Source: Octopus vulgaris
Taxonomy: Eukaryota
Assembly (NCBI GenBank): GCA_951406725.2
Contig: OX597815.1
Span: 103,664,001-103,728,000 of the forward strand
Length of the DNA: 64,000 bases
Direction: 5' to 3'
Part shown: positions 1 to 64,000 of the stretch, in pieces
Layout: every line of letters begins with the position of its first letter
Position numbering within the stretch: position 1 is the first letter of the stretch
Notes under the pieces: model-generated
Database searches by the model: none
Seen by the model: only the letters and a program-made list of their open reading frames with translations
What the model was told of the DNA's origin: nothing
Program-made: the position numbers and the translations under genes

Positions 1-760
<760 letters not shown>

Positions 761-1439
761 ATATATGCATATGTAAATGCATTTATGTTCAGAGAGAGAA
801 ACAAAGCAAAACAGAGATCGTCATACTACAGTCGTTTCGACAGCCTTATCAAGTGTGATATCATATATTTTGCCGTCATATTTCACGTATATTTTGTGTT
901 ATGTGATCAAGAACGATCGCTACCTATCTCAATAATATCAAACCAAAATATAATACAGAAAACCATCAAAATATTTAGGAATTAGAACGTAATATATATA
1001 AGACATGATATGTAATAATGATCTAGAAAATATTTTCTAATGAATTATAAAGAAAGGTTTTATCTTTGCCAAAATGGTATCTTTTGTCTACTTAAACTTA
1101 ATGTTATATTTCTGCCATGGAAGCACAGAAAGGCTGACCAAGAATATGTCAATGGATAATTATATGTATCAGAATATGTTAAGGGATAATTGTATATATT
1201 GTTTTCGGTGTAGTACATAACAGATATAAAAATGTTACCGGTCTCGGTACAAGGACGGCAATTTTTTGAGGGGAATACCATTGACATCAGTACTCGACAC
1301 ATTTATGTACCTAGGAGGGATAAAAACCAGAGTTGTTCTTGGCAGTTTTTGAACTCAGAATCTAAAGAGCCTGAGGAAACACTGAAAAGAACTCTTTAGA
1401 CTCTCTAACGTTTCTATTTCTGCCACCCCACAGGTGTGA

Positions 1440-1452
1440 TAGATAGATAGAT

Positions 1453-1503
<51 letters not shown>

Positions 1504-1550
1504 AGGAAAGAAAGAAAGAAAGAAAAAAGAAAGAAAGAGAGAAAGTAAAA

Positions 1551-1585
<35 letters not shown>

Positions 1586-1586
1586 C

Positions 1587-1654
<68 letters not shown>

Positions 1655-1656
1655 GA
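1440..1656. repeat. (GATA)n-(GA)n-(GAAA)n compound microsatellite
   Basis: Directly visible simple repeats. Confidence 0.97.
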
Positions 1657-2425
1657 GCGGTGACTTTATTAAAGCCCACAAAACCTTTTTGGAGTAATGA
1701 CGGTGTGTGTTGTTCATGGTTAGAAGCCTGGCAGAGCCCACAACTCTCCCGAACAGAGAAAACAACAGACAAAAAGAGTGAGTAAAAGAGAAGAGTGGAC
1801 ATCACACATGACATCTACTCCTTGCATAGGGTTCGATAAAAGGAAAAGCAAATTGGACTTCACTGTTACTTGAACTCACAACAAAGAGAACATGAAGTTT
1901 GACCACAAAGCAATTTCTTCGGCTCTCGAAAGATTCTGCTAGTCGGCCTCATTTAGGTACACATGCATACATGTGGTTGTGAATGAATATATGTATGTGT
2001 ATATCTATGTATATATATGCTTATATGTATATACATATATCTATCTACATGAGTATGTGTGGTGGGGTGTCTGTGTGTGTGTAAGTATGCCAGTGTGTGT
2101 ACGTCAGTAAAAATAATACACATGCACATAATCTTTGTGGGAGAAATGCAGGAAGTTGTTTTTAAACCACAGAGAATTTCTATGTCCCGTAAGTCACTTT
2201 CTTGATTTAAAATTTGTATATATCTTCTTGTCTATGTGCATTAAAATTTTGTTTTGTTTCCTTCATCTCATGTTTTCTGCAGATTGTTCATTCATCACCG
2301 GAATGAACATCTATTCATTTTGGACTTCTATACACTAAATATAATATTCATTCTTTTATGTACATTTGTACATATTGATGTATGAAGTTTTAAACAGCCA
2401 GGTATTGTAATATTACAATTCCGAA

Positions 2426-2636
2426 AGGCGTAGAGCTGACAGAAATGTTAGCACGCCGGGCGAAACTCTTATCGGTATTTCGTCTGTCTTACGTTCTGAG
2501 TTCAAACTTCGCCGAGGTTGACTTTGTCTTTCATCTTTTCGGGGTCGATAAATTAAGCACCAATTTCGTACTGCGGTCGATTTAATCGACTGGCATTCTC
2601 CCTAAAAATCTCGGGCATTTTGTAGAAAAGAATATT
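2426..2636 (+). mobile_element. tRNA-derived SINE monomer (tail type A)
   Basis: Head ggcgtagagctgacagaaatgttagc with B-box-like gagttcaaac. Core shared with the copies at 4123-4522, 28237-28455 and 48307-48915. Ends agaaaagaatatt. Imperfect TSD aatattacaatt at 2409-2420 and 2631-2642. Confidence 0.9.
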
Positions 2637-2766
2637 ACAATTTTGATATGAGTTACGAATGGAAATATTTATTAGTAACGAGTAATGCATTTGTCGTAAG
2701 AGAAATTTCGAAGGAAATGTGGTAGTAATAATACAAATGAATTTTGAAAATTAAATTGTACGAGTA

Positions 2767-4045
2767 GTTGGGTTGTCGGGAAAGTTCGTGCTAATTCTTA
2801 AAGGAAAGAAAAAAGGTAAATAAATACTTGCCACTACATTTATAATCAACCAAATATGAACCATTTTGTTGTACAATGCGTCTCCATCTTTCCTTTAACT
2901 TGAAAATACCCTCTTCCATAATTGAGGTGGTTTCACGGCAAAGAATTCATCAAGGTATCTTTTTACATCATCCAAGGAATTGAAATTTTTACAATTAAGA
3001 CTGCAGAGACCTGAATAAGTAGAAATCCGGAGGAGGAATATCTGGTGAATATGGAGGGTGGGGTAACACATCCCAGCCAGGCTGCAGCAATTTTTGTCTG
3101 GTTCCCAAAAGAAACGTGCGGTCTTGCATTATCATGTTGGAAAACAACACCCTTCCTGTTGGCCGATTCTGGACATTTCTCTTTACTTGCTACTTTTAAC
3201 TCATCCAGTTGTGTGCAGAATTTCTCAGAATTAATTGTCTGGTTACTTGGTAGAATCTCATGGTACAGAATTTCTTTCCAATCCCACCGGACACAAAGAC
3301 ATTTTTAGGGTGAAGACTCGCTTTTGGGGTGGTTAAGGGTGGCCCATGTCGCTTTCTCCAGGATCACTTTCTCTGAACATTTCGATAGATAATCCATTTC
3401 TCATCGTCTGTCACAATCTGCTTTAAAAAAAGGCGCGTTTTCATTCCGTTTATAAAGCGTATCACAGATGGAAAGGCGATCCAAAAGGTTCTCCTCACTC
3501 AACTTATGTGGTACCCAAACATCGTGGCGATTTGTGTGCCCAAACTTTACTAGGTGCTCATGAACGACGGATTTTGATAGGTTGAGGCTTTCTGCCAATT
3601 CTCGGGTTGTGCAATATGAGCTATTATCAATTAATGACTTGATTTGGTCATCATCTGTAGTGGATTGTCTGCCTGATCGCTCTTTATCAATAAGGCTACA
3701 ATCTCCAGCTCGAAATCTTGCAAACTACTTCCACACACTTCTTTCGGATAAAGAAACATCACCGTAAACTGCACATATTTATTTGGTTGCTTGTGAGGCG
3801 TTTTTCCCTTTACGGAAAAATAAAAGCATCAAGTGCCGAAAAATGAACTTTCTTATCTTCCATTTTAAACGATTACAGAATTAACACAGGTTATAGGAAC
3901 ATAAACCTTCTTCCACGAAAAGATAACGTAAACTGTGCTCTAAATAGAGGTGTAGTCAAATCCTATTTTATGGACTCAACCATGTTCTAAAATAAGTCGA
4001 AAGCAAAGCTACTATAAATCGGCATGAACTTTCTGGACAACCTAA
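2767..4045 (-). mobile_element. Mariner DNA transposon, full length (~1.28 kb), decayed
   Basis: Imperfect TIRs: left gttgggttgtcgggaaagttcgtgc, right (reverse complement) ttaggttgtccagaaagttcatgc. TA dinucleotides at 2765-66 and 4046-47. Confidence 0.93.
2830..3863 (-). pseudogene. Mariner transposase pseudogene
   Basis: Starts MEDKKVHF at 3863. WVPHKL (WVPHEL motif) in ORF 3401-3598. HPPYSPDIPPPDFYLFRSLQ (YSPDLAP motif) at ~3001-3061. Stops and frameshifts throughout; 3' boundary approximate. Confidence 0.9.
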
Positions 4046-4122
4046 TAAAATTGCTGTTATGTACAAAAAAAATATCACTGCTTTAACGTTAGGCCTTTTA
4101 TCATGATGGAGAAAGAAAATCT

Positions 4123-4522
4123 TTTTTACTCTAGGAACAAGGCTCGAAATGTTTTTAGTAGAGAGGGGACAGGCGATTAGATCGACCCCTATACGCAACT
4201 CGTACTTAATTTATCGACCCCGAAATGATGAAAGGCAAAGTCGACCTCGGTGGAATTTGAACTCAGAACGTAAAGACAAACGAAATACCTATTTCTTTAC
4301 TACCCACAAGGGGCTAAACACAGAGGGGACAAACAAGAACAGACAAACGGATTAAATCGATTACATCGACCCCAGTGCGTAACTGGTACTTATTTAATCG
4401 ACCCCGAAAGAATGAAAGGCAAAGTCGACCTCGGCGGAATTTGAACTCAGAACGCAGCGGGGGACGAAATACCACAAAGCATTTCGCCCGGCGTGCTAAC
4501 CGTTCTGCCAGCTCGCCGGCTT
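4123..4522 (-). mobile_element. Dimeric tRNA-derived SINE (head+core+tail B, then core+tail A)
   Basis: Two copies of the core (..gaccccgaaa..atgaaaggcaaagtcgacctcgg..gaatttgaactcagaacg). A single TSD pair tggagaaaga(a/c)aatct at 4107-4122 and 4523-4538. Confidence 0.92.
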
Positions 4523-6733
4523 TGGAGAAAGACAATCTGTGGAAGTAACGTGTGCTGCTATACAGGAATCATTGTAGCAATTATTTCCGTTCTGTATTTA
4601 ACCAATATTTACTTTGTGCATTTTTGTATAATAATCTCACTAAGGCTGTTAATTGACCATAATTGTAGAATAAAAGAGAATATCTTCCTTTGATAGTTAT
4701 TGTTCCAGTGCTCTTCAAATTCTTTTGCTCTATTCTTTGGATGTATTTGTCGTGAGTTAGATTCCGCTTTCAGACATCATATGCAGGATACAATGGATAT
4801 GTTTATGATCAATGTCTACACCTGGCCAATATGTACAGAAATCTCTCAGAATGATTTAAGCATATTTCTATCTGTTAGGTGAAAGAAGATTAATTCCTAC
4901 CACTTTTTCTCCCTTCTTTTTTTTTTTTTTTCGTCCAAGTGACAAATAGTAACTTTTAACAGTGATACAATGTCACACATTTCACAACATTTGAAACGCT
5001 ACTTTCTTTTTTCAACCCCGTATAGTAAGTAGCAATGCGGAAGTCGGTGGAATATGAACTCAGAACTATAACGAATTACTGCACGGTATGTTTCGTGGCG
5101 CTAATGATCCTACAAATCTAATGCTTTTTAATCCCTAAATGTGTCCATTGAGGTTTCATAGATTTTTTTCCTGTAAGGGGATAAAGATGTCATGAAACGC
5201 ATTTCGATTGCTATCACTTGCAAAAGAAAATATTTCTTGGCTATATAGATTATTCCAATATCATGTATGAGTTCTATACATTTCTCATTAACGAATATCT
5301 TGCTGTTGCATTATCACACACATGAAGTATTTTATATCTTTTCATAATTTCATGACAGACCATGTTGCAGAAGGTCTGCTCCATCTACAGTGTTATGTAT
5401 TGTGCATTTTTAATGATAGTTCCACGTTTCTCACATATGGAAGAAAAATGCTATATGACTATTTGTTGGTTTCCTCTGGAGGAAAAAAATGTATCTATGA
5501 CTTTCACAGATCTTACGAGTACAGGGCGATTGATGCCATTAACATATCTTTTAAACTGCTGCTATAACTTAACAGAAAACACTTTCGTTATACATTCTTC
5601 ATCTTGTTTTCTATGAGATTTGTTTAAGGCAACTGTAAACATGAAGATAGACAGGTGTTCAGGCATGTTGAAGCATGTTTATGATATATTTACAGAAGGA
5701 TTACATTGCTTCAAATATTGTACACAATATGTTCAACAATATCGATGAATATAGAATATCTGAAGTTGACACCCCAGTAACATGTTTATGAACTCAAAAG
5801 CACAAGAAACATATCAATCTTCACTAAATTTTGCAGAAAATGGCATGCGGCGGTCTATTTCTATATTAAAATTCATCCATGTTCATCAAAGTTAAGATGG
5901 CCTATATTCGAAATAAGATTAAATGGATATGCCGTAAATGCCGCGAGACAGAACACAAATATATCAATTCCATACAATTCCGAAAAGCCCTGATTGATAT
6001 GTAGCTACACATACTCTTTCACTAAACGCCAGGACATCACGAAGCCACCAGACAATACGCACTCATAAGGAAGAAACAATTACTGTAATCTGCTATGCTA
6101 TTGGTAAGGAGGTAATGAATATACGATTAGCGAACTCCGGGCCTTCCTTGAGGAAGGCCAAGACAAACAACACCACATGTACATTATCCAGCTGATCGAT
6201 CAAAGATGAAAATGTACATCTGCTGATCCGCTTGGACCAGCAAAATTTTAATGAGTTCTAGACCGGAAGTACTATCAGGCAACTACACAAAATTGCTAAA
6301 GGACACCTCTATGCTAATGCTATGCTAATGATTCTTTTACGAAAACTATTTAATTTTTCATTGAGCCACAGAAAGAAAAATTGGAAAGATGAAGAGAAAA
6401 ATGCAGTTTAATTAACAAATACAACCCACGTGTTAATAACAGATCTGAACTGCTCACAGATTATTGGTTACTATAGCAATGCAAAACAATCATTGATACA
6501 TATACACTACGGAACAAAAGTGGCCGACTAAAAACATTATTTCTCCGAAAATTTCTGAAGTAGTAAAATCCGAAAATACTGAAATACGAGGTAAACGTAC
6601 AAACTATTGACCTGTAAAATTAACATTTCACAACTTGCATACTTTTGAATATTAAAATGTACTTACAAACATTTTTGTATATCAGACAATACTTCGTGAA
6701 AACTAAATAGCTAGCTAGATAAATTGATTGATG

Positions 6734-6979
<246 letters not shown>

Positions 6980-7688
6980 CCTAAAGGTTTATCCAACATT
7001 TACAGTACTGATTTTTAAAGTTACTAATTTAACTTTCAAAATAGATAACGGATAGACGGAAAGAAAATAGTCTGAAGTGAAATTGACTTAAAGTCATTCT
7101 ACTTATTACTTAAAGCCATTCCACTTATCTACGAAAACGCTCTGGAAGATTTAAACGCTTTTGAAGATTGATAACGCACAAGAGAAATTCATTTATAATA
7201 TACTTCATTCGAAATTTATTTACATTTGTGTAACTAAGAGGCGACTTACCTCATATTTTATTCATTGTTTTTTTTTTATTTCTATTTGAATATATGGAAT
7301 TAAATAGCCAGAGGTTATCATATATAGATATATATTTTCGCAAGTTTACAAAAATTATATACGTGCAAGCTGACATATATGGAAACGACATAGTTATATT
7401 TATTATACATGCATACATAAATATACACTCGTTATTATATATCAGTTGTCCACTTAACATTATTGTCGTAATAAAAGCAACAAAAAGAACATATCCGTTG
7501 CTATTGATGAGGAATCTAGTATCTCTTTCGCTTTTGTACTTACTACTATGGAGATGAAGAATATGCAGCACCCACCAACTACACATAGCTGAATTCGAAT
7601 TTTGAAGAACGAAGCTCCGTTATACATGCACTACAGATGCCCACATTATCTAACTTTGCAAGTCTTAAAAGGATAAATGATAACGAAA

Positions 7689-8062
7689 TCTCTCTATGTA
7701 TAAACGGCAAAATGTCTGTCTGTGGGTGTGTGTGTATCCTTTATACAAATCCACAATTTTTTAGTTAGAAGGCTCGCACTTTCTATAGTCATTCAAAACC
7801 GTCCAAGGGTGGTCGTGCACATCTTTACATTTCCCCGGTCACCCAGCAAAGCCATTAAAAAGTCAATAGAAGTGACTTTTTTGTGAATTTTCAATCCAAA
7901 ACCCAATCAAAATGCCCGAAACTTGATACGCCAATTGAATGCCAGCTAGCTGTATGTGATTGATCGGAAATTTGGACAGTAATCGCGTGTATGTGCGCAC
8001 GCACACAGCTGTATATGCATGCACTATCACTATGACCCGGCGTTGCCAGGTCATAGTGCTAG
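7689..8062 (+). mobile_element. Non-autonomous Helitron
   Basis: A|TC 5' end followed by tataaa and (gtct)-like repeats. 3' palindrome actatcactatgacccggc-gtt-gccaggtcatagtgctagt ending CTAG|T. Sits between A and T with no TSD. Confidence 0.8.
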
Positions 8063-8135
8063 TGAGGGAATAAAAGCAGAGGGCTTCATTACTTTTATGA
8101 GAAAGCAAATATATTTTCTTTACAAATTCGCCACG

Positions 8136-8334
8136 AAGCAGAATTTTTAGCACGCTGGATGAAATGCTTAACAACATTTCGCCCGACGCTGCAGTCTGAA
8201 TTCCGATTCTGCGGAGGTCAACTTTGCCTTTCTTCACTTCGGGATCGATAAATTAAGTACTAGTTGAACACTAGGGTCGATATAATCGACTCACCCCTCC
8301 CCCCAAATTGCTGGCCCTGTGGCTTTAAAACCAC

Positions 8335-8391
<57 letters not shown>

Positions 8392-8392
8392 C
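8136..8392 (+). mobile_element. Older tRNA-derived SINE copy ending in an (ATT)n tail
   Basis: Diverged match to the SINE core (gaggtcaactttgccttt...gatcgataaattaagtac...ggtcgatataatcgact). (ATT)n at ~8336-8390. Confidence 0.8.
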
Positions 8393-9560
8393 ATTTATTG
8401 TCTTTGCACAGCTTCTAACGCTGTAGATGTACTACGGTGCGAGCTGTTCGGTACCAGTGAACTAAGGTAACAACCCTTATTTTTCACAGCAGCACCCGGA
8501 GTATTCGACCCGTTGCAAGCAGTGCTGTTTTCTGCAAGTGATCCACCATTGTTGCAGCCCCTATTTGTTCCATGTACTTCTCAATATCTTTACTCACTGT
8601 TTTCAGGGATCCGACAGTTATTGGTTCTACTGCCACCTTTTTCAGGAACCACAACTGCTTAACATCCCAAGCTAACCTGTCATGTCTATCGACTTGTCTT
8701 TCTTCCTTATCGCGTACCTTGTTGCCAGCTAGGCATGCTATATCTATGATCCAGCATCGTTTGCTTTCTTTCTCAATTAAGACTATGTCTGGTTTCTTAT
8801 TCTCTATCTCATGGTCGCACTGAATCATAAAATCCCATAGGATCTTTGCATTACTATTTTCTATGATGCCTTCGGGTTTATATTCGTACCACATTTTTGC
8901 TTGTTGCAAAGTGTCCAGTGGACAATCCTTGCTATGTTGTCATGAGGTTTTTTTTATATTCTTTCTGAGCTAGTGGCGTACATTGACTGGTAATATGCCA
9001 TATGGTTTCACCATTTTGTCCACAAATTCTCAATGTCTGATGTGTTGTCTGTTCTTTATTTGATGTAATTGGTTCTTAATGCTTGCTCTTGGGCAGCACA
9101 GATTAGAGCCTCCGTGTCCGGTTTTAAACTACTTTTAATCCTCCATAGCCGTCTTTTTTCTCTATCTGTTTTATCTTCAACATCCCTATGAAATTGCCCA
9201 TGCATTCTTTTCTTTATCCAGCTATGTTCTGCTTTATTCATTCTCAATTCCTTGTATAGTGCTCTATCTTGGCAATTTTTCATCCTTCAGAAGCCTGACC
9301 TTCTTACTTCCAATAATAGTGGTTCTGTGGTATTTTTACATACCATACTATATTGTTTTCTTCTGCTCTAATGCTATGTTAGCATCCAATCAGTCCACTT
9401 CCACCTCATTGTCTTGGTACATACAGTCTGTCTGTGTCACTTTTTGGGTAGGGTATCCTATATCTAGTTATCTAGGGTATCCTATATCTAGTTCCTTGTG
9501 TTTCTGTCTAAGCTGTTTAGTTCGTCTACTGTCCATGCAATTACCCCTACTCCCTATCTA
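8393..9560 (-). mobile_element. R4/Dong-clade non-LTR retrotransposon 3' remnant (restriction-like endonuclease)
   Basis: ORF 8484-8909 has KILWDF..KKPDIVL..WIIDIAC..KE..LQKTALL, the PD-(D/E)xK REL domain typical of R4/Dong. ORF 9056-9283 has MHGQF..LKPDTEALICAAQEQALRTNY. The 3' end abuts (TAA)n on the minus strand. 5' boundary approximate. Confidence 0.85.
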
Positions 9561-9761
9561 AGTAGTGAAACCGCTGATCTTTTAAAGGACGTGAGCCAGT
9601 GATTGTGTGCTTATATACTAGCTGTAAGAGTGCGTGGATGTGCTATGTATCGGTACGCGTGTAAGGTGGCGTAAGGGTAAGAACTGATGTCATCTGCTAG
9701 CTGTTAGGTATGTGTGTGTAAATGTATCAGTGTATGTGTGTGTGTTAGCGTGTGTGTAGAT

Positions 9762-9904
9762 ATACATACATACATACATACATATATACATACATACTTA
9801 CATACACACATACATACATACATACATACATACATACATACATACATACATACATACATACATACATACATACATACATACATACATACATACATACATA
9901 CATA
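9762..9904. repeat. (TACA)n microsatellite
   Basis: Directly visible. Similar (TATG)n/(TACA)n arrays lie at ~12040-12205, ~49705-49770 and ~59450-59630. Confidence 0.97.
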
Positions 9905-10364
9905 AAGACAATTAACGCAGAGTAGTCAATGTATGTAGACAGAAAACAAATCAAGTCACATTATAAGCCGTAATAAAGTAATTCTCGACTCATTGAAATT
10001 ATTTCCTGTTGGTGAGAAAGTAAAATAATTCCCTGATGCTAATTCCAAATAAGAAGGGAAGATAATATCAAGAATCAAAAATTGGTATTAAAGAAAATAA
10101 ATTCTGATTATCTAGAATCAAGAGGACACCTGTAGACATGTTTCTAATTCAATAGGCGTCAACAGTTCTACCTTATCTGAAGAAGGCGTGATAAACGATA
10201 ATTATTAGAAAGCATTTGTGGCCTACGTAATTTGAATTACTTATTGTTATTGAACTTAGAAAAATACCTTAGTAGCCTGAGGTATATATTTCAAAAATAA
10301 AGTTGATAAAAATATGTTGTGTATAATGTCATACACCATATAAATTCTCCAGACACCCTTTATA

Positions 10365-10436
<72 letters not shown>

Positions 10437-12088
10437 CGTGCGTGTGTGTATACGTTTATACATCCTTCTATATGACTATTCTTTTTCTAAATGTTGCAAT
10501 ACAGTACATGAGTACACCCTATGGACATTAATCAGTTTTTTTATATTGTGCCCAAGTGTTGTCGTAACCTTTGATAAATGTCCTTGGTTCTCTTCGTCCT
10601 ACTTCATATCTAGTTATTTTCTTTGATGTTTGTTAGATCCGATTCGTTCAAGGACTGCTTCTTGAATTTCCCATCTGCTGAAGGTATTCTTTATTTTTTT
10701 TTTTTTCATAATTTTTACAATTGTCCTAAAATCTGTTGGGAATTACATTGATTTCATGGCCGGTAATGTTGCTTGCTTCAAAGTATTTGTAATCTGAAGA
10801 CATATTTATTAATTGATTTTATATAATGCTTTAAAGAATGTGATCTGCATTAAGGCTACGAATTATACAAAGAAACATATAAATGGATTGACATTGATGC
10901 TGGATGATATGATATGACTAGCAGCGTATCTGATTATCTTTGAGTTTTATTTTTTGAAATTTCTTTTGTATTGAACACATTGTTGGTCATCTAAAAGAAA
11001 AAAAAACAATTTAGGGGTCAGTTTTTAAGATGTTGCTAGATGATTGTGGAAACCCTTTACAATTACAAAATTTAAATAGATGGAATCGATGTTGAATTTT
11101 GCAGTATAGTAGTGGAAAGAAGTAAGTGGCAATGTTTTTGCATAAAGATAATCAATTTTTCCTGCTGTCCAAGCTTATGGTAGATTACTACTTATATTAG
11201 ACATAGTCAATAGACGTTGCACGACAAACTATATGACCAATTTTTTAAAGATAGGTAATCTCTTGCTAAAATTCTGTTAATATATAAATTGTGTCATTGA
11301 TATTTATTTATCGTCTTCATATAGCTAATTAATGTTGTTAATAGTGTTGCCACGGATATTGTTGTAGTTTTTTGTTTTTCCCAACAGCTCAGCCCCAAAT
11401 GAGGCCACCTGTGAAAGAAATCATTCTAGCTTTAACAATCATGCCAGATTAGATTTTCCAGTGTTGCCATCTTTTAATATGGTTGGTTGCACTTTGAAGG
11501 AGATTCCGCCGCTATTTCTAGCAGGTCGAGCGACCGGGTTAATCATTGTGCGTTATTAAGTCTTCTATTGATAGATGGAAAGCAAAGTGATTTCGACGCA
11601 TAAGTAGACGTATCCCAAAGTCTAAAGGCATCTTGTTAAATGCTCAACCATTTTAGCCCCTTCGTCATATGTTAAGAGTCGTTTGAGTCGTTTTAATCCA
11701 TTTTGGAATCCGACCAGTACTTCATTGTATCAATAGCTAATGCCACTGACTATTACAACATCTAGAATACAAGAAGTTATTAGAAAATTTTATAGACCCA
11801 AGAACATTAATACACGTGGTTAAGTATAAAGTATCCTTAAAATATACTGAAAGGCGAACTTGACTTGGGTAACAGTCGAAATTAGAAAGTATTATGACAT
11901 AAAGGTCCCTATGTTGTCTTCCACACACACATACATGCACACAGACACACACACATGTATACACATACACATATATATATATAGTTAATCACACGCGTAG
12001 CTACCTACCTACATACATACACATTGCATACATACATACATGTGTGTGTATGTGTGTATGTATACATGTATGTATGTATGTATGTATG

Positions 12089-12122
<34 letters not shown>

Positions 12123-13389
12123 TGTATGTATATATGTATGTATGTATGTATGCATGTATGTATGTATACATGCATGTATGTATGTATGTATATATGTATG
12201 TATGTATTTATCTAAAATTTCTAATGCATTATTCTAAAGATTAAGCATATTGAATAAACCTGAACTTTGAAATTTAATGGTTGAATTTAGATTATCTGTA
12301 TATATGACAGAGATGATTGATTAATTGGTATTATGTGTGTAATTGTTATTCAGCCCAGGCCAACCTTGATGCTGCAAACCCATCATCAAAGGAGCTCCAG
12401 TAGTGACGATTCCTTCTTTTCGCATATCGGTCCTTAAATTGTATTATGTGGTATGGAAATGTAAAGTTAAACCCGCTTATTTGTCTATGATATTGATATC
12501 TTTCTGGAAAGCATTGGAATGTTTTTTAAATTGTGATAAACATTAAAATTGGTTTTCTGTTTCTTCTTATTTTACTGGCACAGTTAGAGGAGAAGAGACA
12601 GCACTCCTTATGTTTCACTTCCGATACTTTTAAAGGGAAGGAAGAACAATATACCCAGATTGGAGATCTTACACGAGTGAATGCAATATAAAAGATATTA
12701 CTAAGTTTCTCAAGGGATTAAGTCCCATATAAAAACATGAAAGACTCCTGTATCGGACTTTCATACAAGTTCCGTGCACTAAATTTCATTCACAAAGTCT
12801 TGGTTACAGTAAAAATACCAGGTTACAGTAAAAATACAGGTACCAACGGTGTCTTGCAGTGCGGTTGAGCCTATATCCATAAGCTACACCTAAGAGTGTA
12901 AAAATGAACAGATCCATGCAACTGTGAAATGTCGAAGGATAATTTTGTGTCTTAAGCGGTGCTCGTAAAAATATGATATCCATGTATAAATCTTAACTGT
13001 ATCTGTTCTCGTTAATTGCTATTCATATGTGATGTGTATTTAGTCTTAAACAACGAATTTCAATATTATACTGCCGTATGATAGATAGTAGTGGAAAGCC
13101 TCTCAGCTGGTGTTTGAATGAATATGAAATTATTTGTAATCTTCGTGTGATATGAAGGGAATGATAGTTGTGTTTTATCCAATAAAACTTTTATGAGATC
13201 CAGTTTTACAGTTTGATTTCTCAAAAGACACTCTTCGGTAATCGTTAACATCATCGCCTGGCGTACAAAAGGTGCATGGTCATAGTTTGTGTTTAAAAAA
13301 GTAACTGTATTACCTATGTGTGAGTGCCTATCTGTACGTTTGTGCGTAAGTGGGAGGGAGAGAGAGAGAGATAAAGACAGATAGTTAAG

Positions 13390-13452
<63 letters not shown>

Positions 13453-15575
13453 AGAAAGAGAGAGAGAGAAAGAGAGAGAAGGGACAGAGAGAGACCATTA
13501 TAGTTTTTGCCATTTTTCCAGCAGCAAACATTTTGAGAACGGTGCGCTTTGATAGACTCGACTTTTCCTACTTATTTGACTATTCTCAAAATTTAGAATT
13601 ATAAAGTTCAACACGATAGGGTTTTACGACAAAAACAATTGCATGACATCGGATAGAATTGCGTAATCTGTAATGCTAGTCCACATTTTTTTTTTCATTG
13701 AATTCTAAAGGAAGGGTGCAGTGACCATAAACAGTTTCAATGGTTCCAATGAAGAAAAATGAATAATGTTATTACCATAAGGGAAACTTGTCCTGAAATC
13801 TCGCCTTGGAACAAACACTTAAACACTTGTGAAGGCCTGGTAGTGGTGTAAAGCGGAGTACCCAATTAAGTATTCCACTTCAGAACAGGACGGAAGCGCA
13901 TTCATATAGTTTCCGCCGACCAGTTTTGACTCGCAATGTATCAGTTAACCTACGATTATGATAGAAATCATCTACCCAAGGAGTTACACAGTGGAACCGA
14001 ACGCACACCCTCGAAACTGTGTTAGCAACTACTTTCGGAACAAACTACGCTTAGTGCACAACGGACGTATACTATTGTTGTCGCTGTGTGATGAAAGATT
14101 GGAGAATTTCACATCAAAACAAAGAGAAACACAACGGTTCACATAATACTACGGAAAAAACTGAACGATTCGTGATTTATTTAATTTTGTGTTGAGGTTT
14201 AATTTTAATCAATTATTCATGTAAAGTTTTATTAAAGTTCTTGTACTTTTAAGAAGTCACAATATAATTAGTTCTATTACAGTTTTATAATTGATAATTA
14301 TTCTATTTTCGTTGAATTAATTTCATCGCAAATTGAATATCACAATGACGTTTATTGACGTTTCTAACTTCAGAGTAATTTATTAAAAAGTATGATATTT
14401 AGTGCCATCAACAAGCTTTGTATCCGGCCTTCATCACATAATCATTCGCAGTTGACATGTATATGATATCGCTACCATTTAAGATTTATTCCGTTATCGA
14501 AACATAATATTGACAGCTTCGCATATTTGATTCTTAGTTAAGAATGTATACTTTATTCTTTCTCAGGATTTAATTAGCTACATATTTCTCTTCTTTTTTG
14601 TTTTGTCTTTAATTAATTAATTCGTGACTTTTGTAATTTTGTAACGGCTTTTAATGGAAATTTAATTATCACTCGTCAATACTCATAGAAGACTACGGAA
14701 TTTCTGAAAAATGCTTTTTTTTAATACTTAGCTTTAGCTTCTAGTCAGAAGCTTATTGAATAGTTTAGAATATAATTTTGGTGGGATGCTCTACAACTGA
14801 GCCATATTAGTATCTTAACTGAAGAAGTCACATTACATATTTGGTTTCTATTCTTAAATCCGATTAAGAAATGTCTTTGTTGAAAATGAAACGCTTTTAG
14901 AAAATGTTATTTCACCATATTTTAAATCCTCTTAGTATAAACTTAATGATAAACTGATTAAACTTTCTCTTATGTCTCCGCCATGCAGTGTAAGGAAATT
15001 ATTTTCACACCTAGTTTACTCTTTTCAGATAGTCTGATCAAAATATAATGCACCGTGTTACGACACTGATGTTAATAGAGACACGACAGTTACAGTAACT
15101 CCAAATCACATGACAAAAACACACACACACATTTTAAATGAAACACCGCCATTATTAAGCCACAACTGAAGCTTTCTCATGGTAATGTGGGGAACACCAA
15201 CTAAATATCTATTAATATATTACAAAACGACTTAGAGGAACAATGTGAACTACTTCAATGCTTGGTATTCCATGTAGCCAAATCGACATATAATTCTTTT
15301 TCCATATCTGTAATTTTATAAGTTATCTATGAGAAGACGTGGTATTCTGTCTGACTGACAGATCAACTAGACATAACAAGATCAGGTGTGTGTATCACCT
15401 CTTGGGGTTGGCATTATTTCTATGCAGCTCTATGATGGTGTTTTTCTTTATTTTATTATATAATTCATGGCAAAAATAAAAAAAACACATAAAAGCAAAA
15501 GAAACCGTCATTTTCCGAATAAAATATACTCGCATATAGAATTTATACATATATACGTACTTGCATACATACATG

Positions 15576-15678
<103 letters not shown>

Positions 15679-15807
15679 ATATATGGTTCAAATTTACTGA
15701 AAGCAAGAGACGAAGACAGATGAAGGAACATCAAGCCGGTGTATTAGATTAACATTATACTCACATATAGAATGTATACGTACATACGTACATGCATACA
15801 TATATAC

Positions 15808-16458
15808 ATGATCGCTGCCCCCTCGTTATCGAGTATGGCCATTGCACGAAGCTTAACTGTTATTGGTGCTGTGATCGAATGTGACTTTTACTTGCTTTTT
15901 AAGGCTACATACAGCCATTCAGTTGAGACTCACAGCACTATCAACAATCATGAACAATGTTGTTATCGTGCAATGCCTGTGCAAGAAGATTTTTTTAAGT
16001 GAGGAAAGGCTGTGCACTGAGTCAATCCCACTCACTAAACAACAGCAGCCATAATCCGAAAAGAAGAACAAGTCAACATCATCTGTAACCACTGAGCCGC
16101 AGGTTTTATGTCGACGTTATCCCAGTTACCTGAGTTACCTTCTCCTAGAAGGATGCCCTAACAAAGGCTAGGAGTCCTTCACTCCCAATGGCTTAACCGC
16201 GCGATCGGGTATTCAGTCCGATTATTTCTACGTTTCCGCGCATGATACAGCCTTAAGACATTTATTGGATGGCCGTTGACACTCAAGAGTTCCTCCGCCT
16301 TTTGACGGGTTTTGTTTTTCATCCCGCTGGGTGTCCAATAAACACCCTCCTCACCAAGCAAGCTTGGTGAGGTTGCCGGTTTAGTCACCGACGGCCCGAC
16401 CATGCAACAGGTTGTACTGGGTTACATGTTACCAGTAGCACTCAAAAGTGATCTGACA
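15808..16458 (-). mobile_element. Probable non-autonomous retroelement (RTE-like), non-coding
   Basis: GC-richer 650-bp island flanked on both sides by (TACA)n. Perfect 11-bp hairpin cctcaccaagc-aa-gcttggtgagg at ~16349-16372. Family and strand come from general resemblance only. Confidence 0.4.
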
Positions 16459-16587
16459 ATATACATACACACATACATAAATACATACATACATACATAC
16501 ATACATACATACATGCATACATACATACATACATACGTACATACATACATACATACACATATACATTCATACACACACACATATATA

Positions 16588-16790
16588 GTTCAAATTTATT
16601 GAAGACATAAGATGAAGACAGGTGAAGGAACAGCAAGTAGTTGTATTAGATTACTGCATGGGCAGAATGGAAAACGTTTTAACGTTTCGAGCCTAAGCAC
16701 TTCGGCAGAAAGGTTTGAGAAGAGAAGAAAAAGGGGAAAGAACAAAAACTGAAAAAACAAACTGAGAAAGGAAAAAAACTGTCTTGGGAT
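16588..16790 (-). mobile_element. ~200-bp microsatellite-embedded element with minimal hammerhead-like motif
   Basis: Similar to 15685-15752 and 35421-35620. Minus strand 16678-16711 reads ttt-CTGCCGA-a-gtgc-ttag-gctc-GAAA-cg-TT-aaa. Confidence 0.6.
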
Positions 16791-17003
16791 TATATACATA
16801 TATATAGGCACCACTTGTACGCTTTTAATCCTAAGTAACACTAAATTTAGAGTTGCGCAGCTGTACAAGAGTTTGCTGAATGGTTTAAAACGAATCTGTA
16901 GGTCTTTGAGCCAATCATATAATTCTGCATTAAATAGCACAATTTTATTCACTGTTTTATGTATTGAGTTTCCCAATTCCTCATCTTGGTCTCTGTTTCT
17001 GCT

Positions 17004-17034
<31 letters not shown>

Positions 17035-17635
17035 CTATTTACCTATCTATCTATTTATATACACAGAGACACACATACATACACTGAGATACTGTAACAC
17101 GCACACATATACACACACATAGACACACACACAAAGAGAAATATCGTTTGCACTCTGTAAATTGGACCTATTAATACAAATATATATTTATATTTGAAAA
17201 TTCATCCTCTTAAAGTATCCACTTTTTACTTTCTCTCGTTTTGCATATATAACTATATACATATTTTGTATTTCATACCCAAACTGCTATATTTAATATA
17301 TACATTTAGCAGAAGCAACAGAGTGAGTCAAGGGTTGAGAGTTTCATGTGTTGACACATATCAAAATAAGTGGATCTCTTAGTTTTCTGTATATATATAT
17401 ATATGTATGTGTGTATGTGTGTGTGCGTATGTGTGTGCGCGTGTGTATGTGTGTGTGTGTGGTCTGCTTCTGTACTTGTCCCCCTCCACCGCTTGACAAC
17501 CGACGTTGGTGCGTTTACGTCCCAGTAACTTAGTGGTGCCAGGGTTAAAACTGTACTGGGAAGGGTTCATTCGGCTAAAATTCATCAGGCGCTGCTCCAC
17601 CTTAGTTGCGGTCTCATGGCTGAGGCAAGTACAAG

Positions 17636-17681
<46 letters not shown>

Positions 17682-17685
17682 AAGG

Positions 17686-17736
17686 AGCTTCTACAGGACT
17701 AGTACTGTTTCATTCAAGAGAAATCTTCAGGAAGCT
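17686..17736 (-). ncRNA. Hammerhead ribozyme motif (type I)
   Basis: Exact reverse complement of 21295-21345. Confidence 0.7.
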
Positions 17737-18197
17737 ATTTAACAAGAATAGTATTAGCATTTATACATTTAGGCAGGTTTAAAGGAGTGATGGTGGGGGA
17801 CTTTTTTGGGGGTAGGCATAGCGCAAAATATCATACTTGGGGGAGTGGTCAAGGAGTCAGTGGTAAGTTAGATGAAAGAATAGATAAATAAAAAAATAAA
17901 AAAATAATAAAATAAAAAAATAAAAAAATATAAAAAATATATAAAAAAATAAAATAAAAAAATAAAAAAATAAAAAAATAAAAAATATAAAAAAATAAAA
18001 AAATAAAAAAATAAAAAATAAAAAAAATAAAAAAAATAAAAAAAAAAAAAAATAAAAAAATAAAAAATATATATAAAAAATATATATATAAAAAATATAT
18101 ATATATATAAAAAAAGGGGGGATAGAGTTATAGGTAAATAAGGAGATTCTCACTTATACCTATACACATATGTATACGTATCTACACACACATATAT

Positions 18198-18248
<51 letters not shown>

Positions 18249-18544
18249 CACATATACATACATATCTACATACACACATACATACACCCGCCCACATATA
18301 CAAATTTATACACATGCACATGCATATACCTGTCTACACATACACACACGTATATATGCATACACTCACTCCCATGCATGCACGCATACACACATGTATA
18401 TATATACCCACGACCACACATACATATATACACAGAAAGATATATATTCATACGCACATACACTCATGCACACACAACACACCTAGTTCCCTATATACAC
18501 ATATTTACACCTATATATACATACACCCACATACACATATGTAC

Positions 18545-18575
<31 letters not shown>

Positions 18576-18674
18576 CACGCATACATATATATACATGTGT
18601 GCACATACATACATATACACATATACATACACATACACATACACATGTGTACCTATACATACCTACACATACAC

Positions 18675-18715
<41 letters not shown>

Positions 18716-19106
18716 CCAATACAGGCCCATTCCCTAATTTTAATTTTATTATCTTCATTTATTACTTTTGTTATCTTTGATCGCTAGAGCTAAGGATCCT
18801 GGCTATGGCAGCATGTCCATTTGTCTGTCTACTAGAAGGCAAGTACTCATTCCCGCACGCACACTCATTAGCACGTACATTCACCCATTCGTACACTCAT
18901 ACACATACACGTACGCACGCGTTATATTCATACATACAAACATCTACATACGTTCACGTATATACACATACGTACTCGTACCTACAGATTCGTGTCTACA
19001 CTTTAGGAGGCTAGTCTATACATATACACCAATAAATATACACATATATATATATATACACATATACATACACACACACACATATACTCCTACATACAGA
19101 TACATA

Positions 19107-19153
<47 letters not shown>

Positions 19154-19353
19154 CATACACATACACACATATATATACACACACATACATACACATATAT
19201 ATACATACACAAACATATATACACACATATATATATATATACACACATACACACACATACATACATATACACACAAACACATACATACGTATACATACAT
19301 ACATACATCCATACATCCATACTTACATGCATTTATACGCATACACACACCCA

Positions 19354-19390
<37 letters not shown>

Positions 19391-19885
19391 TCACACATAC
19401 ATATACAAATATACGCACACACATACATACATACACGTATACACATACACGCACATACACATATACACATATACATGCGTACCCATACACGTGCACACAC
19501 GCACGCGCATCCATATATATACACACACACACATATATACACGTGTGCAAGCATACATACATACTCATACACGCACACATACTTACATATACATATATGC
19601 ACACACTTACACGCATATATACATACACATATACATGCATACATACATATATGCATACATACACATACACGCACATACACATATACATGCGTACCCATAC
19701 ACGTGCACACACGCACGCGCATCCATATATATACACACACACACATATATACACGTGTGCAAGCATACATACATACTCATACACGCACACATACTTACAT
19801 ATACATATATGGACACACTTACACACATATATACATACACATATACATGCATACATACATATATGCATACATACACACACGCGCA

Positions 19886-19929
<44 letters not shown>

Positions 19930-20074
19930 TACACATACATATACATACACATACACATACATACATATATATACACATATATACACATATACACATACAT
20001 ATATACACATATACATACATATACATACACACACACATACATATATACATATACACTGATACTCATACCCATAC

Positions 20075-20105
<31 letters not shown>

Positions 20106-20188
20106 TATACACATGCATATACTTATATCTCTACATACTCACATATAAACATATATATATATACACACATATACATATACATGTACAT

Positions 20189-20221
<33 letters not shown>

Positions 20222-20223
20222 CC

Positions 20224-20255
<32 letters not shown>

Positions 20256-20892
20256 TACATATACACATATACATGTATACATACGCAATAATGATACACA
20301 TATATACACATACACACACACAGACAGATGCATATACATACATATATATATAAATTACATATCTATATAAATACATACATAATACACATATACACACACA
20401 TATATATACATGCATATACATATACAAATATACATACACATACGTACACACACACGCGCACACATACATATACACACACACATATACAAATACATACATA
20501 CACACATACACACACACACATATATACATACATGTACACATACACATATATATATATCAACAAGAGAGGGTAAAGTTAATTAGTTATTAATCAATTTCAC
20601 CAAATATTCAGTATGTAAAGGGACCATTATTATTTTGAGTAAACAATGTTAGGGGGAAAAAAATTCTCTAAGTAGTGGAAGAGGCTAAAAAAACTTTATT
20701 GGCTGCTATTTCTAGAAAGTTTAGTATGTGGCAAAGTAATTTATTTTATTTTACTAAGCCCTAATTATATAATATTTTATACATACATACACATACATAA
20801 ACACATACATTTACACATACATATGCATATACATATATACACATATACATACAAACACATATACATATATACACACACACACACATACAAGC

Positions 20893-20935
<43 letters not shown>

Positions 20936-21294
20936 AATATATATACATATATATATTTTTACATGCATACATACACACACACACACACATAATACATGCG
21001 TATATTCCTACTGTACCCATGCATTTCTATACATATATACATACATACGATACACACGTATTTTTTATATTTTTTTATTTTATTATTTTTTTATTTTATT
21101 ATTTTTTTATTTTTTTATTTTTTTATTTTTTTATTATTTTTATTTATCTATTCTTTCATCTAACTTACCACTGACTCCTTGACCACTCCCCCAAGTATGA
21201 TATTTTGCGCTATGCCTACCCCCAAAAAAGTCCCCCACCACCACTCCTTTAAACCTGCCTAAATGTATAAATGCTAATACAATTCTTGTTAAAT

Positions 21295-21345
21295 AGCTTC
21301 CTGAAGATTTCTCTTGAATGAAACAGTACTAGTCCTGTAGAAGCT
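21295..21345 (+). ncRNA. Hammerhead ribozyme motif (type I)
   Basis: agcttc-CTGAAGA-tttc tctt gaat-GAAA-cag tactagtc ctg-TA-gaagct. 6-bp stem I, canonical CUGANGA/GAAA core, GUA cleavage triplet, weak stem II. Confidence 0.7.
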
Positions 21346-21428
21346 CCTTCTATATAATAAATTAATTTTACTCTGCTATGTATTGAGTACCTTACTTACT
21401 GTGGTTAACCCCGAATCAACCCGGGACC

Positions 21429-21481
<53 letters not shown>

Positions 21482-21526
21482 CTGTGTCTGTGTCTGTGTA
21501 TGTATGTATGTATGTATATATAAATA

Positions 21527-21564
<38 letters not shown>

Positions 21565-22413
21565 TGTATATATATGCACAAACATATATAATACATATAT
21601 ATGTGTATATATACATAGTTAGTTATATGTATATATATGTATATGTATACACACACATACACTGTTATATGCACACCACACAATTTCATACGTCCATACA
21701 TCCATATATACATACGTACATAAGAGAACAATTATGCTGGTTGGGTAATCAACTAACTTCTTAGTAAATTAATAATTATTTATTGATGAGAAAACAGAAG
21801 TGATCAGTTTTTTTATATATCTTCGTGTTTCACGATCTACAAATGTAAAATAATTAAGTGATTGAACAAACAAAAACGTAGACAAATAAAATGTAACTAT
21901 GATGAAATATGTTTTCGTATTTTTTCCCTTTCATTTACTAATCAAATCAAACAACCATTCGTCCATTCAGTTTACTTTAAAGAAAATCTATAATTACTTA
22001 ATGAGAATCAAACATTGATACAATTTCGCTTTGTTCATGGCACTGTTGAGACGATCGTATAATAACTTATACATTAATGAAATGGGAATATTCATTCTCT
22101 AATCGGTAAAGTGTTCCACTATGAATACTATAAGTACAGGCATAGCGTTGATACTATCATACATATATACATATATGTGTGTGTGAGTGGCGGTCAGTGG
22201 GGGTGTCTGGGTATGTGTGTGTGTGAGTATATGAGTGTGTGTATATATATATATATACATACATACATACATACATATGCTGAGTGAGTGAGAAGAGGAG
22301 AGGACAGTGGAATGTAGATATAGATATATAGATGTGTATATATATATATAGAGAGAGAGAGAGAGAAAAAGAGAGAGACGCTTATAGATATAGATAAATA
22401 GATAGATAGATAA

Positions 22414-22487
<74 letters not shown>

Positions 22488-22648
22488 GGATGGATAGATA
22501 GATAGATAGATAGATAGATAGGTATACACGTATGCACATCCATCTGTCTACGTATATATGTTTATGTGAGTGTTTGTTCACTAACTTCTGAATGTACATT
22601 CACGGTAAATGTGAGAAAATGTGTATCATCCACGTGGCTTATATATAC

Positions 22649-22701
<53 letters not shown>

Positions 22702-23526
22702 AATATATATTAACAACAGATTATCTACTCAACAGTAGATCTTAAATATATATAGTTTAACTACTCAGGTTCTATTTCTTCATTTTGTCGTGCAAAAGAC
22801 TTTTTGACAAAGAAGAAATATTTTTGAAATATTCTTGTGTAACCATATACACTTCTACAAAAGAATATTGAAAGCTAAAGCTGATCGTATTTACTTAGTT
22901 TTCTAATATATTTCTTGCCAAATTTATATGATTTCTTAAAGAGTAAAACTATCACATTTGGTCAATTATGGCTGATTACATAATGAAGTCAAAATGTAAA
23001 ATATGGCGATGTCAAAAAATATCGAAGTTGAATAAATCATTATGAATTTATACGGATCCAAACCTGACCTAACTGTTGTACCACGAAGAAAATTTTCCAG
23101 GGAACATATTCCCAAATGCATTACAAAACACCAACAACAATTGCCGAACAATTGTAGCCGAACGGCCTTTTTCTGTTGTGTATGTATAATTATTTTCTTG
23201 CTGTACTTGTATTATCATTCTATTACTTTTTTGTTGTATACTAAGAATTGTTATATTTTTAGCTTGTCGCGTTTTTTTCTGTCCTTGTATACATTAATTA
23301 GCTCTTCCCAGTGGCTTCTTGCACCACCACTGCCGAAAACGAAGTGGTATTATTGTAAAAAACGCGTATCCACTAGAATGTTGTGAACATTGACTGATGA
23401 GAAATCATCTGCAAAACTTCCCCGTATTGTGTTTTTGTTTATTTTTCCGTTGGCTTTTGTTAATTTTCCGTTGTTATGCTTTCGACCATTTTTCTCTTCA
23501 ACCCTTGAAATATATATGAACACACA

Positions 23527-23606
<80 letters not shown>

Positions 23607-23634
23607 TATGTGTGTGCCTGTGTGTCTGTGGGCG

Positions 23635-23790
23635 TATACGATGGACTTCTTTCCGTTACCGTGTACCAAATCGAATCACAAGGCAACGGTCTGCCCGGTG
23701 CCACAGTAGAAGACATTTACTCAAGGAGCCTCACAATAGATCTGAAGTCGGAAACATGTCGTTGGGAAGGAAATTTCTTAGCTCAGTGGC
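23635..23790 (-). mobile_element. Diverged SINE 5'/body fragment (second family)
   Basis: Reverse complement resembles 63600-63725 (..ccttg(a/g)g..tcttctact..gccttgtga..tttggta.ac.g.aa..aaagaag). Weaker relatives at ~12750-12880, ~13900-14050 and ~55905-56050. Confidence 0.6.
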
Positions 23791-23807
23791 ACACACACAC
23801 ACTCACA

Positions 23808-25230
23808 CACTGAACTGCAAAAGAAACGCGATTTTTTCAAATGTCATTTTTGTATGGTAAATTTTGAAAATTTCGAGGATGTAAGTGCAAATATTCCAAG
23901 ATATGCTGGTTTATGCTGGTTTATGACTTTCCACTTTCCCTGAAACGATATGCTAAAATGCTGCTGCGTTGAATGCCGTGGGTGGTAGTCGCAAATAACT
24001 GTCATGAAAACCGAAATGCACGTGCATCTCTTGGAGGTTATGGGTATAAAAATCAACTTGAACCGCATTCCTGGCATTGTAATTTGCACGCTTCAGAAAT
24101 GATCCGATTGCCAGCAGCGCAGAGAGAACAAGCTACCGGCCGATTGCAAGCAAGGCAGCGTGCCCTGGTTGTTGCGAAAGCTTGCAATGTCCATGTTAGT
24201 GCCATTTATCGCCTGCAACAGTGATACAGCAACACCAACAGCAATGCAGGCCGTACCTGCAGAGGGCGCTTCCGGGTGACCACACCCAGGCAGGACCACT
24301 TCATGCATCTGCAACACTTCCGTGATTACTTCAGACCGGCCAGCGTGACAGCTCGCGAGACCATTGGCAGTGGACAGCGACCCATCAGCGATGACACGGT
24401 TCGACGTCAAGTGGCCATCAATAAACTGCGTTGCTGCCGTCCTGCTTGAGGACCTATCCTCAACGTCCGCCACCGTCAGGCACGACTACAGTGGGCTACA
24501 CAGCACCAACATTCACAGCATCAACAATGGAGGTCGATAGTCTTCTGTGACGAGAGCCAGTACTTCGTTTCCACCTCAAATAGCAGATTGAGGGTGTGGC
24601 ATAGGAGGGGGTGAACGCTACAGAGACGCATGAGTCATGAAGAGGGACGTGTGGGGTAACCAAAACATCATGGTTTGCTGTGCTATAGACATGAATCAGA
24701 GAATTGGGCCCCATGTACCCTTCTTCGCGCGTCAACATAGCTACGTGTTTCAGCAGAACAATGCTCCCTCCTACACGGCCAGGGTCACCATCGATACAAC
24801 ATCAAAACAATGCCGTCGCCGGCTCTCAGCCCGGATTTGAACCCAACTGATCACCTGTGGGATGAAATCCAGAGACGGTTGATCCAGGTGGTCGCAAAGC
24901 CGACAACTCGTGGAACTTGAGGCAGCTTTCCTCGGGGTATGGGTACAGGTGCCAATACCTTTTGTGAATCAACTCATGCACTCCATGTACCGACGGTGTG
25001 TGGCCATTTTGAACACCCAGGAAGGGTATACACAGTATTGAACATATCACACCCGACAATCTTGATGTGCTGGATCCGCCTACTACTAGAACACATGGCA
25101 CGACCCATAGACTGTGGTCAAAGTGCATCCAAGAAAAAGAATTTATTAGATTTATCAAAATTTATCTCTGGCATAAAATTTAAAATATTTTACAGTCACA
25201 CACGTCTCGTGTTGCTTTTGCGGTTCAGTG
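23808..25230 (+). mobile_element. Tc1-family DNA transposon, decayed
   Basis: TIRs: left cactgaactgcaaaagaaacgcga, right (reverse complement) cactgaaccgcaaaagcaacacga. TA at 25231-32. Confidence 0.92.
24099..25041 (+). pseudogene. Tc1 (DD34E) transposase pseudogene
   Basis: MIRLPAAQREQATGRLQA.., GRFRVTTPRQD, ARLQWA, WRSIVFCDES, FQQNNAPSYTAR, SPDLNPTDHLWDE and C-terminal GYTQY*. Stops, frameshifts and an internal deletion. Confidence 0.9.
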
Positions 25231-25233
25231 TAC

Positions 25234-25440
25234 TCTTTTATTCTTTTACACGTTTCAAACATTTCACTGGGGCCATACTGGAGCACCGCCTTAAAGGTTC
25301 TTTTAGACGATGAAATCAACCCCAGGACTTATTCTTTGTAAGCCTAGTACTTATTTCCTCAGTCTCTTTTGCAGACGTAAACACACCAAGATCACTTGTC
25401 AAATGATGGTGGGGATACAAACACAGGCACAAAGACGCAC
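25234..25440 (-). mobile_element. SINE 3' fragment (second family)
   Basis: Reverse complement resembles 17465-17637 and 63760-63941 (..aaggcggtgctccagtatggcc..tgaaac.tgtaaaagaataaaag). Confidence 0.6.
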
Positions 25441-25496
25441 ATACACAGATATAAATACATACTTACATATTTACATACACTCGTACACACACATAC

Positions 25497-25578
<82 letters not shown>

Positions 25579-26842
25579 GAGGTGGAGGAAGATATAAAAA
25601 CAACTACCAGGACCAATAGTGGTTTATTGAGGCAGAAGGTTGTGGATTTTTTTCGTATCGAAATATGATAAACCGAGAAAATGTTTTATATTTCAAGGTA
25701 GGCAGGCAGGGTTGCCAAATATGCGAATAAAATGCAAGAGTTAAGGAATGGAGTAGATAACTTCCGTGTACATATGTTTCATAGCGAGTGGAACCTAGGA
25801 AGCGAGGTGTGTACCACAGGTTACTCTTCAGGTCAAGGGTATTTTGATTAAATAGAGCTCATATTGTCGTAAAGAGGTACATGTCGACACACGGATGATT
25901 CGATCAGAATGTGTAGAGAGAACGGCTATAGTAGAGAATATAATGTGAATAGAAAATAAGGGGTGTAAGAAAGAAAGGAATATTGGGAAAAAAAGAATTA
26001 AAAAACACATAAGGTGAGGGATTTTTTCCCTTTGAACGACAGATCGAGAAATTAATCTTTTGTAACTGAACTCTTTCAAACTTTGGATACTGGTAGAATG
26101 TGTCATATAAAACATCTTTTACTATTAGTGTTGTTGAGAAAAGTTTATATTTTCAAAGTTATTTCGTGTTAAAGTTGTCGTATTTCGTTAATTTCAACCA
26201 ATCAGTGACGAGTATTCAACCAATCAATCACGTGCAACCACATCCTGGACACTATTGTTCCTAGATCCACTCTGGCCCGGAGTTGTAGACCCTCTCAGAG
26301 TCCCAGCAATTGGTTAACCAGCTTATGTCTCTGTGAACATATGGACAATACATATGAGCACGGAGACGCAGAAATGCACTAGATCTGTGTCAGTATGTGC
26401 AATGAGAGCACCACTAGTGAGGGAGCCCTAGCTGTTGCCACAGCACCTTCTGGGAAAGGGACACTCTAGTGTAAAACTTGTGGTTTCACGTGATTACTGG
26501 TCTTCTCGTTTCGACCTATCATTAGGTATTATACAAGGAAACTCAGATAGTCCACATGTCTATTCAATACTCCATCAACTGAAAGTCCAATAGCAATGGA
26601 ACAGTGCCGACGTTTGCAGAGCTAACCAGTTGGAAGCGCACAGTAAGTTACAACATTCGTCTATCATCTATGTTCCAAACTATGCAGATCTGAAACGGGA
26701 CTGAATAATCATCTGAGAGGTCATGCTGTTGACAACGAGGAAGGGAAAGGAGGCGTCAATCATCTGTGAAGATGGTGTAATCATTATATATGTATGTATG
26801 TTTATGTATATATATATATATATATATATACATATATATATA

Positions 26843-27573
26843 CTAGCATTAAAGACCCGTCGTTGCCGAGTCATAGTGCTAGTGCATGTATATATGTGTG
26901 TATATATGTGTACATATTACATGTACATCTATATATATACATCTACACATAAAATGCAAAATACAAAGTTATATCTTGATATCGCTAGTGATAACAATAC
27001 TCAAAATATATAACTGACTTGAATTGTTAGCTCTTCTCTTTTCTCTACATTGTATACTTTATAGACAATAGTATTTTCTTTAATTTAATTTTTTATTATC
27101 CATCTGGACTATTCCATTTCTGCACGCTAATTTTATTTTTAATTTATTCCCATTCATGTGAAACCACTTATTCAAGTTCAAATCATTGATGCAATTTTAT
27201 ACCAATTGCTATTTTTACTTTTGTTATGTTACGATTATATTATACTTTAGTTTGATTTTAATTAGTACTTACTACAAATAATTCAATTATTATTATTTTT
27301 ATTGTTAAAGTGAAAGCATCTGACATAAAATAGATAAATATTTTTGTTTCACATTTAACACGTAATACTGAAATAGTGGAGAAGATATGATATTGCTATG
27401 GGCTCGCTCTAGGCAAGAAGTTGGACATTATTTTTGCCCATGAAACTACATGGACCCTAAGCAGGGCATGTGTAAAATTTGAATGAAATTGGTTGTGTAG
27501 TTCTCAAGTTTTAGGGAAACACACAGACAGACAGACAGATAGACACACATTCTCAGTTTTATATATATAAAGA
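26843..27573 (-). mobile_element. Non-autonomous Helitron
   Basis: Minus strand begins A|TCtttatatatataaaactgagaatgtg(tgtc)n and ends with the palindrome actagcactatgactcggc-aac-gacgggtctttaatgCTAG|T. Same 3' module as 7689-8062. Confidence 0.82.
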
Positions 27574-28236
27574 TATATGTATATACGTATGTATGTATAT
27601 ATATGTATGTATGTATGTATCTGTGTATGTATTAGTGTCACCAAGTTCGAATGTTTCTCTGAGCCAGCAAATTGAATAAGGAATAACTATTCAATGAATT
27701 ACGTGTAGATAACGTACTCGCATAAGGAACTGTGATTTCATCAGCTAAATGAGTTGAAATTCGAACAAATCACTTGTAGACAACGCACAGGTATAAGTGC
27801 TGGGAAAGCGTACGCATACGTTACCCTAAATGAACATATTGTGCTGCCAACAGTTTTCCTGCAGTAAATATACTCAGCCAACGAGCTGAAATTTGGATGA
27901 CAACAACTAGTAGACTACGCAAGCATATACATGTTCGTTAACGCACACACGCATTTCATATACTTTGCAAATTGTTATATTTTATACTGAAATAATATTT
28001 CACTTTTTTTCTTTTCTTTTTTTCTTTTGACCCCATACAAATTCATGGATTGACAGAAAGAGAAAATTGCAAAAGCACACACACCTACACGTACACATTT
28101 CGTGCATGTATATCTCTGTATTTACAATTAGTAAACGGGCAAAAACAAAAAAAACAAAACATTTACGCGGTGTTTTTGTGTGGCTCGGAACGGGTTTCCC
28201 TTATTTATACTTATTTCGATAATACATGTAACGAAC

Positions 28237-28455
28237 AATATTCTTTTCTACTCTAGGCACAAGACCGGAAGTTTTGGGGGAGGGGGCCAGTCGATTAGAT
28301 CGACCTCAATACGCAACTAGTACTTAATTTGATGACCCCGAAAAGATGAAAGGCAAAGTCGACCTCGGCGGTTTTTGAACTCAGAACGTAAAGAAGGATG
28401 AAATGCAGCTAAGCATTCTGCCCGGTGTGATAACGTTTCTGCCAGTTCGCCACCT
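28237..28455 (-). mobile_element. tRNA-derived SINE monomer (tail type A)
   Basis: Full head-core-tail match to 2426-2636 and to the last unit of 48307-48915. Confidence 0.9.
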
Positions 28456-28980
28456 TTCGTTTATAGAGACCACCTTTGCGACAATCATGCGCACAAGCAT
28501 ACACGCACACACATATGTATAAATGTTTTTAGTATTATATCCATAATCAAAACATTCCGAGTTTTAAAAATAATACAGGTCGATTGTTTTACCTGGCATT
28601 TCAATATTTCGGGATTAGGAACACCTCTTCAAGAAATCATGTGTGTATGCATGTATGTACGTATATGTGCCTCTGTGCTCTTGGATGTGTGTGTGTTTGT
28701 ATGTACTTGTGTACAGATGGATACCATGTCTCTCGATTTAAATAATTTGAAATCAATTGTTTATTTTAAATACGAGGACTCTCCTTTGCTTTTTATCTGT
28801 GAGTTTAGGAAACCAATTTTACTTTTGTCATTCAGCATTTGGTAACACGATTTTCGAGTCCCGGAGTCGATATATGTCTTTATCTCATAATTTTGACTTC
28901 AGCTAGCTTATTCCCCATGGATTGTTGTTCCTTTTTATGGTTATGCATGGAAAGCTAACGCACACATATATCTATATCAA

Positions 28981-29109
<129 letters not shown>

Positions 29110-29201
29110 AGGAAAAATTTTTTTTTTTAAAAATGCAGAATGCTCAAATGAAAGAAAATTTTAATAAAATGAGAAAATGATAAAATATATAAATATATAT
29201 T

Positions 29202-29242
29202 TATTCAACCGGTTTTCGTCATTGTATGACTTGTCAAGAATA
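29202..29242 (-). ncRNA. Minimal hammerhead-like motif with U3-A8 core variant
   Basis: tattc-TTGACAA-gtca tacaa tgac-GAAA-accggtt-gaata. Stems I and II pair, stem III is palindromic, and there is one extra A relative to the usual spacing. Confidence 0.55.
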
Positions 29243-29874
29243 TTTATGTTTTAAGAAGTTTTTTTAAAAATTAGAAAGGGGAAAAAAAGAAAATTGCATT
29301 GTTTTTTGTAAAAGAATAATGATAAAAATGTACAAAAATTAAAAAATAAGTTCTCCGATACATTGTGAGTTCGTTGTGTATCTTGAGTTTTATGGTTGTT
29401 TACCAAAATATTACCTTGAGGTGTTAAGATCCAAAGGGATTAAGAGCATGTGATGTGTTGTGTTGTTAAATTCAGCATGTTGCAGGACAGGAAGTAGTAG
29501 TAATTGTGGTCCTGGTTCTTCAGTTCCTGTGTTGTGAGTAAGGGGAGACAACTCTTTTGAGTTCTTCAATAAAACCCAAATTATAAAACTATCATTTTAG
29601 CTTCATTTGCATTATCTTTTTTATATAATTGCTTGTTAACTTAACTTTCAGATTTTAACACTTTATTTATATTATTTTCTAATAATATAAAACTGCATAG
29701 ACAATTGCATTTCAAATTGTCATATCATTTATAATAAAAATGATAGTAATAACAACAATAGTGAAAATGATATTTAAAGAATATAAGTTTTAGCTTGAAG
29801 TGATGAATGCATGGTATCTTTATATATTTGTGTTAGTCCATCCATGAAGAGTGAGGTAGAGAAAGGAAGTTTGA

Positions 29875-31974
29875 TCAACGAGGAGTTTGCATATTAAGTT
29901 GTGTTTGGAATTTTTCAATAAAGAGATTCTCCTTGTTAATTCTCTCCTGTGTGGTGATCCCGTCTTTACATTGGTAGAAGGGGAATATATAGAATTTGGG
30001 GTTTAAGTCTTTAGCACATGAGTCTAAGTGGTCACTCAGTGGAATTTGTCGGTATTCCGGGAGATTTATTTGTTCTTTATGCACCGTTACTCGTTTACGT
30101 AACGGGAGACTCGTTTGTCCAACATAATTATGTTGGCAACCAGCGCATGTGAGAACGTAGATAAGGTTCTCGGAGGAACAGGAGAAGTTAGTCTTGATTT
30201 TAAACTTCGTACCTTGTTTGAAGGTAAATTCAGAGCCTTCAAGTAGAAAGGGGCAGGTACCACAGTTTGAGCGTGCACATTTTTTTACTGTTGGGGGTGG
30301 ATGTGGTGTGTGAAGTTTGGCATTTGTCAAGAGTTTTTTTAAAGATTTGTGTTGCCTTTTGCATTTGAGGATTTTGTGTGTATTTATAATGTTTTTCATT
30401 TTTGGGTCTGTTGACAGTAGACTGAGGTTTTGTATGATTGTGGTGTATGCTTCGATATTTTTGGGGTTGTGGGTGGAAATGTATGGAAGTATTTTGAGGT
30501 TGTGTGTGGTGTTAGGTTGGGTGGTTATCAGTGTAGTGTTGTCTAGTTCTTTGGCGCGTTTTATTCCATACTCTATAAGGGTGGAGGGATATTGACGTTG
30601 TAATAGTGTTTTTTTGAGGTCTTGAAGGCGTATTTCTCGTGTTTTTGGATCCGAGACAATGGTGCATACCCTTTTAGCTAAATTGAAAGGGATATTTGTC
30701 TTGGTGTGTTTTGGGTGGCATGAACTAAAGAGGAGGTATTGTTGTGAGTCTGTAGGTTTGTGGTAGATGTCTGTTATGATTTGGTTCTTAGGTGTTTTTA
30801 TAATTAGGAGATCAAGGAATGGGAGATGATGTTTGCTTAATTCCATAGTGAATTGGATGTTGGGATGTATGTTGTTTGGTATGGTTTTGAATTCCAGGAG
30901 TTTTTCATAAGGTTCTTTCCATATGATGAAACAATCATCTAAATACCTTTTCCAGTTTTCCATTAGGTAGGTGTGGAAAACATGTCCAAATTTCTGGCTT
31001 GATATTTCATAGAGTGACAGTTCGAAGTAACCCATTATGAGGTTCGCAAGGACTGGTGCAGCCTTGGTACCCATCGCAATGCCACATTTTTGACGGTAGT
31101 GTGTGTCGTCGAAGAGAAAAAAATTGTTTGTCAGAATGAACTTAAGAGATTCTGTAATAAAAGACTTGTTAATGCGGTCAGGGAATGTCTCTGGGTGTTT
31201 TTCTAGCCAGAAGTCAATTGCCTCTATACCATACTCATGTGGAATGTTGGTGTAGAGGTTGATGACATGAAAGGATACCAGGAGTGCCTCCTCGTTAACT
31301 GTTTTCGGGAGGTGTTTGAGCATGTCCAGATCATCCCTAATGAAACTTTTGATGTGGGTAAGGAAAGGTTTCAAAAGGATGTCTAGGAAGTTACTCAGGC
31401 GGTGTGTTTCACAGGAGGTACCAGCCACGATGGGCCTTAGTTTTAGGTCCTCCGGTGCTTTGATGTTGATGTGGATGTCAGTGGAGAGTTTGCAGGCTTC
31501 GGTGATGTATTTGTTTTTATGGATTTTAGGAAGGCCATAAAAAAGGATGGGCTTGCATTTGAAAATGGTGATATAATCCCTTTCTTTTTCTGTGAGTCCC
31601 TGACCGTGTTGGCGTATGAGTGTGGTGAGGTTTCTTATTGTTTTTTGCTGTTTGTAGTTGTTAATAACCTCATAGAAAATGTTATTGTTAAGCATGGAGA
31701 ACACTAGGTGTTTATAAAATTCCGTGTCCATAAGGACCACAGCACTCCCTTTGTCCGCTTCTTTGATGGTGAGGTTTTTATCCAGTTGTATGTCACGTAG
31801 GTTTTCCCATTCTTCCTTACTGAAATTGGATTTTACCTTGGTTTTGCTTGGGGTAAAGGGGAGACTCTGGATGTGTTTACAGAAAACGTCCAGTGTTTTA
31901 TTTCTCCCTTTTGGTGGTAGGAAGTTGCTTTTATTTCTGATCAATGAGTCGTCCCCATTGTTGATATCTGTCAA
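29875..31974 (-). CDS. Penelope-like reverse transcriptase + GIY-YIG endonuclease (699 aa open; true start further upstream)
   Basis: ADKGSAVV, FYGLPKIHK, LRPIVAG, LYTNIP, GIAMGT..APVLANL, RYLDD, LPFLD, YHKPT, SCHP. Cys linker CARSNCGTC (Neptune-type). NLIY..C..C..YVGQT endonuclease. The motif-A Asp reads His (SFHV, 31267-31269), so this copy is probably RT-dead. Confidence 0.95.
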   Translation of the reverse strand: MTDINNGDDSLIRNKSNFLPPKGRNKTLDVFCKHIQSLPFTPSKTKVKSNFSKEEWENLRDIQLDKNLTIKEADKGSAVVLMDTEFYKHLVFSMLNNNIFYEVINNYKQQKTIRNLTTLIRQHGQGLTEKERDYITIFKCKPILFYGLPKIHKNKYITEACKLSTDIHINIKAPEDLKLRPIVAGTSCETHRLSNFLDILLKPFLTHIKSFIRDDLDMLKHLPKTVNEEALLVSFHVINLYTNIPHEYGIEAIDFWLEKHPETFPDRINKSFITESLKFILTNNFFLFDDTHYRQKCGIAMGTKAAPVLANLIMGYFELSLYEISSQKFGHVFHTYLMENWKRYLDDCFIIWKEPYEKLLEFKTIPNNIHPNIQFTMELSKHHLPFLDLLIIKTPKNQIITDIYHKPTDSQQYLLFSSCHPKHTKTNIPFNLAKRVCTIVSDPKTREIRLQDLKKTLLQRQYPSTLIEYGIKRAKELDNTTLITTQPNTTHNLKILPYISTHNPKNIEAYTTIIQNLSLLSTDPKMKNIINTHKILKCKRQHKSLKKLLTNAKLHTPHPPPTVKKCARSNCGTCPFLLEGSEFTFKQGTKFKIKTNFSCSSENLIYVLTCAGCQHNYVGQTSLPLRKRVTVHKEQINLPEYRQIPLSDHLDSCAKDLNPKFYIFPFYQCKDGITTQERINKENLFIEKFQTQLNMQTPR

Positions 31975-32152
31975 AGCTTCTGTTAGGCGAAGTTTTCTGC
32001 AGAATTCAGAAACGTCATCCTTGACCTCCGGGGGTTGGGTGTTCTTGGGGTGGGTGTGAATTTCAAACCTCTTGCTAGGATGTTGATTTGGGTTGGTGTC
32101 AGTGTTTTGCTGGAGAGGTTTATAATTTTTGTTTTCTTATTTTGGGTCTGTG

Positions 32153-33088
32153 TTAGCGGTGGTGTTTGTATTTTTCCCCTCTGTCTAAAAAATGGTTGTT
32201 GAGGTAAGGGGTGTATTCTTTGTTAAAGTTCTGGTTGTATGTGTAGGAGTGTTTTTGGGTGGGGAGGTTGGAGGGGGGTAGGTAGTTGTCGTATTTGTGT
32301 TGGTATGGGATGCGATGGTGTAAGGATTTGTGAGAAATGCGATGGGTTTGTGGGTGTGTGTCTGGTAGATTGTATGGGGGGATGTAGGGGGGTATGTAGT
32401 TGTGGTGATTGGGTTCGTGTGGGATGTGAGGGTTTGGAGATCTGTAGGAGATGTGGTAGGAATGTGGTTGTTGGATGGGTGGACTATAGGGGGTTCGTTG
32501 GGTGGGTCTTATATGTATCGGTGTGGGTAGGATGCCTTGTTTGTTATTAGTGTGAGGGAGGGGAGCCTTGAGGGAGGGATAATTTCTAGTGTATGGGAGG
32601 TTCTTGAAGGTTCTAATCGGTGGGGAAGGGGTGTTAGAGTGATTGGAAAACCAGGTTTTGTGGTGGGTCTTGTTTGAGATGTTTCGGGGGGGAAAAGGTT
32701 TTTTATATGGTTGGGGGAGGTTGTGTGCTGTTAGGAGGGGGTTTGGAGAGTATGTGTATTTGAGGTGCGGTTTGGAATGGTGTTTATGGGGTACAGTGGA
32801 AGTCTGTGTTGTGGGTACTTTTATGAATGGGTTTTTGGATTTATGGTTTAATATGAATTGTGTTTCATAGTTGAGGAAGAAATCTTTGTTGTTTTCCCAG
32901 CGTTTGAGGGAGGTTCGTTCTTCCTTTTCACATTCATCTTTCCATAGTTTAATAACAAGTTCGAGGGGCTGTTCGTTGGTGTGTGAGGTTAGTTCTAGAA
33001 GTATCTCATCGTCTATTTTTGTGTATTTTTGTTCGTGGTTTTGTGCTCTGAGTTTTAGAAGTTCTACTTCGGTTTTCATTTTTTCCAA
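32153..33088 (-). CDS. Penelope-like element upstream ORF (charged helical segment + P/H/Y/N-rich low-complexity region), N-terminally truncated
   Basis: 311-aa open frame directly upstream of the RT on the same strand. Ends HFLDRGEKYKHHR* just after a T TTT TTA heptamer. Confidence 0.75.
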   Translation of the reverse strand: MEKMKTEVELLKLRAQNHEQKYTKIDDEILLELTSHTNEQPLELVIKLWKDECEKEERTSLKRWENNKDFFLNYETQFILNHKSKNPFIKVPTTQTSTVPHKHHSKPHLKYTYSPNPLLTAHNLPQPYKKPFPPRNISNKTHHKTWFSNHSNTPSPPIRTFKNLPYTRNYPSLKAPLPHTNNKQGILPTPIHIRPTQRTPYSPPIQQPHSYHISYRSPNPHIPHEPNHHNYIPPYIPPYNLPDTHPQTHRISHKSLHHRIPYQHKYDNYLPPSNLPTQKHSYTYNQNFNKEYTPYLNNHFLDRGEKYKHHR

Positions 33089-33171
33089 TGTTAGTTTTTC
33101 TCTAAGAGAAAAAATTTTTCCTTACTTATCATTTCTCCACGTGCGGTCAACACAACCCCACCATTTATTGA

Positions 33172-33234
<63 letters not shown>

Positions 33235-33313
33235 CACATATATATATATATATAAATATGTATGTATGTATATGCATGCATAAATACATATCTTTATAAG
33301 AAATGTATGCATG

Positions 33314-33352
<39 letters not shown>

Positions 33353-33380
33353 TATGCCATATTGTTGGCGAGAATATGCG

Positions 33381-33431
<51 letters not shown>

Positions 33432-34027
33432 GTATGTATGTAAGTAGGTATAACTGTATGTAAATGTTGATGTATCTGGGCATTTTATATACTCAAATGT
33501 AGTTGAATGTAGACTGTGATCAGTCTACAAAGTTAAATGGGTCACAGCGTATGAGCGTACAATGTTATTAAAAGTATTATGTAATGTTAAGTCCGGTGTC
33601 TTTGCAAAATCGCTTTATCTTAGGATTCATCCCTGACATATTTTGTTGTTGTCTCTTTACATTTTGAATATATATGCTGCCGATATGAAGATTGACGTTC
33701 ATTTATACGATAAAGTATTGGAATCGACTATATTGAATACACCGTTCGACTGACTAGACATATGTCATCATTTTCGGCATGGTTTCTATGCTGGGAATGA
33801 CAATATAATACATATATATTTACAAACTTTATGATGTCTTACGAAAGAATAAAGATACTTTTTCACGAATATCGATTTTTTCTTAGAGAAAGTTTGAAAT
33901 TGTCTTTCTTCATATCAGATAATCATTTACGTCATGAATCTACACATGCAAGCACATTCACATACAAAATGTACACACATATTCATACACAGATACACAC
34001 TCAAAGATTTATACGGAGATGCATTCA

Positions 34028-34063
<36 letters not shown>

Positions 34064-34982
34064 GTATTTGTATATGTATCTATATGTGAACGTTAACGAT
34101 TAGGTAAATAAATGTCTTATTCTATACTTTTCTTTGCATATCTCAAATGGTTTCATGATCTTATATTATTTTCTTTGTATGTGCTTTTACTTTTTCCATG
34201 TACATATTAGCTTGAACTAACAATTTCACCGTATAATCACTGGGTGATACATGCAAGAATTACTAGTACATAACTTTTGTCAAAATATATGACACAAGAA
34301 TCACATTATGCTGTGTCTGGTGTTTATTTCGTTGATTTCCTAACCCTTCATAGCTGACTTCACCTATTAAATCATATCCATGGTATTGATAATAGATAAA
34401 TGTAGACTAGAAATGAGACGCACTAGTGAACGTGGAATTCTTGGCACTAAACGTCTTGCTAGCTTTAAAATTGGACAGCGAGTTTGAATATTTTATCACT
34501 ATTATAAGATAATGTAAACATAAGTGATAAAGAAAACCGTTCTTTCTTTTAATGCATACTATTTGACAGGTTGCAAGAAACTTTTAAATATCATCAATGT
34601 TTACTAGATAATGCCGAAAAGAATCTTCAGTATCGAATCACGAATCACGAATCACGATGTCGTATGTAACTTTTCACTTCTCATATTCCGGTTTATTAAT
34701 GCTTCAGGCGAGTGCCATAATTTGACATAAGATGTTGAAATTGAATTATCAAGGAAAAAAAAATCAACTATCACTTTGAAAATGCTCCCATATATTTTCT
34801 TGTCAGGAAATTATAAGAATGGTGTATGTTTTCTTAATTATTATCTCACTACACATGTTGCCAATTTTATTTCTTATTTACATACCTAACTACCTACCTA
34901 CCTACCTATTACATACATACATACATAAATACATACATACATACATAAATACATACATACATATTTACATACATATACATAT

Positions 34983-35139
34983 GTCTTTATTGCCCACAAG
35001 GAGCTAAAGATGGAGATGCCAAACAAGGATAGACAAAGGGATTACGTCGATCACATCGGCCCCAGTGCGTACCTGATACTTATTTAATTGACCCCGAAAG
35101 GAAGAATGACAAAGGCGACCTCGGCGGAATTTGAACTCA
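34983..35139 (-). mobile_element. 5'-truncated SINE with tail type B (Tx1-like tail), between (TACA)n and (TA)n
   Basis: Reverse complement gagttcaaattccgccgaggtcg..core..ccttgtgggcaataaagac matches the tail-B units at ~4290-4460 and 48350-48717. Confidence 0.85.
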
Positions 35140-35329
35140 TATATATATATATATATAAATAATGAAGGGATAAAATTAATCAATTAAATTACCTACTTAA
35201 TTGAAAAATTGTGTTATTGTAGTAGAGATACTTACAGTAGTAAAAAAGGAATTTTTAACTCGTATTTCTAAATTCGGTATGTCGTGAAGCAATTAGCTGA
35301 CCCCTAATTATAATTATGTTTATAATTAA

Positions 35330-35409
<80 letters not shown>

Positions 35410-35420
35410 GTATGTATATA

Positions 35421-35620
35421 GTGGGAATTTGCAAAATAAAAACAGACGAAGACGGGTGTGTAAACAACAAGCATGTGTATTAGTTTAACGCTCGGGAAGT
35501 GAGGATGTCTTTTACGTTTCGAGCCTACGCTGTTCGACAGAAAGGAACGCAGAAATTAACAGGGAGAGAAAATACAAAAAGATTTAGTAGCGTAGCTAGT
35601 GATCTATCTTGGCGAATGGT
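35421..35620 (-). mobile_element. ~200-bp microsatellite-embedded element with minimal hammerhead-like motif
   Basis: Minus strand 35510-35543 reads ttt-CTGTCGA-a-cagc-gtag-gctc-GAAA-cg-TA-aaa. Homologous to 16588-16790. Confidence 0.6.
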
Positions 35621-35631
35621 TGTATGTGTGT

Positions 35632-35692
<61 letters not shown>

Positions 35693-35708
35693 GGCGCGTG
35701 TGTGTGAA

Positions 35709-36034
35709 GACGCATGGCGCAGTGTTTAGAGCAACGAGCTTACGATCGTGACGTTCTGGGTTCGATTTCCGGACCGGGCTGCATGTTGTGTTTTCGAGCT
35801 TTATTTCACGTTGTTCGAGTTCTCTCAGCTGTAGAAATGAATTGCAACATAATTGGTGCCAAGCTGTATCGGCCTTTGCCTTTACCTTGGATATCATCAG
35901 TGGTGTGGAGAGGGGAGGCTGGTATGCATGGGCGACTGCTGGCCTCCATGAACAACCTTGCCCGGACTTGTGCCTCGGAGGGTAACTTTCTAGGTGCAAT
36001 CCTATGGTCATTCATGACGAAAGGGACTCTTCTC
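35709..36034 (+). mobile_element. tRNA-derived SINE (third family)
   Basis: A-box-like tggcgcagtgt and B-box ggttcgatttcc in a tRNA-like head, followed by a ~250-bp body. Flanked by microsatellites. Confidence 0.75.
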
Positions 36035-36114
36035 ATATATATATATATATACAGAACACAAATACACACATAATATCTCGCGCAAGCTTGCACACACGCA
36101 CACACACACGTGCG

Positions 36115-36263
<149 letters not shown>

Positions 36264-38177
36264 GTTTCTTTATTAGCCACACAGGGCTGCACACAGATAG
36301 AACAAATTACAAGGTAGAGCTTTTCTTTTGAAGGTTTAAGAAAAAAAAAAAAAAAAAAAAAAAGGAAGGGGGAGTTTCGATCAAAAGGGATCGTAAAAGG
36401 AGAGAAAGAGGACAAAAAAAGGGGGTTTAAAAAAAAGGGGGGAGGAAAAAAAATTGATCAATAGGGATCGTTATCACAGAAATGTCAATATGAAGTGTAA
36501 AGGGGAGGACAGGTGAGGTTTACCCGTGCAAAGAAAAGCCTACGGAAAAGACCACGGTAACCTCGGTCAATGATGTCACATTTTATATTTCTTTTTTTTT
36601 TTTTTTTTTGCAAATAAGCAACTCTCTGTTTTCGATTTCTGGGTTCATAGGACTATGCTCAAGGTGGCTTCGTCATTCATACGTGCCATTCTTGCTACAT
36701 TCACCCATCTTTTTTAAAACATTCGCTAGACAAAACGTGCCTCTCTACTCTCACTTTCCTTTTCAAGTGGTACTTGAAGAAGTTGATGAGAGATTGACCA
36801 GAGAGGAAAGTGTTTGTCTCCAATCCTTTCAGACGCGTCCACCAGATACATTCCTTCGCCATAGCCACAAGGATGATGAAAATAGCTCTTCCTTCCCGTT
36901 TGAAGGAAGGAGGCGTGACAATATTGACGATAGACTCAGCTGATAAACCGACTCGTCCCACACGTGACAGCAGTTGTTCGACATAAGCCCACAGGTCGGA
37001 AATTGTTGGACACTGAACGAGTGCGTGCAGAACGGTTTCGTCGCTCTGACCGCATCTCGGGCAGGTCGGCCCCGTGTTTCTCGAGCCGTGTCTGTAGAGC
37101 TTATCCCGAACGGGTAGCGCTTCTCGGTAGCACTGCCAGGCCAGGGATCTCTGGAAGTTGTCCATGGGCCCTGGCCCGAAAGTCGTCCTGAACAGGCGGG
37201 TCAGGTACTCCTCGTCGACGTCCAGGTTCGCCCCGAGCTCGTCGTCGTACCTCCCCTCCACTAAACCCCTATAGAATGCTTTGGTTGTGTTGAAGTCACT
37301 TAAGGTCGACCCAGGACGGCAGAGTTGCTTGAGGGCAACGCGACACTCGCGGTGCCATTCGCCCTTCCTCGGCCTCTTTTTGATCCACGACTGCAGTTCG
37401 GTCATGGAGACGAGCTGCGGGAAAGCGTGCCTCACAAACGGCGACCACACCTGTTCACCGTCGTCTACATAGAGCCAGAGATGCCGCAGTCTCAGCGCGT
37501 GTCTGCGCATCATCAACCACGGCATGCCCAGCCCTCCTTTTAACGGGTGTTGACAGCAAATGGATCGCCTGACCATCGGGACGCATCCTTTCCACAAGAA
37601 GCGAAAGAGGATGCGTTGTAGTTTGGTGATGGTAGGGTCGGGACAAGGTACGACGGTCAGGCGGTAGTAGATGACGGACGCGATGTACGTGTTCGCCACC
37701 TCCGCTCGACCTTTTAGGGACAGTTTCCTCTCGGCCCATTGCCGGGCGAGAGTGACCACCCTACTCGTTATCTCGTTCCAGTTCTTCTCCACTTGGAGGT
37801 CCGGACCAAACCAGACCCCGAGCAACTCAACCGGGCCGTCGGTCCAGCGTCCCACGACGGAGGCGCTGGTGGACGGCATGGGCTTGCTTCTCCAGGTGCC
37901 TAGTCGCAAGCCCACTGACTTTTCCCGGTTGATTTTCGCTCCTGTCACCGCTTCGTAGTTTTTCAGTGTCTCGCCGACCAGTTCGATGTGCTCGTGGCTA
38001 GACACTATGACGGTGACGTCGTCCGCGTATGCAGACACGCTCGTCCCGCATCCCAATTCTCGCGGGATGCCCCTTAGAGTCGCCAAATTCCGCAGTAGTG
38101 GCTCAAGAGTCAATACGTATAGAAGCGCCGAGAGGGGGCATCCCTGACGGACCGAACGTGCAATGTTGAAAGGTCTC
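36264..38177 (-). mobile_element. Tx1-clade (L1 group) LINE, 5'-truncated, young, in a (GATA)n array
   Basis: GC-rich coding stretch plus 3' UTR ending AATAAAGAAAC. Pure (GATA)n on both sides (36187-36263 and 38178-38304). Confidence 0.9.
36645..38177 (-). pseudogene. Tx1-like ORF2 C-terminal half (RT motifs B/C to CCHC zinc knuckle)
   Basis: SVRQGCPLSALLY, AYADDVT, KINREKS, LLGVWF, LSLKGRA, FLWKG, GGLG, CPRCG..ETVLHAL..CP. Open for ~490 codons, with one frameshift in an A-run near 36710 before the probable true stop at 36645. Confidence 0.92.
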
Positions 38178-38305
<128 letters not shown>

Positions 38306-38316
38306 TCTGTATGTGC

Positions 38317-38360
<44 letters not shown>

Positions 38361-38362
38361 GT

Positions 38363-38398
<36 letters not shown>

Positions 38399-38739
38399 AT
38401 GCGTCCGCGAGAGAGTATATATGTATTTGTGTTCTGTGAAGTCTTTTCTATTGCTTTCCTGCATTGGCTTATGTGTTTTCAATCTAATGAGACTGTTAAA
38501 GAAACAGCATTTGGTAAATATGTGCATATATTAAACATTGTGTGATTTCAGCACAAGGTCACGCATTAGGGAACGTCATGCATTTTTAAGCGGGAAGATA
38601 ATGATATTCGGAACAGGAGTACTTGAATTGTAATAAGCCAACTTGATGTTTTAATGTTTTGTTCAACTCAGAACTTTAACTGTTTCGGTACCACCAGCAA
38701 CAACAACATTTATGATGATTAAAATAGTTTATAATTTGG

Positions 38740-38880
38740 GCAAAATGCATGCAGATTTACAGTAGTGCAATAGTCGAGCAAATCGACTTCAATAATTAAT
38801 TGTTACTCAATCTTAGGGACACCGGAGGGATGACAAGCAAAATCGAATTGTACGAGGTTTGAACTCAGAATGTAGAGAGC
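38740..38880 (-). mobile_element. Highly diverged SINE remnant
   Basis: gagggatgacaagcaaaatcga..tttgaactcagaatgtag resembles the SINE core. A similar remnant lies at ~1240-1362. Confidence 0.55.
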
Positions 38881-38943
38881 TAGAATAAAATAATGCAAAG
38901 CTGGTAGTATACTAGAATACCGATAGATAGATAGATAGATAGG

Positions 38944-39018
<75 letters not shown>

Positions 39019-40423
39019 ATGATGCGCTTCAACGAGGATTTTAGTTAATACTATGTTGTGTAAGCTGTTGTTTCTTTGCCTGTAAAGCTTACTGTAAAGG
39101 ACTGCTCGAATTTTCGGTTTCAGCAACATGTGTTGTGATAATTCACCTGTTTGGATATAATGAATCGCTTCTTTTCACATGTTTCTTTTTAGTTTTGCTA
39201 ATGATGTCAAAAAAGTATTTAGTTTAATACCTAGTTTGTGCGAAAAGGCCAAGCATGTTTCTAGAAAATGATTAATACATGTGTACCTATTTTAATGTAT
39301 GTAAGTATGAGCCTGTGAGAGAGAGGGAGAGAGAGAGAGACTGTGTATGTGTTTGTGTGATCTTCTAGTTATCGACTGAATGTTCAAAAGCTTTTGCTGA
39401 TAACTTTGCCTGGAAACTCCTGCTCTGGATATTACTATGTAGCAACTAAGTATCATAAACTTGTAATTGTGTAAAATTTAAAGATACTCTCTATGAAGGT
39501 TTGACATCAATTATATTGTCAACTAATACTAGAAAACACGATGTAAGCGACACGGTACTTGACATTTTTCATAGTGTGTTCTTTGTTTTCCATTCTAGAC
39601 AATACTGCCTTGTTATATTTGTATATTACAGTAATTGTTCTCCCATATTCCTTTTGTATATTATATAAGTAGAACAAACGCATCATAGTGTGTTATTGTA
39701 GCCATTAAAATACACAGCAAAACTGATATATTGCCAATCTGTATATCGGTATTAACTCGATAGTTGAATACTTTTGGGAGAGTGAAACATTATAACGCAT
39801 GTAGAACAATAAAATATACATTTCTATCATTTCTGCTGTGATCCAATTCCGACAAGTTAATTTCGTCTTAGTGTACATTCCAGGTCTATGAAATAGACAT
39901 TAACCCTTGCAGGGAGTCGATTTAGCAACAGCCTCTACAAGCTACATCTATACATTCGTGGCCATGTGCCAACTGAAGAAATGTGAACTCGGCATTAAAG
40001 TCAATTGAATGGATAATAAGCTAATTGACTACCATACGAATCAGCATATCAATAACGGAATTTCAAACAGAGATATTAAACTTAGATGTTCGTCTCTAAC
40101 GGGTATCTTGGTTGTAGTATACTGAAAATAATCCAAAGAGGTCTGTGTCTACAAGATTCAATAAACATCTGTTGGCCGTAACTGATAGGATTGAGTGACA
40201 CAGTGTAACAACATGTAATGCAACACTTTCTTATGAATAGATAACTGCGTTCATCATCGTCAAACAATCTTTTCTACATGCGTAACATTCAATCCCCCAT
40301 TAACTCATATCAGCCTCTAACAAATTTCATTGAATAATGCCCTCATTCACTGCCTTTTACTATCAATGTCTCTTTGAAGGTTGCTTGATTCTAATATTAC
40401 TACTGGATCACACATACACACAC

Positions 40424-40477
<54 letters not shown>

Positions 40478-42046
40478 ACATGCAGACACACAGACACATA
40501 TATAAAACATCTGATATCTGATGTAATGGAGGTGACCTACGCGCTCACGTAATCCTAAGTCATGTGGAAGTGCGACTAAACTTTGTTAAATACATGTAAC
40601 TCTTATCAAATATGTTGAGCGCTATTTCCTTTCTTATAATATGTGCGCACGCGCGTGCGGTATTTGTGTGCGTATTTGCGCGAGTGTGTTTGTGTGTGTG
40701 CGTATTTGTGTCTGTAAAGGGTATAGATATGGAGGTGGGTTCGTGTTTTAAATACCTAGATATTTGTATTGCTGGTATTTGCGCTAGAAATAAATTTCCC
40801 CTATATTCAGATTAATAGATAGAAACAATACTAAAATTCTTCATAAACTTGCAGACACACACAGAATACAGGACAATTATAAAGCTCCATTGCTCCAAGT
40901 GATGTCATGTATTCAACTGCAAAACAAAAGGGTAGACAACCGAGTCTTTATAACACCAAAAGTAACTTGCTTAGCTTTCGACATTCAGTTAGTTGTCCAG
41001 AATGAGAGAGCAACAGTGAGGAACAACGGTGGAAGTGTCTCCATGCCAGGCAGACTAAAATTAACATTTGGATATAAAATACAGTCTGAGAATGAATAGT
41101 GATTAATAGAAAAGTAGTATCATTGGGAATGTATTGTTAAAATTCAGGAGTATATTAAGGAATAAGCTCTGTTTGAAATGATTATGTTGATAGAAAATTA
41201 AAGAACAAATATTCATAGATTATTAGTATACAAAAGTGGAAGACTTAGCCATGTGATTCAGAGCAACATTTCCCAAAGACTGAAGTTGCTGATCGACAAA
41301 ATTGCTTGATAATATTACCACGTTGTCTTATATTATAGCATGCAGTTGATCAAACAGGTGTGAGTGAAACATAATACACGCAAACATTGTTGAAAGTCCA
41401 CTGTGTATACATATATGCAATATATATATATATATATATTCATCCTTCCTGTTTTTCACTCCCACCCTTCCCTATTCTTCTCCTCTCCACTTCACTGTTT
41501 CCTCTCTCCTACTCCTCCTCCTCCACATCGACTCTCCCATCACTGACACGTGACCAGAGGGAAGCTATCTTTCCAACTGCTATCTTCACCGCGATAAGAC
41601 TGCTTGTCCTATCTCTCATAATAAGCTCTCTCCTCAAGCGTTCAAAATAATATTTCCATCGTCTCGACTTAACAACCCTTATCGTTTGTTTTTAGCGTGT
41701 TATTCTCTTTGTTCTGTCTTGTACTGTTTTTACTTTTATTGTTTTACTGTCTTGTTTTGTTCTTACAGCCCTGTTCTTGTTACCACTTTTACACCTCTGC
41801 AAAAAATCCCGAATTTTATTTAATTTGCTTTGCGGGAAGGACTGTTTCAAGAAGTCGCGTCACATATTTGTGATATCCTGTACCCATATATGCATGCATA
41901 TATACATATAGATGTAGGTATGTACATATATGTATGTATATATGCAAATATTTATATATTATTCATATTATATATATATATAAATGTGTGTGTGCGTGTA
42001 TGTGTATCTGTATGTATATATGTATGTATGCATATATATATATATA

Positions 42047-42112
<66 letters not shown>

Positions 42113-42305
42113 TGTATATATATATATATATATACACATATGTATATTTACAGGACAGGACTGCTAGGTAGTCTGCCGTATGCTAGAAATAGATCATCAA
42201 CGATCAAACTACAAAGAAAGTTCTCTAGAGGAAAAAATCAGCGAACACCAGAACCAAATTTGGCGGGCAGGACAGATGAAAATTTATATAAAAAAAAACA
42301 GAATT

Positions 42306-42384
42306 AACTGCATACCTCGGTTTCGGCCTTTAACAAAAGAATTACTAACATAATTCAAATGTCCGTGGCTTCATCAGTGCAGTC
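42306..42384 (-). ncRNA. Hammerhead ribozyme motif (type I, long stem II loop)
   Basis: gactgca-CTGATGA-agcc[38 nt]ggcc-GAAA-cc ga gg-TA-tgcagtt. 7-bp stem I, canonical core, GUA triplet. Confidence 0.72.
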
Positions 42385-42715
42385 GTTCAGTGTAAATGTA
42401 TTCTAAAAAAACTAACCCCAGCTTTCTGTGCCAAAACAGACACGTGTTTAGTTTTAACGATTACATTAGGGATAAAATTTCAAATGTCTTAGTTCCGGCG
42501 CGCTAAAAAATTCCTGAAGCGAAGAACTGCAGTAAATAATTCACTGCGGTTAGTGCTTGCTACTAGAGAACGTATTTATTTCAATATTTATATAATGAGG
42601 AAGATAAATTAATATTAATTTTAATATCAATTTAAAATTTTATGCTAGACTACTGGTTTTAACTTGATATTAAAATTAATATTAATTTATCTCCCTTATT
42701 ATTTATATATATACA

Positions 42716-44200
42716 CTAGACTAGACTAGCGAAGACCCGTTGGGTCACCAATAGTTCAAGATACCCGAAAAACCCTCTTATCTCGAGAATCCGTGGTCCG
42801 ATTTACGCGAAACTTCTGTTATTCCATGTGTATTCACATTTCCACGTTACCTTAATTTCAAAGTATTTTCCCCATTATACGCCGGTTTTTTCATTTATTA
42901 AGGTACCCGAAAAAACTGCGTATCTCAGTAACCTGCGGTCCGATTTACACAAAAGTTGTTTTATTTGTATTCACATGACCATCCGATTCCTGACGACTCC
43001 TGTTTTTGCCTCTTTCCCCTCATTTTTGCCAGACGCCCGTCCTTCCGAGTGTCCGATTCCTGATCTCTCCTGCTTCTGTATCTTTCCCTCTGTTCCACCA
43101 GACGCTCAGCCCTTGCTTTATCAGTCTCATCGATCCTTCCTCTCGCATGCATATCCCGATCTTGGGTAAAAATTTCGTAAAGGACCCGTTCGTATTTCGG
43201 TGTGAAATAAATTTTTCCACATGTGCTTTTCGAGTGCATTGAACGTATCTCACCTTCAAACCCACCGCAAGCCACTTTCTTCCGGAAAAGAAATGGAGGA
43301 AGTGTTGTGGGGAACTCGGAGATTCCAGGGAATTTCTGAGTTTCCCACCAACGGTGTTTTATTTTATTTTCCAGGTTGTTTCGCATCCTTTGAACGAATA
43401 TAACATCGAAATCACGCGTAAATGTTTCCTTTCCCCAGAAAGGAAATATTTGGTTGTTATTTCTTGCCCTGCTACTACGTAATAGCTATTTCGGGTCCCT
43501 TATCGCAAATAGCTGTTACGTGGTAGCAGAACGTGCTAGAAATAACAGCTAAATCTTTTGAGGTGAGATATGTTGAACGCACTCGAAAAAATCTTATGGA
43601 AAAATATTATTTCAAACTGAGATTACGACCGGGTCTTTTATTAAATATTTACGATATTTTTAAGGTGATTTTCACTTTAAGATATTTTTTAGACGTGCCA
43701 AAAATTTTTGTAAAGGTATTCTCTTGAAATTAATTTTTAAAAACATCAAAATATTGTCTGCTGAAAGAAAGCTAAAATAGAAATACTTATTGTACAAACA
43801 ACTTATATTTTTTAAATCATATTCACTTAAAATATTTCTGAATGACTAAAATGTAGTGTTTAACAAAAGCGAAAATAGAAACATTTACTGTGAAAAACAA
43901 CTCGTATTTTTTCTTTGGCAAGTTAGTCACTAATATGTTTAATCGAAAGGTTAGAGTTTCTTCACTTACATGGATTAGTTATTTTTCTGAGTACTTTCAC
44001 ATTTTGTGTATTTATACCTCACCAAAACCCCTAATGTCTCAAGAACTAATTGTCCGTTTTACGCGAAACTTGTGTTATTCCGTTTGTATTCACATTTCAG
44101 GAGATACTTAATTCATATTATTTTCCCATAATGCGCCAGTTTGGCTGTGTAACATTCCAAGCAAGCAAGCCGAAGTTCATTTTTAATGTAATGTATATAT
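42716..44200 (-). mobile_element. Probable non-autonomous Helitron with internal direct and inverted repeats
   Basis: Minus-strand 3' end: hairpin gaccc-aac-gggtc followed by (CTAGT)x3. A ~75-bp module repeats at ~42765, ~42906 and ~44020. Inverted pair at ~43200-43260 and ~43556-43617. The 5' end is poorly defined. Confidence 0.55.
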
Positions 44201-44442
44201 ATACGTAGCAATCAGTGTATCATAATTAATGCAAAAACATCGAGAAATGCAAATTAACTGCAGTATTCGTCCTGGGGTGATATTTAATACGGATGCACTA
44301 TGTATAAAGGCAGAAACGCGTATCATTAGCCGAAGAAAATCATCTAGAAGTGGCGGTAAGATGCACATTTCTGTCTCGTTAGCATGAGTTAATATCACGT
44401 CCACGCGGCCAGCTGCATGATGTGACAAAATAGATATGTAGC

Positions 44443-44443
44443 T

Positions 44444-44478
<35 letters not shown>

Positions 44479-44494
44479 AAGACAGACAGACAGT

Positions 44495-44573
<79 letters not shown>

Positions 44574-44598
44574 GTAGGTAGGTAGGTAGGTAAGTAAG

Positions 44599-44696
<98 letters not shown>
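44443..44696. repeat. (GACA)n-(GATA)n-(GGTA)n compound microsatellite
   Basis: Directly visible. Confidence 0.97.
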
Positions 44697-44697
<1 letters not shown>

Positions 44698-45681
44698 GAG
44701 CAGTAACTGAAAATCACAATACAGGAACAGTAACTGAAAATCACTGGTCTGGAGAAAAGCTACCCGGATGAACAAAAGTTTGTTATATGCATATGTAATG
44801 CTGGTTCTGTTGCATATGATATTTTTTTTAAAATTTAGCCCGATTGCTAATTGCAACCATAGTGAGTTTTCAATCAACGTTTTCTCCTATATCATTGGTG
44901 ACTGACTTGGTCTTAGATGGTATTAAGTAGATGCTAGTGACAAAGCCGAATGTGGCAGAAATGTATATGTAGCATTCTCAGCACCGCTTTGTTTTTCTTT
45001 CTGTTGTTCTTTTTCTGACTGCCAATTACATATAGAAGTCCAATTTAACTGCTATTGGTTATTAGTGATTCGAACTTTATATAAGGTCGATTCGCCAACA
45101 ATCAACGATGGACTATGTCCAGCATTTGTCGTAGAATCTAATTTTATACATAACCTGTCTGTATGAACCGAGTGTAATTGACTGACAAGCAAACTCATCT
45201 ATTTCGTTTCTAAGTGTTCACTGAATGAAAGCATATATTTTCGCCCTAAAAGAGTAAGAAAAACATATGTAATTTGCAGAAGACCAAATAAGTAAAACTG
45301 ACTACGCAGTATATTGAGGGTAGTTTATTTTATCAAATTCCTAATAAGAAAAAAATGTAAAACCGATTCCAAAATCATATTGTTGCTAGCTCAAACAATT
45401 CGATCAATGCACCTAATACGCACAGGATAAATATAACGTGGAACTTTGACACCTAGTCACGAATTAAATTGAACAAGCATTTGCTTCATATATACTTCAA
45501 AGAGGATTAGTAAAATTGACCATACCAGTATTAGAACACAACCCCTAAGCAGCTGCAACTAAATACCACAAGGTATATTTTGAAACGCCGTTTTAAGTCT
45601 GTTCATTGACCGTATTCCGCATAGAAAAATGTTTGTGTCAATGAACACAAGAATTTGAAAACAAGGCTCTCTCTCTTTCTT

Positions 45682-45718
<37 letters not shown>

Positions 45719-45756
45719 GTATGTATATATATATATACATATATACATATATATAC

Positions 45757-45820
<64 letters not shown>

Positions 45821-45907
45821 CGTATGCGTGTATCACATACAGGGATATTTATACATATATATGTATATATATATACATACATAGAAATATATGTATATAT
45901 ATATACA

Positions 45908-45949
<42 letters not shown>

Positions 45950-46919
45950 TATGCATATATATACATATGTACACAGAACCATATAAGTGTGTATGTGAAT
46001 GAAAGTGGTAGGGTGCGTATATCTGTTTATGTGTGTGTGTGTGTGCGCGCGCGCGCGTGGGTGTGTGTGCGTGCGCGCGCGCGCGCGTGTGTGTGTGTGA
46101 GTGCGTGTGTGAAACATGTAGTATGCATAAAGGTGAATATATTTCTATATAATTGGTCGTGCTGCCGAGACCTTCCATTTATATTTGCCCATGTTGCTAG
46201 CTCCAGCTAAGAAATCTTTATCATCAGTAGTGATATTATAGAAATACACTCTAGGCGTATCGGTTCAGTGTTTGTTACTAATCGTATAAGACTGTGCAGA
46301 GCTTAATCCATTAAACGTTCTCTAACATCTTTAATGTATTGCAAACCAATTTTACGTTTTGTAGTAAATCACATACATCCGCGTGGCATTAAGTATTATG
46401 AGTCTAATGTTCTGTAAGTAATGCAAACGGACCTAAGCGGCCAAGCATAGGAATCATATCACATGAAGATTTTCACTATATTGATTCTCAAGCGTTCAAA
46501 ACTTTCCAAACTGAAATTTTCTTAAGAAAAGAAATAAATTATAACAAATTAAGGGTTTTAACTTCCTGAAATCCTCTTGTTTTCTTTATTCAATTGATCT
46601 CTGTGCAATTATCATTGAGGCATTTATCTATATACCATTGATTCTTTTCTTAGCCAATAGTCTCAGTCGACATTAGAATAACCTGGAATATAAGTTACTG
46701 GAATTGCTTTAAACTCTGAAAACATTTGGACGCGTTGTATATACTTAGTATCAATTTATTATTACCTCTGCACACACTTGTGAAATAGATGAAACGACTG
46801 ATAGTTTTAGCAAAGAATTTCTAATATTTCCAGTAACATCGACTACTAATCTCTGGATATTACCAATTTCAGATCAGGTTAACTGCAAAATTTTTTCTTT
46901 GTCTTCTAAAGATATATAA

Positions 46920-46965
<46 letters not shown>

Positions 46966-46969
<4 letters not shown>

Positions 46970-47187
46970 TTTCAATACAACCCTCTGGTTTCTATCTTTA
47001 AAACAAACTGATTTAAATTATTCGTTATAGCTCAACGTCCTTGTTACTTAGCCCCGTAATATTGGTATATATATATGTATATATATACCAATATTACGGG
47101 GCTAAGTAACAAGGACGTTGAGCTATAACGAATAATTTAAATCAGTTTGTTTTAAAGATAGAAATCAGAGGGTTGTATTGAAAGTAT
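46966..47187. repeat. Near-perfect long palindrome (100-bp arms) centred on (TA)n
   Basis: 46966-47065 is the reverse complement of 47088-47187 with one mismatch seen. The centre is tatatatatatgtatatatata. Confidence 0.97.
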
Positions 47188-47547
47188 GTTTTAATTTTAA
47201 GAATATTTCGCGGAATAAATATATTAAATTGATGATAAAGCTAACTGAAAAGTATGTTGCGCGACGTTATTAGTGTTTAAACATGATAGCTTTCATACAT
47301 GAGATGGAAAAAAGAAAAATACACTGGAATAATTGAGCTGTTCACAGTGATAGCTTTGCGAAGCTGAGGGCATCGAAACTAGGACGTATTTATATAAGAA
47401 TTACCTAATATAGTCTTTAAAGTATACAGGTGATTTTTCAAAGAATTTTTTTTTTATGTTATTACATCTGTTATGAGGATGTTACTAAATTTTACTAGTG
47501 CGTGAGCTCTTTCGTTTAACCTTTTCAAATACACGTGCTCTTAAAAA

Positions 47548-47592
<45 letters not shown>

Positions 47593-47903
47593 CATACATA
47601 AATATATATCCCCCCTCAGGTTCTTCATTTTCTCTTACCTCTATACCATTTCATTTGCTCTCTGTTTTCATTTCAGCAGATATGTAAAATGTCTTACTGC
47701 CTGTCTTCAAGCATTCAATCTCTGCATACATAATGCAACCAGCCGCAGTTCAGCAGCTAAATTGCACTTTGAGCTGTCGCTGCCGACGATGCAAATAATC
47801 ACGACAGGGAATCGTACATAAGGAACAAATGACATAAACTGTTTATCACAACTTGTGTGTGTATAAATTTGTGTATGTATACTTATATTTTTGTATAAAT
47901 ATA

Positions 47904-47987
<84 letters not shown>

Positions 47988-47993
47988 CGTGTA

Positions 47994-48036
<43 letters not shown>

Positions 48037-48306
48037 ATTCGGTTATCCCATAAATAATGTGGATTTTTCAATTGCATAAATTAAAAGTTGGAGGAGGAGG
48101 GATAAACTGCATGCAATACCTCGCTATAAAAGCAAGTTGTTACTTATTCTTAGTGCAAGTTTTGAAGAGTGCTGTTCGATTTTACTAGTTATTTTTTCAA
48201 AGCTATAATGGAAGTGACAAAGGAACATATTCGGCATATTTTACCTTATGAATTCAATAAAGGCAACAACGCAACGGAAAGTGCCAGGAATATTAATGCA
48301 GTATAT

Positions 48307-48915
48307 AAGGCGGCGAGCTTGGCCGAAACGGTAGTGCGCCGCGCAAAATGCTTAGAGGTATTTCGTCTGCCGCTACGTTCTGAGTTCAAATACCGCCGAG
48401 GTCAACTTTACCTTTCATCCTTTCGGGGTCGATTAAATAAGTACCAGTTACGCACTGGGGTCGATATAATCGACTTAATCCGTTTCCGTTTATCTGTCCT
48501 TGTTTGTCCTCTCTGTGTTTAGCCCCTTGTGCGTATTAAAGAAATAGGTATTTCGTCTGCCGTTACGTTCTCAGTTCAAAAGATTTTGCCTTTCATCCTT
48601 TCGGGGTCAATAAATTCAGTATCAATTACGCACTGGGGTCGATGTAATCGACCTAATCCCTTTGTCTGTCCTTGTTTGTCCCCTTTATGTTAAGCCCCTT
48701 GTGGGCAATAAAGAAATAAGAAATGTTAGCCGGCCGGTAGAAATGCTCAGCGGTGTTTTGTCTGTCTTTACGTTCTGAGTTCAAATTCCGCCGAGGTCGA
48801 CTTTGCCTTTCATCCTTTCGGGATCGATAAATTAAGTACCATTTGCGTACTGGTGTTGATCTTATCGACCGGCCCCCTCCCCCTAAATTTCAGGCCTTGT
48901 GCCTAGGGTAGAAAA
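48307..48915 (+). mobile_element. Trimeric tRNA-derived SINE (tail B, tail B, tail A)
   Basis: Three core copies with junctions at ~48546 and ~48718. A single TSD pair gaatattaatgca(g/t)tatat at 48288-48306 and 48916-48934 interrupts the mariner ORF. Confidence 0.93.
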
Positions 48916-49230
48916 GAATATTAATGCATTATATGAGAATCGGACAATAACCGTAAGCCAGTATCAACGGGGATTCCAGAACCGGAAACTACAACCCAGA
49001 AGACGAGCCTCGTTCTGGAAGATCTGTAGAGCTCGACAAAGACGTCCTGTAAACCCTGCTTGAACAAAATCACATCGGAACTGTTGAACTAGCAGAGGAG
49101 CTTAGATTTGGTCATTCAACCAGTCGTTCGAGTCAGTGCTAGAAAAAAATGAACCATCTTTGGTTTCAACATGAAAGGTGTTCTTCCATCTGGATAACTC
49201 TCGCCCACGCACTGTGAGGAAGACATTCGT

Positions 49231-49332
49231 AGACACGTACAGTGAGGAGACACGTACAGTGAAGATACGTACAGTGAAGACACGTACAGTGAAGACACGT
49301 ATAGTGAAGACACGTACAGTGAAGACACGTAT
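49231..49332. repeat. 15-bp minisatellite (agacacgtacagtga) x ~6.7
   Basis: Directly visible head-to-tail units inside the mariner transposase remnant. Confidence 0.95.
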
Positions 49333-49585
49333 GGGTAAGGATGCCCCACTACCCATATTCGCCGTACATTGCCCCATCTGATTATCATTTATTCCGCAGT
49401 CTTCAAGAGTACTGGAGGAGTATTTTTCGCCACGGACAAGTTAATTTTGGAAGAGGTGCCTTGCAAGTCTACCAGATACATGGAAGAGCATTGTAGAAAA
49501 TGAAGGAGAGTATATTTTAGAGTAAAAATGAACTGTTTATCTTAATTTTTTGAAAAACAAAGTATGTTATTTATGGGATGACCCC

Positions 49586-49618
<33 letters not shown>

Positions 49619-52600
49619 ACATGACGGCAGCTGAATGGCTGAAACGAATAAATAAAAGAATATATATATTTATATCCATAAATACACACACATATACACA
49701 CACACATACATACATACATACATACATACATACATACATACATACATACATACATACATACATACATACACACATAAAGTTGCAGATAGGTAACTGCATA
49801 GAATGCTATTTTCAAACGATTTCCCGTAATGCACGAATGGTATAATAATGATAAAATTTCTGCATAGTCGTTTCTCCATATTCTTTTATTAATTTGGTTT
49901 AGAGGAATGGACTGTGTCTACTGACTTCGAAGATCAATGATATCAACATGTAATGTTTTCAGTTGGTAACTGAAGGGAACTGTAGTCCAGGAGAGAAATC
50001 TAGTAAGATGTCCTGAAAAACAACATTCATGATTATAGTAATTATTGTTGAATTTAATTCGAGTAAACAGCGAACAGCATTGCTGGCTAGGAAAAAAGAG
50101 AAGAGTGAGCTGGGAGTATTTGACAAGAGAAACAGGCAATCACTTGCTAATCAGCACAGAAACATTTCCTTCTATTTGTAGTTTTCATCTTTTTAATTAT
50201 TGAAAATCGAAACTAACGTTAGGAAAGTGTTAACACCACATAGCAATCTCTCAAAGATACGATTAAACATAGAATACTCTATGTACATACTATGTACTAT
50301 GTTGTTTCATCTATTCGTATCACTGTCAAAATAACTTCTCCAAAGTGTAACTTCTATTTAGGACTTCTTCCATGAAATCAAAACCTAGATAAGAAAAACT
50401 ACGTAAATATTACATAGTTGAACAATTCCCCTACCGTTCACTGGGAAATGTAATATACTCTTGATATAACCCAGTGAAAATGTATTGACTCTAGAACATA
50501 TAGCTGTAGGATTTCTAGACAAAATGTAGATTCAATGCTAATTTTTCATTGCTGTCTTAAAGAATGTTTCTAATTTTGCTTTTACATTTCCAAACATTTA
50601 ACACTTTGACGACGAAGAATTTCAGCAAACATGTTGTTAGTAATCGATGCAAATATTTATGATATTAATTTTATATTTTGTATCATCATGGAGAATTTTG
50701 TGAATATACAGTGACCAATTGCTTTACCGCAAGGAATTGTTGATATATTACTTCTGTTCTTCAAGAGCCTCTTTCTGTAATACTGAAGGATGTTTTCAAA
50801 ACCAGTACCTAAATTCTGGAAGTCGAATGAGGGTATTGTTTTAGGTCAAGTTCAGCCATCACTGAAAGTAAACTAAGATCAAATATGTTCTATGTGAGGG
50901 CCATTCTTGCAGCCTGTATATTCTTTATTTAAGATAGCGAATTCTGATTTGAGTGGAATTTAGCAGATAGTTGAAGTAGGTTAAAAAAACGCATATGCAC
51001 TGGAAATCAAGGGGCGAATCATCTAAAGATTTTTGGTGATACCTTCCTAAGAAACTATTTATAGGTACTTATCCTGTTTTAATCAAAACAAAAGTAAAGT
51101 CTATGTTATATGTTTGTGCACAATGTTCAGAACTAAATAATATTTATGGATTTTGGTAATCTTAAAAATTTTCCATTTTCAGAAATTCTTTACTGCAACT
51201 TTAAAATACTACGTTTTATATTAAGAAAAGGCTTATATTTTACAAAATTTATTGATAATGTATGCTATTGTGTAATGTGCAAAACCATTTCGATAATAGG
51301 TTTAAATTTCTCTGTAATTCTTGATGTCAGAAAAATATGTAAAGCTAACAAGTAAACAACAAAAGGATTTAGCTGTTCATGATCATTCCGAATAACAGTC
51401 ATTAGATGGTATTAATAGTAACCAACAGCTAGCAAAAGTTAGAAAAAATGAAAATCTATGAGTGACCATAAAATAGGCATTAACATCTGCAATGGTTATC
51501 AACAAAAGCCAACAGCAACTAACCACCCCTGTGAGAATTTGTAACTCAAAAAAGATCAACTTGCATTAGCAATCACTAAAACTAAACAAATAAAAGTTTA
51601 AAATATCAAGAGCAGGTAAAAAAAGAACAAGAATTAAGGCAACCAAAATAATTAAAACCAACCAATAAAGCGATCGTAAATTTCTACCATCATTCAAACT
51701 AAAACAAAACAATAAAACTCTGAAACGCAAACCAGTAAGAGAAGCTCTAGCAGTTATTTAGCTCACAAGAAAATATAGCAAATTTACTCAAAGCACATCT
51801 ACGTAATAAAAGAAATCATGCAGTAAACCCAAAATAAATAAATAAGGGGATGAACAAGTTGAAACGATTTTCGTTATGGTTCTGCTCAATCAGAACCAGC
51901 TTGGAGTTAAACAACAGCTAGTAGAGCAGTAACAATCTTCAACAAGCCAAACTAAACATCTAAAAACTCGAAATGCATTCACATACACTCTTTCAAAATG
52001 CATCAGCAACAGGATGCTGACAACCAAAATGTACAGCAACCAACTTCCTTTACTTACCACTGTCACTTTACCACAACTAACCATTTATAAACACTATATA
52101 CGTCAGAACAATCATGCAACAATTCCAAGCAGAAATTTCACTGGCATCTAGAAACGAACAATAGCAAATGCAAGTAAAATAAACTGATTTTATTGATTAA
52201 TTAGCCGGCTTTTGTGCGCGAGGAAATTTTAATAAATAAAGTTGATTGGCATTGTAACGATGTTTTACGAGTTCATTCTACTCCCTCCCAAGTATCACGC
52301 ATATCATCACACTCTTCTAATGCAGTTTGTCAGAAAGCAAACACGGCTGAGACAAGATGACACTTTAAAGAGATTACTTCAGAATTAAGAGCGCGACCCG
52401 ATGCCATTTTCTAGAGCCATTTCTACTACTCGTATCCACAAACATCCATATAGTGCTATAGAACACACACACACATATACATGCACACACACACTCAAAC
52501 GCCATATAACTTTTGCGGTTTACTTCATTGACTTTACGCATGCTCAACGCATGATCCTTTGATTGAAAGTCCATCTATTAAACATTTGCTGGTCATGTTC

Positions 52601-53174
52601 CTACTCGACATTATTCATTATTACCAACGATTCATTTTGTTAAATCAATTGATGGAAATATTTTTTCCCTTTTCTACTAATTATTTTAACGAAATCCCTC
52701 ATTTTATTCATTTTAAGTACTCCTGTAAAGGCATTTTGGTATCGATGTGATTGTTATACGATTTCTTTAAGACTTCAATTAGAGCTGACTACGTTTTTGA
52801 AGCATAAATGAGATCAGGTGACGTTCATACCTCTTCTAAAGCCTTAAAAAGGCACAGAAAGAATGAAGGACATTCTATGAGATAACAAATACATTATTTC
52901 CATGACACACCACGTATTCAATAATAATTATAATAAAGGGTCTAATTCCTGCCCACCCTACATTTAAAAATATCGGGGAATATAGAATCGATTGCGCAAA
53001 TTTCTCTGATGTATATGACATGCATTATTTTATGAAATCTAGATGAATGAAGAGTAAGATCGACTCTGATGACATGGATTTGGAATGTAAAACAGCGCAA
53101 CAGTGATTGTGTTTTGACCGGCGGTGATGGGCCATGCACATAAAAAGAAAGGACACACGAATACTGTATAGGCG

Positions 53175-53435
53175 CACTGGCTCGAGAATGAAATTTGCTT
53201 AGGGGGTGCAAACCCAGGTTCAAAAATATTTACCAAAAAGGTCTTTTTTTGTTATTTTTGAGTTTTGTTCTTTGAGAAGGAACCTAACTTCAAGCTACTT
53301 TTTACATATTGCTTTTTATTTACCGTTTTCTAAACCCGAGGAAAATAAATAGGCTGCAAATTTTGGGGTCTGCACTCAACAAAAATTCTAGGGGATGCAC
53401 TTGGACCACCTGCACCCACTGTTCCCGGGCCCATG
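53175..53435. mobile_element. hAT-like MITE
   Basis: Imperfect TIRs: left cactggctcgagaa, right (reverse complement) catgggcccgggaa. Subterminal ggggtgca/tgcaccc motifs. Candidate 8-bp TSD tataggcg / tatagatg. Confidence 0.5.
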
Positions 53436-55235
53436 TATAGATGTCTCATAAAACTCATAAAACCGAAGCCACTTGAGTGTGGCGAGTTGCCTATACTACT
53501 AAGCGCTTTATAGGTGCGAAGCCAATGGTCACTCTATGACCAGCCATAGCATTAAACGTTCTATATGTGCGTGTATGTATTTATACACACATACATAAAC
53601 ATACATATATATATGCTACGAATTTCTGCCCAGACTCCTCTTTCTACCAACTTCCTCCCACAAGATGATCGACCCAAATAGGAAAATATTAGAAGATAGT
53701 TGTCAATGTGATACAGTTTGTAATTGAACAAGGAAGCCAGTAGTTTACTAAATGAAGTACTAAACCACTTCATGAAGCTGGCATCAGTTTATATCGCTGT
53801 ACTTCTACGTACCAAGTTCGCTAATTGTAATGTATCAGTTCTACTTCAGTTTGAACATTTGTTTCTCTTATTCTCCCTCTCTCTCTTTCTCTCTCCCTCT
53901 GTATCCTTCTCTCTTTGTCCCTTCTCTGCGCTCAACTAGATATTTGTATATCCATATATCGATATTTCTATTTACCTCTACACATATGTTTGCATGTGTA
54001 GAGGTATGTACGTTGCCTGTTTACACATTCATAACCACACGCACATACACATGGAAATGCATGCCCGCGGAAGAACGTTAAACCATTAAGATTGGCCAAG
54101 CGCTCGCGCACGCACGTACACACACACGCGCACACACATACACACGCACACACACATGCACATACAAAGTGATATGCAAACATATGAGTGGCTGTGTAAC
54201 TGTCATGTCTTCCTGTTCATCTTGTTTGTCAGTCAATCTTCTCATCTATTTATTTTTAAATCTTTTAACCTCTTTAGCGTCATACACCTCTTACTAGCCA
54301 GGTCTATCCATCCCTCTCAATCTCCCACTATCCCACTCTTCCCCCTTTTCTTGCAGAGCCTCTCTCTCTCTCTCTCTATCTATCTTTCTCTCTCACTCAT
54401 ATAGTCACTCTTTCTTTCATACATTCTTTCTCACTCTGACCTTACAATTCTCTCACTCACACAGATAATCTCTTTCACACACACACACACATATATACAC
54501 TCTATTTCCCGTCTTCCACTCTTCCCATCTCTATCTCACTCCCTTTTTCTCTCACTCACTCCCTCTTTCTCTCTCTCCCTCTCTCTCACACTCACATACA
54601 CGCATATGCTCAAACTTCCACACAAACACACAGGCGCGTACACACACTGTCTCCCTCCTCTCTCTCTCTCACTCTCTCACTGGTTTTTAATCTACTACTT
54701 TACTTTTCTCTTTGCATGCACCACTACACTAATATATCTACAACATGTTCACCGTCAGTATGTCGATAATACGTTACATAAATATGTAAATATCCTTGAT
54801 CAACACGTGTGTTAAAGATCATCGTTGATCAGTAAACTTTTAGAATGTGTAGCATTTAGTTGACTGGATTAGTAATGTTGGACAGCTGAAAGGAATGCAT
54901 CTTTTCTACCGTGATGCTAATGCAATTAGCGTTATCTGGAGATTGACTACGTTGAAAGAGGATCAAAGACGCCAACTGTATAGAGATTTACATGATACAA
55001 GCTAACAAAGGGAAAGCAGAAAGCAGAAACACGGTAGTAAATGAGAAAGTATGCTAGAAATATCTATCTATGTATTTCTGTATCCATCTATCTATACAGA
55101 TAGATTGACACAGCCAAGGATTATAACGCAATATAGAGACGGACAAAGAAAATGAAACGATGAATGTGAGTGTGTTATAGACACACACACACACACACAT
55201 ACACGCATACATATATCAATGTGTGTGTGTTTGTG

Positions 55236-55267
<32 letters not shown>

Positions 55268-55712
55268 GATGTATATAGAGAGATAGATGTATATTTACGT
55301 AATTTAAAGGTTTGTAAGACCAATAGTTTCGCAGTTTCGCGCAATAGCGTCAATCGGATTGGGGAAACACACGTAAGCCATTTAAAGCTGAAAAATACCA
55401 TATACGTTTTCTGCGTTTGTTATTAGTCTATGAGTACACTCTCGCCCCCCCCCACACACACACACACACGCATAGTGATAACCATATACAAAGAGAGAGA
55501 AAGAGATAGACAGAGATACAGGTAGACAGAAAATAATTCCTGGTAAAGAGCTTACGTTATTCTACTCTATTAACCTAAGTCTCTTTATACTTTTAACTCT
55601 TGTCAGCCATAAAATACGTGTCAACTGAGAACGCACAAATACTTACATACACACAAAAACGCAGACACAGACACATACATTGATAGATTCAGAGAGGAAG
55701 AAAAAAATAGAA

Positions 55713-55761
<49 letters not shown>

Positions 55762-55862
55762 GGCATGTACAAATATATGTATATATATATGAGCAGATAT
55801 ATATACACACCCACACTAATATATAGATATACACCTTTACGTGTAAATATGTACGTGAATAC

Positions 55863-55896
<34 letters not shown>

Positions 55897-56051
55897 GTAT
55901 GGGTGTTGTAAAAATTTTACCTTCCAGCCACATGGTTCCGAGTTCAAGTACACTGGTTGGCATCTTGAGTGAGTACGTGTGTTGATAAGTTCAACAAAAC
56001 TGCCTTGCGAGTGCATTTGGCAGATACAATCTGAATGAAGTTCGTCGTATG

Positions 56052-56288
56052 GAGGAAGAAGAAGGAGAAGAAGAAGAAGAAGAAGAAGAAGAAGAAGAAG
56101 AAGAAGAAGAAGAAAAAGAAAAAGAAAAAGAAGAAGAAGAAGAAGAAGAAGAAGAAGGAGAAGAAAAAGAAGAAGAAGAAGAAGAAGAAGAAGAAGAAGA
56201 AGAAGAAGAAGAAGAAGAAGAAGAAGAAGAAGAAGAAGAAGAAGAAGAAGAAGAAGAAGAAGAAGAAAAAGAAGAAGAAGAAGAAGAA
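56052..56288. repeat. (GAA)n microsatellite
   Basis: Directly visible; it produces the spurious poly-K and poly-E ORFs. Confidence 0.98.
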
Positions 56289-56836
56289 TTATGATGATGA
56301 TTAAGCTTACTTTATTCGGTGGACTTTAAAACTTGGACCTACCACACGCAGGATTCTAAAAATTACTTTTTTGAAATATATGAATTCGGAGACATTTTTT
56401 AAAGAATTAGTTTTAGGTTAGCTGAATCACATTTTTTTTTGCTAATCCAAAACTTTATTTCTTTTACTCTATTATTCCATCTTCAGGAACATTTATTATT
56501 GAACTCAATATTACTTTACCGCAGATTTATGCTGTATAAACCATACAATATCTTGCAATAGCTACAGTAATACTCACAAGATATACCCAAGCATATCACA
56601 AGTAACTATAAGTATACGAAGCTTACAGTATTATAAAGTCATAGGCAGGTAAAACTACAAACCATGGTCAAATATTGACTTGTCAAAATAAATTTTATAC
56701 TCGACTTAAATGAAGTTCACTCTCGGTTAATGTTCTTTTCTATGTATTTTGCATGTAACAACAACGCATACATATACAGATATGTGACTATATAAGTGAA
56801 TGTATGTATGATGCACACACATATACACACATATAA

Positions 56837-57288
<452 letters not shown>

Positions 57289-57290
<2 letters not shown>

Positions 57291-57483
57291 CCGCGTGTAT
57301 ACCGTTGGCGATTTTTTTTCCTTTGTCTTCCCTTCTCTGGATCTTTCCTGCTCCTATGTTTCCGACGAAGAGCTCCGCTCGAAACGTTAAACCTTCCTTC
57401 TTTCCTTCTTTCCTGAGCGTCCAATAATTTGTTCCACGTCCTCGCGTTGTTGTGTTTTTTTGTGCTTTCGTGTTTGGATTAAC
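57289..57483 (+). mobile_element. ~195-bp (TA)n-embedded element with minimal hammerhead-like motif
   Basis: 57358-57392 reads gttt-CCGACGA-a-gagc-tcc-gctc-GAAA-cg-TT-aaac. (TA)n on both sides. Confidence 0.6.
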
Positions 57484-57519
57484 TATATATATATATATAT
57501 ATATATATGCATATATATG

Positions 57520-57558
<39 letters not shown>

Positions 57559-60500
57559 TCATATATATATATATATATATGTATGTATATATATGCATGC
57601 CTGTATTCATCAATAATGAAAGTTGTGTTTCTTTTCTACCAGCAAAATGTACAAAATATATTGTTGAATATGTTTACTTATAATTTCATATATCATATTG
57701 TACCAAAATTTTGAAATTATGAAGACTGGTTGAAATATAGAAATATATATGTTTATACACACATGGATACATTCAAAGATACACTAAAAAAGCACAAACA
57801 CAAACACACACGATTATGCACGCATGGACTCGTACACATATATATTCATTCGTCTCTGCAATTATATTATTTAGAGTTTGGTTGTTGCCTATGGAAGTTG
57901 CATAACTAATATTATGCAAAAACTTTCAACAGTGCTTAAATATTTATCTGCCTCTCACATTTTCTCGATTTCTGAGATATTTCAATGTCTCTATCGATTT
58001 TCTCTGAGTAGTTTTGCCAATTATTATTTGACAGTTGCAGTTTCGATCATGTTCATAGTAAGGTCGTCCAATAGTGTTGCAACAAGAAAGACTATTTTTT
58101 CTTTAAATTGATTAATCAATCGGTGTTTGGCATTTAAAACGGAATGGTTATTATGGTGGCCATTGTTCTAATAACCGAGCACAACTTTCTCAGATTGCCA
58201 CGACTACTTGAATTGAACCAAAAATTAACCTATACGTTATAAGCATAGATACACACACATACGTATGTATGTTTATATTTTATATGAACACATATGCATG
58301 TATGTATAAATCTAGACACACACACACACACAATATAATATATTATATTATATAGAAATATAGATAAATGGATAGATTGTTATGTATATACATACATGAG
58401 ACTAACCAAACATATCACGTCTATATCTCACACTCTCTCTCTCTCTATCTCTCTTTCTGTGTAATATATATATATGCATATATACGTATATGTTTATCTG
58501 TAGATAGGCTATGTGAATAAAGTTGCTAAAAGGCTAATAATACGTGTAATTAGATAATTTCAATGCGTGTGGTTAACAGACGCACATTTCTTAGCAGTAT
58601 ATTGACTCCATGATTCTGGCGTCTCTTCTGAGTCCCTGCAGGCAATCACATGACTTCTCTTATAACCCGAAGGAATGTTTTATAATCCACATGTGAATAA
58701 ATAATAATAAAGTCTTCTATATTTCTAAATACAACTTCTACACATTTGTCGCCTTTGTGCAACCATCTCCGATTAATTTCTACAAAATGTAAGCCTATGG
58801 TAAATATTATTTGACAAGTATATCAAATGAGCATTTCATGTGTTGTTTAAGGCTGCAGCTCAATATGTTATATATGACAGTTTGTATGTTCATATCTCTC
58901 TGTAGTTCATGTGTTCTAGAGAACATAATTCCTCTCTGAAATGTTTGGGAAAGAATGTTTGTAAAGTGATTCGTGTATACAAAACATGCTACACAGGTTG
59001 AATATGAATCACAGTTCTTTTTACAATGAACTAACAAGGAGACACAAAGATTTTACGCTGGCAGAAGTAATTTAGTGTTTCAAGAATTCATTAGCATACA
59101 TCGTGCAGTCTCAGAACGAGTTAAATTGAAAGAAGAGTTATTTTTGAATAGAGATTCTGAATATCTATAAATGTGTAAGTTGTAAATTGTGCATCCGTTT
59201 CTGTTCAGTTTTAATGGAACATATCGAGTTCTTTAACTTCGTGCAGGGAAAACGAATGATGTGTAAGATGCATGTCTCTGATCAAGTTGCGGTATTGTGG
59301 TCGATAAGTGAGAAGTAATGTAGTTGGTTGCCGTATTGATTCTTGTAAGGACGAGATATGAAGTGAGCTGCATAATGTCTATCAGCAATAGAAAACACTA
59401 AACCGCTACTTTATGCACATACTCATATATGTGCGTATGTGTGTGTGGGTGTATGTATGTATGTATGTATGTATGTATGTATGTATGTATGTATGTATGT
59501 ATGTATGCATGTATGTATGTATGTATGTATGTATGTATGTATGTATGTATGTATGTATGTATGTATGCACGCATGTATGTATGTATGTATGTATGTATGT
59601 ATGTATGTATGTATGTATGTATGCATGTATGAATGTATATATGTCATACATAGAGGAGTCATAACAAGCTACTTCAAATTTCATGCACGGATAATGTAAT
59701 AATCAGACATAGTTGCATAGTCTACTGTGTACGATCTGGTAATCGTTCAGGCTCGAATGACATAGCTATTCCTTCTAGAATACAAATTACGAGAAAAAAT
59801 ACTGTTATAACTTTGTGCAACGTGTTAAGGGGAATGGGGATAAATGTTATATCCATTTCATTTCACCCCTTAAATGAAGAATAAAGAAAATGTTAGGCGT
59901 TTGAATCTTAGAAAAGAAAAAAGAAAGACTATGTCTAGTGGCAGCGGTTTGTCGAATGGGAGGAAACGGCGGACTGTGTTAGACATTGTGTCTAATTTGG
60001 TAAGGTTATGTCTTCCAGTTCAATAACAGAAACTTGCTGAAACGGGTATATCGTACAAAAACCTCTGATGTTCCATTCAGAAATTTGGGGCTGTTATTCG
60101 GTCTTATAAGGATGTGTGTTGCTGTAGCTATACAGAGCCTAGATTTTTGGTTGTCAGTTATGGTCTAAATCTATACAAGATGTTCCACTTGATGATATGT
60201 GGTATATTGCTATTCTTTAGGTTCTATATAAGGCTTGACACCTTCTTGCTTTATATTTTGTCTATGTGCGAATCTCGTTTTGAAGTCAAAGTCGCACAGT
60301 CCAATATATTTTTGTTTATGATCCCCTATTTTGAAAAATGAAGGGACATCAGCTAACTAGGCAAATGTCTCCTAGAAGGCACCCACCTCACGGGACTGGG
60401 TACACTGCATAATGAACTGTAGCCTTTCCCCTATTCAACTTTCATTAGGCATAGTTTATATTTGAGATGTAAGCACTTAACGTTAATAAATATTTTTTAA

Positions 60501-61118
60501 CGGGTGTATTAGCAACCCAAATGCTTTTAAATCAGATTCCAATTCTAGATTTCAAGGACCAAATGAAGGGCAGATATTTTCAATCCCGGGGATCATCCGG
60601 ATCCCAAAATGGTATAATATGTCTATGTAGAGTAAGTGTAGACTGAGATACAAAGGTAGGACAGACAGAATTTCGGGTTTATTATTATATATATACATAT
60701 ATACTTACGTATACGGACAAATACGTATATATGCTTATATATGCATGTTTGTTTCTTTTCTTTTTGCAAGTATGTATGTATAATATAATTTTGCGAACTC
60801 AATTTCAAATGGAGTCATAGGCCACTGTTTTGACATTCGGTCTACCAGTCTTCACGATTTGTCGGGTTTGTGTGCTAGATGGATCTGCTATAGATTTGAT
60901 TCCCAATTTTTGATGTTATGCATTCATTTTGTTCTTTTTCCAACTCATTCTATGATTCCTGAAACCTTAAATTTGCACGGTCAATCGCTCTTGTGAAAAG
61001 GTCATACCTGTCTCAGAAACCTTTTCTTCGCCAATATGGATTGATCAGATCACGAACATATAAAGAAAATTACTACTTGCACTGGTAATGTAAATATATG
61101 TATATATATATATATGTA

Positions 61119-61208
<90 letters not shown>

Positions 61209-61257
61209 TACATACATATATATATACATGCAAACATATATGTATACGCATACATGC

Positions 61258-61299
<42 letters not shown>

Positions 61300-62943
61300 C
61301 CACTTCCCTCTTCTCATTGATTGTATATTCAGACATAAAATTTGTACATCAAACTCTAAAACAAAATTGTAGATGAAAATATATTATAATGATTTGATTG
61401 TTTCTTGTTTCTCCATATTATTGCTTGTTTGATAGGATTGTTCTTTACTAAGTTAATTCATATACATTGGAAAATGGATTTATGCACATGGTTTTATCAA
61501 CCTGACAAAATATTCCTACTGCACCGATTTACACGGAAAATTATGCACTGATTTCTACATTTTAAATACATTTTCAAATCAATTCATATCATTCCCATCA
61601 TTTATTCTAGTTTACATTGTTTCTGTCATTTCAAATACTGTTATAATTTTCTCTTTCTCTTACTTGCAAAATTATGTTTCTCATAATTATGTTAAACTCA
61701 AAATGCCTTTCCACTACATACACACATGTACATCGAAGTAAAATATTCCAGTTTAACAATAATTTTTCTGTACAGTCAGTTTATTATAATTAGCTATTGT
61801 ATTTTTATTTTTACATTCTCACAATCTAACTTCGGTAATCCTTTCGTTTCCATTCATTTGAGGGTGTTTCTTGTGTAGCAGTGTATAAACATTTTCACAA
61901 AGTTGAAACGTCCTGCGAAACTCGTATTGGATAAGTGCTGTCATACGTCTTGGTAATTTAATGGCTGTACCATGTAAATGTTAATGTAGGATAGATACAC
62001 GTCTGTACTTCACTATGGAGAGTAAGACTGGAATGTACGTACTGGGATTTTTTTGGACTTCCCGAGCTGTCTTAAGTTGGAATTTGAAATACCTCACAAT
62101 ATCAAGAACTGCTAGCTGATAAACGGTTGCACAATTTCGTGCTGGTTCTGTAAGTTGGACTCAAATCCGATGCTTGTAAATCGTAAATGTAGATGATTTT
62201 CGTATCCGAAAATCCACAGCTCTATAAAGGCCTTAACAACTTCGTCCAGTCACGATGTCGGCCAGTGAAAAAGATCGATATACGTTAGAAGGTAGCTTAT
62301 ACATGTGAAGGAGAAAATGGTGACAAAATTATCTTCTATCTTTAAAATACTTGTATCATAATTCCCCTAATAAAAATGCATATTAATTTTATAAGTTTTA
62401 TGCAAATAACGAGTGAAGACAGCCAATAACTTCGTCAACTATAAAAAAAAACACTCCAAGTGGCGTCTGCCGAGGAATGTGTCCGAAATATTAGACACTT
62501 TCAATCTTTACTGTAACCAAACAAAGGGACTTATAAACTCATCTGAATTTAACGCATCTCATAAGAGTAAAATTGCACAGATTCTAACTGTCCACAACGA
62601 TTTGTAAGTTTTAGAGCAAGATAGAGAAGAAAACGAAATAAAACGATCGAGAGCTACATACAGAATGTAATAAATATCAATCGCTATATATCTAATAATG
62701 AATGATTGAGAAATGTTGCAAAAATGAAAAAATAAATAAATAAATAAATATGCTTCAGAATGACAAGCTTAACTGTCGAGAAAATGCTTAGATTTTCAGA
62801 ACTGCACACAGACACACAAATATAGGCATGTGTATAAATATATACATACTTCACGGTATGAGTATAAGCGTATAAGCGTATAAATGTATACATATTTCAA
62901 ATTATACATATATCTATGGACATGTGCGTGTGCTGTGTATGTG

Positions 62944-62996
<53 letters not shown>

Positions 62997-63597
62997 TTGT
63001 GTGTGTGCTGTGTGTGTGCAGTGTGTGTGTGTGTTATAAAATGCTATGTACTGCAATTTCGTGTACTCTCAAGAATAGGCTTTATGAGTCAATCAAAAGA
63101 CAAACATGAATGAATATCAGAAACAATGACAATGAATCTTGGAAATATTCGATCCCAAATTTGTCTCAATCAATGTTTGGTATCTTTAAAATATCAATTA
63201 TTATAATAGAATTTTAATAGCACGCAATAATCACATCACTTTGGATTTTTATCCTTGTAGATGTCTTTCTTGCGTGGTATATAATCACGTATATATATAG
63301 GTGGAGCTATTAAATTAGCCATGGCCTGGGCCAATGTCGCCGAAACCTATCTGAGTATATAACTGTAATTGTAAATATAGTAATGTTACATGTGAGTCAT
63401 TCAGGCACAGCTGTTGTTAAGATATTTTGAAATATTTAGTCTTCTTTGAAATGTCCGATTATATACATAATTACACACACACATACCGACTCATATATAT
63501 ATTTATATATTCGTGTTTGTAATTATACACATGCGCGCATGTGTGTGTGTGAGAGAGAGAAAGAGAGAGAGAGAGTGTGTGTGTGTGTATGCGTATC

Positions 63598-63941
63598 GTA
63601 GTTCCATGTTCAGACTCACTGCGTAGAATCTTGGGCATGAGTTTTCTACTATAGCCTCTGGCCGGCCAAAGCCTTGTGATTGAATTTGGTAGACTGAAAT
63701 TAAAAGAAGCTCGTTGTATATATGTATGTTTATATTCATATGTGTCCGTATTTATCTCTGTGTTTGTTCTCCCCATAACCACTTAAAAATCTTAGGTAAT
63801 GTGATTACATCCCCGTAAATTAACGGTTCACCAAACGATATCCATAGAATAAGTGCAGGCTTTAAAGAGTAGTACTAAAAACTCTTCAAGGTGATTAACC
63901 AGCATTGCTGAAGTTTAAATATTGAAACAAAAGATAAAAGA
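63598..63941 (+). mobile_element. Diverged SINE (second family) with internal microsatellite
   Basis: 5' part matches 23635-23790 (reverse complement). 3' part matches 17465-17637 and 25234-25440 (reverse complement). Confidence 0.65.
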
Positions 63942-64000
63942 TATAATTTTCACATTAGCATTTTGCTGAATTAACAATAAATTCATATGGTAAATACATA

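What the first reader, a model, noticed from the sequence alone, without database searches (positions are those of the whole stretch)
17681..21350. Candidate microsatellite-carrying, hammerhead-capped non-autonomous Penelope-like retroelement
Seen: a 3.7-kb ORF-less unit with ~210-bp inverted arms (two mismatches seen, so recent). Each arm ends 5 nt after a hammerhead motif that points outward. The body is almost entirely degenerate CA/TA microsatellite with a strongly G-poor plus strand, the same skew as the sense strand of the Neptune ORF. The left arm joins the body through a short fold-back hairpin (tataggtaaataaggaga-t-tctcacttatacctata, 18129-18164), and the left flank is (TA)n. The autonomous PLE at 29107-33172 has the same layout: 3' hammerhead, inverted copy of its 3' end at the 5' side, hairpin junction, (TA)n flank. 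Inference: what looks like simple repeat is the cargo of a ribozyme-processed RNA copied by PLE reverse transcriptase, i.e. a mobile vehicle that spreads kilobases of microsatellite. I cannot tell from the sequence whether this has been described.
Basis: partly seen in the sequence, partly recalled or inferred. Interest (0 to 1): 0.8.

Follow-up and report, generated by a model that had tools for sequence, protein, structure and literature searches.

The report
Penelope ends framing microsatellite DNA
Two head-to-head end pieces of a very abundant, likely Penelope-type jumping gene frame 2.9 kb of simple-repeat DNA that was probably copied in with them in one insertion, a habit already described for these elements, and nothing here shows that the repeat-filled unit is itself a spreading family.

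Summary
The anatomy is real, but the unit is longer than reported (17681-21431). The inverted arms (2 substitutions in 198 nt) each carry a type I hammerhead motif. They belong to a very high-copy family: 12,424 contigs of one run lay on 285 nt. The family has two 3' ends, tailed and tail-less, both followed by (TA)n. Head-to-head ends, a one-sided tail, a fold-back junction and a (TA)n target are the published signature of Penelope-like elements (PLEs). The interior is about 80% CA/TA repeat of one polarity. Its ends coincide with the arms, and neither inner junction keeps a (TA)n run, which favours a single insertion. A shared, multi-copy interior was not shown: no genome was held, and the read tool skipped that part. 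The two arms have different upstream sequence. The 'ribozyme-processed RNA' model fails, because both arms keep sequence 3' of the cut site and no second hammerhead lies on the same strand. The nearby Neptune copy is a different family. Most likely this is a one-off or low-copy capture of host microsatellite DNA (0.45); two independent insertions remain possible (0.30).

The parts
17638..17676 (.). Left (TA)n tract, inferred target site
   Evidence: Sequence; run table
17681..18147 (-). Left arm: inverted, tail-less 3' end of the high-copy family. Unique part 17681-17878, T-rich repeat to about 18112, then about 35 pyrimidine-rich nt that have no match upstream of the right arm
   Evidence: other copies end in (TA)n at the equivalent place (loose ends behind 21362-21366)
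17686..17736 (-). Type I hammerhead motif of the left arm; predicted cut between 17692 and 17691
   Evidence: Descriptor scans; cleavage not tested
18129..18164 (.). Imperfect fold-back hairpin at the junction of the inverted arm and the body
   Evidence: 7 of 49,582 centres score as high; z -1.29
18165..21058 (+). Body, 2894 nt: about 80% degenerate CA/TA microsatellite of one polarity (tracts 18165-18711, 19017-20556, 20776-21000), no ORF
   Evidence: 11 of 12 inner (TA)n runs are CA-rich on both sides, against 3 of 54 same-polarity runs outside
18712..18850 (.). Non-repetitive island 1 (degenerate CA-like sequence follows to about 19016); copy number untested
   Evidence: no match among 80 PLE loci better than E 0.035
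19371..19886 (+). 212-nt tandem duplication (2.4 copies) inside the body
   Evidence: the two copies are nearly identical
20557..20775 (.). Non-repetitive island 2; copy number unresolved, weak hint of low copy
   Evidence: Word shares
21059..21350 (+). Right arm: T-rich repeat (21059-21152) plus unique 3' end of the high-copy family
   Evidence: 12,424, 44, 247 and 2,144 contigs laid in 4 of 4 runs
21295..21345 (+). Type I hammerhead motif: 6-bp helix I, intact core, 3-bp helix II on a U-U base, helix III region self-complementary at 14 of 16 nt (predicted to work as a dimer); predicted cut after 21339
   Evidence: the one listed variant inside the core is at the free position 7 (21305, about 18% of depth)
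21351..21431 (+). 81-nt tail, present on this side only; ends in a small predicted stem-loop with an AC-rich loop
   Evidence: Covered in 4 of 4 runs, with a (TA) loose end behind 21435 in one contig; fold not significant, z -0.63
21432..21465 (.). Right (TA)n tract followed by (TG)n, inferred target site
29107..33172 (-). Comparator, not part of the unit: Neptune-type PLE (RT, Cys-rich linker, C-terminal GIY-YIG) with the same head-to-head, one-sided-tail, (TA)n-flanked layout; a different family

Best explanation
Both arms are 3' ends of one very abundant hammerhead-bearing repeat family, likely of Penelope type, and they probably arrived in a single insertion into a (TA)n tract that carried 2.9 kb of microsatellite-rich host DNA between them. 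Inferred steps follow. A PLE protein acting in trans cuts the (TA)n tract and primes reverse transcription from both DNA ends. The right end copies an uncleaved RNA from the tail start, through the arm and on into non-element sequence. That sequence is most simply the upstream flank of a source copy, read through in the transcript; such flanks are microsatellite-rich because the family targets (TA)n. The left end copies a family RNA from the tail-less start. The two products are joined at the fold-back hairpin. The cargo would then be one-off or low-copy (source plus this copy), not the body of a family. The hammerhead is a conserved part of the terminal repeat; it did not define the copied RNA's 3' end.
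For: Shown: the family is very high-copy in 4 of 4 runs laid, and runs under four organism labels hold part of the stretch. It has two 3' ends, both into (TA)n. 19 contigs of run X1 show an inverted copy joined at a 4-nt palindrome at 21295, so fold-back junctions are a family habit. The arms share four alleles that are the minority by depth (family majority 57-72% in X1, 64-86% in X3). Both outer ends abut (TA)n, while the inner junctions have TA runs of only 4 and 5 nt. The one-polarity CA domain starts and ends at the arms and is the only one of its size in 64 kb; the next tract is about 0.5 kb. The nearest flanking CA/TG tracts on both sides are TG-rich. Literature: inverted 5'-truncated copies, a one-sided tail and (TA)n bias (PMC8557442, passages); host DNA and non-coding sequence captured between pLTRs in trans, and palindromes at inverted junctions (PMC3846280); tail between two RT start sites, and no need for hammerhead cleavage in vitro (PMC11167929).
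Against: No source locus, empty site or target-site duplication was seen: no genome is held, and duplications cannot be read in (TA)n. The interior part of the laid stretch (20975-21152) was skipped as repeat. The arms differ at 2 sites, at 21355 where the left arm matches a family variant, and in their whole upstream sequence, so two templates are needed. With 5,000-50,000 copies in an assumed 2.8-Gb genome, 8-750 chance head-to-head pairs within 3.4 kb are expected genome-wide. The tail is 81 nt, against the 30-40 nt usually described. No autonomous partner was found, so PLE mobilisation rests on structure alone.
Confidence: 0.45

Rival explanations
1. Two separate 5'-truncated copies of one young subfamily inserted head-to-head at the two edges of a pre-existing CA/TA domain. 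Later recombination between them may have inverted the interior and made the arms more alike. The body never moved.
For: The family is abundant enough to give 8-750 such pairs by chance, more if TA-rich regions are hot spots. The arms have different upstream sequence. Other copies join CA/TA repeat directly at varied 5' truncation points (loose ends before 21203 in 4 contigs of X8 and before 21293 in 2 of X3). Flipping the body would give one polarity with the TG-rich flanks. A one-sided tail is weak evidence, since both end types are common.
Against: The chance for a given copy is only 0.3-3%, lower again for the shared four-allele haplotype. Neither inner junction keeps target (TA)n. The domain edges coincide with both arm ends, and the hairpin sits at one of them.
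Confidence: 0.3
2. One reading: a multi-copy non-autonomous PLE subfamily whose RNA is microsatellite body plus arm plus tail, spreading kilobases of CA/TA repeat as a unit.
For: All the single-insertion evidence applies. Depth does not fall across 21167-21358 in X3, so most copies reach at least the T-rich part. A run of only 43 million letters holds 0.51 of the words of 20555-21432, while arm plus tail make up 0.31 and with the T-rich part 0.43, sd about 0.05. This leaves room for some interior words being common.
Against: The left arm, the other family copy at hand, has no body upstream. Word share rises from 0.45-0.51 in the six shallowest holders to 0.62-0.76 in the six deepest, as expected if part of the interior is low-copy; how the words are sampled is unknown. 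No look-alike of island 2 or of the arm in the scan's notes, though that index holds no window of this genome.
Confidence: 0.18
3. Assembly artefact: a mis-join between two family copies in microsatellite-rich DNA.
For: The family has thousands of similar copies, and such inverted structures are known to trouble assemblies (PMC8557442). No laid contig spans an arm-body junction.
Against: The arms differ in sequence, T-rich length and tail, and the window has no N.
Confidence: 0.04
4. A DNA transposon with terminal inverted repeats (MITE-like), or a retrozyme monomer bounded by ribozymes.
For: Long inverted ends beside TA; intact hammerhead cores.
Against: The ends are asymmetric: the 81-nt tail is family sequence on one side only, and family copies break off at varied 5' points. 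The two hammerheads lie on opposite strands, whereas retrozymes are direct tandem repeats (PMC7229834).
Confidence: 0.03

Closest known systems
Host DNA captured between Penelope pLTRs in Adineta vaga (pLTR-NRPS insertion; non-coding sequence between solo pLTRs; Pen1 spacers of 0.9-1.5 kb), PMC3846280
   Same: No element ORF; kilobases of unrelated DNA framed by pLTRs, one of them inverted; palindrome at the inverted junction; optional tail; mobilisation in trans inferred.
   Different: Here there is no direct 5' pLTR, the cargo is microsatellite rather than a gene, no target duplication or empty allele is shown, and the family has thousands of copies.
Inverted 5'-truncated insertions of Neptune, Naiad and Penelope/Poseidon PLEs in (TA)n, PMC8557442
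   Same: Inverted repeats flank the unit, a tail on one end, (TA)n target.
   Different: The interior is not PLE coding sequence; the tail is 81 nt rather than 30-40; the autonomous partner is unknown.
Hammerheads of metazoan PLE pLTRs (PMC4209133) and axolotl HHR_Amex2 (PMC7229834)
   Same: Type I topology and palindromic helix III suited to dimers. Motif pairs on opposite strands are described (100-700 bp apart). A U-U base to helix II occurs in HHR_Amex2 and in locus L007.
   Different: Longer helix III region (14 of 16 nt self-complementary); no G10.1-C11.1 pair; activity untested.
Non-LTR retrozymes of animals (PMC7229834; bioRxiv 10.64898/2026.07.22.740005)
   Same: Non-coding, type I hammerhead, PLE-related, high copy.
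   Different: Retrozymes are direct tandem repeats of 150-450 bp that give circles; this unit has two opposite-strand motifs 3.6 kb apart.
SSR-carrying Penelope and other transposons of penaeid shrimp, PMC7878876
   Same: Microsatellites reported to move along with recently transposed Penelope copies.
   Different: Those copies encode RT and hold SSRs inside the element; here the SSR domain replaces the coding body.

Membership tests
Penelope-like element (terminal repeat or derivative) | Type I hammerhead motif in the terminal repeat, sense strand, near the 3' end | tested here: met
   the only core variant listed is at the free position 7
Penelope-like element (terminal repeat or derivative) | Optional 3' tail, i.e. 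two alternative 3' ends | tested here: met
   Loose (TA)n ends behind 21362-21366 in 4 of 4 runs and cover through 21436; 81 nt rather than 30-40
Penelope-like element (terminal repeat or derivative) | Head-to-head inverted copy with a palindrome or hairpin at the junction | tested here: met
   family fold-backs at 21295 in 19 contigs of X1
Penelope-like element (terminal repeat or derivative) | Insertion into (TA)n or other AT-rich simple repeat | tested here: met
   Both outer flanks; loose ends of other copies
Penelope-like element (terminal repeat or derivative) | Sequence link to an RT plus GIY-YIG element (autonomous partner) | tested here: inconclusive
   No match to the window's Neptune copy or to 80 PLE loci (best E 0.93); the genome could not be searched
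Autonomous PLE | ORF with RT and GIY-YIG domains | tested here: not met
Non-autonomous PLE family with a microsatellite body | Interior shared, collinear, at several unrelated loci | tested here: inconclusive
   Interior skipped by the read tool; word shares ambiguous; the left arm lacks the body
Non-autonomous PLE family with a microsatellite body | Empty allele or target-site duplication for the whole unit | not testable with these tools
   No genome or long reads; (TA)n hides duplications
Non-LTR retrozyme | Direct tandem repeats of 150-450 bp, each with a same-strand hammerhead | tested here: not met
   Two motifs only, on opposite strands; no such tandem array
Non-LTR retrozyme | Self-cleaved linear and circular RNAs | not testable with these tools
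   Only contigs were offered; the one run on record as RNA holds 0.04 of the words
TIR DNA transposon or MITE | Symmetric terminal inverted repeats define both ends | tested here: not met
   Family tail on one side only; 5' truncation

The most novel reading that the evidence does not exclude
A hammerhead-bearing Penelope-type family with roughly ten thousand copies or more routinely exports kilobases of one-polarity CA/TA repeat to new (TA)n sites. It would do so either as a dedicated ORF-less subfamily or by repeated capture of its own microsatellite flanks. Each event would create new targets for the family, a feedback loop that could be a main source of the long compound microsatellites in this cephalopod-like genome.
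Probability: 0.2. Interest if true: 0.65.

Novelty: new member of a known kind. Interest (0 to 1): 0.36.

Why it matters
As it stands this is a clear example of a known process: Penelope-type ends framing non-element DNA. The very abundant hammerhead-bearing family itself did not turn up in my ten paper searches, but repeat libraries could not be checked. If genome data showed the interior at several loci, or many arm pairs framing different microsatellite domains, it would give a direct, testable route by which microsatellite-rich animal genomes gain long compound repeats. It would also test the two-ended priming model for inverted PLE insertions.

Tried and rejected
No whole genome was held, so the genome-wide co-occurrence test could not be run. 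The Rfam scan was swamped by microsatellite matches to miRNA models; no hammerhead among the 150 of 285 shown. A plain hammerhead pattern was no better than chance (16 overlapping matches, 17 of 100 shuffles as high); only the paired descriptor was specific. Folding z-scores for the hammerhead, hairpin, tail and arm were not significant. A 22-nt arm pattern found 0 matches in metagenome, prokaryotic-genome and viral contigs. The Neptune protein found no relative in genome or viral contigs. Among 80 metagenome PLE loci, 22 had a hammerhead hit (one doubtful), none matched the arm, and the 6 with microsatellite runs had only short ones. Reads laid on 20975-21436 gave no cover for 20975-21152 because the tool skipped it as repeat; this is no evidence of absence. 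Expression: the run on record as RNA and four RNA-guess runs hold 0.00-0.04 of the words; other RNA-guess holders may be DNA; no conclusion. Scan notes: nothing by sequence, by place or by most word sets. A hammerhead-like string on the minus strand of island 2, seen by eye, was rejected: the core is broken and the scans do not report it. The shared G-poor skew with the Neptune sense strand is real but weak evidence, since any one-way CA tract is G-poor. PMC12602865 and PMC3124438 held nothing that bears on the structure.

Full report
OBSERVATION. Self-comparison of the window gives one long inverted pair here, 17669-17972 against 21059-21362, 95.8% over 306 nt. The unique 198 nt differ at two sites. 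A paired-stem descriptor finds a perfect-core type I hammerhead in each arm and nowhere else in 64 kb, and none in 10 of 10 Markov-resampled windows. Helix I has 6 bp. Helix II has 3 bp on a U-U base. The helix III region is self-complementary at 14 of 16 nt, and two copies co-fold at -30.4 kcal/mol against -9.0 for one, as expected of a ribozyme that works as a dimer. The monomer fold is not more stable than shuffles, Rfam listed no hammerhead among 150 of 285 matches, and cleavage was not tested. The junction hairpin at 18129-18164 is matched by 7 of 49,582 non-simple centres, itself included. The body (18165-21058) is about 80% CA/TA repeat with 5.9% G. It has three islands and a 212-nt tandem duplication. 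Its long open frames are repeat read-through.

THE ARMS ARE ENDS OF A VERY ABUNDANT FAMILY. No genome was held, so I used public runs. Of 24 runs listed for 20555-21432, 20 hold part of it, from 10 studies; 19 of these hold 0.45 or more and carry four organism labels. I laid 4 of them on 20975-21436 at 82% likeness. In all, 12,424, 44, 247 and 2,144 contigs fit, with cover only on 21151-21436, and summed depth was around a million in the two deep runs. The tool warns that this is no copy number. My rough reading is 5,000-55,000 copies, and thousands at least. Three results matter. Copies end either near 21350-21356 or at about 21431, and in both cases run into (TA)n. So the left arm is a tail-less end, the right arm a tailed end, and the unit is 17681-21431 with (TA)n on both sides. 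Second, 19 contigs of X1 carry an inverted copy joined at a 4-nt palindrome at 21295, so fold-back 5' junctions are normal for this family. Third, both arms carry the minority allele at four sites (21245, 21275, 21293, 21328), so they come from one subfamily. The one listed variant inside the catalytic core is at the free position 7.

COMPARISON WITH THE NEPTUNE COPY. The element at 29107-33172 has an RT match (Pfam E 4.3e-5, below the curated cut-off), 521 homologues at E <= 1e-30, many annotated GIY-YIG, and an invariant Cys-rich linker in a 23-sequence alignment. It has (TA)n at both ends, a 24-nt inverted 3' end with a 46-nt tail, and a hairpin junction. Its hammerhead has a U3-A8 core, a variant described in PMC4209133; a 40%-identical relative, L007, has the usual core with the same helix III. 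So the layout claim holds. But it shares no specific sequence with the arms and its coding region lies in two frames, so it is not shown to be the partner.

WHAT THE BODY IS. For a single insertion: both outer ends abut (TA)n, while the inner junctions have TA runs of 4 and 5 nt. Of 12 inner (TA)n runs, 11 are CA-rich on both sides, against 3 of 54 same-polarity runs outside (the runs are not independent). The domain is several times longer than any other tract and stops at the arms. Against a family body: the left arm runs 467 nt, and its upstream part does not match what precedes the right arm. Word shares are 0.45-0.51 in the six holders of 43-187 million letters and 0.62-0.76 in the six of 2.2-3.8 billion; the seven runs in between hold 0.46-0.57. 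Arm, tail and T-rich part make 0.43 of the distinct words, sd 0.05. This hints at a low-copy interior but does not settle it. The direct test failed because the tool skipped 20975-21152. For independent insertions: chance head-to-head pairs should number 8-750 genome-wide, assuming 2.8 Gb and 5,000-50,000 copies, and other copies join CA/TA repeat at their truncated 5' ends.

MECHANISM. Shown: the layout, the family, the two 3' ends, and that both arms keep sequence 3' of the predicted cut. Inferred: cutting of (TA)n by a PLE endonuclease in trans; priming from both DNA ends; copying of an uncleaved read-through RNA on the right and of a family RNA on the left; joining at the hairpin. The retained downstream sequence and the lack of a second same-strand hammerhead exclude a monomer bounded by ribozyme cuts. 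This agrees with the Anolis Poseidon work, where the tail lies between two internal RT start sites and ribozyme mutants inserted normally in vitro (PMC11167929).

WHAT IS KNOWN, AND WHAT I READ. PMC3846280 (parts 1-4 of 5) reports a 4-kb gene and non-coding sequences captured between pLTRs, and palindromic inverted junctions. PMC8557442 (passages) describes inverted flanking copies, one-sided tails and (TA)n bias. PMC11167929 (parts 1-2 of 4). PMC4209133 (parts 1-2 of 4). PMC7229834 (passages and one section). bioRxiv 10.64898/2026.07.22.740005 (part 1 of 5). PMC7878876 (passages) reports SSRs moving with Penelope copies in shrimp. PMC6431247 and PMC9977147 (passages). PMC13282606 (parts 1-2 of 3) counts 31 recently active Penelope-like families in Octopus vulgaris; its supplement was listed but not read and its consensus library is outside these tools, so the arm family may already be catalogued there or in Repbase. 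That the window is octopus-like is my inference from recalled repeats and the microsatellite content, not a tool result. Ten searches found no description of an ORF-less PLE unit with a kilobase microsatellite body; the library lacks most subscription journals.

VERDICT. The feature is real and PLE-type, and its architecture is known. The exciting claim, a family that spreads kilobases of microsatellite, is open but unsupported. One-off or low-copy capture 0.45, independent insertions 0.30, shared-body family 0.18, artefact 0.04, other 0.03. Interest 0.36.

Noticed in passing
window 46966-47187: Near-perfect fold-back (222 nt, 98%) with a TA-rich centre, abutting (TA)n 46924-46968 on its left only; possibly another inverted, truncated insertion of an unknown family.
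   Followed up: partly
window 29205-29245 (minus strand): The Neptune copy's hammerhead has the compensatory U3-A8 core rather than C3-G8, so it may be a functional variant rather than a decayed motif.
   Followed up: partly
window 2422-2637, 4120-4523, 8138-8324, 28237-28459, 34975-35139, 48307-48923: Many 70-85% identical copies of a 150-220-nt interspersed repeat, some in tandem; a more diverged-looking piece precedes the left (TA)n flank (about 17460-17637, judged by eye).
   Followed up: no
window 36701-38530 (minus strand): Fragment of a non-LTR reverse transcriptase ORF of L1/Tx1 appearance (label recalled), open for several hundred codons.
   Followed up: no
window 42758-44142: Diverged direct and inverted repeats (42768-42888 with 44024-44142; 43166-43260 with 43557-43652) around a non-microsatellite stretch; possibly a DNA transposon remnant.
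   Followed up: no
L044 2036-2289: Head-to-head pair of near-identical hammerheads about 180 nt apart in a metagenome PLE locus, the usual short form of the layout seen in the window.
   Followed up: no
window 21412-21427 and 33141-33161: The tails of the arm family and of the Neptune copy both end in a small predicted stem-loop with an AC-rich loop, recalling the RT start site of the Anolis element; the folds are not statistically significant.
   Followed up: partly
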